From Squalus acanthias (taxonomy: Eukaryota): a DNA stretch of 64,000 nucleotides. The stretch is from positions 42,720,001-42,784,000 of the forward strand of contig CM059432.1 of the NCBI GenBank assembly GCA_030390025.1. Direction: 5' to 3'. Numbering within the stretch: the first letter of the stretch is position 1; each line of letters begins with the position of its first letter. Positions 1 through 64,000 of this stretch are shown here, in pieces. The position numbers and the translations under genes are program-made. A model generated the notes under the pieces. It saw only the letters and a list, made by a program, of their open reading frames with translations, had not been told where the DNA came from and did not search any database.

Positions 1-608
1 GAGTGAGGAAGTCTTGCTGCAATTATATAGGGCTTTGGTGAGACTACACCTGGAGTACTGTGTACAGTTTTGCTCCCTTTACCTAAGGAAGGATATACTT
101 GCATTAGAGGGGGTGCAACAAAGGTTCACTAGGTTGATTCCTGGGATGAGAAGGCTGTCCTATGAGGAGAGATCGAGTAGAATGGGCCTATATTCTCTGA
201 AGTTTAGAAGAATGAGAGGCGGTCTCATTAAAACAAATACAATTCTTAGAGGGCTTGACAGGGTAGATGCTGAGAGGCTGTTTCCCCTGGCTGGGGAGTC
301 TAGAACCAGGGGTCATAGTTTCAGAATAAGGCGTCGGCCATTTAGGACTGAGACAAGGAAAGATTTCTTCACTCAGAGGGTTGTGAACCTTTGGAATTCT
401 CTACCCCAGAGGGCTGTGGATGCTCAGTCGATGAGTATATTCAAGACTGAGATCGATAGATTTTTGGGCATTAAGGGAATCAAGAGATTTGGGGATAGGG
501 CGGGAAAGTGGAGTTGATGTAGAAGATCAGACATGATCTTATTGAATGGCGGAGCAGGCTCGAGGGGCTGTATGGCCTACTCCTACTTCTATTTCTTATG
601 TTCTTATA
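1..608 (+). mobile_element. CR1 LINE 3' fragment (ORF2 C-terminus, 3' UTR and TTCTTATG tail), cut by the window edge
   Basis: ORF 14..517 has CR1 C-terminal motifs (LVRLHLEYCVQF, FFTQRVVNLWNSLP), then the GGAGCAGGCTCGAGGGG 3' UTR hairpin and a ttcttatgttcttat tail. Confidence 0.95.
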
Positions 609-1440
609 TTGATATAATAGTATGAATTTTTTCTGCCACATGTGTTGTCTGATGAGCAGTAATTTAGTTGCAGCACTTTTTTTCTCTGAATTATTTTCAT
701 TGCCATGGTACACACCTCCTACAAGCACATTTTACTCTTTCTCCAAACATGTACACTAACTTTCTTGCAGCTCTACTGTCTTACTCCATCTTATCATTCT
801 CCTGTCTGGCTTGCCCCTCTCATTTTACCAGTCATGCTGTCACCATATATGTACTCATTGTTCTGACATTTCCCTCACAATTTTGCAGCTGTGCCTTTTG
901 GCATGTCTCTCAGGCCCTGAATTTTCTGGTCGTATCTACACATTTCTGTACATCTCACCTCAAATGCAAGACTACGACAAAAAAAACAAAGAAGTTTGGG
1001 GCCCCTTGTCTCCACCTCTACCCAACTGTTTTCTTTGCTATTAAGACAAGTTAAAGTCCAGCTGTTGGCTCACTATTACATAGCTACACAACATATGGTG
1101 CAAATAAAGTAAAATAAATTAATTTAATGGTGGTATAGGGAGAAATAAATGATTTTTGACACTGAACTATGTAACTCCTTCAGGCTTACAGTCTTGAGGT
1201 CCAGTGTCACTTAGTTTATTCTAGTGCTCTCTGCTTTATGTTAAAAACATTTTCAACATAAAGTAATTGAATTTGAATTTAATTTTATTTTACCTAGTGT
1301 ATTAACCAGCAATCATATTTAAAAATGCCCTTTCAAACAAATGTGAATTTTGTCAGTTTTCTTAGATTATCTCACTATCATGTGGTGGTTATTTTTTCTT
1401 ATGGAGGGGAAACAGGACATGAATAGCTCACTGCAGTCAA

Positions 1441-2050
1441 AATGTGCTCCCAACAGCTGGTCACAGATTGCCATCTATACCATTGTTGAAGTCTACATAC
1501 CATAGCTTCTGTTGTGTCAAAGAGGAAAAGGATGGTACAAAATGAGTCAGATGAAATATGTTCAATATGTAGGACAGTAACAGTTGAAATTTAATGTAGA
1601 CAACTGTAAAATGTTGCACATGGAAAGAAAAATGGGAAACAAAGCATTTCATGAATGGTATTGAAATACCTATGGGTTGAAAGGCATCTAAGGATTTTAA
1701 TAGACTCACCACTTAACATGTCCAATCACTGCTAAGTAGAAATTAGGAAAGCAAATACAATACTGAACGAATAGCCAAGGCAGTGGGAGTACAAATTGGA
1801 GAAAGTCCTGATTGAATTATACAATGCCTTCTGGTCATACCACACTTGAGTACATTGTGCTGCTGAGATGCAAAAGAAACAGTTAAGAGCTGAAGGCAAT
1901 GCAGAGAATAGGCACAAGACCGATCCCCGTATTCTAGGACTCAAGAAAGAAGCAAGACTGAAGAATTTGGGCTTTTCTCATTGAAAGGAGGCAACTAAGA
2001 GGGACCCCATAGATGCACATCAAAGACAGTTTAGAAAATGTAAATCTGGA
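1441..2050 (+). mobile_element. Highly degraded CR1 ORF2 fragment
   Basis: Residual similarity to the CR1 post-RT region (tttaatgtagacaactgtaaaatgttgcaca; ccacacttgagtacattgtgc). No open frame. Confidence 0.6.
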
Positions 2051-2070
2051 GCCCTGGTAAAACTGAGGTT

Positions 2071-2660
2071 CATAGAATCATAGAAATGGACAGCATAGAA
2101 GGAGGCCATTTGGCCTGTTGTGCCTGTGCTGGCTCTTTGAAAGAGCAATAGTGCTTAGTCTCACATCCCGCTTTTCATCCGTAACCCTGTAAATTCCTCA
2201 TCCTCCAGTACCTGTCCAACTCCCTTTTTTAAATTATTTATGGAATCAGCTTCCAATATCATTTCAGGTAGAACGTTCCCGATCCCGACAACTTTCCGAG
2301 TGAAAATGTTTCTCCTCATCTCATCTCTCTAGATCTTTTTCCAATAATTTTGAATCTATGACCTCTAGTTATTGACCCACTCGCCAGAGGGAATACTTTT
2401 TCCCTCAAAAGCTCTCATCATCTTGAAAACCTCTATTCGGTAATTTCTTAACCTTCTCTGTTCAGCATAACAGTCATAACTTTTCCAACCTCTCCTCATA
2501 ACTGAACTCCCTCATCCCTGGTAACAACCTGGTAAACCTCCTCTGTACCCTTTCTAATGTCTTTACAACTTTCCTGAAGTGTGCAGGCCCAGAATTGTCC
2601 ACAACACTCCAGCTGAGGCCTAATCAGTGATTTATAAAGTTCTAGAATGATCTTTTTGAT
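2071..2660 (-). mobile_element. CR1 3' fragment
   Basis: Starts with catagaatcatagaa (reverse tail). ORF 2496..2690 reads LYKSLIRPQLECCGQFW. Confidence 0.85.
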
Positions 2661-2669
2661 TAATATGCA

Positions 2670-3905
2670 ATCAAAGGGAAAACCCTCCAAGGTCTGGAAT
2701 CATAACTGACACAAAGGAAGTTGGTTGTAGTTGTCAGAGGCTGATCATTGCAGCCCCAGGATATCACTGCAGTAGTTCCTCAGGAAGCGACCTCAGCCCA
2801 ACCATCTTCAGCAGCTTTAATGATCTTCCTTTTGTCACAAGGTCAGGAGTCGACTATTTCTACAATATTCAGCTCCCTTCACAACTCCTCTGATAATGAA
2901 GGAGCTCATGCCAGCAGAACTTAGACAACATTCACTAACAAGTAACAGGTGACATTTGTGCTACATAAATAGCAGGCAATGATTATCTCCAACAAGAAAA
3001 AGCCCAACCATCTCCTCCGATCTTCAATGGCGCTACCATCACTGAGTCCCCACTATCAAGACCTTGGGGGCCACCATTGATCAGAAACATATAAGAACAT
3101 AAGAAATAGGAGCAGGAGCAGGCCGTTCGGCCCCTCGAGCCTGCCCGCCATTCAATACGATCATGGCTGATCTGATCTTGGCCTCAACGCCACTTTCCCG
3201 CCCGCTCCCCATAACCCTTGACTCCCCTGTAGCTCAAATATATGTCTATCTCTGCCTTGAATATATTCAATGACTCCGCCTCCACAGCTCTCTGGGGTAG
3301 AGAATTCCAAAGATATCAGAATTGTGACTACACGAGCGCAGCAGAAGGCTGAGTAATCTATGAGGAATGGGTCACCTTCCAAACCCTCAAAGTCTCTCCA
3401 TCATCTACAAGGTCCAAGTCATGACTGTTATGGAATACTCACTACCTGGATAATTGCAGGTATAGCAACACTCAAGAAGCTTGACATCATCTAAGACAAT
3501 TCACTTAATGGGTGCCCGTGTTATTAGACTCCACAATCCATATCCTTCATAACCGATGCACTGTGCTGCACTATGTATAATCTACAAGGGGTTTGGCAGC
3601 AAGTAACCAAGCTTACTTCGACAGCACTTTTCCTCCCCCATGACCTCGACCACCAAGGACAAGAGCAACAATATATGGGAACTTGGGTTACCTCCAAGTT
3701 CCCCTCCAAGTCACACACCATCCTGACTTGGACACGTATTGTTGCTAGGTCACTATCCTGCAATTACCTACCCTACACCATTGTGGGAGCACCATCATCA
3801 CAGAGATGGCAGAAGTTCAACTTTAGTTCATCCTAGTTGCCCACAACCACCTTGTCAGGACAACTAGAGTTGGACAATATAAATGCAGCCTTGCTAGCAT
3901 CACCC
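2670..3905 (+). mobile_element. Degraded second LINE lineage (CR1/L2-group, 'family 2'), interrupted by a CR1 3' end at about 3088-3312 (-)
   Basis: Similar to the reverse complement of 6420-7740 and 43310-46180 (ccaaccatcttcagc; ctccaagttcccctccaagtcacacaccatcctgacttgg). The insert starts acatataagaacataagaaataggagcagg. Confidence 0.8.
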
Positions 3906-4119
3906 ACGTCCAGAGAAATTTGCAGGACATGCTGCAAAAACTCCATTTATGCGTGTAAGCAGGGTGTCCACTGCATTTCCATGAACTTACGACAGCAGAG
4001 CAGGAGCAGCTCTGCGGAAATTCCTGGCTTTTGTCTCGAAAATGTAATCAGGGGAGAGAGCATCATGAACAATAATTCTGTAGAAAGAGGAGTTCTCTTG
4101 TGTTTTATGGTTAATGCAG

Positions 4120-4505
4120 TTCATTTTCTTAATTCATTCTCAGGTGTGGGCATCGCCTTGATTGTCCATTCCTGGTTGCCCTTGAGAATGTGGTGGTGAG
4201 CCGCCTTCTTCAACCACTGCAGTCTGTGTGGTGAAGGTGCTCCCACAATGTTGTTAGGTAGGGAGTTGCAGGATTTTGACTCCGTGACGAAGGAACGGTG
4301 ATATGGCCAAATCAGGATGGTGTGTGACTTGGAGGGAAGCCTAGATGTGATGGCGTTCCCTTGCACCTGCTGTCCTTATCCTTCTCGGTGGTGGAGGTCC
4401 TGGGTTTGGGAGGTGCTGCCGAAGAAACCTTGGTTACTTTCTGCATGCAACCTGTAGATAATACACATTACAGCCACGCTATGCTGGTGGCGGAGGAGTG
4501 GAGTA
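4120..4505 (-). mobile_element. LINE family 2, 3' end
   Basis: Matches 43310-43660 (gtggtggtgagccgccttctt...ggtgaagg). Confidence 0.8.
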
Positions 4506-4757
4506 TTTCCAGTAACTGATTTGATGTTAAATCTATGGTAATTCAGACTGTGAAAGTCCCCATTCAGAATGTTCCTGTTTGAGATGTTAAACTGCTTCTT
4601 TAGATCTCCCAGAGGTCCCTTTTGAGCTTTAGGCAATTTGCACTTTATCCGTTCTTTAGACTACCTTTATTAGGATTTGGTAGGAGAATAGTCAACAGCT
4701 TCTGCTCATGACTAAAGTAATTTGCCATTATTGGATCTGTGTGTTTTTAGCTACGAA

Positions 4758-4890
4758 GAGGTAGATTTTCAGCTTGCCACCCAGGCATGAAATTGGTGTG
4801 GCATCAGCCACCCGTTCTAGAAATCCTCTAATGGGCGACTGATTCACAACACCACTTTTACACCTGGGGGGTAAGTTGAATATCTACCCC
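4758..4890. mobile_element. Short Harbinger-type MITE (about 133 bp)
   Basis: Ends GAGGTAGATTTTCAGCTT...AAGTTGAATATCTACCCC are inverted repeats and resemble the GGGGTAGAAATT end of the autonomous element. No clean TSD. Confidence 0.6.
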
Positions 4891-6419
4891 TTTGTATGTA
4901 GTTCCAGTAGCTTATTTGACAGTTGTTTACCAAGTGCACCATTTTTGTGGTAAAACTTTAATCCAGGGCCAGAAGTGTTGTCTAGACGAGGAATCCTTGG
5001 TGGAGACAAATGTTGCAGCAGGGAAATCTTCAAATAAGGAAAGCCCATCATCACAAGGGAAAGATTATTACTTCAGTAAGCATCCCAAATTTCTTCTGCA
5101 GTTAGGGCAACTCGTAGCAGAAACTGTCACAGATCAAAAAATTCCTAAAGACCATCTCATTGCAGCAGGAAGCTATGATAAATGCCTTTGGGCTTGGTAT
5201 TTGCCCTGTTGTCCAACATTTACTTGTGTGCTTGGCTGCAGATTTAATGTTCTCTTTTGGGGCCACTGACCCAGCAGGTTGAAACTGGTGGTGAATAGCT
5301 ACTTCACTATAGGTTTAGGGGTGTGAAAAAATAGCAGAATCCTAAGACTACCTAAGGACTGGTATGCAGGTTTAATTTTGGTTTTATATAAATGTTCTTT
5401 CAGTCGATAAAAGCAGCGACCCAGCAGTAATAAACAGAGTTTTATATGGTAATACATACAAAAGATGCATTATCTTCCATACTGTACAGTTTTTGTCATC
5501 CTGCCACCTAAAAAAACAAATCAACATTTTTATTTTACAGTTTACACTCGGCAATAGTGATCTTAGAATGCCTTCCCAGAAGCAAAGACAAGAATGTTGG
5601 ATATGACCATGCTAATGCAACTAGGAATAGCAATGGTTATTTCAAACAGTCCTGCTGTCCACTGGCCTCAGCAGATGGAGCTTGCAGTTGTGTGTCACTT
5701 GTTTATTACATCCTGTTAAGATTAGGAGCTGTGTGGCCAGATGGGTCTGTGAGCACAGCTGTGGATACAGGAAAATAAATGGAAGCTCTCTTGCACAGTC
5801 TTAGCCTCTTGAGATGTACGAATGTTGCGATTAGAACAAAAAAGCTCTTAAACAGTCTGCAGATGTTTTTGTTATAGATAAACTATCCATAAATGGGCAT
5901 AAACATTCTAATAGTTAAAAATTATATGGAGCTTGTGTGAATTAATTTAACCAGTATATTTTTGGTGATGTTGCAAGACAAAGCTTTTGATCTTGTAATT
6001 ATTTTCTGTTTTTCTGCTCCCTACTCTCTTCCATAGCCGCAACTCTTCTGCTTACACTATAAAATGGTCCAGATCACAGTCTTTTTGACAGCCATCTGTG
6101 CCAGTTCATGATCAGCCAGGATAGGATTACTCCTGCCACTTCTTATTTTAAATGTAGGCCTTCACCCCTTTCCAAATTGGGGAGTATTCCACTGTACTGC
6201 AGTGTTCCAGCTGGTTGTACAACTAAAAACAGGCAAAACTTACCCAGAGATGGCAGACTTGTTCAAATATTAGTCACAGATGTGATTCAAATTCATTGTA
6301 CTTTGGTTGGGAGCTGGCCACTACAGCTGTGATGCCAGAAGAGCTATTTTAACTTTGTTGTCAACAAAAGAGAACATTTTTCCTTGGGCCATGCTTTAGA
6401 AAAACACATATTTTTATAT

Positions 6420-7740
6420 TCCACGGTGCACCGGTGGTGGAGGGAGTGAATGTTTAAGGTGGTGGATGGGGTGCAAATAAAGCGGGCTGCTTTGTCCTGG
6501 ATCGTGTTGAGCTTCTTGAATGTTGTTGGAGCTGCACTCATCCAGGCAAATGGAGAATATTCCATCACACTCCTGACTTGTGCCTTGTAGATGGTGGAAA
6601 GGCTTTGGGGAGTCAGGAGGTGAGACACTTGTCGCAGAATTCCCAGCCTCTGACCTGCTCTTGGAGCCACAGTATTTATGTGGCTGATCCAGTTAAGTTT
6701 CTGGTCAATGGTGACCCCCAGGATGTTGATGGTGGGGGATTTGACGATGGTAATGCCATTGAATGTCAAAGGGAGGTGGTTAGACTCTCTCTTGTTGGAG
6801 ATAGTCATTGCCTGGCACTTGTGTGGCACAAATGTTACTTGCCACATATTAGCCCAAGCCTGAGTATTGCCCAGGCCTTGCTGCATGCAGGCACAGACTG
6901 CTGCATTATCTGAGAAGTTGCGAATGGAACTGAACAGTGCAATCATTAGCGAACATCCCCACTTCTGACCTTATGATGGAGGGAAGGTAATTCATGAAGC
7001 AGCTGAAGATGGTTGGGCCTACAACACTGCCCTGAGGAACTCCTGCAACAATGTCCTAGGGCTGAGATGATTGGCCTCCAACAACCATCTTCCTTTGTGC
7101 TATGTATGACTCCAGCCAGTGGAGAGTTTTCCCTCTGATTCTCATTGACTTCAATTTTACTAGGGCTCCTTGATGTCACACTCGATCAAATGCTGCCTTG
7201 ATGTCAAGGGCAGTCACTCTCACCTCACCTCTGCAATTCAGCTCTTTTGTCCATGTTTGGACCAAGGCTGTAATGAGGTCTGGAGACGGATGGTTCTGGC
7301 GGAACCCAAACTGAGCATCGTTGAGCAGGTTATTGGTGAGTAAGTGCCGCTTGATAGCACTGACAATGACACCTTCCATCACTTTGCTGATAATTGAGAG
7401 TAGGTTGATGGAGCATTAATTGGCCGGATTGGAGTTGTCCTGCTTTTTGTGGACAGGTCATACCTGGGCAATTTTCCACATAGTTGCGTAGATGCCAGTA
7501 TTGTAGCTGTACTGGAATAGGTTGGCTAGAGGCACGGCTAGTACTGGAGCCCGTCTTCTGCACGGCAGCCAGGATGTTGTTGTTGGCCCATAGCCTTTGG
7601 TGTATTCAGTGCGTTCAACCGTTTCTTGATAGCACTAATCAAATTGGCTGTAGACTGGCTTCTGCAATGGTGGGGACCTCAGGATTAGGCCGAGATGGAT
7701 CATCCACTTGGCACTTCTGGCTGAAGATGGTTGCAAACGG
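6420..7740 (-). mobile_element. LINE family 2 RT-region fragment (frameshifted)
   Basis: ORFs 7176..7382 (QFGFR, ALDIKAAFDRV) and 6344..6946 (RAGQRLGILR, IYKAQVRSVMEYS). Confidence 0.9.
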
Positions 7741-7774
7741 TCCGTCCATTTTTATTCTTCTTATTCTTTGCCGT

Positions 7775-8040
7775 AGCAGTTTGGTATAACTGAGTAGCTT
7801 GCTAGGCCATTTCAGTTAAGAGTCAACCACATTGCTGTGAATGTGGAGTCACATATCAGCCAGATCGGGTAAAGACAGCAGAATTCCAGATGGGTTTTTA
7901 CGACCATCCGGTAGTTACATGGTCATCATAACTGGTACTAGCTTTTTATTCCAGATTTATTTAATTTGAACTCATGTCTCCAGATCATTAGTCCAGGCCT
8001 CTGGTTTACTAGTCCAGTAACATAACCACTATGCTACCAT
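7775..8040 (-). mobile_element. tRNA-derived SINE, same family as 11190-11595
   Basis: Shared blocks ttaagagtc...ggagtca...ggtaa(a/g)gac(a/g)gcaga and agtccaggcctctgg.ttacta.tccagtaacataacca. Confidence 0.7.
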
Positions 8041-8981
8041 TGCTGTCTCTCTCGTTGACATTTCCCCCTCAGAACTACGGTAAGTTGCTGAAGCTTTTTG
8101 CATTTATAACATGTTTAATCCAGCTTCTGCTGGTGTGAGATGTTTCAAAATGATGTGCAAAAAATAAAATTCTAGGAACTTTTTCTTCAGGGGAGAAAAT
8201 TCAAACATTTGGCAAAGGAGCTTACTAAAACAAGGGATAACTTTGTCAGGTTGCCAATCAGCGTCAGAGTGTTGAAATTCCTGGACTGTGGGTGGAAAAG
8301 AAGCTAATGAAGTATCCAGTATCACCAGAGATACAGAGCAGTAACAAAAGACGACCATGGGCTTTAGAAGTATGGTTGGGTTCAAAGTGGCACACAACAA
8401 ACAGAAAAGGATGGAGCTGCAGATTAATCATCCACTTTGATTCTGGTAAGATTATATCTGTGTACCAAATAAAATCATGTCATTTACTACATACATATAA
8501 CAAATACTGGTAGATTAGCTTGATGTAAATGACTAACTAAATATGTTTTTAAATAATTATTTATTGTCCTCTTTTATCTCATTCCATTAGTTTAAATTTG
8601 AATTTAAAAAGTTTCATAGATTAACTGATAAAAATCATCAATTAATATTTTCACAGATTATTCCTCCACATCCCAAGCCACACATGCCTGGAGGGGAGGA
8701 GAGGAGCCCATCATGGTATGGAGAATGAATAGGACTTCAACAAAGAGGAGTGATAGAATTGAAAAGATTGCCAGAACTAATATCCAAGGAGAAGAAGGGA
8801 AACAGGAAGACTCCGTGGAAGGAAGATGCTTTCAGAGCAGGAAATCTGTAAGGCCATCTCTGGAAGAGCAAATGACTGAGATAAAAGGCACACAGCATAC
8901 ATAGTGATCAGGAGTACAAACCACAAACCTCTCTCTTCTCACTAAGAGATAGACAGAGATGCCTCCAGTTTTAAAGACTAC

Positions 8982-9857
8982 GGCCGGAATTTTGCCAGCG
9001 CTCAGGGGGCAGGTTTGGAGGCGGGACTTCCGGCAAAATCGCAAAGATTGACAGCGGGTCAGAAACCCGCTGTCAAGCCGCCTCCAAACAATCTTCCCAG
9101 GTGTCGGGTCCCCGATTTGCGCATGGACCCGACACCTAGTGGCAGGAAGAGGATTATAGGCACTTAACTGCTTGTTAACAGGTTGTTAACAGGCAGTTAA
9201 GAGGCTTTTTGTAATTTTGACAGGTCTACTGCAGGCTTCCCGACGTCTGGACACCACGCCAGGTAAGTGTGGCGTGCTGTGAGTCTACTGTAATGTTTCT
9301 GCATTGATGACAGCTGCAGAAGTGGTGTGAAGGATCCAATGGTACACTGTGAGTTTCAGAGGTAAGGAAATGTTGGGGAAATCATTTTTAATGCATTTGC
9401 ACTTTTCTGTAGGTGACAAGTTTTGGATTGTGTGTGTAGTCCCACCTCATTGGGAGAACCTCTCTCACCAGTGACAGATTGCTTCTGTAACCTCACCTGC
9501 AGCTGCCATCTGTTCTAGCCTAAGGAGGGAGTCACTGGAGATCCTGGGTGCAAGGGCTTACCTTTGTACAGTGATCGTCAGTGTTTGCAGCACCTCAGTG
9601 CTGTTAAACACTGAAAATTCAGCTGTCAAAAAAAATTGTGCGTGGCCCCTTTAAGAAAACCGGCAGATGACGCGTCATCAGCTGACGTCATCTGACACCA
9701 GTTTCCTCTTAATTGGCCGGCAAGCCCACAAGGCGGGCTTAGCAAGGCCAATTAACGCAAAATCGCGTCTGTGCATCTGATGTCGTTGGGGGCGGGACTG
9801 GAACCCGGAAGGCAGCTGTCCCGCCCTCAAGCCGCATCGATAGGAAAAATCGTGGCC
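8982..9857. mobile_element. Non-autonomous Harbinger-type element (family B related)
   Basis: Ends GGCCGGAATTTT...AAAAATCGTGGCC. Shares TTTGGAGGCGGG, GTTAACAGGCAGTTAA and GGCCAATTAA blocks with 27653-28485 and 63255-63633 (opposite orientation), and an internal block with 43060-43115. Confidence 0.75.
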
Positions 9858-9964
9858 ACTGAGTCCATGCACGTTACCATACAGTCTATTTTACATCAGT
9901 TGTACAGAAGCACTTCTTCTATTACAAGTGTTAAAGTGAGCCAAGCATGTTTGCTCAATAATTA

Positions 9965-10375
9965 GTCTCCTTAGCTCAGTTAGTAACACATTTAATTCTG
10001 GTCAAAAGAAGGCTGTGGGTTTGAATCCCATGGCAGGACACTCCAGTGAAGTACTGAGGAAGTGCTGTACTGTCTGCGCTGCTTCAGATGAAAGATTATG
10101 TTGATGTCATATTTGCCTCTTCAGGTAAATTTATAGATCCCATGGCATTATTTAAAAAAAGAGCTGGTAATTCACTGTGGCCAATGTCTTCCCAAAGTCA
10201 AAACAACAAAAAACACTAATTGGTCAATTATCTCTTTGTTGTTTGTGGGATGTTATTATTACAGAATTATTGCTGTGCTTGGCTACATAACAAGTGTCAC
10301 TGCATTCCAAAGAATAATTAATTGTGTGAAGCATTTTGAGACCATTTGATGTAATAAACCTCATTATAAATGCAA
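9965..10375 (+). mobile_element. Degraded Deu-domain tRNA-derived SINE
   Basis: tagctcagtt A-box-like head, gtactgaggaagtgctg and gatcccatggca core. Similar to 40475-41260. Confidence 0.7.
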
Positions 10376-11189
10376 ATATTTGTGTTTGTAATGTTTCTTG
10401 TATTTCTACAAAATCAGTAAATGTTTATAAGAAAACGACTTATTTTTACAATAAGTCCGTGGAGCAGCTGCACAAAGCTGGTGTCGGGAGGCCCGAAGCA
10501 TTTTCAGTTCAGGCCTCATTTGACTGGCGTGGGTGTCAAACAGGTGCCCTGCTGCAGCTCGCTGGTTCTGGGAGGACAGGAGATCGGTTGCTTCCCATGC
10601 TGGGCCGGTCGGCAGATCAGGTGTTTGGGTGGGGGTCGGGGGGAGGCCAGGCGAAGCAAGGCAAGGGTTCCTTAAGTGAGCCGGTTGTGTGTTCAGGAGG
10701 TCAAAAATAAAATTAAAGTTAAAAATTTTCCTTGGCCGTCTTTTGAGTGGCCTACAACGGTTCCTTTAAGAACCGTTGGTTAGGCCGCTCAACGCTTGGT
10801 ACAAATGGGTAGAGCGTACTCTGCACATTCGTACCTAAAAATTGCAGGCACGGTCCTATAGCTGGCGTAGGACCACAATTTGCATGTGGAAGCAGCCTCC
10901 ACCAGAAATAAGTGGGTGGGCTGCGCGCTCAAGCATCGGGCAAACCTTGTGCGTCAATAGCTTCCCTTCTCTAGCTGTAATTCACTTTATGACCTCTTTC
11001 TCGCTCTCCTAATCCAGCTCAGAATGAGACCAAGCTAACCTTTACAACAGTGCTGCAGACACCAGACTAATCAGGAGCAAAAACAACATGTGAACGCACT
11101 TACACATGACCTGCTAGGTCCTCTACACAGAAAATATTACACCCTTTGATCCCATTTTCAAGTTCAGTTTCTGGCACAATTTTTTTTTA

Positions 11190-11595
11190 AATTTATTCTC
11201 AAGATGTGGGCATCGCTGGCAAGATCAGCCTTTATTGCCATCCCCAGTTGCCCTGAGCAAGTGGTGGTGGGCTGTCTTCTGAAGCAATATTCTTTTGTAG
11301 CGGTTTGATGCAACTGGGTGTTTGCTAGGCAAGTAAAGAGGGCAGTTAAGAGTCTATCATGTTGATGTGGAACTGGAGTCAAATATAGGCCATACCTGGT
11401 AAGGACGGCAGATTTCTTTCCCTAAAGGACATTAATGAACCAATTGGGTTTAACAAGTTGATTGTCAACATTTACCAGCTTTTTAAAAACTGAATTCAAG
11501 TTCTCAAACTGCCATGGTGGGTGTTTGCATTCTCTGCATTAATTAGTCCAGGCCTCTGGATTACTAATCCAGTAACATAACCATTACACTACCAT
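11190..11595 (-). mobile_element. tRNA-derived SINE whose 3' tail matches LINE family 2
   Basis: 11200-11285 (gatgtgggcatc...tttattgcc.atccc...ttgccctga...gtggtggtg) matches the LINE ends at 4140-4210 and 43318-43390. Confidence 0.75.
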
Positions 11596-12627
11596 ACTCT
11601 TTTCTCCCATGGGATTTCCTTAGTTATATACATGTGCAAGGTGCTTTGCGTGATGCTAATAAATAATTTGTTGCATAATATTAAAAGTGAAACTTAATAT
11701 TGTTACTGTCATTTTCAGTCCAGTATTAGTTAAAGATCACCTATTGCTTAAAGTACATCAATTGTACTAGAGTTTACATGAAGGATAATGAAGCCCAAAA
11801 GTTGAAACAACTTATAGCAGATTCATATTTAGAAAAAATGAATAAACATGTGTAAAACAGCAAGACTTATTACACCTTACTTCAGATTTAACTTACCATA
11901 TTTTTAGTACCCAATCCACCCAAAATCAGGATGATACTATTCTGATTTATTCAAATATTTCCTATTTGGCTCCTAATAATTGTCATAATTGCTAATTTAG
12001 TCAAACCCGCCAGTTCTTTTAGGGGCGTGTTTAATATTACTTGGTGAGAGCAGAGTAGCAGTGGTACCATATTATAGTCAGTAGTGAGTATGCAGATATC
12101 ACCCCACTTAGTATAATCTAATATTATCCTTGGAAGTGAACAGAATTTTTCTTTTCTATTTTCTTTTCCTTGTTAGTGAGAACTAATTTGTTTCAGAGTA
12201 AACATTTTTTTTTCAATTGTGTAGAGTTTAGAAAGACTGTTAGACATTAAGGCCTAACATTTGCGCTGCCTCCGACCTGTAAAATATCTTCACATTTACC
12301 TGGTGGCCCGGGAGATACGGAGGCTTGCGATCCTTGGCCTCTCCGAGTACCCGCGGGCAGAGGCCCACGTATCCCAGGGGCGCTTGCGGTTCGTAGGCGC
12401 TCCTGGGATCATGTGGGCTGGCCCAACCAATAAAAGAAGGGAATCCCCATTCATACTTATGGGAGTTCTGTACGTACGGAATCCCGAAAAGTATGAATGG
12501 GGATCACTTAAAAAATACACGAACACATGAAATAAATTTAGAAAAAATTACATATTTCAAATTAATTAAAATGCCATTTAATTAAATATTTTAAACAAAA
12601 ATTTAATTTTTTGAAAAAAAAAGTTAT

Positions 12628-13314
12628 GGCCCTGAATTTCCGATCGGAGGCTTCCTGTGGGCGGATGCCTCCAATCGGAAAAAATCTACGCATTTACCTG
12701 CTGGTTCCGTAGATCCCGAGGCTTGCGCAGAGGCCCATGTATCCCAGGGGCGCATGCGGTTCGCAAGCGCCCCTGGGATCACATGGGCCAGGTGAACCAA
12801 TGAAAGAAGGGAATCCCCCTTCATACTTCTGACAGTTCTGTACGCACAGAACTGTCAAAAGCACGAATGGGGATCACATTTAAACACGCACTGAAATATT
12901 AAATACATTTTTTTTAAACTACATATTTAAAATTAATTAAAATGACGTTTAATTAAGTATTTTAAACAAAAATTAAATTTTTTGAAGAAAAAAAATTAAA
13001 TTTTTTACCGGGCTAAAAATAAACATACCTTTTTGAAGAGTTTTTTTAATTTATAAATGAGTTACCAAGTTGCATTTTTCTATTTTTTGAAACTCTTAAG
13101 CTGGTAAAAGCAGGCCTTACGCCTGCTTTTACCAGGTGTAAGAATTTGACAGTCATTCAGCAGACGAAAGTTGTGCAAAAAGCCCAACTCTCCACCCGCA
13201 GAGGTACATTTCTTGTGCATGCGGATGATCTGTCAAGACAGATCGCAAGTGCTGGCTTTTAGCGCATGTGCTTCGCTCCTTGTACGCATCCGTAGGGGTC
13301 ACAAAATCCGGCCC
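12628..13314. mobile_element. Harbinger-type MITE family A, inner copy
   Basis: TIRs GGCCCTGAATTT / AAAATCCGGCCC, flanks tat/tgt. Paralogous to the element it sits in. Confidence 0.85.
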
Positions 13315-13423
13315 TGTATGTTTTAATGGGGCTAAAAATAAACTTACCTTATTGGACAGGGTTTTTAATGTATAAATGAGTGATAACATTTTATTTTTCT
13401 ATTTTTTAAAACTCTTATGCTGG

Positions 13424-16400
13424 TAAACTAATTAGTGGGGGGAAGGTTTCAAGAGAGCAAAAAATAAAAATGACAACAGAGAGGGTCATAGACATAGGTA
13501 GCAGTAGGGGAATCACAAATCAGAGCGTGGCAGGAAGGGACAGAGTGTGTGGAGTAAAAGGTAAAGTGGTAAAAAGTGAAAAAGCAGGAACTAAGTGCCA
13601 CAAAGCATATTTGAAAGTTCTCTATCTGAATGCACGTAGCATTCGTAACAAAATAGGCGAGTTAATGGCACAAATAACTACATATGGGTATGATCTTGTG
13701 GCCATTACAGAAACATGGCTGCAGGGTGACAATGCCTGGGAATTAAACATACCAGGTTATTTAACGATCAGGAAGGACAGGCAGGAAGGAAGGGGAGGTG
13801 GGGTGGCTATGTTAATAAAGGAAGGAATCACTGTAATACAGAGTAATGATATTGGGTCAAAAAATCATGATAATGAAACAGTTTGGGTGGAGATAAGGAA
13901 TAATAAGGGGGAAAAAACACTAGTGGGCGTAGTCTATAGGCCTCCAAACAGTTGCAACTCTGTTGGACGGAGTATCAATCAGGAAATAGTTGAGGCATGT
14001 AATAAGGGAACATCTATAATTATGGGGGATTTTAACTATCATATTAATTGGACAAATCAAATGGGGCAGGGCTGCCTTGAGGATGAGGTCATTGAGTGTA
14101 TTAGGGATGGGTTTCTTGAGCAGTATGTAACTGAACCGACCAGGAGGCAATCAACCTTAGATCTGGTCCTGTGTAACGAGACAGGATTAATTAAAAATGT
14201 CCTAGTAAAGGATCCCCTTGGAATGAGTGACCATAACATGGTTGAATTCCATATTCAATTAGAGGGTGAGAAGGTTGGATCTCAAACAAGCGTGCTAAGC
14301 TTGAATAAAGGAGACTATGAAGGTATGCGAGCGGAATTGAGTAGAGTGGATTGGGAAAATAGATTAAAGGGTAAGACGACACATGATCAGTGGTGTACAT
14401 TCAAGGAGTTATTTTACAACTTCCAAAAAAAATATATTCCACTGAAAAGAAAAGGGTGTAAAAGAAAGGACAGTCATCCGTGGCTAAGTAAAGAAATTAA
14501 GGATAGTATTCGACTAAAAACAAGGGCATATAAGGTAGCGAAATCTAGTGGGAGGACAGAGGATTGGGAAAACTTTAAAAGGCAGCAAAAAATAACAAAA
14601 AGATTGATTAAGAAAGGGAAGATAGATTATGAAAGTAAATTAGCAAAAAATATAAAAACAGATAGTAAGAGTTTTTATAGTTATATAAAAAGAAAAAGGG
14701 TGGCTAAAGTAAATGTTGGTCCCTTAGAGGATGAGACCGGGAAATTAATGGTGGGAAATATGGAGATGGCAAAAACACTGAATGAATATTTTGTATCAGT
14801 CTTTACAGTAGAGAACACTAAGAATATCCCAACACTGGACAAACAGGGGGCTATAGGGGGAGAGGAGCTAAACACGATCAAAATCACTAAGGAAGTGGTA
14901 CTCGGTAAAATAATGGGACTCAAGGCGGATAAATCACCTGGACCTGATGGCTTACATCCTAGAGTCTTGAAGGAAGTGGCGGTAGGGATTGTAGATGCAT
15001 TGGTAATAATTTTTCAAAACTCCCTGGATTCCGCTAAGGTCCCGGCAGACTGGAAAACTGCTAATGTAACACCCTTATTTAAAAAGGGCAGTAGACAGAA
15101 GGCTGGTAACTATAGACCGGTTAGCCTAACATCTGTGGTAGGTAAAATTTTGGAGTCCATTATTAAGGAAACAGTAACAGGACATTTGGATAATCATAAT
15201 TTAATAGGACAAAGTCAGCATGGTTTTACGAAGGGGAAGTCATGTTTGACAAATTTGCTGGAGTTCTTTGAGGAAGTAACATATAGAGTGGATAAAGGGG
15301 AACCAGTGGACGTAGTGTATTTAGACTTCCAAAAGGCATTTGACAAGGTGCCACACAAAAGATTATTGCTTAAGGTAAAAAATCACGGGATTGGGGGTAA
15401 TATTCTGGCATGGATAGAGGATTGGCTATCTAACAGAAAGCAAAGAGTTGGGATAAATGGTTCATTCTCAGACTGGCAATCAGTAACTAGTGGTGTTCCA
15501 CAGGGGTCAGTGCTGGGTCCCCAACTCTTTACAATCTATATTAACGATTTGGAGGAAGGGACCAAGTGTAACATATCAAAATTTGCAGATGATACAAAGA
15601 TGGGAGGGAAAGTAGTGAGTGAGGAGGACATAAAAAACCTGCAAGGGGACATAGACAGGCTAAGTAAGTGGGCAGAGATTTGGCAGATGGAATACAACAC
15701 TGGAAAGTGTGAGGTGATGCACTTTGGCAGGAAAAATCCTAGAGCAATTTATTATCTTAATGGCAAGAAACTGGAGAGTACTGAAGTGCAAAGGGATCTG
15801 GGGGTCCTGGTGCACGAAACTCAAAAGGTTAGTATGCAGGTGCAGCAAGTGATTAAGAAGGCAAATGGAATGTTGGCTTTCATTGCTAGGGGGATAGAAT
15901 ATAAAAATAGGGAGGTATTGCTTCAGTTGTACAAGGTATTGGTGAGACCGCACCTGGAATACTGCATACAGTTTTGGTGTCCTTACTTAAGGAAAGACAT
16001 CCTTGCTCTCGTGGCAGTGCAAAAAAGGTTCACTCGGTTAATCCCGGGGATGAGGGGGTGGTCATATGAGGAGAGGTTGGGTAGATTGGGACTCTACTCA
16101 TTGGAGTTCAGAAGAATGAGAGGCGATCTTATTGAAACATATAAGATTGTGAAGGGGTTGGATCGGGTGGATGCGGGGAGGATGTTCCCGATGACGGGTG
16201 AGACTAGAACTAGGGGACATAGTCTTAGAATAAGGGGCTGCTCTTTCAAAACTGAGATGAGGAGGAACTACTTCACTCAGGAGGGTGGTAGGTCCATGGA
16301 ATATGCTGCCACAAAAAGCTGTAGAAGCTACATGATTAAATAAATTTAAAACAGAAATAGACAGTTTCCTAGAAGTAAAGGGCATTAAGGGTTACGGGGA

Positions 16401-16657
16401 GCGGGCAGGAATTTGGACATGAGTCTAGGTTCGGATCGGTCATGGCCCTGTGGGTAGTGGAGCGGGCCCAGGGACCGTGTAGCCTGATTCTGCTCCTATT
16501 TCGTGTGTGCAATTCTGTTAGATGCAGGAGATGGTTCTGTGATAGATAGTAGATTGGCGGTTAGGATCAGATCAGCCATGATCTTATTGAATGGCGGAGC
16601 AGGCTCGAGGGGCCGATTGGCCTACTCCTGCTCCTATTTCTTATATTCTTATGTTCT
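13424..16657 (+). mobile_element. 5'-truncated young CR1 LINE retaining all of ORF2
   Basis: Begins at the ORF1 stop (taaactaa, compare 56753) and ends ttcttatattcttatgttct. TAAA is present at both junctions inside the MITE sequence ggtaaa/agcagg. Confidence 0.95.
13470..16343 (+). CDS. CR1 ORF2: APE endonuclease plus reverse transcriptase (957 aa open, terminal frameshift near 16281)
   Basis: EN motifs YLNARS, ITETW, GDFN, SDH. RT motifs QHGF, YLDFQKAFD, GVPQGSVLGP, FADD. One extra G in ttcactcag-g-agggtgg diverts the C-terminus; the ancestral stop is at about 16420-16422. Confidence 0.95.
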   Translation: MTTERVIDIGSSRGITNQSVAGRDRVCGVKGKVVKSEKAGTKCHKAYLKVLYLNARSIRNKIGELMAQITTYGYDLVAITETWLQGDNAWELNIPGYLTIRKDRQEGRGGGVAMLIKEGITVIQSNDIGSKNHDNETVWVEIRNNKGEKTLVGVVYRPPNSCNSVGRSINQEIVEACNKGTSIIMGDFNYHINWTNQMGQGCLEDEVIECIRDGFLEQYVTEPTRRQSTLDLVLCNETGLIKNVLVKDPLGMSDHNMVEFHIQLEGEKVGSQTSVLSLNKGDYEGMRAELSRVDWENRLKGKTTHDQWCTFKELFYNFQKKYIPLKRKGCKRKDSHPWLSKEIKDSIRLKTRAYKVAKSSGRTEDWENFKRQQKITKRLIKKGKIDYESKLAKNIKTDSKSFYSYIKRKRVAKVNVGPLEDETGKLMVGNMEMAKTLNEYFVSVFTVENTKNIPTLDKQGAIGGEELNTIKITKEVVLGKIMGLKADKSPGPDGLHPRVLKEVAVGIVDALVIIFQNSLDSAKVPADWKTANVTPLFKKGSRQKAGNYRPVSLTSVVGKILESIIKETVTGHLDNHNLIGQSQHGFTKGKSCLTNLLEFFEEVTYRVDKGEPVDVVYLDFQKAFDKVPHKRLLLKVKNHGIGGNILAWIEDWLSNRKQRVGINGSFSDWQSVTSGVPQGSVLGPQLFTIYINDLEEGTKCNISKFADDTKMGGKVVSEEDIKNLQGDIDRLSKWAEIWQMEYNTGKCEVMHFGRKNPRAIYYLNGKKLESTEVQRDLGVLVHETQKVSMQVQQVIKKANGMLAFIARGIEYKNREVLLQLYKVLVRPHLEYCIQFWCPYLRKDILALVAVQKRFTRLIPGMRGWSYEERLGRLGLYSLEFRRMRGDLIETYKIVKGLDRVDAGRMFPMTGETRTRGHSLRIRGCSFKTEMRRNYFTQEGGRSMEYAATKSCRSYMIK

Positions 16658-17436
16658 TAAAAGCAGGCCTTACGCCTTTTATCAAGCGTAAGAATTTCAC
16701 GGGCATTCAGCGGGCGGAAGTTGTGCAAATAGCGCAATTCTGCACCTGCAGAGGCCCTTCTCCCGGGGATGCGGAGGATCTGTCAAGAGAATTCTTGACA
16801 GATCGCAAGTTCCGGGATTTAGGGCATGTGCTTCGCATGCCTAAATCCGGAACTTGCGCGGCCCCTACGTGCCCATGCGCACCTCGTACACACCCGTAGG
16901 GGTCGTAAAATACGGCCCTGTGTGTATGTTGCCTGAAATCTGATTATAGCACGAATTGACTAAACAAAGTAGACATCATAGAGCCGAATATCCCAATGCA
17001 CACTACTGGTGGAAATGGACGCACAAATTCCTGACATATCAGGCCAGTAAGTGTTCATTGCACGCACTCAGAAAATCATTCCTCTTATCTTCACATGGAA
17101 ATATGGGTTTCACAAATGAGGTATCCATACTCACTAATCTGAAAAAAATCATTCTAACAATTGTTTTCAGAGTGACCATCTGGATATGTGTATCTTTTTC
17201 TCAGTGGTTGTTTCTTTGAATAAGTAGTAGATATAGACATATACAGAGAGCTGAGTAATCTAAACAGTTTAGTACTTACCATCTGAAAATAAAATACATC
17301 CTTTTTCTGTTTGTTTCTCAAAAATATCCACTTGTTTTAAACAAATTTTAATTAGAAAAATCATGGATAGAGAGCTGTAACTATTATACGTTTTCTGATG
17401 TTTGTTCAATATTAACATTTTTCTTTTTTTTTGTAG

Positions 17437-17550
17437 GATGTGACACTCATCATTGCAGCTATTGCGATTTTACTTGTGGCTATTTATGGTTTCTTTTATC
17501 TGAAACTCACCACAGAAGTTGACCTTGATCTAGACCTGGATGAAAATTAA
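17437..17550 (+). CDS. TRIQK: Terminal coding exon of triple QxxK/R motif-containing protein (transmembrane helix plus acidic tail)
   Basis: Strong acceptor tttttcttttttttttgtag|G, phase 0. Translates DVTLIIAAIAILLVAIYGFFYLKLTTEVDLDLDLDEN*, matching the TRIQK C-terminus as I recall it (EVGLVLAAILALLLAFYAFFYLRLTTDVDPDLDQDED). Upstream exons were not seen in the window. Confidence 0.9.
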   Translation, partial: DVTLIIAAIAILLVAIYGFFYLKLTTEVDLDLDLDEN

Positions 17551-17799
17551 CAAATGTAATGGCTCAATCAAAGAGACATTCTCCTCTTGTGAAACATTGA
17601 TAAACACTCAGCTGGGATTTGCAAATGAGTTTTGGACCACAAGGAGACTGATGTGACTTTTTAGCTTCTATTTACCAAGAATTACAATCCAAAACACCAG
17701 CAATTTTATATCAGCAGGTTTACAAGCCCATACTGTGTGCTCACAAGCCTGTATTTTAAAGAAAGGCATATTTAATTGGCACTCATTGTTTTTTGAAAA

Positions 17800-18190
17800 T
17801 TCAGCTTGTTAATGCAGTGAGTAGCTGAGCCATATATACCAGGAATATCCCAGGTTCAATCCGTGACCTGTGCTAACTTATGTTTCACAGCTGGGACAGC
17901 TGTTGCTTTGCTACAATTGGCCTCACCGCTTCTGAGTTAGGGACCAAAAAATTAGCCAGTGTTACCTCTTCTCGCTGCTGAAAGTGCATATGTGGACATT
18001 GGGTAAGGATGTGATTAAACTTGGTTATGATATCCCACATGCTCGAATAGCTTGCCAGTGGTCATTGTCTAGGATCACACATGAAGAATAGACACTTGAA
18101 CAACATATTGGAAGCTGACTAATGCCTTTAGACACTTGCCTCAGAAAGGAGTCAATGCCTGCAGGAAAGGAGGGATGAAAATTAGCAGAA
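17800..18190 (+). mobile_element. Old tRNA-derived SINE-like repeat in the presumed TRIQK 3' UTR
   Basis: B-box-like ggttcaatcc at about 17853. A related degraded copy lies at about 24165-24330. Confidence 0.5.
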
Positions 18191-18394
18191 AAGGAAGGGA
18201 AAAATTATCTTTGAAAATTGATTAAATCCAAAATGCTATGGAGCCAATTTGTAAATATAACAATTTTATTAAAAAAAGGCATCTGCACAATCTACCAGGC
18301 AACTGTGCTAAAATCGATCCATGTACAATGGCAGCTTCAGCATGTTTGATATGGAGATAGGCAAGTGAAAGCAACTACAACTAACAATGAAACC

Positions 18395-18722
18395 AATAAA
18401 TATGGTGCCATCAATTCAGCAAGTCATTTAGATTTAAAATGGGGATGCAAGTAATGATTCTGGGAATTAGTTCTTTTAAATTAATAGACAGGAAGGTGTA
18501 GTGGTAAAATAACTGGCAAAGATATCACACATGGCATAGACTCTAATAAGAACATCAGTACTAAGATCAGTTGTAATTGTACATAGATACAGAAGTACAT
18601 ATTGAAAGAACAGCATTACAACAGATTAATGAGTTGTAGCTTATGTGAAGCATTGTGTTGTTTACATTCAAAATAATCTTTCCTATATTTTTAGCTTTAT
18701 GGCCCAAACCTCTTCAAATAAA
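18395..18722 (+). terminator. Candidate TRIQK polyadenylation signals
   Basis: AATAAA at 18395-18400 and 18717-18722. The second is followed by a U-rich tract. Confidence 0.35.
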
Positions 18723-19149
18723 TCTTTTTTTTATTTGTTTTTCCAAACTTACTATCTGACAGTTGACGAGAATGTGGTACCAACGTTAAAGAATGTATTT
18801 CTTTGTATGCTTTGGAGCATTATTGTCACATACTTTAAACATACTGTATATGCAAAGGCTTTCTCTTTGTTGGTAATGTATATGTGTGTGGTCTATTAAG
18901 AAGTATTATAAAACTAAATGTGTTTTCCCTAGCACACTTGTTTGTCGTGTAATTAATATGGTGCATTACACAATTATCCCTCACGTACAAAACAATAATA
19001 ACACATCACATCCATGGCAACCTACAAAGGGCAGCTGGAAAATTACCTATTTGTTACTTCTGTCTTATTTTACTCTTGTTTAATTATTTTTAACTCCATA
19101 ATTATTTTTTTTCTGTTTTTGTACTCCTGAATAGGTACAGCTGGTTATT

Positions 19150-20020
19150 CAGATTACACAAGAGACTTAGCAAAAATGAAAGCGCATGGAATTGGAGGCA
19201 ACCTTTTGACATGGTTAGGGAATTGGTTGGGAGGAAACAGAGTGGGGATAATGGGTATGTACTCCAGTTGGCAGGATGTGACTAGTGTTGTTCCCTGGGG
19301 ATCTGTACTGGGGCCTCAGCTTTTCACTATATTTATCAATGACTTAGATGAAGGATTAGCGAGCTGTACATCTAAGTTTGCTGACGATACTAAGTTAGGT
19401 GGTACAGTAAGTAGTGGAGCAGATAGTTGCAAAGGGTCATTGATAGATTAAGTGAGTAGACAAAACTGAGGCAGATGGAGTTCAGTGTGGGGTCATCCAC
19501 TTTGGACCGAAGAAAGATAGATCAAGAGTATTTTCTAAATTTTGAGAATCTAGGAACTGTGGCGCAACAGAGAGATTTAGGGGTCCATGTACAGCAATCA
19601 CTTAAAAACTAGTGGACAGGTACGAAACATTTTTTAAAAGGCTAATGGAATGTTAGCCTTTATCTCAAGAGGCTGGAATACAACATAATGGAAGTTATGT
19701 TACAGTTGTATAAAGCTCTGGTTAGACTGCATCTGGAGTACTGTGCAGTGCACCTCAGGAAGGATATTGTCCTTGCAGGGGGTGCAGCATGGATTCAGCA
19801 GAATAATACCTGGGCTAAAAGGGTTAAATTATGAAGACAGATTGCATTCCCTTGAGCATAGAAGATTAAGGGGTGAGCCAATTGAGGTGTTTAAGATGAT
19901 CAAAGGATTTGATAGGGTAGATAGAGAGAAACTATGTCCTCTGGTGGGGGAATCCAGAACAAGGGGGCATAACCTTAAAATTAGAGCTAGGCCATTCAGA
20001 GGTGACGTCAGGAAGCATAT
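19150..20020 (+). mobile_element. Degraded CR1 RT and C-terminal fragment
   Basis: ORFs 19176..19451 ([15 protein letters not shown]) and 19743..20027. Confidence 0.9.
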
Positions 20021-20024
20021 GGGT

Positions 20025-23000
20025 TGAACTGAAGAACAAAAAAGGGACAATCACACTGCTGGGGGTGTACAATAGACCCCCAAATAGTCAGAGGGAGAAA
20101 GAAGAGCAAATATGTAGGCACATTTCTAAAGTGCAAAAACAATAGGGGAGTAATAGTAGGGGATTTCAACTACCCTAATATTAACTGGGATAGAATCAGT
20201 GTAAAAGGTATAGAGGGTGCAGAATTCTTAAAATGCATTCAGGAAAACTTTTTTAGCCAGTACGTAGCAACCCCAACAAGAGAGGGGCGGTTCTGGACTT
20301 GGTTTTAGGGAATGAAGCTGGGCAGGTGGAAGGGGCATCAGTGGGAGAGCATTTTGGTGGTAGTGATCATAATTCAGTTAGATTCAGTGCAGTTATGGAA
20401 GAAGACAAAGATAGACCAGGAGTAAAAGTTCTCAATTGGGGAAAGGCCAATTTTACAAAGCTGAGATGTGATTTCGCAAAAGTGGACTGGAAACAGCTAC
20501 TTGAAGGTAAATCAGTGTCAGAGCAGTGGGTGGCATTCAAAGAGGAAATAGTGAGGGTTCAGAGCAAATATGTTCCCGCAAAGAAAAAGGGTAGGACTCC
20601 CAAATCTAGAGCTCTCTGGATATCAAGAGGCATACAGGGTAGGATAAGGCAAAAAAGGGAAGCTTTTGTCAGATACCAAGAGCTAAATACTATAGAAAGC
20701 CGAGAGGAGTATAGAAAGTGGAGGGGTGAAATTAAAAAGGAAATTAGGAAAGCAAAGAGAGGGCTTGAAAAAATATTGGCAAGTAAAATCAAGAAAAACC
20801 CAAAGATGTTTTATAAATACATAAAGAGCAAGAGGATAACTAAGGAAAGATTAGGGCCTATTAGAAATCAAAAAAGTAACCTATGTGTGGAGGCAGTGAA
20901 GGGATAATTACTGGTCCTAGCCCCTTTAGGGCTACCCCAGATCAGGCGTATTCCCCAGATGTTCACCTTCAACTAAAGTTAGAGGTAGCCGAATCCTAAA
21001 GACGCTTAATTGGGTCTAAAGGTCCAGACTATCTCTCCCTAAAGGAAAGGAACAGCCTGAAGATGTTACCGTCCTCCAGATAGCACTTTTAATAAGTTTA
21101 GCTAGACTGTAACCTTCCGGATATTATGAGGGTCCGGAAAACTCCCCCAGAATTCTGAAACTCCTCACCAAAGAGCGTACAGAGATTGAGTTTGTGAGTT
21201 TGATACAGAAGTACTATGTGAGACAATTCTAAAAATATATAGATTTATTAAAAGAACCAACATGTAATTACAGTAGGTGTTTCAATCGCAACATTAACAG
21301 TTCCAAGTACAAAAAGCTTTTACAATTCTTATTATCAGAGATCCTTATTCTCAAATCTTAACTTCGTTACATTTTTACATTTCTTAGTCTTATTCCAGTA
21401 TATCCACCAAAATCAAATACAAGTACCTTGATCCCCGAGACTCAGAGTTGAAGACTTACAGAGCTTGCCTCTGAAGCCTGAGAATCGCTTTGCCCCTTCA
21501 AGCGAATCTGTCTTCCCATTTGAAAGTTCAATTTTTATACCCTTTCTCAGTGGTATTTCCTTTGAAGTTTTCTGCTGATGTAAGCTAATTATCTCTAGTC
21601 ATTTTTCTGCTGACCCCTTCTATTCTTACAGTCAGTTTAGCTGGTAGCAAGCAGACTCATGTCTCTACCTTTAGGTGTTCCAAGTTCAACACAAAAACAA
21701 TGTGACGGCTGGTGCATCTATTTGATGTCATTCTTACGAAGGTCTTCTGTTTGTATCTTTTGCATTTAGAACACCTCAACCAGTTGCACCATTGTCTTCT
21801 TAGTTACCTCAGTTGGTTGCAACACATAATCGTGTCTCCTGTGTTTCATTTGATGTCATTTTTACGAAGGCATATGTTTCTTTAATTTTCTGTGATTCTT
21901 TTCCAAAGTGTTGGTTTAAGACACTTTAACAGGGTATACCATTGTGTTCTTTCCAAGGCTTCAGACTTCCAGGAACCTTTAACCTTCTGTTTCATTAAGG
22001 CTTATTGATTCAGTGTCAACAACTTATCTTATCTCAACAGCCTGTATGCTGTTCACAGCTTTAGATTGTTAAGGCTTTTAGATTTTCAAGCCCAGTTTGT
22101 CATGTTTTAAAGGCCAGAATATTTCATAGAATGGTGTATTTTTCTGAATAGGTATATTGCTTATTCCTTCACAGCGGAAGACCTGGGCATGGTTCTTAAT
22201 GAATACTTTGCGTCTGTCTTCACAGAAGAGAGGGACGACGCAGACATTGTAGTTAAGGAGGAGGAGTGAAATATTAGTTGAGATAAGCATAGTGAGAGAG
22301 AAAGTATTAAGGGGTTTAGCATCTTAGAAAGTAGACAAATCGCCTGGCCCGGATGAAATGTATCCTACGCTGTTATGAGAAGCTCTGACTATCACTTTCC
22401 AATCCTCTCTGGCTATGGGTGTGGTGCCGGAGGACTGCCAACATTGTACCGTTGTTTAGAAAGGGATAGATCAAGTAATTACATGTGAGTCAGTCTAACC
22501 TCGATGGTGGGCAAATTATTGAAAAAATTTCTGAGGGACAGTATTAATCATCATTTAGAAAGGCATGGATTAATTAAGGACAGTCAGCATGGATTTGTTA
22601 AGTGAAGGTCGTGTCTGACTAACTTGATTGAATTTTTTGAGGAGGTAACAAGGAGGGTCGATGAGGGTAGCACATTTGATATAGTCTACGTGGATTTTAG
22701 CAAGGCTTTTGACAAGGTCCCACATGGCAGACTGACCAGTCCAAAAGTAAAAGCCCGTGGGATCCAAGGGAAAGTGGCAAGTTGGATCCAAAATTGGCTC
22801 AGTGGCAGGAAGCAATGGGTAATGGGTGTTTTTGTGACTGGAAGGCTGTTTACAGTGGGGTTCTGCAGGGCTCAGTACTAGGTCCCTTGCTTTTTGTGGT
22901 ATAAATCAATGATTTAGACTTCAATGTAGGGGGCATGATTAAGAAGTTTGCAGATGATATGAAAATTGGCTGTGTGGTTGATACTGAGGAAAAATGCTGT

Positions 23001-23863
23001 AGACTGCAGGAAGATATCAATGAACTGGTCAGGTGGGCAGAAAAGTGGCAAATGGAATTTAATCCGGAGAAGTGTGAGATAATGCATTTGGGGAGGGCTA
23101 ACAAGGCAAGGAAGTACACAATAAATGGTAGGATACTGAGAAATGTAGAGGAACAGAGAGAACTTGGAGTGCATGTCCACAGATCCCTGAAGGTGACAGG
23201 ACAGGTAGATAAGGTGGTTAAGAAGGCATACGGGGTACTTTCCTTTATTAGCTGAGGCACAGAATATAAGAACAGGGAGTTTATGCTAGAACTGTATAAA
23301 ACACTAGTTAGGCTACAGTTAGAGTACGGCGTACAGTTCTGATCACCACATTACAGGAAAGATGTGATTGCACTAGAGGGGGTACAGAGCAGATTTACGA
23401 GGATGTTGCCAGGACTGGATAATTTTAGCTATGAGGAAAGATTGGATAGGCTGGGGTTGTTTTCTTTGGAACAGAGGAGGCTGAGGGGGGATTTAATTGA
23501 GGTGTATAAAATTATGAGGCGCCTAGATAGAGTGGATAGCAAGGACTTATTTTCCTTAGCAGAGAGCGCAATAACCAGGGGACATAGATTTAAAGTAATT
23601 GGTAGAAGGATTAGAGGGGAGTTGAGAACTTTTTTCAACCAGAGAGTGGTGGGGGTCTGGAACTCACTGTCTGAAAGGATGGTAGAGGCAGAAATCCTCA
23701 TCACATTTAAAAAGTACTTGGATATGCACTTGAAGTGACGTAACCTACAGGGCTACAGACCAAGAGCTGGAAGGTGGGATTAGGTTGGATAGCTCTTTTT
23801 CAGCTGGCACAGACTCGATGGGCCGAATGGCCTCCTTCTGTGCTGTAAATTTCTATGATTCTA
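20025..23863 (+). mobile_element. Frameshifted CR1 ORF2 (endonuclease to 3' tail), split by a solo LTR
   Basis: ORFs 20299..20907, 22624..22881, 22935..23255 and 23364..23738 are colinear ORF2 pieces. Tail ttctatgattcta. Confidence 0.9.
20897..22173 (-). mobile_element. Solo LTR of an endogenous retrovirus or LTR retrotransposon (1277 bp)
   Basis: Minus strand runs TGTGAAGGAATAA...TTATCCCTTCA (TG...CA with terminal inverted repeats), flanked by GCAG/GCGG. TATAAA at 21539-21534 and AATAAA at 21249-21244 lie in U3-R-U5 order. The CR1 resumes cleanly on both sides. Confidence 0.8.
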
Positions 23864-24499
23864 AAATAGCTGCTTCCCAACTTCTACTGTCCATATTAGT
23901 TGGCTGAGAGCAGGAACTGGATGCATTCCGGCGGGCAGAGATTAAATTGGCATTGGGTGTCGTAACTACGTTAGCTGACTGGATTGACATATTCATGCCT
24001 ATTTTCAGCGGAGCTCCAGCCACAGGATTGAGGTCTGCCCGAGAATTGGAACAGGCAGGACCTCAGCAGTAAGTCAGCGTTTCAACTATTTTGGTCCCAC
24101 GACCACCCTGTTTTAAGAGCAAACTGGGTGGTAGGGACATGGAAGTTGTCTACAAAGAGTCTTAGCTAACGGCCCCAGTGGTAAATGCGTTACATGGTGT
24201 GGTGCTGAGCTTTACAAACCAGGAAAATACAAGATTCAATCCTGGATCTGTACTGCATTATTTGCTTTTATGTAGGGAGCAATAGGGATCTTGCAGTTTG
24301 CTCCAATGCCCTTCAGCTGATGAGCAGAAAACTTGGTCAATTTTTTCCTCAAGATCACTATCCACTGATCCCTCTGCTGCAACTGCACGTGATTTATCCC
24401 TATATTTTGTCTTCAAAAGAACGAGAGGTTTCCAATCGTATTGGATTTAAGATTCTTGAACATGAGTTACTACAGATTATTCAACTCATATTTCTAGAA

Positions 24500-24850
24500 C
24501 ATGACCTGGGTAGATGCTGAGAGGTTGTTTCCTCTGGCTGGAGTGTCGAGAACTCGGGGGCATAGTCTCAGGATAAGCGGTAGGCCATTTAAGACTGAGA
24601 TGAGGAATTTCTTCACTCAGAGTGTTGTGAATCTTTGGAATTCTCTGCCCCAGAGGGCTGTGACTGCTGAGTCTTTGAGTGTATTCAAGGCTGAGATAGA
24701 TAGATTTTTGGACTCTAGGGGAATCAAGGGATATGGAGATCGGGCGGGAAAGTGGAGTTGAGGTGGATGAACAGCCATGACCTTATTGAATGGCGGAGCA
24801 GACTCGAGGGGCTGTATGGCCTACTGCTGCTCCTATTTCTTGTTCTTATG
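24500..24850 (+). mobile_element. CR1 3' end
   Basis: ORF 24501..24761 plus the conserved 3' UTR and tail. Confidence 0.9.
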
Positions 24851-25500
24851 ACAGTTACTACTTGACCTTCTTGCCATTAGTTTCTGAATCTGTTGCTTTG
24901 ATCTGGCACAAGAGGTGAACATTCTGTGCAGATCACCATTACGAGCTCCAACTACCTTTTACCTTAGTGACAGATACATCTTTCACAAGCTGGACAGTAC
25001 TGGCTCACATTTTATGCATTGTTGATTCTCCTCTATTTTCACAACTTACACTTAACTAGCACCTTTAATGTAACAAAAATAGCCCAAAGCCCCTAATCAC
25101 ATCTAGGCAGGAGTAAGGAGAAGAGTTAGATAAAGTACCTGAATGCAAAGTCAAAGAGGTTTGAAGGAAACTTTTGACAATGGATGAGATAAAATCATTG
25201 ACTGTTACAGCACACAGCGGGCCATTTGGCCCATCCAATATATGACTGTGTTTTCTCCACACGAGCCACCTAGTGTTATTCTTCTGTTCACTTCCCAAAC
25301 CCTTTTATCGACCTCATTATTGATTAATTATCTAATTTGCTTTTATTAACTCTGCTTCAACAATGGTTTGTGGAAGAACATTTCACTTTCTAACCACCCT
25401 CTGTTTAAAGGAAATTCTTCCACTTTCCTTTTAATTGTTTGTTTTTGTTATCTTACATGGCAACAAAAGGCCTTTAGGAAGAGAATTCCAGAGAGCAGTG

Positions 25501-26935
25501 GGTGAAATGGCTGAAAGCTCTGTAACTTGGTGAAATGGCTGAAAGCTCTGTAACTTGGTGAAATGGCTGAAAGCTCTGTAACTTGGTGAAATGGCTGAAA
25601 GCTCTGTAACTTGGTGAAATGGCTGAAAGCTCTGTAACTTGGTGAAATGGGTGAAAGCTCTGTAACTTGGTGAAATGGCTGAAAGCTCTGTAACTTGGTG
25701 AAATGGCTGAAAGCTCTGTAACTTGGTGAAATGGCTGAAAGCTCTGTAACTTGGTGAAATGGCTGAAAGCTCTGTAACTTGGTGAAATGGCTGAAAGCTC
25801 TGTAACTTGGTGAAATGGCTGAAAGCTCTGTAACTTGGTGAAATGGGTGAAAGCTCTGTAACTTGGTGGAGTGGCCGAAAGCTCTGTAACTTGGTGGAGT
25901 GGCTGAAAGCTCTGTAACTTGGTGGAGTGGCTGAAAGCTCTGTAACTTGGTGGAGTGGCTGAAAGCTCTGTAACTTGGTGAAATGGCTGAAAGCTCTGTA
26001 ACTTGGTGGAGTGGCCGAAAGCTCTGTAACTTGGTGGAGTGGCTGAAAGCTCTGTAACTTGGTGGAGTGGCTGAAAGCTCTGTAACTTGGTGGAGTGGCT
26101 GAAAGCTCTGTAACTTGGTGAATGGCTGAAAGCTCTGTAACTTGGTGGAGTGGCTGAAAGCTCTGTAACTTGGTGGAGTGGCTGAAAGCTCTGTAACTTG
26201 GTGAAATGGCTGAAAGCTCTGTAACTTGGTGAAATGGCTGAAAGCTCTGTAACTTGGTGGAGTGGCCGAAAGCTCTGTAACTTGGTGGAGTGGCTGAAAG
26301 CTCTGTAACTTGGTGAAATGGCTGAAAGCTCTGTAACTTGGTGAAATGGCTGAAAGCTCTGTAACTTGGTGGAGTGGCCGAAAGCTCTGTAACTTGGTGG
26401 AGTGGCTGAAAGCTCTGTAACTTGGTGAAATGGCTGAAAGCTCTGTAACTTGGTGAATGGCTGAAAGCTCTGTAACTTGGTGAGTGGCTGAAAGCTCTGT
26501 AACTTGGTGGAGTGGCTGAAAGCTCTGTAACTTGGTGGAGTGGCTGAAAGCTCTGTAACTTGGTGGAGTGGCTGAAAGCTCTGTAACTTGGTGAATGGCT
26601 GAAAGCTCTGTAACTTGGTGAAATGGCTGAAAGCTCTGTAACTTGGTGAAATGGGTGAAAGCTCTGTAACTTGGTGGAGTGGCTGAAAGCTCTGTAACTT
26701 GGTGGAGTGGCTGAAAGCTCTGTAACTTGGTGAAATGGCTGAAAGCTCTGTAACTTGGTGAAATGGCTGAAAGCTCTGTAACTTGGTGGAGTGGCCGAAA
26801 GCTCTGTAACTTGGTGGAGTGGCTGAAAGCTCTGTAACTTGGTGGAGTGGCTGAAAGCTCTGTAACTTGGTGGAGTGGCTGAAAGCTCTGTAACTTGGTG
26901 GAGTGGCTGAAAGCTCTGTAACTTGGTGGAGTGGC
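25501..26935. repeat. 28-bp minisatellite, about 51 units: GGTG(AAA/GAG)TGGCTGAAAGCTCTGTAACTT
   Basis: Directly visible head-to-tail units with no spacers. Two main variants plus rare 27-bp and single-base variants. Confidence 0.98.
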
Positions 26936-26967
26936 AGGATGGAGAGCATGCCGTAGACTATGACCAT

Positions 26968-29361
26968 GCCTGCATCCTAGGGTCTTAAAAGAAGTGGCTG
27001 CAGAGATAGCGAATGCGTTGGTTGTAATCTACCAAAATTTCCTGGATTCTGGATAGTTCCCAGCAGATTGGAAAACTGCAAATGTAACGCCACTATTCAA
27101 GAAAGGAGGGAGACAGAAAGCAGGAAACTATAGGCCAGTTAGCCTAACATCTGTCATTGGGAAAATGCTGGAATCCATTATTAAGGAGGTAATAGCCGGA
27201 CATTTAGAAAATCATAAGACAATCAAGCAGAGTCAACATGGTTTTATGAAAGGGAAATCGTGTTTGACAAATTTGCTAGAGTTCTTTGAGGATGTAACAA
27301 ACAGGGTGGATAAAGGGGAACCAGTAGATGTAGTGTATTTGGATTTCCAGAAGGCATTCGAAAAGGTGCCACATAACAAGTTACTGCACAAGATAAGAGC
27401 GCACGTGGTTGGGGGTAATATATTGGCATGGATAGGGGATTGGCTAACTAACAGAAAACAGAGAGTCAGGATAAATGGGTCATTTTCCTGTTGGCAATCA
27501 GTAACTAGTGGGGTGCCACAGGGATCAGTGCTGGGGCCTCAACTATTTACAATCTATATTAATGACTTGGTTGAAGGGACCGAGTGTACTGTAGCCAAAT
27601 TTGCTGATGATAAAAAGATAGGTGGGTTAGCAAGTTGTGAGGAGGACACAAAGGGCTGGATTTTGAAGTTGGAGTCGGGTTGGGGTCGGGAATCACACAT
27701 TCTGGCTTGTGAACTCGCCTCCATCGAGATGTGGCCAACCCACTGTATTTTCCCTTGATTGACCTTGTTGAGCCCGCCCAGTGGGCTCAGCAGGCCAATT
27801 AAGGGCCACCCGGCAACAGGTGACGTCACAGACTGACATTTCATCTGTCAAGAGCTTTTGACAGATGAAATATCAACGTTTGACAGCTCTGTGAAGCTGT
27901 CAAACACTCACAGTATGATTTCTAACTTCAGTCCTTCCTCTCAGGCTGAGTTAGAAATCATTCCAGCACATAAAACAGAAGGCTGCAGTTTCTGACAGAA
28001 CCACGGCTTTCCTGCTTTCTGTGCCGGTGAGATTTCTAACTCCCGAGAACTGAAGGGCTGACACCTGCAGGAGGAAGTTAAGGTAAGTAAAACTTTTTCC
28101 AACACTTAGCACTTACCTTACACACTTACCTCTGCACACATGCACCCATCACTCACCTGCCCACCGGACATATCGACCTCTCCAACCCCTGCAGACCCAC
28201 GGCCTGCCCCGATAAATTGGCGTGGTTGCCACCTGTCGGGAAGCCCACACTTTTCTTTTTAAAATAGGGATTATGCAAAAAACTGCCTGTTAACTACCTG
28301 TTAACAGGCAGTTAATTGTCACTAATCCCTTCCCACCTCGGGGAGTCGGGTCTCAGCACAGGTCGGGTACCCGCCGCCAGAGAAACTGGCATGGAGGCGG
28401 GATGGGGTCGGGACCCCCGAATCTGCAACTTTAACCCCCGCCCCGCCTCCAAACCCGACTCCACGGGGCATTGAAAATCCAGCCCAAAGAGTCTGCAAAG
28501 GGATATAGATAGGTTAAGTGAGTGGGCAAAAATTTGGCAGATGGAGTATAATGTGGGAAAATGTGAGGTTATCCACTTTGGAAGGAAGAATTAAAAAGCA
28601 AATTATTATTTAAATGGAGTGAGACTACAAAATGCTGCGGTACAAAGGGATCTGGGGGTCCTAGTACATGAAACACACAAAGTTAGCATGCAGGTACAGC
28701 AAGTAATTAGGAAGGCTAATGGAATGTTGGGATTTATTGCAAGGGGTATGGAGTATAAAAGTAGGGAAGTTTTGATGCAAAAGGGTGCTGGTGAGACCGC
28801 ACCTGGAGTACTGTGGACAGTTGTGGTCTCCATATTTAAGGAAGGATATACTTGCATTGGAGGCAGTACAGAGAAGGTTCACTAGGTTGATTCCTGGGAT
28901 GAAGGGGTTGCCGTATGACGAAAGGTTGAGCAGGTTGGGCCTATACTCATTGGAGTTTAGAAGAATGAGAGGTGATCTTATTGAAACATATAAGATTCTG
29001 AGGGGGATTGACAGGGTGGATGCTGAGAGGATGTTTCCCCTCGGGGTATCTAGAACTAGGGGGCATAGCTCAGAATAAGGGGTCGCCCATTTAAGACGGA
29101 GATGAGGAGGAATTTCTTCTTTCAGAGGGTCGTGAATCTTTGGAATTCTCTACCCCAGAGAGCTGTGGAGGCTGGGTCATTAAATATATTCAAGGCGGAG
29201 ATTGACAGACATTTGAACTACAAGGGAGTCAAGGGGTATTGGGAGAGAGCGGGAAAGTGGTGTTGAGGCCAAGATTGGATCAGCCATGATCTTATTGAAT
29301 GGCGGAGCAGGCTCGAGTGGCCGATTGGCCTCCTCCTGCTCCTGTTTCTTATGTTGTTATG
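26968..29361 (+). mobile_element. 5'-truncated CR1 (RT to tail) split by a MITE
   Basis: ORF 27165..27758 carries RT motifs up to FADD. The element resumes at 28486 (aaagagtctgcaaagg). Confidence 0.92.
27653..28485. mobile_element. Harbinger-type MITE family B (833 bp)
   Basis: Perfect 12-bp TIR GGGCTGGATTTT / AAAATCCAGCCC, with a 3-bp TSD AAA (27650-52 and 28486-88) inside a CR1. Confidence 0.92.
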
Positions 29362-29364
29362 ACT

Positions 29365-31060
29365 AGACTTAGGTAAGTGATGGGTGCCAGAGGGGAAATA
29401 GTGCTAGAGAAGGTTTCAGAAGTAAAGAAGAGAGGTGTCATGGAGATTTTTTTAAACGGGCAAAGTTTTTGAAATTGGTGGGGAATGGAGAGGCAGTGGA
29501 GGTCAAGTTTGATCGGGTCTTATTGTGGAATAGGCTTTGGGCAGCAGAGGTTTGGATGAGTTTGAGCTTATGTAAGGAGGAGTTCAGTCGGCTGACGAGG
29601 TGAGCTTTGGAGACGTTGAGCCTGGGGGTGATAAAGGCATGGATAGGATTTTCAGCACCCATGGGAACCAAGTAGGTGATCTTTCAAAACTGGAAATAAG
29701 CGGCATTGGTGATGGACTGGATGTGAAATTTGAAGTTGAGCACAAGGTCAGACCGTACACTGAAGCTTTGAACTGTTGGGTTTAGTCTGAGTGAGCAGCT
29801 GGGAATAGAAATGGGATAAATAAATAAATATGAGAAGTACTGGTGAAAGCCAAACAGGATGGTTTCAATTTCACTAATGTTTAGCTACAGAAAGTTCTAG
29901 CTCATCCATGACTTGATGTGAGACAGTACAGCAACACTCATAAAATCGAGAATGATGGTGGATAGGTAAAGCTGTGTATCATCAGCATACATATGGAAGC
30001 TGACCCCCACATTTACAGATAATGGGCTGTATTTTGCGACCCCTACTGGTGCGTACGAGGTGCGCACGCGCCCGTGGGGGCCGGGCAAGTTCCGGGTTTA
30101 GGCATGCGAAGCGCATGCGCTAAAACCCGGCACTTGCGATCTGTCAAGAATTCTCTTGACAGATCCTCCGCATCCCCAGGCTGTTTGCACAACTTCCGCC
30201 CGCTGAATGCCTGTCAAATTCTTACGCCTGGTAAAAGCAGGTGTAAGGCCAGCTTTTACCAGCATAAGAGTTTTAAAAAATAGAAAAATAAAATTTTATC
30301 ACTCATTTATAAATTAAAAATACTCTTCAATAAGGTAAGTTTATTTTTAGCCCCGTAAAAACATTTTTTTCCCAAAAAATTACATTTTTGTTTGAAATAT
30401 TTAATTAAATGGCATTTTAATTAATTTTAAATATGTAATGTTTTTTAAAATTTATTTCAGGTGTTGGTGTATTTTTTAAGTGATCCCCATTCATACTTAA
30501 TAAGTATGAATGGGGATTCCCTTCTTTTATTGGTTGGGCCAGCCCACGTGATCTCAGGGGCGCCTACGAACCGCCTGCACCCCTGGGATACGGGGACCTC
30601 TGCCCGCGCAGACCCGGAGAGGCCCAGGATCGCAAGCTTCTGTATCTCCCGGGCCCCCAGGTACATTCGTAGAATTTTTGCAGGTCGGAGGCATCCGTCC
30701 ACGGGAAGCCATAGATCGCAAATGTTGGCCCAATGTCACCAAATGACAGCATATGGTTGTTGAATAGGAGGGGGGGAGCCAAGGATGAAGCTTTAGAGCT
30801 CACCAAAGGTGATCATACTGCTGCAGAAGGAGATGTTATTCCAGGAGATAAGTTGGCAACTTTGAAACAAGTAGGAATAGGAAGCGGTGCCTTGTAAGTG
30901 TATCATAAAGGAAAGACTCTGGAGGAGGTGGTGTGGTCGACCATAGCAAAGGCCATGGAGAGGTCAAGCAACGATAATGCATCGTGGTCAAAATCACACA
31001 GGATATCGTTGATGATTTTGACCAAGGTGGTTTTAAGGCCGTCAGTGGGGAAGAAACTAG
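29365..31060 (-). mobile_element. Degraded L2-type LINE split by a MITE
   Basis: HMYADDTQLYLS (in ORF 29897..30088) and IHAFITPRL...LHKLKLIQTSAA (ORF 29438..29671) are L2-type RT and C-terminal motifs. Confidence 0.8.
30024..30731. mobile_element. Harbinger-type MITE family A (708 bp), uninterrupted
   Basis: Ends GGGCTGTATTTTGCG / CGCAAATGTTGGCCC, with a perfect TSD AAT (30021-23 and 30732-34). Confidence 0.9.
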
Positions 31061-31111
31061 ATTAATGAGATTTTAATAGAGAGTGGTGGAAAAGTGGGTG
31101 GGTACAAAGTT

Positions 31112-31955
31112 ACGAACATATGAAAATTGATGGAAAGGAAAAGACCAGCTGGTCCATCAAGCCCACCCCACACCATGATGGCCAGACCATCCTGGGTGAA
31201 TACTGATTTCCACAACCCCCCGCCCTTCCGCCTCGTCCCATCCCCCACCCCCCTACCCGCAGCCATGTAATCTCCTGGGAAAGGAAACAAAAACCCAGGG
31301 CCAATAAAGGAAAAATGCTCTGGAAAATTCCTCGAGGTTCTCCTCAGGCAATCAAAACAAGTCCAGGAAATCACATGGACTAAAAGTTATCTATAAAGAC
31401 ACTTGCCTTCTAAATGATGCAATCTCAGGACCGTTCCAGCTCCCTCTTGAAGGCACACAGAGACTCAGCATCCACCACACCAGCCGGCAATGTATTCCAG
31501 AGGCTCTTAATACTCCAGGAATAGAATAACCGCCTAACATCCAGTCTATTCCTACCCTTACATAGCTTAAACACGTCTTCCCCGGTCCTCCCCAATGTAT
31601 TAAACTGGAATAATCTATAATTAGGGACTCTATCTAGCCCTTTAATTATTTTATGGACCTCTATCAAGTTACCTCTAACTTTATGCTGCTCTAAAGTAAA
31701 TAGACCAAGGTCCTTGAGTCTATCTGAGTAGCTGAGGTCCTTTAATCCAGGAATCATCGTAGCTCTCCTCTGGACCTTTTCCAAGGCCACTGTATTACCT
31801 ATCATGTGTGGGGTCCAAAACTGGGCACAGTACTCTAGATGTGGTCTGACCAGCAACTTGTATAGTGTCAAAATGGTGTTCTTTGTTTTATACTGAATGG
31901 TTCTATTAGTACAACCCAATACCCTGGTAGCTTTAGCTGCAGTTTCTCTACATGG
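31112..31955 (-). mobile_element. Divergent CR1 subfamily, 3' fragment
   Basis: ORF 31425..31919 (LVRPHLEYCAQFW, LEKVQRRAT) with a distinct 3' UTR. Confidence 0.85.
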
Positions 31956-31967
31956 GAATGGGTTTCA

Positions 31968-32297
31968 ACAATTACAACAGTGACTACACTTCAAAAGTAC
32001 TTAATTGGCTGTAAAGCACTTTGGGACCTCAGGCCATGGAGAGGTCAAGCAACAATAATGCATTGTGGTCAACTAGAAGACTTGCATTTATACCATCATG
32101 GTGTGGGGTGGGCTTGATGGACCAGCTGGTCTTTTCCTTTCCATCAATTTTCATATGTTCGTAACTTTGTACCCACCCACTTTTCCACCATTCTCTATTA
32201 AAATCTCATTAATCTAGTTTCTTCCCCACGATGTCCTGAGGTCGTGAAAGGTGCTATATAAACGCAAGTCTTTCTATTGCTTTAGGTGATCTAGCCA
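31968..32297 (+). mobile_element. Deu-domain SINE tail with a templated insertion at about 32025-32229
   Basis: attacaacagtgactacacttcaaaagt...ctttggga and gatgtcctgaggtcgtgaaagg are contiguous in the copy at 41160-41250. Confidence 0.8.
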
Positions 32298-32679
32298 AAT
32301 CTGGTGGTGGCCTACTAGGCCAGTATTTTATATGCACACAAACCTGCAGCACTCAGATTTAAGGACCAAAAAGTAAATATACTAAGGGAAATGGCAGGGA
32401 TGAGAGACCATAAGGGCTCTGGTGGGCATGCCGAATGGACTCTTTGAAAAGCAAAGCTTCTCTGGATAGCCAATACAACCATTGTATGATTTTGCTGAGA
32501 AACACCAAAATCCTATCAGCGCAGTACCTTTTTGTGGTGCAGAAATATCAGCATAACTCCTGAGAAGGGAAAACATGCATGTGGACTCTTTACTGAGATG
32601 CAATAACATTTATTTTCAACAAGTGCGTTACTCAGACGTAGGTTCAATGGGTGTTACTGTGAAGGGTAGGTAGGTAGGT

Positions 32680-33940
32680 CATGTCTGACTAATCAAGTTA
32701 CATTTTTTGAAGAGGTCGTTAACATGGTGGCTAGGGGTCTGTCTGGTTCCTGTCTATATAGACTTCCAGAACGCATTTGATAAGGTTCCACACAAGAGAT
32801 TATTAACCTAAATGAAAGCGCACGGAATTGGAGGTATCGTTGTGTCATGGATTGGTTGGGAAGTAGGAGACAGATAAAGGGTTCATTCTCTGACTGGTGG
32901 GATGTGAGAAGTGGTGTTCCCCAGGGAACTGTATTGGGCCTCAGCTTTTCACCATATATCAATGACTTGGATGAAGGAATAGAGAGTTGTATATTCAAGT
33001 TTGCAGATGTCACTAAGTTAGGAGGCACAGTAAGTAGTGTGAAACAGGAAGTTACAAAGGGTCATTATATGGGGCAGTGTGAGGTCATCCACTTTGGATC
33101 TGAGAAAGACAAATCAGAATATTTTCTTATTGGAGAGAGAGAGTAGGAGCCATGGAGGAGCAAAGGGAATTAGATGTCCATGTACACAGCTCACTAAAAG
33201 CTAGTATAAAGGTACAAAATGTAATCAAAAAGGCTACTGGACTGTTGGCCTTTATCTCAATTGTGTTGGAATTCAAAAGTGAGGAACTGATTCTTCAGTT
33301 GTATAGAGCCTCAGTCAGACCCCATCTGGAATACTTTGTTCTGTTTTAGGCTCTGAACCTCATGAAGGATATATTTTCCTTGGAAGGGGCACAGCGCAGA
33401 TTCACCAGAATGATATTAGGGCTTAAAGGGTTAAATTATGAGGACAGGTTTCATAAACTTGGCTTGTATTCCCTTGAGTTTAGAAAATGGAGGGGTGATC
33501 TAACCAAGATGTTTAAAATGATAAAGGGATTTGAAAGGGTAGAAAAGGTGAAACTATTTCTTCTGGTGAGGGTTTCCAGAACAAGAGGGCATAATCGTAA
33601 AATTAGAGCTATGCCATTTTGGAGTGAAATCAGGAAGCATTTCTTCACGCAAACGATAGTGGAAATCTGGAACACTTTGATGATCTCATGGCACTCTTCG
33701 AAAAAGAACAGTGAGTTGTCCCTGTGTCCTGGCCAACATTTCTTCCTCAACCAACACCAGCAAAGACAGGTCTGATCATTCATTCTTTACCTTTCTAGTT
33801 TGTTGGACATTTTAGGTGCAATTTGGCTGCCATTTTTGACTATAAATAACAACCACTACTCTTGAAAATATAATTCAATAATTATAAAGTGCTTTGGGAC
33901 ATCCTGTGGATCTGATATGACACTTTATAAATGTAAGTTA
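32680..33940 (+). mobile_element. Degraded CR1 RT/C-terminal fragment followed by a Deu-SINE 3' part
   Basis: ORFs 32847..33146 (GVPQGTVLG, FADV), 33152..33349 and 33362..33775. SINE core from about 33680. Confidence 0.8.
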
Positions 33941-36934
33941 TTACCAACTGTGGATTACTAAAAGAATTTGGGAGTGACAAAAGTAGCAGGGTTATTCCTA
34001 TGGCACACATTTAGCCAACCAATGAAAACAGAAAAGCACTAACCCTCTTAATCAAGATGCAATTAAACATCTTAAATAGCACTGGAAAGGCAAAGGCAGG
34101 TGTTTGCAAAATTGGTTGTTACTGAATGAGAACTGCCAGGCATTGCAAGAACTACTGCAAGTAGTCACACAATTTATGTGGCTGATGGTCACCCCTCTCC
34201 CAGATGCACCAGTCCTGGGAGGAGGTGGCTGAAAGTAGGCACCACAATCCCAGATATAGCTTACACACATGCACCTCACAGTACAAACCTCAAGGAGATC
34301 AAGGCCACTAGAATCCCAACATGTTATCAATGAAACCCTGCAGCAAGCCAGCACACATACACCCTCCACAAGGAAATCACTTAGAAGGAACCGTAGGTTA
34401 CAGGCCACACATCTGAAACAAGGTACAAGCGAGTCAAACTGCCAACATTAACATACAGGGGCAATACTTGTAGGACAATGTGGTTTTGGCTCAGTTATTT
34501 GGCAGATGTGATTGTCAGGCATTTACGGAGTGCCAAGGTAAGAAGATTCCTCTTTGCACATATGCTGCTTCTGTGAGTTAAAATGTGGCACACAGGATTT
34601 AAAGTTCCCCTGCCTCCTCAGGGATGGAGGATGAGGAAAACATGTTTGCTTTTCCACACCACTCTTGTATGTAGTGGAGGTGCAGGGCACATTTGGAATG
34701 GGTTACTCTTAACATTTTTCATTTAATACTTGCAAGTTCTGCTCCAATTCAGTACTGCCATCACAAAGATCAGGCTATCCACTTTACAAAGTGATGGCCC
34801 GGGAGGGATACTGTTTGCGGTGCAGGGTGAGTTCTTTTAATATTCACTGTCTTCTACCTGCAGAACAAGGTTGTGCATAACCACCATGAGAGGGCCACAA
34901 TAGAATATTGCCCAGCAACCCTTACGAGTACTTTACTTTTGCACTCCACTCCACAGAAATTGAGAAAGGCACTGGCAAGGTCAAGTTTGGAGCTACTAAG
35001 TTGCTGTAATATACACAAAGACTGATAATATGATGGTGGGCACTTCAGAAATGGAACACAAGGCTTGAGGCATGCAGTGTACCTGAGGAACCAAGTGTGC
35101 ACTAATTCGGCAATGAACACAAAGGGGACAGGAGCCTGTGCACGTGTATGCTAGGCGCACTGTACCACTAGCTTCCATGTCAGTTAGGCAGCCATCCCAT
35201 AATGCCGCAAGAGCATGTGGTCAGTGCTACAGACACACACAGTTAATTTAGAACAGGCACTGAAAGGGAGATTGGCATTAAAATGTTTTTAAAAATTCGG
35301 TCCCTTTGCTCTCCTGTGCCCAGAGCACTTTGTGCCCCTTTTCTCTGCCCTGTTTCCTCTGCCTTTTACCCCTGTCATGTGCTAGGTGCCCCTCCGCTTC
35401 ATATTTAGAAAGTGCCTGGTGCTCAATGGGCAGTCAGCTGGCTGCTGGTGCCTGATAATGCAGCATTGGCACTCCTGGTGCATCATGAGAGATGCAGCCA
35501 GAGAGCCAGTAAATTATTCAAAGGGGCTGACCTTTGCTATCTGGGCAGGTCAGCCCATTTGTGCAGGACCAGCACTAGTGGCATGACACTTGGACTATAT
35601 TGTCTTGCTTGTCTTTGAAAGCTTTGTATTGAGGATGCATTGTAACTAGCTGCCATTTACTCTTCTTGTAGGTTCTTCCCTCAGTGAGTGAGTGGTCAAT
35701 CTATGGAACAAGCTCCTAAGGGAGATGATGGAAGCAGATAGTATTGATTCATTCAAATGCAAATTAGATAGATTTCCTTCAGAAAATAACATTTCGGGAT
35801 ACAGTATATGAGTAATTTGCGACATGACATACGGTAAGTGTAGCATGCTAGGGAGAAACAGGTAACTTTGAACTTATGATTCCCAAAGCTTTCCGCCACT
35901 GGGGGTTTCATCACCTCATGTTTGGGTCTATTGCAAACTAATTGATAGAGATTGATTGCCATGATTAGTCAACAACTCTGTTATTATGCTATCATGCAAC
36001 TACCAGGATGGTAGAAGGCGAACTAGATGGATTTGGTCTTTTTGCATTTAGCAATTCCTACATTTTTATGTTCCAAGGACAGAGTTGGATCATGGTCTCT
36101 TGCACATGAAAGGCAGGTTGCGTATTTGGATTGTAGCTGCTATTTGGCACATTAAATTGAAGAACAAAAGTGACAATTGTACAAAAGGTCAGCACAAAGG
36201 ACCCCAAAGAATGTAAGCACAATGATGAATGCATAGTCTTCTAAATACTGTCAGCAAAAGCAATCCGATTTCCAAATATAGCCAAATAACAACAAACCAC
36301 TGAGGGAATATGTCCCCCAAACTCATGAAATTTGGCATGGGACCTGAAACCCTTCATTAAAATATTCGTCTGAGGGCTGTGCCTGCTGTTGCTTGGCCTT
36401 CTGGCACGCCCCCAAATCACTCCTGGTAAAATCAGGTGTGCATCAAAGGTCATAGCCTGATTTTATGACCTTGAGTAAAACCCCCAAACATAGCACTCTC
36501 CTTTAAATGAAACCATCCTGCTTTCTCACGGCAGCTTCTCTAGTAACACCTGTTCCATTTTTACAAAATGAATTAATTGAACCAGCAATGCATTAGAGCT
36601 GCAATATGAGGCACTTCATGCTTAAGTGCCGAATCTTCTGGGTTAATTGATGTTCTGCATGAATTGATCATATTAGCACTCGAAGAAAGATTCATCATTC
36701 GGCAATACTTTTGTGGTAGGAAAATGGGAGGTAAGCAAGCACTGTAACACACACCCAACACTGTGCCAACAGCAATAACTAGAGAGTAGTAAAGAATCCA
36801 CTTGAATCATAGATTGAATTTTACAGCACAGAAAGTCATTTGTCCCATCCTGCTTGCACCAGCTCTCTTAAAGAGCTAGCTCCTTGATCCTATTTCCTGG
36901 CTCCTTCCCCATGCTCTGTAACTGCTGGGTGGGC

Positions 36935-38100
36935 ATGTGTGCTGTGAGGAGGATGCCGAGAAACTCCAGTATGATTTGGATAGGTTGGGTGATTGGGCAG
37001 ATGCATGGCAAATGCAGTACAATGTGGATAAATGCGAGGTTATCCACTTTGGTGGCAAAAACAGGAAGGCAGATTATTATCTGAACGGCAATAGATTGGG
37101 AGAAGGGGAAGTGCAACGAGACCTGGGTGTCCTTGTGCACCAGTCGCTGAAGGTAAGCATGCAGGTGCAGCAGGCGGTTAAGAAGGCAAATGGTATGTTG
37201 GCCTTCGTAGCAAGAGGGTTCGAGTACAGGAACAAGGATGTCTTGCTGCAGTTGTACAGGGCCTTGGTGAGACCACATCTTGAGTATTGTGTGCAGTTTT
37301 GGTCGCCATATCTGAGGAAGGATGTTCTTGCCATGAAGGGAGTGCAGCGAAGATTCACCAGACTGATACCTGGGATGGCAGGAATGACGTATGAGGAGAG
37401 ATTGGGTCGATTGGGCTTATACTCGCTGGAGTTTAGAAGAATGAGCGGGGATCTCATTGAAACTTAGAAAATTCTAACAGGACTAGACAGACTAGATGCA
37501 GGAAGGATGTTCCCGATGGCGGGGGAGTCCAGAACCAGGGGTCACAGTCTAAGGATAAGGGGTAAACCATTTAGGACTGAGATGAGGAGGAATTTCTTCA
37601 CCCAAAGAGTGGTGAACCTGTGGAATTCTCTACCACAGAAGGCATTTGAGGCCAACTCATTAAATATATTCAAGAAGGAGTTAGATATATTTCTTAAGGC
37701 TAAAGGGATCAAGGGATATGGGGAGAAGGCAGGGACAGGGTACTGAATTTGGATGATCAGCCATGATCTCATTGAATGGCGGAGCAGGCTCGAGGGGCCG
37801 AATGGCCAACTCCTGCTCCTATCTTCTCTGATTCTATGAAAAGAATCAGAGGAGAGATGGGGAGATTTTTTTTAAGCAGCGAGTAGTTATGATCTGGATT
37901 GCACTGCCTGAAAGGGTGGTGGAAGCAGATTTAATAGTAACTTTCAAAAGGGAATTGAATACATGCTTAAAAAAGAAAGATTTGCAGGGCTATGCAGAAA
38001 GAGCAGGAGAGTGGGACTAATTGGAAAGCTCTTACAAAGAGTCGGCACATGCACAATGGGCTGAATGGCCTCCTTCTGTGCTGTATCATTCTGTGATTCT
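36935..38100 (+). mobile_element. CR1 3' portion (to 37838) followed directly by a second CR1 3' end
   Basis: ORFs 36937..37467 and 37507..37746. Tails ttctctgattctatg and ttctgtgattct. Confidence 0.9.
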
Positions 38101-38779
38101 CCCGTGTGTGTTAAATCTATGCAAATGAGGAAAATATATTCTCCGATGTATATCCCTCTATTTGCATTATTTGAATGGTGGACGCAAGGGCCACGCATTA
38201 GGCTCGGAGGCCGCGCAGGCATATGCTTTGTTCCAACTTTTAAAAGTGCATGGACCTGGCCTCCCACCAATAGGTCAATGCACTGGAATTACTGGTGCAG
38301 CAAGGTTGCAAAACCCCAAATTAATAAATTAAAGAGGTTTGCGCCATGGAACAGTGCAAGCTTTCTCTGCCTTCATCCCAGCCCCATCGGAAACCAGAGC
38401 ACAAATTGGTACAAAACAGACACAAGGCCAAAGATGCCAGTTTTCTGCTCCAGCTGCATCCAGCTCGCACCTGCCCCAGAGAACAAGCATTCATAGATGT
38501 TCTTTCAGTAAGTGTCAATATTCCACATCTGTTTGTGCATGTTAGGTAAAGATATTCCTTTAAAGACATTTAATCAGTATCTGGCCATGTGTCAGCAAAA
38601 GAGGAACTGCTGTTGTATATAAAGTTTTAAACTGCAATATATTCCTTTTCATTCAATTTGGACTATGAACAACCCAAAAACAACTTGAAAGTCTTACTTC
38701 AACAGCCTTATCATTTTCATTCCCAACTAACTCCCTTGTAATACCCTCCTGCAAATTTCATGGAAATATTATTTTACAG

Positions 38780-39570
38780 TGTTGGAAATAATCATTGCCT
38801 GGCACTTGTGTGGCATGAATGTTACTTGACACTCACCAGCCCAAGTCTGAATCTTGTCCAGGTCTTGCTGCATGCAAACATGGACTGCTTCATTATCTGA
38901 GGAATTGCAAATGGAGCTGAACATTGTGTAATCATCTGTGAACAGCCCAACTTCTGACCTTATGATGGAGGCAAGGTCATTGATGAAGCAGCTGAAGATG
39001 GTTGGGCCTAGGATCAATGTTCCACATAATGTTTTTGGGGGGTATGGGGCCCCTTTAAGTGTCTGCACAGCCCATTCACAGTTTCATGCATGCGCGAACT
39101 TTAACATTGCAAAAGCTATTCCCGGGCTGCGCAGGACCGGCAGAGAGTTGCGTGGCTGCACGGATTATAGAGAACGTTGCCTAAGATGCTGCTCTGAGGA
39201 ACTCCTGAGGCTGAGATGATTGGCCTCCAACAACCACAACCATCTTCCTTTGTGCCAGGTATGACTCCAGCCACTGGAGAGTTTCCCCCCAATCCCCATT
39301 GAAAGATGACTCTTTGCATCACTTTGCTGATCATTGTGGTGGAATACAATTCTGCTGCTGCTGATGGCCCACAGTGCCTCATGGACACTTAGTTTTGAGC
39401 TGTTAGATCTGTTAATTTTTTCACTTAGCATGATGGTAATGCCATATGACACGGTGGAGGGTGTCCTCAGGGTGAAGACGGGACTTGGTCTCCAGAAGGA
39501 TTGTGCAGTGGTTATTCCTATCAATATTGTCATGGACAGATGCATCTGTGATAAATTGGTGAGAACGAGG
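38780..39570 (-). mobile_element. LINE family 2 fragments with an internal deletion and a small insert
   Basis: ORF 38769..39068 (GPTIFSCFIND, FTDD). Colinear with parts of 44000-45580. Confidence 0.8.
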
Positions 39571-39837
39571 TAATCTTTCTGATCTCTTTGCATCACATAA
39601 ACTTCTGTGACTCTATATATAGTATATTTCTTTCGTATGCTATGATCTAATAAGTATTAAAAATATGAATATGTTTACATATGTTAGATGATAGTGCCAC
39701 ATGATTATTAATGAAGGATCCAGAAGTGGAAAATACTTTGCCAAGGGATATATAATCTCATCATTATCATATTGGAAAGTTGTGTCAATGGTACATCATT
39801 TGATATCAGAAAGGATCGAGCCTTTATAGAACTATTA

Positions 39838-39988
39838 GGGGAATATCCGTGGGGTTTCTCCTGCTTGTCCACCATAACTTCGATGGAAGAGCCATGGAAA
39901 CTCCGGAAAAATAGCTTAACTGAGCTTTCAGTTCTTTCACCGAAGTTATAGCAGACGAGTGAGAGAACCCCCATGGAAGTTCACCCCC
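39838..39988. mobile_element. Short palindromic MITE (about 150 bp)
   Basis: GGGGGAATATCCGTGGGGTTTCTC...GAGAACCCCCATGGAAGTTCACCCC, with inner inverted blocks ataacttcg / cgaagttat. Confidence 0.6.
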
Positions 39989-40696
39989 GATTAATTTAAT
40001 CACATATATTGACGGGGAAAGGGCGGGGGAGTGGGAATAGCTGAAGTGCTCTTGCAGAGAGCCGGCACGGGCTCGATGGGCCGAATGGCCTCCTTCTGTG
40101 CTGTAACCATTCTATGATCAGTTATCTGACAACAAAACAGAGGTGAGATAATTGGCTTCAAAATTCAATTGGTGTATGTTTAAAAAAAAAATTAAACTAA
40201 CATCATGAAGGTTGTCTCTCTCTCTCTCTCTCGGGTATATCTTGACTTTGTGTGATAATATAAAATGGGTGACAGCGAGTCAGCAGCCCGTTTTATATCT
40301 CTCCCGATTTTAATTTCCATTGCAGTCAAGAACTACCACTCTCTTTCTCTCTCTTTTCCCCTGAGCTTAATGCACATTTTAAAGTTCATAGAGCACAAAA
40401 ACAAAAGCTATAACAGATGTATAATCAGAATACTAATTTATTCTCACGCATATACAAACACTAGATGCACACCAGGGATTTGAGCACAAAATCTAGGCTG
40501 ACACTCTAGTGCAGTACTGAGGAAGTGCTGCACTGTCGGAAGTGCCATCTTTTGGATGAGACGTTAAACCGAGGTCCCATCTGCCCTGTTGGGTGGACTT
40601 AAAAGATTCCATGGCACTATTTCTGACAAGAGCAGGTGAGTTCTCCCTGGTGTCCTTGCCAATATTTATCCTTAACCAACATCACTAAAACATAAA

Positions 40697-40806
40697 TAAA
40701 AACAGAAAATGCTGGAAATACTCAGCAGGTCAGGCAGCATCTGTAGAGAGAGAAACAAGAGTTAATGCTTCAGGTCGATGACCCTTCTCGATGACCCTTC
40801 ATCAGA
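40697..40806 (-). mobile_element. Penelope-like terminal repeat fragment with a degenerate hammerhead ribozyme core
   Basis: aaaaacagaaaatgctggaaatactcagcaggtcaggcagcatctgt is a repeat end I recognise from shark genomes. The minus strand reads CTGATGA-AGGGTCATCGA...CCT-GAAG. Confidence 0.6.
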
Positions 40807-40884
40807 CCCGGCACTTGTTCGGCCCCATGGGTGCGTATGCACCTCGTACGCAGCCGTAGGGGTCGCAAAATTCGGCCGATTGAC

Positions 40885-41087
40885 CCAGATTTTGCGGTCA
40901 GCGGTGAACAAACGGCACTAGCTGGTATAGCGAAGCTTCGGGAGGAGCAGGGCAACTGGAACAGCAACTTCCTGATTTCCACGTTTCACCGCGCATGTGT
41001 GGTCGCCAGAAGTTGCTATCCAATTTACACTTTAATAACGGTGATCGCTGAAAGCCTCATCATTATTTATCCTGCAAAATCCAGGCC
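40885..41087. mobile_element. Harbinger-type MITE family C (about 200 bp)
   Basis: GACCCAGATTTTGC...GCAAAATCCAGGCC. The left end tttgcggtcagcggtgaa is shared with the element at 42339. Confidence 0.7.
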
Positions 41088-42338
41088 ATTATCTGGTCAT
41101 AATCTCATTGCTGTTTGTGGGACCTTGCTGTGAGCATTTTTGGCTGTCGCATTTCCTACATTACAACAGTGACTACACTTCAAAAGTTCTTCATTGGCTA
41201 TAAAGCGCTTTGGGATGTTCCGAGGTTGTGAACAAAGCTATATAAATGCAAATCTTTCTTTTTATCATTACTACAGAAGTAATAGGTACTGCAGGTAATT
41301 ATAATGGGTTTTCAGTGAAACGTATGCACTACTTACTGAATTTAATGTCTGGAAAATCTAGTCCTATAAAGTAATATGGTTACCATTTTTAGCTTTGATG
41401 TTTATATATCATTTAAGCTTTCTGTGGATGTAGTATTTTGACTTTTAAAGAAATTCATAATGAATCAGAGGCTTCTCAACTGAGGAAAGAGCCAGCATGT
41501 GAGGAGATACCTATTGGAGATCATGTAAGCAAACATTACAGTTACGGTATATCTGTTTGTGTTCATAAATGGTTTAGAAATCATGCACTAATGGTACTTC
41601 ATATGCATGACCAGAAAACATAAAATCTGAGGTAAATAGGTGGCTCCAAATATATAGTATGCACTCTATGAGGACTACTTTTCTTCTCTCCCATCTGGAA
41701 TAGCACTTGACATATATAAAATAATTGCCATAGGTCTGAATGTGCCACAAATTATAATTGTTACTCAAGTTCTTGGTGTAGGTGAAATCATGCTAACCCT
41801 GAGACACTGGTTTCACCTATGTTAAGGAGCATGAGTATGAACCAACATGATAATATGATGAAAGTAAAAACAATCAAGCGATGAAAGGTAGTTGCATTAT
41901 TAGAATAAAGAAAAACAATTAAAAGGAAGTAACTATAAGAAGAGTGTGTTAAGGGAGAGTATATTTTGCATTGACAAATAAGCTAATCTACAAAACCAGA
42001 TGACCTATTGCTAAAATGACCTTGGCAAGCTGTCGTTACGAGGAGAGTACTGCATCTTCCTCAGTAACTTTAAGGTCAGGAGGACACAGTGCTGAGATAT
42101 GCCACACGCCAGAGGCCAATGGAGTAATTAAGGGAGCAAGACACTGTAGTCTGCTCTGACTAGAATTAACTGTTCTGCCCTCATTTGAGGCCCTATGTTT
42201 ACTTTGGCCCAGAGCAATGTTTATTTCTGCATGGAATCATAACTATTTCTCTGTGGGAATCATGAGAAAGTGCAGCAGTTGAGAAGGCAATGTTTTTTAA
42301 CCTGGTTTTATGTTGGAAAAATAAAGCCCCCACTTTAT

Positions 42339-43292
42339 GGCCCGGAATTTGCGGTCAGCGGTGAAGCGACGGCGCTCATCGCTGACCTCGAAGAAAGCTG
42401 CCCACAAAGATTTAGAGATCTCTGTGGCATCAATTTCAACTCTCCAGACCTTAGTTTGAATTTGGGGCCAAATCAAGCAAATCACCAGCGTCCAGTAACA
42501 CTATGTCATCAAGCTGGGGAAGCAGCCAACCACATTGAAGATTTCTCACAGACAGCAAACCAGGAAGTAAAATGCACAGATTATAATTTGCTTTTAATCA
42601 ATTTTACAGAGCGTGAAATAAAGGCCTGAATTTTCCAGGATGTCAGCAAACTGGATCGGTGGTGGGTCGGGTGAGAAAGTGTTTTTTTTTTGACAGCGGG
42701 TCGGGAACCCGCAGTCATCCCGCCGCACCTTTTCAATGTCGGAGCTGTCAGCATTGAGCAGACCCGACGGGCAGCGGCAGGTGACCCAATTAAACTCATT
42801 ATAATGTACTTAACTGACCCTTAACAGGCTTTTTTTTAAGTTACTTTTTAACTTTAACTTCATGGCCACAGGAACCATGCTGTTCGGGGACCACGTCTGT
42901 CAACCTGAGGCAGGAGTTCAGTGGCCATTGCTCCAGCTGATTACTTGACAGTAAAAGCTCCCACCTGACAGATCAACATTTTCCTCAGCCACAAGCTATA
43001 TCTCAGTCCATTTCCAGCACAGATTCTGCAGCCTTTCCACTTTCCACTCTCCATCCACTCTCACCTCATTGGAAGAACTCTCTCACCATTGACAGAGTGC
43101 TTCTACTTCACCTGCTATCTATTCCATCAACATAGGTGCCCTTTATGCTGTCTCAACTTGGTCCTCAGAATCCAACCACGATCAGGCCCAACACCAGCAG
43201 CACCAGGCACACCAGCAGCACCAACAAAAACACTAACCTTCTCCGCAATCACCTGATGCTGCACAGGACAGAGGGCATCAGCACCCGAGCAC
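42339..43292. mobile_element. MITE family C left part (42339-42622), then the left arm of a family-B-related Harbinger derivative (42623-43292)
   Basis: Starts GGCCCGGAATTTGC and GGCCTGAATTTTCC. Blocks tgacagcgggtc.g.aacccgc and cacctcattgg...ctctcacca.tgacaga are shared with 8982-9857. Confidence 0.65.
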
Positions 43293-43309
43293 ATTTAAAA
43301 AGAAAAATT

Positions 43310-46180
43310 GTTTATGCGATGTGGCAAGGCCAGCATTTATTGCCCATCCCTTATTGCCCTTGAGAAGGTGGTGGTGAGCCACCTTCTTCAACCGCTGCAG
43401 TCTGTGTGGTGAAGGTAGGTAGGGAGTTCCACGATTTTGACCTAGAGACAATGAAGGATCGGCGATATATTTCTTAGTCAGGATGGTGTGTGACTTGGAG
43501 GGGAAATTGGAGGTGGTGGTGTTCCCATGCGCCTGCTACCCTTGTCCTTCTAGGTGGAAGAGGTCGCGGGTTTGGGAGGTGCTGCCGAAGAAGCCTTGGC
43601 GAGTTGCTGCAGTGCATCTTCTAGATGGTACACACTGCAGCCATGGTACGCCGGTGGTGAAGGGAGCAAATGTTTAAGGTGGTGGATGGGGTGCCAATCA
43701 AGTGGGCTGCTTTGTCCTGGATGGTGTCGAGCTTCTTGAGTGTTGTTGGAGCTGCACTCATCCGGGCAAGTGGAGAGTATTCCATCACCCTCCTTACTTG
43801 TGCCTTGTAGATGGTAGAAAGTTGAAGTCAGGAGCTGAGACATTCGCCGCAGAATACCCAGCCTCTGACCTGCTCTTGTTGCCACTGTATTTATGTGGCT
43901 GGTCCAGTTAAGTTTCTGCTCAATGGTGACCCCCAGGATGTTGATGGTGGGGGATTCGGCGATGGTAATGCCATTGAATGTCAAGGGGCGGTGGTTAAAC
44001 TCTCACTTGTTGGGGATAGTCATTGCCTGGCACTACTGTGGCGCGAATGTTACCTGCCACTTATCAGCCCAAGCCTGAACGTCGTCCAGGTCTTGTTGCA
44101 TGCGGGCATGGACTGCTTCATTATCTGAGGAGTTGTGAATGGCACTGAACACTGTGCAGTCATCAGCGAACATCCCCATTTCTGACCTTATGTTGGAGGG
44201 AAGGTCATTGATGAAGCAGCTGAAGATGGTTGGGCCTAGGACACTGCCCTGAGAAACTCCTGCAGCGATGTCCTGGGGCTATGATGATTCACCTTCAACC
44301 ACCACAACCATCGTCATTTGTGCTAGGTATGAGTCCAGCCCGTGGAGAGTTTCCCCCCCCCCCGATTCCCATTGATTTCAGTTTTACTATTGCTCCTTGA
44401 TGCCACACTAGGTCAAATGCGGCCTTGATGTCAAGGGCAGTCACTCTCACCTCACCTCTGGAAATCAGCTCCTTTGTCCATGTTTGGACCAAGGCTTTAA
44501 TGAGGTCGGGAACCGAGTGGTCTTGGCGGAACCCAAACTGGGCGTGAGTGTGCAGGTTATTGGTAAGTAAGTGCCGCTTGATAGCACTGTCCATGACACC
44601 TTCCATCACTTTGCTGATGATTGAGAGTAGACTGATGTGGCGGTAATTGGCTGGATTGGATTTGTCCTGCCTTTTGTGGACAGGACATACCTGGGCAGTT
44701 TTCCATATTGTCGGATAGATGCCAGTGTTGTAGCTGTATTGGTACAGCTTGGCTAGAGGCGTGGCTAGTTCTGGAGCACAAGTCATCAGCACGATTGCCG
44801 GGATGTTGTTGGGGCCCACAGCCTTTTCTGTATCCAGTGCGCTCAGCCATTTCTTGATATCACGTGGAGTGAATCGAATTGGCTGAAGACTGGCTTCTGT
44901 GATGGTGGAGACCTCAGGAGTAGGCCGATATGGATCATCCACTTGGTACTTCTGGCTGAAGATGGTTACAAACGCTTCAGCCTTGTCTTTTGCACTCACG
45001 TGCTGGGCTCCACCATCATTGAGGATGGGGATATTCATGGAGCCTCCTCCTTCTGTTAGTTATTTAATGGTCCACCACCATTCACGACTGGATGTGGCAG
45101 GACTGCAGAGCTTTGAACTGATCCACTTAGCCCTGTCTATAGCATGCTGCTTCCGCTTTTTAGCATGCATGTAGTTCTGTGTTGCAACTTCCCCAGGTTG
45201 GCACCTCATTTTTAGGTACGCCTGGTGCTGCTCTTGACATGCTATTCTACACTCCTTATTGAACCAGGGTTGGTCCCCTGGCTTGATGGTAATGGTAGAG
45301 TGAGGGATATGCCGGGCCATGAGGTTACAGATTGTGGTGGAATACAATTCTGCTGCTGATGGCCCACAGCGCCTCATGGATGCCCAGTTTTGAGCTGTTA
45401 GATCTGTTCTGAATCTATCCCATTTAGCACAGTGGTAGTGCCACACAACACGATGGAGGGTGTCCTCAGTGTGAAGACAGGACTTCATCTCCACAATAAC
45501 TGTGCGGTGGTCACTGCTACCAATACTGTCATGGACAGATGCATCTGCGACAGATAGATTGGTGAGGATGAGGTCAAGTAGGTTTTTCCCTTGTGTTGGT
45601 TCTCTCACCAATTGTCGCAGGCCCAGACTGGCAGCTATGTCCTTCAGGACTCAGCCAGCTCGGTCAGTATTGGTGCTACCGAGCCACTCTTGGTGATGGA
45701 CATTGTACATTCTGTGCCCTTGCTACTCTCAGTGCTTCTTCCAAGTGGTGTTCAACATGGAGGAGTACTGATTCATCAGCCGAGGGAGGGCGGTAGGTGG
45801 TAATCAGCAGGAAGTTTCCTTGCCCATGCTTGACCTGAAGCCATGAGACTTCATGGGGTCCAGAGTCAATGTTGAGGACTCCCAGGGCCACTCCTTCCCA
45901 ACTGTATACCACTGTGCCACCACCCCTGGTGGGTCTGTCCTGCTGGTGGGACAGGTCATACCCAGGGATGGTGATGGAGGAGTTTGGGACATTGGCTGAA
46001 AGGTATGATTCTATGAGTTTGACTATATCAGGCTTGTTGCTTGACTAGTCTGTGGGACAGCTCTCCCAATGTTGTCACAAGTCCCCAGATGTTGCTGAGG
46101 AGGACTTTGCAGCGTCGACTGGGCTGGGTATGCAGTTGCCATGTCCGTAGCCGGTGCTGAGGTCGATGCCAGGTGGCGGA
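43310..46180 (-). mobile_element. LINE family 2, near-complete but frameshifted ORF2 (endonuclease plus RT) and 3' UTR
   Basis: Colinear ORFs: end of 46028..46519 (SNIWGL), 45676..45912 (TYRPPS), 45060..45611 (LDLILTN, SDH), 44295..45038 (QFGFR, LDIKAAFD) and 43550..43984. Confidence 0.9.
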
Positions 46181-47868
46181 GTGGGGCCTATTACAGGCAA
46201 AGAAGGTGATATATGCATAGAGGCGCAGGGCAAGGCTAGAATACTCAATGAGTACTTTGGGCTGGATTTTGTCAATGGTGTGCGTTGGGGGCGGGACTGC
46301 TGGTTTTCGGGTTTTAACTGTTAACAGGCAGTTAAATGGCTGTAATGCCCTTCTCGCCTCGAGGAGACGGGTTCCTGCGCAACTCGGGGACCCTCCTCCT
46401 GGGAAGATGGCACGGAGGCGGGTTGGGAACGGGTTCGGTACCCACTCCCAGTTTCTGCCATTTTCCCAGCAGTCCTGCCTCCATACCCGGCTCCCCAGGG
46501 CTGGCAAAACTCCCCCCAAGTTTTAGAAACAATAATCAAGGAAAAAATTAATGGGCACTTGGAGAGGTTTAAGCTAATTAAGGAGAGCCAACACAGATTT
46601 GTAAAAGGCAGATCGTGTTTGACTAATCTAATTGACTTTTTTGATGAAGTAACAGGGAGGATTGATGAAGGGAATGCAATGGATGTTGTCCACATGGATT
46701 TTCAGAAGGCGTTTGACAAAGTACCACATAGAAGGCTGGTTAACAAAATTGAGGCTCATGGAATAGGTGGGTCAGTGATAGCTTGGATAAGGAATTGGCT
46801 TAAGGACAGAAAACAACGAGTTGTGGTAAATGGCTGTTTTTCAGACTGGAGGATGGTAGACAGTGATGTTCCCCAAGTGTCAGTGCTGGGGCCACTGCTT
46901 TTTTTGAAATATATAAATGACCTGGATATTGGAATACAGAGTAGAATTTCTAAATTTGCCGATGACACCAAACTTGGGGGTGTAGCAAACAGTGATGATG
47001 ATAACAATCGACTGCAACAGGACATAGAAAGGCTAGCAGAATGGGCAGACACGTGGCAGATGGGATTTAATACAGAGAAGTGTGAGGTGATGCATTTTGG
47101 CAGAAGGAACAGGGAGAGGCAATGTACATTTAATGGCACAGTTTTAAAGAGTGTGCAGGGACAGAGGGACCTGGGAGTTAATGTGCATATGTCCCTGAAG
47201 GTGGCAGAACATATTGAGAGAGTAGTTAGCAAAGCATATGGGATCTTGGGCTTCATAAATAGAAGTATTGAGTACAAAAGTAAAGAAGTTATGCTGAACC
47301 TTTATAAAGCGCTGGTTAGGCCACAACTGGAGTATTGCGTTCAGTTCTGGTCACCACACTTTAGGAAGAAGGTGAAGGCTCTTGAGAGGGTGCAGAGGAG
47401 ATTTACCGGAATGGTTCTGGGGATTGGGGATCTTAGCTACAAGGACAGGTTGGAGAAGCTGGATTTGTTTTCATTAGAGCAAAGGAGGTTGAAGGGTGAT
47501 TTGATAGAGGTGTACAAGATTATGAGGGGCATGGATAGGCTAGACTGGGAAAGGCTGTTCTCACTAGTTGATGGTACAAGGACTAGGGGACACAGATTTA
47601 AGGTTTTGGGCAAGAGATACAGGGGGGATGTGAGGAAAAACTTTTTTACGCAGCGAGTGGTGAGGACTTGGAATTCGCTGCCGACAGAAGTGGTGGAAGC
47701 AGAGACACTCAATGTTTTCAAGGGGGAGACTGGATAGGCACTTGAGGGAAATAAACTTGCAGGGCTACGGGGATAGAGCGGGGGAATGGGACTGACTGGA
47801 TTGCTCGACAGAGAACCGGCATGGACACGATGGGCCGAATGGCCTCCTTCTGTGCCGTATGACTCTAT
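46181..47868 (+). mobile_element. 5'-truncated CR1 with an open RT/C-terminal frame (46559..47737, 392 aa)
   Basis: DFQKAFD, VPQVSVLGP and FADD motifs. The tail tatgactctat is interrupted by the Harbinger element. Confidence 0.92.
46259..46517. mobile_element. Short MITE family B derivative with mismatched ends
   Basis: Left end GGGCTGGATTTTG, right end GGCAAAACTCCCCCC, internal GTTAACAGGCAGTTAA. No TSD. Confidence 0.8.
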
Positions 47869-48380
47869 GGGGTAAAAATTCAGTTGGTTGCGCCTCCCGT
47901 TAGCGCCTTAAGAGGGCGCTAATGGGGCGTTAAGCCGCTAACGCCCGGGCGCAGCGCTGTTTGCGCCGCTCGAGAACTTAACTTGAGATTGTGCGGCGGC
48001 GCTAAAACTTACCGCTGCGACCACCTGCGCGCGCAGATTGTGACGTCATTCCATGGTGCAACGCCCTTGGGGCGCCCCGGAGCGGAAGTTGAGTGGCGCC
48101 CCCTGCCTTACCGCCTGGCGCTTCCAACGACCAGAAGACTGGAACGTTATCAATCGCTGTGGGGCTGGGGGGGGCGCTATTTAAAGGGGGCCTCTTCCTG
48201 TCTTTTTCTGTGGTCGACATTTATGCACCACTTGTTCTGAGAGAGAGAGAGAGATTTGGAGAGAGAGAGAGAGAGACTTCTACATTGACTCAACGCTTTG
48301 TGAGGTAGTTTGGCCTAGTTCATCCTAACTTTGTTGCTACTTTAGTTGCTGTACCTCATTACTTTTCTGGCAAAGAGAAT

Positions 48381-49541
48381 ATGGGGGCTGCAATGATTGG
48401 GGGCGTCGTCCTGCTCCAGCTGAATCGGAGGATAGTGAGACGCAGACAGAGAGTGGCAATGATGGCCAGACGGAGGAGGGCCATCAGGCGCATGTACAGG
48501 AGAGCTTACCCTCCCAGGGTATATCGTGAACAGCTCTCCTACATCCATATGTCCGAGGAGCTGTGTTTGCGAAGGCTGCGATTCAGCAAGGAGGTGGTCA
48601 CTGAGCTCTGCCACCTGCTGCAGCCAGATCTGCAGCCTCAGCTGAGGTCCAGGACGTCTCTGTCGGTGGCAGTGAAGGTCACAGTGGCTTTGAACTTCTA
48701 CGCCACTGGCTCATTCCAAGCTGCTGTTGGGGACCTCGCCAATATCTCCCAGTTTGCGGTGCATCGCTGCATCCGGCAGGTCACCAATGCCCTCTTCAGA
48801 AGGAGACGAGACTTCATCTCTTTCCCTATGACCCCAGACAAGCAGCATGACCGTGCTATGGGCTTTGCGAGGGTAGCGGGCTTCCCCATGGTGCAGGGCG
48901 CCATTGACTGCACGCATGTGGCTTTGCGTGCTCCGCGAGAGAATGCAGAGGAGTTCCGGAACAGAAAGGGGTTCCATTCCTTGAATGTGCAGTTGGTCTG
49001 TGACCACAGACAGGTGATTCTCGCTGTCAATGCCCACTATCCGGGCAGCTGCCACGATGCTTTCATCCTGCGCCAGACTACTGTGGCAGAACTTTTCGAG
49101 GCACCGCATCAGCCAGTTGGTTGGCTTCTGGGGGACAAGGGGTACGCATTGAGCACCTGGCTGATGACACCGCTCCGTGCGCCAAACACCCCTGCTGAGC
49201 TGCGGTACCAGGAAAGCCATCAAGCAACCAGGAACATTATTGAGCGCACAATCGGCGTGCTGAAACAACGGTTCCGCTGTCTGGACCATTCCGGAGGAGC
49301 CCTGCAGTACTCGCCTGAGCAAGTTTCGAAGTTCGTAGTCGTGTGCTGCATGTTGCACAACATGGCAATCCTCAGGACCCAGCCAATGCCACCAGGCCTT
49401 GTAGCACCACCAGAGGAGGAGGAGGAAGAGGAGGAACAGGACGAGGACGATGATCATCAGCAGCACCAAGGCAGGAGGGCGGCCCACAATGGTCAAACTG
49501 CAAGGGCCGTCCGTCAACGACTAATAGCAAGCCGCTTCTAG
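48381..49541 (+). CDS. Harbinger (HARBI1-like) DDE transposase, 386 aa, uninterrupted
   Basis: Helix-turn-helix region (VALNFYATGSFQ...ISQFAV), catalytic motifs GAIDCTH, GDKGY and IERTIG, plus NRKGFHSLNVQ, PGSCHDA and LHN. Confidence 0.96.
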   Translation: MGAAMIGGVVLLQLNRRIVRRRQRVAMMARRRRAIRRMYRRAYPPRVYREQLSYIHMSEELCLRRLRFSKEVVTELCHLLQPDLQPQLRSRTSLSVAVKVTVALNFYATGSFQAAVGDLANISQFAVHRCIRQVTNALFRRRRDFISFPMTPDKQHDRAMGFARVAGFPMVQGAIDCTHVALRAPRENAEEFRNRKGFHSLNVQLVCDHRQVILAVNAHYPGSCHDAFILRQTTVAELFEAPHQPVGWLLGDKGYALSTWLMTPLRAPNTPAELRYQESHQATRNIIERTIGVLKQRFRCLDHSGGALQYSPEQVSKFVVVCCMLHNMAILRTQPMPPGLVAPPEEEEEEEEQDEDDDHQQHQGRRAAHNGQTARAVRQRLIASRF

Positions 49542-49835
49542 GGCCCCTGCCATTGCTACAAACACGAATCAACCCAGCACGCAACCCCTAAGCCGGCCAA
49601 GGCACCAATAATTCCAACCACCAGCCATGTATATTTTGAATACAGAAACTTATTTATTTTACAAACTCTGTGTGTGTCAATTCCTCATGACAAACTCATA
49701 GAAATAAACACAAAAAAACAGTCAATAACATAACTGGTTCTCACAACCTGGAGATAATGTCCAAAACACTAAACAAAAGTTGGGCCATGAACCTCGGCCT
49801 TTAATAAAAAAATGACCAGCATTTTGGCACACCTC

Positions 49836-50815
49836 CTACATTTTGCCCTTCGAGGGTGATCTCCTTCCCTTGCGCACTTCCCCCCTTCTAACCCTACTGC
49901 TCCTCCGTAATGGGACCTCAGTGGCTGCAGCAAGGCTGGTGGAAGGCTGCTGCTCGTCAGACCCTGACACTGCAGATGCACCTGAAGGACGGCCTCGACC
50001 ACTTCTGGGCCTGGAGGGCCCGGCTGCAGACTGCACCAACTCTGCATGGGCGGCAGCAGTCTGTCCTACAGGCGGTGGCAAGTGCAGTGGAGAAGTGACA
50101 GTGTTGGCAGCAGGAATGCTGTCATCGTGAGAGAGGACAGCAACTCCCTGCTCGCCCGACACACTGGCACTCCCACGGGGCAGCACTTCAGCATCCGGAG
50201 CAATTTGCCGGAGAACAGATTGCTGGCCTGCTGCGGCGCGGTGACAGCCCCGGGGACATGTGCACGAACCATCGAGGATGGCAGCAGTCAGTGCTCGCGT
50301 GGCCTCAATCTGAGTCTGCATGAGAGCAGTCTCAGATGGGTTCCTGGCAGTCAGTGACTGAATTGCAGCACTAAGCTTTAGTGTGGCATCCGCCTGTGCT
50401 ACAGCGAAGTGCTCCACACTCCTTGCCAGTGCCTCAATGCATTCGGGCACCCTTCCCACTGCACCCATGAGCTCAGTGTGCATGCCCACCGCCTGGCTGT
50501 TCATTTCTGCAATCAGCCGCTCCTCCTCTGCGTCCATTGCAGTAGGAGTGTCTGGCATACTCTCCCTCTGGGGAGAAGGCTCCCGTTCTTCCCTCCCCCC
50601 CCCATGGCGTTGCTGCAGCCCGCTGGGCCCTGGAGCTTCACCATCATCAGCCCCTTCCCCCCTGCTCCCCTCCGGGGAAGGCGTGTTCCCAGTGTGGCCA
50701 TGGGCTTCCTCGGGAGAGGGTGGCACTGATGCTCCGGCTTCCTCTTCCTCCTCAGCTGCAGCATCACTCCCAGTGGCAGCTTCAGGGCCCGTCTCCTCAG
50801 CTGGTGAATCACCAT
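49836..50815 (-). CDS. Myb/SANT-like protein, exon 3 (low-complexity region, coiled-coil-like segment, basic C-terminus)
   Basis: Acceptor ctccctgctttcag|AT. Phase 1 joins the frame of ORF 49836..50726. The three exons total 1380 nt, or 459 aa plus stop. Confidence 0.8.
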
Positions 50816-50974
50816 CTGAAAGCAGGGAGGTACAAGAGTGGCTTTAGCGTGAGGACAGGGTGGCAGTAAGGGAGGAATAAGTGCAGCGAGTTAGCAAGTT
50901 GGATTGAAAGTGTCAAAGGCTGGTATTGTGAGGGACAAGTGGAAGGACAGAGGACAAAAAGGTGATGACCTTAC

Positions 50975-51137
50975 CATTGCTGTCCAGAACAGGGTCGGCG
51001 TCCCCAGTGGCGACGGGACCGATCACCCGGCTTGCCACAATCCTGTGGACGCGCTCCTCCAGATCGCTGAGGGGTTGCAGCTGAAGCCGCCCTGCACCCG
51101 TCCGTTGCTGCTGTCTCCGATTATGAGCCAGCTTAGC
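50975..51137 (-). CDS. Myb/SANT-like protein, exon 2
   Basis: Acceptor tttttcttgcag|GCT, translation AKLAHNRRQQQRTGAG...LSDLEERV, donor G|GTAAGG. 163 nt. Confidence 0.85.
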
Positions 51138-51421
51138 CTGCAAGAAAAAGGACAGCATCTGAGTAAATATACAGCCATGGTCTTGCCTGATGTGCCTCCC
51201 ATAGGTGAATAGCCCTTACAATATGCAGCCATGGTCTTGCCTGATGTGCCTCCCATAGGTGAATAGCCCTTACTGTATGCAAAGTGTGGAATGTGTGTGT
51301 GTGTTTGATGAAAGGGCCATAGGTGTTGGATGAGTGTTGTGCATTGGGGTTTTAAGACCCTCTGGCCATAGAGTGAGGTTGAGATGGAGGGATGGAGAGG
51401 TATTGAGAAAAAGCCACTCAC

Positions 51422-51658
51422 CCTGACGACCCGAGTGAGGTCGTTGAATTTTTTGCGGCACTGAACATGGGTCCTGGGCACCATGCTCCTGGAGGAGACG
51501 CTCTGAGCCACCTCCCTCCACACTCTTCTGAACTCGCGTGGCAAAGGCCTCCTGCCACTCTCCGGGAACAGCATGCATCGTCTGCGCTCCACTGCGTCAA
51601 CCAGAGCATCCAAGGCCCGCTCGGTGAAGCGATGAGCGCGTTCTCTCACCCTCTCCAT
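51422..51658 (-). CDS. Harbinger Myb/SANT-like DNA-binding protein, exon 1
   Basis: MERVRERAHRFTERALDALVDAVERRRCMLF...WREVAQSV...RTHVQCRKKFNDL (trihelix domain). Donor AGG|GTGAGT, 237 nt, phase 0. Confidence 0.9.
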
Positions 51659-52039
51659 GCTTGGCAGCAAAATGGATTACAGGTCTCTCCAGGCTGAGAT
51701 TCAAGGCTGCAATGAGCAGGGTGTGGCTGGGGAGCAAGTGCCCCCCCCGCTTTAAGAAGTGTCCGGCGCCAGTGTGTCTGTGTTCCCTCGCTAACTGGCA
51801 GCAGCTGTGCTGCGCTCGCGCGCTGAGGTAGCGCCTCACTCCTAGGCCTTTGCGCCTTAAGAGAGGAGTGCAGCGCCTGCTTTAGCGCTCCACTCACCTC
51901 CCGGGGCGGTAAAAGTGAAGTTTCCTGTCAGTGCCGATAATTAGCGCCAGGCGCTAATATTTGCGCTCGGACGATATTTGCGCCCCAAATGGGGCGTGAC
52001 CTAATTTCTACCCCTATGACTCAAAAAGAAATGCCAAAA

Positions 52040-53190
52040 GTGGGGGTGTATACTGTATATGGTCACAAAAATAAAAAGCATTAGCAAAACAGTCAAGGAC
52101 AGTGGCTTAAAGTGCAGTGCATGAATTAAACCGGTAAAACTAAAACAACATACGGCAAAAACAATAACGATAAAAGTGAAAACCCTTTTAGACTCTCAAA
52201 TTCATAACCATTATCAAATTTGTTGGTGTCATCTAAGTTGTGCCCAGTGTCCGTACAGTAACTGTCAAAGTCTTGTATTTGGACAGAGGCTCAAGTTCCT
52301 CCAGCAGATCATCATCTTCACTCCCATGTATGCATCATTTTGTAAAGCCATTCCCATTCTGTATTCTGTGGATCCATGCATCCACTATCCACTGCAGGTT
52401 TGCTGCATAGTTCAAATTTGTGTATAACCTCGAGCAGTGAAGGTGTATATGCCATTATTCATCCATTTATTCTATTGCATTTTCAGAGCGACCTTCACCA
52501 TTGCTCACCACTATACCCTGCTACTGTAACATTTGCCCCATTCATCCAGGAATCACTGTTGGATGACTTATGTTTCTTTATAGCTCCTTCCTGACAGTAG
52601 GCATTTGAATGAATTCAGGACAAGTAATGAACATTTACTATTAATCAGACCACCAGGTCCAATCCAGCATCAGGCTCTCATCCATCCATTCTCCCCTTGG
52701 ATATGAGCACCCCATGGAAATTTTACTGTAGATAACTTGGTTCTGGCCATCAAACAGCAAGCATTATAGCAAACCAAGACTTGGCCTAGCCAATGGTATT
52801 GCTGGAACTTGATTCAGCCGCTTTTCAGCAGCTGAACAGTTGTATGGCACGTCAAACGTGAGTGGAATCTGATCAGCATTTCCAATATACAGCTGTTCAA
52901 AACTGTTTTTTTTGATCTGCTCCAATATGAAGAAATGAAATTAAGTTAGTTTATCGTCAAGGTCAGCAAGAAGTTCCTGTGCAGGCGTAGTGCACTGCCT
53001 AATAGATAGGTCATTCTGCCACAAGATCTTTCCATCAGCTTCTGGATGTGTGAAAACAGTATGCCCTTCCTTTTAGCCAGAGAAATACCTTTAGCTATAA
53101 CTTCAGGAATGCTAACCCCAAAACATTTTTCCCTTAACCCTGCCTCCTCCCGCCATTGACCAAACTTGCCAGCTTTCCTCCAACTCAAGG
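52040..53190 (-). pseudogene. Heavily degraded pogo/Tigger-type (DDE_1) transposase relic
   Basis: Minus-strand fragments read GWMDESLMLDW, SLLVLNSFKC, VIPG, NKWMNNGIYTFTARG, QWIVDAW and GSEDD, in the order expected for pogo-family transposases. Confidence 0.6.
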
Positions 53191-53677
53191 TGTTGACTGT
53201 CCATGCTCACTCAACATTACAGAAAACACTGAAAGCTACTGGATAGGTACAGAAAATAATTTAAAAGGCTAATGGAATGATGGCCTTTAGCTCAAGTGGC
53301 TGGAATACAAAGGGATGGGAGTTGTGTTACAGTGGTACAGAGCTCTAGTTAAACCCCTTCTGGAAAACTGCATTCAGTTCCGGGCGCGAGGAAGGATATG
53401 TTGGCCTTGGAGGGGCTGCAGTGCAGATTCACCAGAATTATACTGGGATAAAAGGGTTAAGTTATGAGGACAGATTGCATAGACTAGGCTTGTATTCCAC
53501 TGAATATGGAAGATTAGGGGGTGATCAAATTGAAGAGTTTAAGATGATTAAACGAGTTAAATGAGCAATTATTTTCTCTGGCGGAGGAGTCCAGAACAAG
53601 GGGCATAATCTTAAAATTAGAGCTAGGCTGTTCGGGATGATGTCCGGAAGCACTTCTTCACACAAAGGGTAGTGGTA

Positions 53678-56600
53678 ATAAGAACATAAGAAATAGGAGC
53701 AGGAACAGGCTACTTGGCCCCTCGAGCCTGCTCCGCCATTCAATAAGATCATGGCTGATCTTGGGCTCAAAACCACTTCCCTGCCCACTCCCCATAACCC
53801 TTCACTCCCTTATCTTGCAAAAATCTGTCTATCTCCACCTTAAATGTATTTAATGACCCAGCCTCCACGGCTCTCTGGGGCAGAGAATTCCACAGATTTA
53901 CGACCCTCTGAGAGAAGAAATTCCTCCTCATCTCAGTTCTAAAAGGGCGACCCTTTATTCTGAAACTATGCCTCTGAGTTTTAGATTTCCCCACGAGGGG
54001 AAACATCCTCTCTGCATCTACCTTGTCGAGCCCTCTCAGTATCTTATATGTTTCAATAAGATCACCTCTCATTCTTCTAAATTCCAATGAGTATAGGCCC
54101 AACCTGCTCAACCTTTCTTCATAAGTCAACCCCTTCATCTCAGGAATCAACCGAGTGAATCGTCTTTGAACTGCCTCCAATGCAAGTATATCCTTCCTTA
54201 AATAAGGAGACCAAAACTGTACGCAGTACTCAAGGTGTGGTCTCACCAATATCCTGTACAGTTGTAGCAGGACTTCCCTGCTTTTATATTCCAACCCCCT
54301 TGCAATAAAGGCCAACATTCCATTTGCCTTTTTGATTACTTGCTGTACCTGCATGCTAACTTTTTGTGTTTCATGCACAAGGACCCCCAGGTCCCTCTGA
54401 ACTGTAGCATTTTGTAATCTCTCCATTTAAATAATTTGCTTTTTTATTTTTCCTGTCAAAGTGTATAACCTCGCACTTTCCCACATTATACTCCATCTGC
54501 CAAATGTTTGCCCACTCACTTAGCCTGTCTATATCCCTTTGCAGATTCTTTGAGTCCTCTGCACAACTTGCTTTCCCACCCATCTTTGTATCATCCGCAA
54601 ACTTGGCTACGCTACACTCGGTCCCTTCATCCAAGTCATTAATGTAGATTGTAAATAGTTGAGGCCCCAGCACCGATCCCTGTGCCATCCCACTAGTTAC
54701 CGTTTGCCAACCGGAAAATTACCCATTTATCCCGGCTCTCTGCTTTCTGTTAGTTAGCCAATTCTCTATCCATGCTAATATATTACCCCCAACTCCGTGA
54801 GCTCTTATCTTATGCAGTAACCTTTTATGTGGCACCTTATCGAATGCCTTCTGGAAATCCAAATACACCACATCCACTGGCTCACCCTTATCCACGCTGC
54901 TAGTTACATCCTCAAAGAACTCCAGCAAATTTGTTAAACATGATTTCCCTTTCATAAAACCATGCTGACTCTGCTTGACTGCATTATGATTTTCCAAATG
55001 CCCTGCTACTGCTTCCTTAATGAAGGATTCCAGCATTTTCCCAACAACAGATGTTAGGCTAACTGGTCTATAGTTTCCTGCTTTCTGTCTCCCTCCTTTC
55101 TTAAATAGGGGTGTTACATTTGCAGTTTTCCAATCCACTGGGACCTCTCCAGAGTCCAGGGAATTTTGGTATATTGCAACTAATGCATCCACTATCTCTG
55201 CAGCCACTTCTTTTAAGACCCTGGGATGCAGGCCATCTGGACATGGGGATTTGTCACCTTTTAGTCCCATTATTTTACCAAGTACTTTTTCCTTATTGAG
55301 AGTGATTGTCTTTAGTTCCCCCCTCCCTGTGGCCCCTTGATTATCCATTATTGGGATGTTGTTAGTGTCTTCTACCTTGAAGACAGATACAAAATATTTG
55401 TTCAGAGTCTCTGCCATTTCCCCGTTCCCTTTCCCCGTTCCCTATTATTAATTCCCCATTCTCATCCTCTAAGGGACCAACGTTTACTTTAGCTACTCTC
55501 TTCCTTTTTATATACCTGTAGAAGCTTTTACTTTCTGTTTTAATATTTCTTGCCAGTTTACTCTCATAATTCATCTCTTTTTTAGTTATCCTTTGCTGCT
55601 TTTTAAAAATTTCCCAATCCTCTGGCCTCCCACCAATCTTGGCAACATTGTATGCCTTCGTTTTCAATTTGATACCATCCTTTACTTCCTTAGTTAGCCA
55701 CGGATAGTGCTCCCTTCTCTTAAAATCTTTCTTTCTCACTGGAATATATTTTTGTTGAGAGTTATGAAATATCTCCTTAAACGTCCGCCACTGCATTTCA
55801 ACTGTCTTACCCTTTAATTTATTTTTCCAGTCCACTTTAGCCAGTTCTGTCCTCATGCCATTGTAATTGCCTTTGTTTAAGATCAGGACACTGGTTTGAG
55901 ATACAACTTTCTCACCCTCCAACTGAATTTGAAATTCAAACATGTTATGATCACTCTTTCCTAGAGGATCCTTTACTATGAGATCATTTATTAATTCTGT
56001 CTCATTACACCGTACCAGATCCAAGATAGCCTGCTCCCTGGTTGGTTCCATTACATACTGTTCTAGGAAACCATCCCGGATGCACTCTATGAACTCCTCC
56101 TCAAGGCTACCATGGCCAATTTGATTTGTCCAATCAATATGGAGATTAAAATCACCCATGATTATTACCGTACCTTTTTTACAGACCTATTATTTGTTGA
56201 TTTATACTCTGTCCAACAGTATTGCTACTGTTCAGGGGCCTGTAGACTACGCCCACCAGAGACTTTTTCCCCTTATTATTTTTTATCTCCACCCAAACCA
56301 ATTCTACATCTTGATCTTCTGAGCCAATATCACTTCTCACCACTGCACTGATCCCATCCTTTCCCAACAAAGCCACCCCACCTCCCTTTTCTTTCTGTCT
56401 ATCCTTCCGAATTGTCAAATACCCTGGAATATTCAATTCCCAGCCCTGGTCACCTTGCAACCACGTCTCTGTAATGGCGATCAGATCATACCCATTTGTA
56501 TCTATTTGTGCCGTCAACTCATCTATCTTGTTACGAATGCTGCGTGCATTCAGATATAGAGCTTTTACCTTTGTCTTGTTACCATTTCTCCTTGTTTTGG

Positions 56601-57102
56601 CCCCATTTTCTGTTGCACTCTTATTTTTAAACATTCTGTCCCTTCCTGTCACACTCTGGTTATTATTTCCCCCATCTCTATCCTGCTCTATTGTTTTCTC
56701 ATTTCTCATTGACTTTTTAAATTCTCGCTCACCTGGACCCTCCCCCCACTGTTTAGTTTAAAGCCCTCTCTACAGCCCTAGTTATTCGATTCGCCTGGAC
56801 TCTAGCCCCAGCATGGTTCAAGTGAAGCCCGTCCAAATGATACAGCTCCCTCTTATCCCAGTACTGGTGCCATTGCCCCACAAATCGAAACCCATTTCTC
56901 CCACACCAGTCTTTGAGCCACTCATTCATTTCTCTGATCTTATTTACCCTATGCAAATTTGCTCGTGGCTCAGATAGTAATCCAGAGATTATTACCTTTG
57001 TGGTTCTGCTTTTTAATTTTGCCCCTAGCTTCTCATACTCCCTCAGCAGAACCTCTTTCTTTGTCCTACCTATGTCATTGGTACCTACGTGGACCATGAC
57101 AA
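53678..57102 (-). mobile_element. Near-full-length CR1: ORF1 3' part plus frameshifted ORF2
   Basis: Colinear ORFs 56179..56709, 55362..56159, 54719..55417, 54371..54688 and 53767..54426. Tail at 53678-53700. Confidence 0.95.
56753..57097 (-). CDS. CR1 ORF1 C-terminal SGNH/GDSL esterase domain (5'-truncated)
   Basis: VHVGTNDIG and DGLHLN esterase blocks immediately upstream of ORF2. Confidence 0.85.
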   Translation of the reverse strand: MVHVGTNDIGRTKKEVLLREYEKLGAKLKSRTTKVIISGLLSEPRANLHRVNKIREMNEWLKDWCGRNGFRFVGQWHQYWDKRELYHLDGLHLNHAGARVQANRITRAVERALN

Positions 57103-59363
57103 CTGAACTCTTGCCCCCAAAAAGCTGTTGGGGCTAGATCAATTGACAGTGTCAAAACTGAGATTGATAGATTTTTGTTAGGCGAGCATAGTAAGGGTTA
57201 CGGAACCAAGGTGGGTAGATGGAGTTAAGATACAGATCAGCCATGATCTAATTGAATGGCGGGACAGCCTCGAGGGATTGAATGGTCTACTCCTGTTCCT
57301 ATGTTCGTAATTTTTTTTAGGGATTCTCTTCAGTTGCTTTTTTAATCTAGCCAAAGTCACACATTAACTTTTTAATTAGCATTAATTAATTCACCTGGAA
57401 CTCACACCCAACGTCTCTGTTGCTATGGACCTAAAAGTACTGAATAATCTTAAACTTTGCTGCTGTTATGTATTTCTTGCAAGGGCATTTGATTGCATAA
57501 TTTAATTTAATTTTCATGGTTACAGTCATCTTTTTTAACAGTTAGCAAGGGGGCTTTATTATACACAAGTACCACAATTTTCTGAAAATTTGTGTTCTAA
57601 AGTGGGCTCAGAGTGTATTATAGACGGGGCATATTATACTCAAATACAGTACTTATGTTTGATTGTTAGCCGAGATTGGGATTTGTACCTGAGGCATTAT
57701 TAATTATTTTTATATTTATATTTTTACATAGAAGTCCTTTAGCTTCATGTCTACTGTGGAGTAGGAACCTGGGGTTTGACAAAATTGTGAAAAGTGACCC
57801 TGAAAGTTGTCAGAAATGGAGTGTAGAATGTGTGGTTTGGCTCACTTTCAGATTCATAGCAGCTGTTATCAGTGAGGGAAGGGGAAGGCCATTGGCCTTA
57901 CAACATTAGTTGAGTGGGGGGGAGGGGCAGTTCTCGCAGCACTGGTTTATAAATTTGAAAGTGATCTCTCTTGGAAGCAATGAGTCTGGCATTTTGTGGG
58001 GGGTGGGGGCGTGGTGTGGCGGGGGGGTGGGGGCGTGGTGTGGCGGGGGGTGGGAGCGCGGGGCGTGGCGTGGAGGCGGTAAGTGAAAGTTGTAAAAATC
58101 TAAAATCCAACTCCAACCCATCCACTTTCACCTTTTACTCCAGCGGAATGGGAGGCGGGCAGCCAACCTGCTGTCAGGAGGCGGGTTGGCATTCTAAATA
58201 TTATAATGAGGCTTGAAGCCTCTGCTTTAACCTACTGTGCATTCCATAATTAGACTATCTTAAATGTTACTGATGATGCTTCCTGGGAAATTGTGCACAT
58301 TGACGTGCTTAGACTGAAGTATCTGCCTTCAACTATCCCCGTCACCACTCTGAGCAAAAATATCAAGTCCAAGCCCAGGTTTTGAGGAAAGTAAAAACTT
58401 GAATGTATTAAAAGACACAAGATAATTCAGTGGATAAATTTAATGATATTGCAAAATGTATAATTTGGATTTTATTTTGGACATTAGAAATTTCAATCAC
58501 TGCGAAAAAATGGCAGATAACTTTTTTCAAATTATTTTGAGTTATTTTAAGTGATACGATTAATTTGGTGAAAAGTTTATGGAGATGATTTTCGGATGTC
58601 TACCACCCCTTTATGCTGCAAAATGGGACGATAGGCAAACGGACATAAAAATCCCTGCCCAAGGCCTCTCTGACTCGATTTTTGAGTGGGCCTTGAAATG
58701 GACGTCTAGCGTTCCCGTCCAAAACAGGAATAAGCCTTATTTAAATATTTAAGTCAAGGTTCCAAGGCTGTTGTAGGACTCCCAACGCGATTTTCATGGA
58801 TTGATGTGTGCTCCATGCGCCACGCACACCCCACTTTTTGGTCCCTAGTAAGGAGCAGCCTAACCAATGGTTTTTATAAATTTTATTTTTGTAGCGCCAA
58901 GAGAAACAGGATTTCTATTACAAATGTTTATATAAGAGTTTTCATTCTTAAGTGTTGATACAAAAGTTGTGACTCAAAATTATGGCAAAGAAAGAAGTTT
59001 GTCTACAGGAAGTGTATACCATACACAAGAATTTTAATCATATACAGATAGATATATAGACATATTTAAAAATTAAGTGATACTGTACTATGTGGAAGTT
59101 AAATGGCGGAAATATACAGTCTTAGGTACTGACATGGGGAGAGTATTATTTGGTTTGTGGTCTGTGGAACTGTGGTTGCATTATGTGGTGACTGTTTTGA
59201 AATGATCAAATACTGCCTCTGTAGAAAGCTTGAGCTAGGACCGTTGAAAAATGGTTTAGACGCAGATGCTATCAAATTGCTGTTGCACCACGAATTCCCA
59301 AGTCAAAAATCTGTACAAACATTTGTAATGCTTCAGAGTTCATAATAACAAATTAATCTCTAA

Positions 59364-59538
59364 CAGGTCATTTTCTGACTTTGCACCCTAAAGGGGGCGC
59401 TGCCTGCTGGTAGCGCACATTGGAAATTCAGGCAGCCAAAAAGATTGGAAAATCATGTGCACTATTTGGCCAAATTCTGATATGCACTTCCAGCAGGTGA
59501 GGTTCCCCGCCAGCAGTTTGAATTCAGAAAATTGCCCC
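59364..59538. mobile_element. Short palindromic Harbinger-type MITE
   Basis: GGTCATTTTCTGA...TCAGAAAATTGCCCC, with inner arms cctgctgg / ccagcagg. Confidence 0.55.
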
Positions 59539-60410
59539 TCTAGTTACACCTATAAGGGATCATTTTTATGACTTTGTGTTACAGCTGGAGAGCCTCGCCC
59601 ACTAGCAGCCTGTGTCAGAAATGTTGGTGCACACGGACAGCATTTTCTGACTGTTAATTTAACATGGTTGGAAACTCATTCACAATACATGGTCAAGGTG
59701 GGCATGACTCTCGCTGCAAGCAGAAAATTGGAATATTGTCACTGTAATGTGTGTTGCAGCGTCAGCTGTGCTCTCTAGTTATGTGCATTGGTTGTATTAT
59801 ATAGTACATGCTATCTAGCCATGTGTTTGTATGAGTAGCATATAGTAGTCAATTTAATATCTCTCTGATTGGTGGTACACGTATTTGTATTTCATTTGCC
59901 CCTGTAATTCCCCATGCAATAACTAGCTGATCTTAGTTTTGAATCAAGAGAAGGCGCCAACTTGAAGGCCAGGTACTCGTTCACATGGAGGTGGAGCTGC
60001 TGGAGTTGTCAGTATAAATTCTTGTTTCTATGTGTGATTATGGCAAAAAGAGCTCTGCTGTTTGCTTGTATTTTAATGGGGATGGTGCTGTAGGCTTTAC
60101 CCACTAGAGGTGCACTTGTACTCGGGGATGATTCCACGATCCAGCACTCCCAGCAGAGAGCAGCGTTTGCAGCGAGCGCATCTTGAGAAATCACAGACAC
60201 AGAACCACGTGCAAAGCATGGAGGTTTTGCTTGTGAAAATGCAAAAAAATCAATCGGGCAATTCATTTTCTTGGACTCCCAACTAATTGTCATAACTGTA
60301 TGTTAAAATGGAAGAGACTGGATTAATGGATGAATAGAGAATGGTCTTAGAAAATTAGGCGCCAGTGTGGAAAATTTTAACTGTGGGTAGGTCACTGGAT
60401 TCGTAACCAC

Positions 60411-60487
60411 TATATGTGTGTGTGTGTGTATGTATGTATGTGTGTATGTGTGTGTGTGTATATATATATATATACACACACATATAA
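60411..60487. repeat. Compound (GT)/(GTAT)/(TA)/(CA) microsatellite
   Basis: Directly visible. Confidence 0.95.
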
Positions 60488-61779
60488 TGAAATTACCAAA
60501 TTATAATAAACCACAGCCAGCTATTAGAGTGTCAGTCAACAGTTGTTTGACATTCAGACAAGTACACTTTCGCTTCATATCATAAAACCTCTGCATTTCT
60601 TTATATAATTTTTTAGCTAGACCAATGTATTGTGAAGGCTAATTCTAATAGCTGCTCTCTGAAAGACATTCATTTATTTTAGATTTAAAGGTGGAGCAAA
60701 TATACAGTATTGGCAAAGATCAGCTGGTGGTGCTGGGGCTGATATAATTACTAGGCTGATGAGATTGAACCAGGCCTTGATCAAAGAAACTAGACTCCAC
60801 TGCAAAGGAAGTGAGGAATATATCTATGCAGCAACCCTAGCATGTTTCATTCACTCAGTTTAACTGTCTTTCAATGTCACAGCACTGAGGAAAATCTCTA
60901 TTTGTTCCCAAACATGGTGCTTCTAGGACAGGGTGCCCATTTCTTCCTTATATCATTTTCCTCCAGTCATATAACCCGCAGGGTTAGCTAGGATTCTAAC
61001 ACCAACAGGCAATATTGGATAAGAGAGCAGGTGTTTGAACAGAGAGCTTTCAGAGAAAGAATGTGCGGGAGGGATTGAAAGAAAGAATATGACATAGGTT
61101 TCCTGCTGGAGTTATGCCAGGGAACCGGCTCACCCCCTTTCCCACCAGAAGTGAGGTGGGTGGCGAACGGTGGTGGGGAGGAGAGCAATACATCTGGACA
61201 TGCATTTATATCATAGCAATGCTGGACACAAGAGACACCTGTTCTCCCTTAGTGTGAAGCGTTGCTATGGGTTTCAGAGTGGCCCTTTAAGTTTTAATTT
61301 TAGAAAAAGCCAATACCGTAGATCGCAGAGCAATTGATTGCATAGGCTTAGGCACTGCTTTTCAAAATTGAATTTTTTTTAACTCTAACTAGCAGCACAG
61401 AGGTATTAATCTGTGGCAGCCAAGCTCACCTTCCAGGCATGTTCCCAGTGGAGACCAAGAAACCTGCAGGGAAAATGTAAATAATCCGCAGACTGGAAAA
61501 AACCCGCTGGGATCTGGGGCTCATCCCTGTGGCAGGTGCAAGTTCCACCATGCCTTATTTCCGCCAGCATAATAGCTAAGCAGAAGATCTAGGCTCCTAA
61601 GAACAAGGCAAAACCAGAGCAAGAAAAAACCATTAGGCCCATCAAGTCTGCTCCAAGCAGACTCCATGTATGATTATTCTATGTTGGATTTACTTCCCAC
61701 TTCACCTGTTAATCTCCGTTTTAGGGAATACTAAATTCCTCCCCCAACCTCCCCTGAAAAAAATTGACTCTTAAATATC

Positions 61780-63703
61780 ATTATCATTAGGTTTAGAGTA
61801 GTTATGGAAAAGGACAAGGAATAATCGAACATGAAAATACTCAACTGGGAGAGGTCTAATTTCATGAGTTGAAAGGGGATCTGGCCCAGGTGAATTGGAA
61901 TCAAAGATTGGCAGTTAAAACAGTAAATGAGCAATGGGAGGCCTTCAAAGAGGAGATAGTTTGGATACAGACTAGATACATTCCCATAAGGGGGAAAGGA
62001 AGGGCATCCAAAGCTAGACCTCCCTGGATGACTAATGTTAGAGATTAAAATGAAACAGTAAAAGGAAGCTTATGATAAATATCAGGCTCATAAATCGGTA
62101 GAGAACCAAGTTGAATGCAGTAAGTACAGAGGAGAACTGGAAAAGGAAATAAGAGGGGCAAAGAGAGTGTATGAGAATAGATTAGCAGGTAACATAAAAG
62201 GAAGCCCGAAAGTCTTTTATAAACATATAAATAGTAAAAGGGTAATCAAAGGAAGGGTGGGACCAATTAAAGACCAAAAAGATCATCTTGTGGAGATAGA
62301 GGGCATGGCTGAGGTACTAAATGAGTACTTTACATCTGTCTTCACTAAAGAAGAAGATTCTGCCAATATCACAGTAAAGGAAGAGGTAGTAGGGAAATTG
62401 GATACAATTAAAATATATATAAAGAGGAGGTACTTAAAAGGTCCCAGTCTGGATGGGACGCATCCTAAGTTGCTGAAGGAAGTAAGTGGGGAGATAGCAG
62501 AGGCTCTGGCCACAATCTTCCAATCCTCCTTAGATATGGGGGTGGTGTCAGAAGATATTCAAAAAAGGGAGAGGAATAAACCCGGCAACTACAAGCCAGT
62601 CGGTGGTGGGGAAACTTTTAGAGACAATAATCCGAGACAAAATTAATTGGCACTTGGAAAAATATGGGTTAATAAATGATAGCCAGCACGGATTTGTCAA
62701 AGGAAAATCGTGTATGACTAACTTGATTGAACTCTTTGATGAAATAATGGAGCGGGTTGATGTTGTGTATATGGACTTTCAAAAGGCGTTTGATAAAGTA
62801 CCACATAATAAACTTGTTAGCAAAATTGAAGCCCATGGGATTAAAGGGTCAGTGGCAGTGTGGATACAAAATTGGCTAAGGGACACAAAGCAGAGAGTAG
62901 TGGTAAACGGTTGTTTTTCAGACTAGGGAAGTATACAGTGGTGTCCCCTAAGGGTCGGTATTAGGACCACTGCTCTTTTTGATATATATTAAGGACCTGG
63001 ACTTGGGTATACAGGGCATAATTTCAAAGTTTGCAGATGACACAAAACTCGGAAATGTAGTAAACAGTGAGGGGGATAGTAACATACTTCAGGAGGATGT
63101 AGACAGACTAGTGAAATGGGCAAACACATGGCAGAGGAAGTTTAAAGCAGAGATGTGTGAAGTGTACGTACACAAATCTTTGAAGGTGGCAGGACAAATT
63201 GAGAAGGTTGTTAAAAAAGCATACAGGATCCTTGAAGTTATAAACAGAGGCTTTGGGGGTGATTTTGCCAGTGGGGATGCATTGGAGGCGGGACTGCTGC
63301 TTGTCGGGTCGATGTCCCGCCTCTATCGACTTCTGGCCAACCCACGCTATTTTCCCTTGATTGACCTTGTTAAGCCCGCCCAGTGGGCTTACAGGCCAAT
63401 TAAGGGGAAGCCGGTTACAGAGAATGTCAGCGTATGATGTTTCATCTGTTAACAGGCAGTTAAGTGGCTGTGATCCCCTTCCCGCCTTCAGGAGATGGGA
63501 CCTGGCACGAGTCGGCTACCCGCCTCCTGGGAAGATGGCACAGAGGTGGGTTGGGGGCAGGATAGGTACCCGCCCCCAGATTCTGCCATTTTCCCAGCAG
63601 TCCCGCCTCCCCAGGGCTGGCAAAATCCAGCCCATAGAGTAGAAAAGCAAGGACATTATCATAAACCTTTATAAATCACTGGTTAGGCCCCAGCTGGAGT
63701 ATT
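61780..63703 (+). mobile_element. Degraded CR1 ORF2 fragment carrying two MITE insertions
   Basis: ORFs 62167..62646, 62603..62926 (QHGF, DFQKAFD) and the start of 62979..63437 (FADDTK). Confidence 0.9.
63255..63633. mobile_element. MITE family B, internally deleted copy (379 bp)
   Basis: GGGGGTGATTTTGCCAG / CTGGCAAAATCCAGCCC. The CR1 resumes at atagagtagaaaagc. Confidence 0.88.
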
Positions 63704-64000
63704 GGGCCGGATTTTCTCAATGGAAATGAGTTGGAGGTGGGACTGCTGCTTGTCAGGTCGATGTCCCATCTCCATCATCTTCTGGCCAACCAGTGGGATT
63801 TTCCCCTGATTGACCTTGTTAAGCCCGCCCGGCGGGCTCAGCAGGCCAATTAGGGGGGAAGTCAGTGACCGAGCACGTCAACGTCTGACGTGCTGTCTGT
63901 CAAGACTTCTTGAAAGAAGAAATGTCAGCATTTGACAGCTCTGTGAAGCTGTCAAACACTGACATTCTGTGTAGTTTGATGAGTCCTTGTGTTCAGGACT
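63704..64000. mobile_element. MITE family B left arm, running off the window
   Basis: Starts GGGCCGGATTTT and is colinear with 27653-27910, including tttgacagctctgtgaagctgtcaaac. Confidence 0.85.

Follow-up and report, generated by a model that had tools for sequence, protein, structure and literature searches.

Zebrafish Harbinger3_DR, a consensus reconstruction, encodes a transposase together with a Myb-like protein, both of which are required in human cells, and its 3-bp duplication has a CWG core within the extended palindromic target AAACACCWGGTCTTT (PMC3016246, PMC2836001). Excision of PIF/Harbinger elements is usually precise (PMC2836001). A natural two-gene element, Harbinger-Snek, has expanded massively in sea kraits, leaving short derivatives and 269 intact copies in Laticauda colubrina; RNA covers both genes of the single intact copy of L. 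laticaudata, and activity is suspected (PMC8437027). NuwaII, in the PHIS superfamily, is ~4.7 kb long and combines DDE and Myb/SANT ORFs with TIRs that start with GG and a TNA core flanked by C and G; the hosts listed in the accessible part of its description include no cartilaginous fish (PMC4482050). Large, recently amplified and transcribed Harbinger families are also described in the coelacanth and the newt Pleurodeles waltl (PMC5381603, PMC5741667). Shark genomes are described as dominated by LINEs and poor in DNA transposons, which make up 1.58% of the grey reef shark genome (PMC12498223). For the elephant shark, no Harbingers are reported as detected (PMC9179366), and the word Harbinger does not occur in the main text of PMC4255032.

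The element compared here lies in a window of 64,000 nucleotides, the whole stretch of DNA analysed, from the shark Squalus acanthias. The main reading, to which we give a probability of about 0.75, is that of a complete two-gene Harbinger in the tail of a CR1 LINE, likely one young copy among thousands, and a candidate for mobility. Like Harbinger-Snek it is a natural vertebrate two-gene Harbinger, intact and with a likely massive expansion, whereas Harbinger-Snek arrived horizontally and the shark element stands among shark and ray relatives at 55–66% identity; here, as for the coelacanth and newt families, the likeness is one of description. The earlier note implied that intact natural vertebrate Harbingers are rare, which does not survive the 269 published Harbinger-Snek copies (PMC8437027).

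Anatomy of the element and its insertion site

Positions 47869..52014 hold a full-length, structurally complete, autonomous-type PIF/Harbinger DNA transposon of ~4.1 kb with both genes unbroken. A DDE_Tnp_4-type transposase, a Myb/SANT gene, TIRs and a 3-bp duplication are all found, as in the PIF/Harbinger (PHIS) elements. Where no domain match, homologue, read joint or motif count is named, the features below are read from the sequence.

46518..47865, + strand: 3′ part of the CR1 LINE that hosts the insertion, ending in a tail repeat (RVT_1 E 4e-24 on ORF 46346-47737)
47866..47868, + strand: left TAT target-site duplication
47869..47880, + strand: left TIR, 12 bp, starting GGGG; other copies join at 47869
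47890..48180, no strand: left subterminal region, in which GGCGCT(AA)-type motifs recur that may be bound by the Myb protein (motif counts)
48300..48377, + strand: candidate short intron within the 5′ leader of the transposase, with its donor at 48300 or 48305 and its acceptor at 48375 or 48377
48381..49541, + strand: gene of the 386-aa transposase, which carries D176/D226/D252/E288; it starts with the ATG at 48381, and its stop codon ends at 49541 (PF13359 E 5e-39)
49542..49835, no strand: AT-rich spacer that separates the two convergent genes and contains poly(A)-like signals at 49703 and 49803 (+) and 49653 (-)
49836..50815, - strand: Myb-like exon 3, 980 nt including the stop; homologues align into it
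50816..50974, - strand: Myb-like intron 2, 159 nt, GT-AG (joint 50815-50975 in runs X17 and X19)
50975..51137, - strand: Myb-like exon 2, 163 nt (sequence and homology)
51138..51421, - strand: Myb-like intron 1, 284 nt, GT-AG, supported by homology
51422..51658, - strand: Myb-like exon 1, which starts with the ATG at 51658 and encodes the Myb/SANT domain (PF13873 E 1.3e-9)
51820..51990, no strand: right subterminal region, repeated GGCGCT(AA)-type motifs as in the left one (motif counts)
52003..52014, - strand: right TIR, 12 bp; joint at 52014 in run X12
52015..52022, + strand: right TAT duplication (52015-52017) and the remainder of the CR1 tail unit

The inverted TIRs match at 11 of 12 bases, and such a match together with a 3-bp duplication has a probability of ~3e-8 by chance, computed for one fixed pair of places and uncorrected for searching; the repeats are short and do not figure in the repeat finder's list of the longest 25 out of 111 inverted pairs. 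Both TIRs and the flanking TAT are as the earlier note reported. Taken by itself, the site is also compatible with 11-bp TIRs and a duplication of 5 bp, an alternative ruled out by joints seen elsewhere in the family: two other Harbinger copies in run X3 join at 47869, with A/T-rich letters before the joint, and the four-G end and the 3-bp duplication are therefore fixed. In silico excision of the element and one TAT restores two CR1 tail repeat units, and the host CR1 matches other CR1 copies within the window, including their 3′ ends. This supports the earlier proposal that the insertion lies in the tail of the CR1 and postdates it. The same note called the element CpG-rich, which holds against its host (observed/expected ratio 0.56, reaching 0.94 over 47869-48381 and 0.73 at the other end, vs 0.35 in the adjoining CR1); the enrichment is modest, one other 2-kb bin of the 64-kb window having 0.68.

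The 3-bp core is TAT at this copy and ATA and AAA beside two others, with C and G flanking the core. Two sites with both ends in the window and two one-sided joints suggest a target made of a short near-palindrome, in which GACWC-like flanks surround C plus three A/T bases plus G; the tail repeat of the CR1 would resemble such a site. Harbinger3_DR shares the transposase, the Myb-like protein and the 3-bp duplication (PMC3016246, PMC2836001), but membership of the NuwaI group or Harbinger3_DR type was rejected, as it needs a CWG target duplication. The two ORFs, the GG start of the TIRs, a C/G-flanked core and a similar length are common to NuwaII (PMC4482050); the C-TNA-G target is not found, since TAT, ATA and AAA literally misfit it, and this likeness is one of features, not of tree placement.

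Transposase and Myb/SANT genes

The transposase is unbroken over 386 aa with all its DDE motifs, as first described, and alignment with homologues finds each catalytic residue in place. In the predicted model (pLDDT 84) these residues lie on strand, strand and helix, matching the description in PMC4482050. Foldseek with this model returned weak DDE-fold matches only, the best at E 7e-3, with none at E <= 0.001 in the PDB. Of the 120 best homologues listed, most are models from sharks and rays, with a top identity of 65–66%, and all four acidic residues are kept in 39 of the 103 that span those columns. Two positions depart from conserved columns, A236 (P in 85 of 113 homologues) and Q277 (N in 105 of 115). 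A quick tree of the query and 91 of the 120 listed homologues does not assign the query to any set with strong support; the nearest row is 0.69 changes per column away, with no short-branch cross-species partner, and an identical sequence is absent from the protein collection searched. A TATA-like box lies upstream at 48178, and no joint for the putative leader intron occurs among the 15 of 58 read joints listed.

The proteins nearest to the two products come from shark and ray gene models that carry the names 'putative nuclease HARBI1' (up to 66% for the transposase) and 'myb-related transcription factor' (up to 38% identity over the whole length of the Myb-like protein). These are automatic annotations, many of them truncated or without catalytic residues, and the literature surveyed contains no description of them as a transposon family.

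On the opposite strand, the three exons proposed earlier join through GT-AG borders into a single 459-aa frame; from aa 11 to aa 456, its spliced product can be aligned with a model from a sawshark (E 5e-63). Exon 1 as a query retrieved one protein by word search and 74 by full HMMER search, and exon 3 alone none among 8000 candidates. Intron 1 is supported because homologues extend across the spliced form: 45 of 70 reach aa 100 or beyond with it, vs 3 of 70 with the intron-retained form. Intron 2 is spliced at the predicted borders in both putative RNA runs aligned, X17 and X19, and its joint is not in X3 or X12; the intron 1 joint is not among the 15 of 58 listed, and the sole X17 contig over the end of exon 1 continues into the intron. 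The RNA nature of X17 and X19, as of all four runs X17-X20, is a software guess, none of the runs that contain the element being listed on record as RNA, and the transcripts are those of the family, not tied to this copy.

Intron 1 contains a 54-bp tandem duplication (51166-51273) and is open in the exon 1 frame, which occurs by chance in 351 of 5000 resamples (7%) and is not significant alone. Its retention may give a 211-aa protein with the DNA-binding domain and without the native tail, a possible repressor. In the P element, the repressor is linked to the last intron.

Family size, age and a likely empty site

The family is likely very abundant in the shark, with thousands of copies. In DNA run X3 the median depth over 17 interior Harbinger bins is 636,000, vs 9.9 in the unique flank; the interior stands at ~10^4 times the flank and the median at listed variant sites at ~24,000 times, and thousands of copies are therefore likely. 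These values are summed contig depths, inflated by overlapping contigs, and are no copy count. In X12 the Harbinger and a neighbouring CR1 variant have similar depth, ~40, with no unique flank, a pattern that fits either native copies in small number or traces of DNA from another shark. Between 0.43 and 0.87 of the stretch's words are present under seven organism labels, with 0.57 and 0.54 in two tiny runs, of 1 and 9 million letters; a share of 0.55–0.65 is expected from a family consensus at 98–99%. Horizontal transfer among the seven labels is a possible reading that these data do not favour.

Divergence from this copy is 1.4% (28/1964) for the closest long pieces in X12, 1.7% (25/1482) for those in X17 and 4.5% (45/999) for the remaining pieces of X19. 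All CR1 pieces are left out of these figures, as are divergent pieces (~7–10%) of a second subfamily, namely 2 of 7 in X12, 2 of 7 in X17 and 1 of 5 in X19. Runs of organism A contain 82–87% of this copy's words, one of them seemingly without the locus, and the 1.4–1.7% is therefore mostly inherited subfamily difference rather than change accumulated in place. Private differences number at most ~17–24 (0.4–0.6%) by word share.

The insertion is probably recent, and its youth, rather than preservation as a source element, most likely accounts for the two open frames. Under simulated neutral decay (600 trials each), both stay open in 37–53% of cases at 0.4% divergence and in 3–7% at 1.5%. Many copies of so huge a family would therefore keep both frames by chance, and open frames say little about activity. 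The coding differences from the family majority look neutral: 4 of 13 are synonymous, against a neutral expectation of 25–29%, in a count from 40 of 234 variant rows where 7 of the 13 fall in the Myb gene, mostly in the poorly conserved exon 3. None of the listed differences is on catalytic or strongly conserved transposase columns.

In another sample the Harbinger is probably absent from this site, as judged from one X3 contig. Record 32 (1280 nt, depth 9.9) aligns to 52014-53199 with 7 differences and has at least 19 further letters that do not align to the TIR. It stops at 52014, as an empty allele predicts, and therefore likely represents an empty site. An identical picture would result from precise excision or, given a flank difference of 0.6%, if the sample came from a sister species.

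Present mobility and significance

By analogy with Harbinger3_DR and Ping/Pong (PMC2836001), one would expect the Myb-like protein to dock on the repeated end motifs and carry the transposase into the nucleus, whereupon the transposase might excise the element and reinsert it with a 3-bp duplication at a near-palindromic C-WWW-G site. Whether the native proteins of this copy would transpose in a cell assay is a tentative prospect, at somewhat less than even odds, and a working element, setting the splicing switch aside, is doubtful. It is unlikely that, as the earlier note proposed, this copy is competent and belongs to a family transposing today. Such a copy would be expected to show the full set of acidic residues, few private differences sparing the key columns, spliced family Myb transcripts and the likely empty allele, as found here; yet the two off-column residues, the neutral-looking differences, the lack of an intron 1 joint among those listed and transcripts not attributable to this copy weigh against it, as does the slow mutation of sharks. 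At the epaulette shark rate of 7e-10 per base per generation (PMC10587355), 0.3–0.4% divergence corresponds to 4–6 million generations, and a 'young' copy therefore need not be jumping now.

The same slow rate would allow an extinct family, in which an old fixed insertion looks young and the odd contig reflects a deletion, later excision or alignment artefact. This is quite improbable. Words shared under seven organism labels fit a burst before the lineages split, and the closest long pieces are 1.4% and 1.7% away, but the contig ends exactly at the empty-allele position, and the divergence is mostly inherited. Very improbable as a whole is a Harbinger that works in nature and would be the first such element of a cartilaginous fish, still jumping into 13-bp near-palindromic CR1-tail sites with its activity switched by Myb intron 1 splicing. 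A domesticated transposase–Myb pair is hardly credible: the relatives bear the database name 'putative nuclease HARBI1' and several form short-branch cross-species clades that look domesticated, but this element, with intact ends and duplication, all catalytic residues, ~10^4-fold depth, no such partner and a likely empty allele, is not the single-copy, fixed gene without transposon ends of the HARBI1/NAIF1 kind.

The preferred reading remains that of a young, complete copy. Intact vertebrate Harbingers are already known, and this shark element adds another, predicted to be autonomous and a good candidate for an assay. It offers both native genes and ends ready for such use, whereas the vertebrate Harbinger cited as assayed in the literature surveyed was a reconstruction. 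Should the shark element prove functional, the extended A/T-core target would make it a distinct tool for semi-specific integration; otherwise it is a young transposon copy of the ordinary sort. The insertions may serve as population markers, and a young, very abundant two-gene Harbinger family would be a useful addition to the picture of shark genomes.

Termini and target site of the element

The element is real, complete and young, and it extends an already known transposon type to a new group of hosts. Its parts, and the LINE that hosts it, are as follows.

47869-52014: Harbinger element, 4146 bp
48381-49541, + strand: transposase gene
51422-51658, 50975-51137 and 49836-50815, - strand: exons of the Myb gene
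51138-51421 and 50816-50974, - strand: introns 1 and 2
46518-47865: 3′ part of a CR1 LINE, ending in a tail repeat

Both the terminal inverted repeats and the perfect TAT target duplication reported in the earlier note are confirmed: the 12-bp repeats agree at all but one position (11 of 12), and the element is bordered by TAT at either end. Insertion into the CR1 tail is likewise borne out: deletion in silico of the element and one TAT rejoins two units of the 8-base tail repeat, and similar tails occur at four other CR1 3′ ends within the window. A 5-bp duplication is allowed by the site alone; it is ruled out by two other copies in X3, a DNA run, which join at 47869 after A/T-rich letters, so that the four-G end and the 3-bp duplication stand. 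The CpG enrichment is real (observed/expected 0.56 in the element versus 0.35 in the CR1), though only modest.

The insertion site is C-TAT-G, and that of a short Harbinger-like element at 27653-28485 is C-AAA-G, both with GACWC at the left and a near mirror at the right. In excerpts of PMC4482050, the NuwaII target is C|TNA|G, of which the element shares the C/G flanks but not the core, and the NuwaI target is CWG, unlike TAT. Two contigs of X12, a further run, carry the element's right end fused to the 3′ end of a CR1 in opposite orientation (depth 29), indicating that CR1 tails have been struck more than once. Other features of the window are listed here.

27653-28485: Harbinger-like, non-coding, 833 bp, GGGCTGGATTTT ends and AAA duplication, within a CR1 coding region
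46259-46517, 63255-63633, 63704 onward, 8982-9857 and 12628-13314: Harbinger-like short elements or ends
31045-32229: element of 1185 bp, 137-bp inverted repeats 99% identical
25501-26935: 28-bp unit repeated 51 times (96% match), with three open frames on the - strand
13410-16343: unbroken 977-aa CR1 ORF2-like frame, endonuclease and reverse transcriptase by eye

In the pairs compared, the triplets flanking the five short elements or ends differ; the 46259 piece looks like a fusion lying between two CR1 parts that are not adjacent. No clear target duplication was found around 31045-32229. Judged by its sequence, 13410-16343 is a young LINE copy.

Transposase, Myb gene and splicing

The unbroken 386-aa transposase with DDE motifs claimed previously starts at 48381, matches PF13359 (E 5e-39) and keeps D176, D226, D252 and E288, four acidic residues retained together in only 39 of the 103 homologues covering those columns. 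Residues A236 and Q277 differ from well-conserved alignment columns. The predicted model is confident (pLDDT 84), and a PDB structure search with it returned DDE-fold matches, weak only. The best 120 of 369 homologues are mostly shark or ray gene models (identity up to 66%), making an elasmobranch host very likely, and a quick tree of 92 rows places the transposase among long-branch sawshark copies without a close partner. The element has the sequence features of an autonomous PIF/Harbinger, whose mechanism would follow that of Harbinger3_DR or Ping/Pong (excerpts of PMC2836001 and PMC3016246).

The predicted Myb exons join into one 459-aa frame, as proposed. Among 70 homologues compared (of 74 found), 45 align to residue 100 or further of the spliced product and 3 to that of the intron-1-retained product; by bit score, 46 fit the spliced form better and 23 the retained one. 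The spliced protein is matched across aa 11-456 by a sawshark model (E 5e-63).

The suggested RNA check over both introns succeeded for intron 2. A joint from 50815 to 50975, bounded by CT..AC on the + strand, occurs in two runs whose RNA label is guessed (X17, depth 122; X19, depth 622) and was not found in X12 or in X3, where joints were counted in part only; intron 2 is thus spliced as predicted. For intron 1, no spliced joint occurs among 15 of 58 joints listed, the sole X17 contig over 51461 runs past the donor into the intron, and the X19 depth is higher at an intron-1 site (1708) than at an exon-1 site (884). This signal could reflect read-through from many genomic copies, or DNA within these runs; the bolder reading is regulated retention, for which the P element offers a parallel. 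These transcripts come from the family, and none can be assigned to the 47869-52014 copy. Just 5′ of the Myb ATG (51659-51740), many X3, X17 and X19 contigs diverge; they mark a second subfamily, whose 5′ leader is different.

Family size, decay and a candidate empty allele

Summed depth in X3 has a median of 636,000 over the element interior versus 9.9 in the unique right flank, with a ratio to the flank of ~24,000 at the listed variant sites; summed contig depth is not copy number and is inflated by overlapping contigs, but a family of thousands of copies can fairly be inferred. More than half of the words also turn up in two runs as small as 1 and 9 million letters. Depth is greater in the two end bins than in the interior, a pattern that suggests shorter derivatives. 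The closest long pieces diverge by 1.4% (X12) and 1.7% (X17), figures that exclude more divergent pieces, which suggest a second subfamily. Private differences of this copy amount to ~0.4-0.6% at most, judging from word shares of 0.87 and 0.82.

Intactness does not in itself mean activity. At 0.4% divergence, simulated neutral decay still leaves 37-53% of copies with two open frames, and at 1.5% it leaves 3-7%, so that a family of thousands should include many open copies. At coding rows where the family majority (at least 65% of depth) is unlike this copy, 4 of 13 differences are synonymous (among 40 of 234 rows listed), in agreement with the neutral expectation of 25-29%. On these 40 of 234 rows, strong purifying selection (dN/dS 0.2) is disfavored (P 0.01-0.02) and moderate selection is compatible.

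Record 32 of X3 is 1280 nt long at depth 9.9; it aligns to 52014-53199, differing at 7 places, and at least 19 letters past 52014 do not align to the element. An empty allele is expected to have C before TAT as well and a different next base, in which case the alignment would end exactly at 52014; on this alignment, the record is likely the empty allele of this site. Its flank divergence of 0.6%, at the epaulette-shark rate (excerpt of PMC10587355), allows millions of generations, and the X3 sample may come from a sister species. An excerpt of PMC2836001 describes precise excision for the superfamily, and such an event would look the same.

Published and domesticated relatives

The implied rarity of a natural intact vertebrate copy is contradicted by the intact Harbinger-Snek copies already published (excerpt of PMC8437027). 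Expanded, transcribed families are described in excerpts for newt (PMC5741667) and, second-hand, for coelacanth (PMC5381603). In the excerpted shark genome papers, Harbingers are named merely as a repeat class (PMC12498223, PMC8455134), and in an excerpt of PMC9179366 they were not found in elephant shark. The literature search found no paper on a shark Harbinger family that is intact or active; such a family may be recorded in repeat databases, in subscription journals or in supplements.

Domesticated Harbinger genes are treated in PMC9392472 (excerpt). Five short-branch clades of 'HARBI1' models (P0009/P0012; P0022/P0024; P0039/P0040; P0004/P0005; P0008/P0015/P0017/P0021/P0023/P0030/P0107) are each common to distant sharks and rays. 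The final catalytic E is missing in 14 of their 15 proteins and none of the 15 has the four acidic residues together; these clades look like several domesticated transposase genes specific to sharks and rays. The P0128 cluster, a Myb-like protein related to that of the element and more than 90% conserved over four ray species, is a candidate domesticated Myb gene. The element itself is a well-supported, directly assayable candidate, its mobility being putative.
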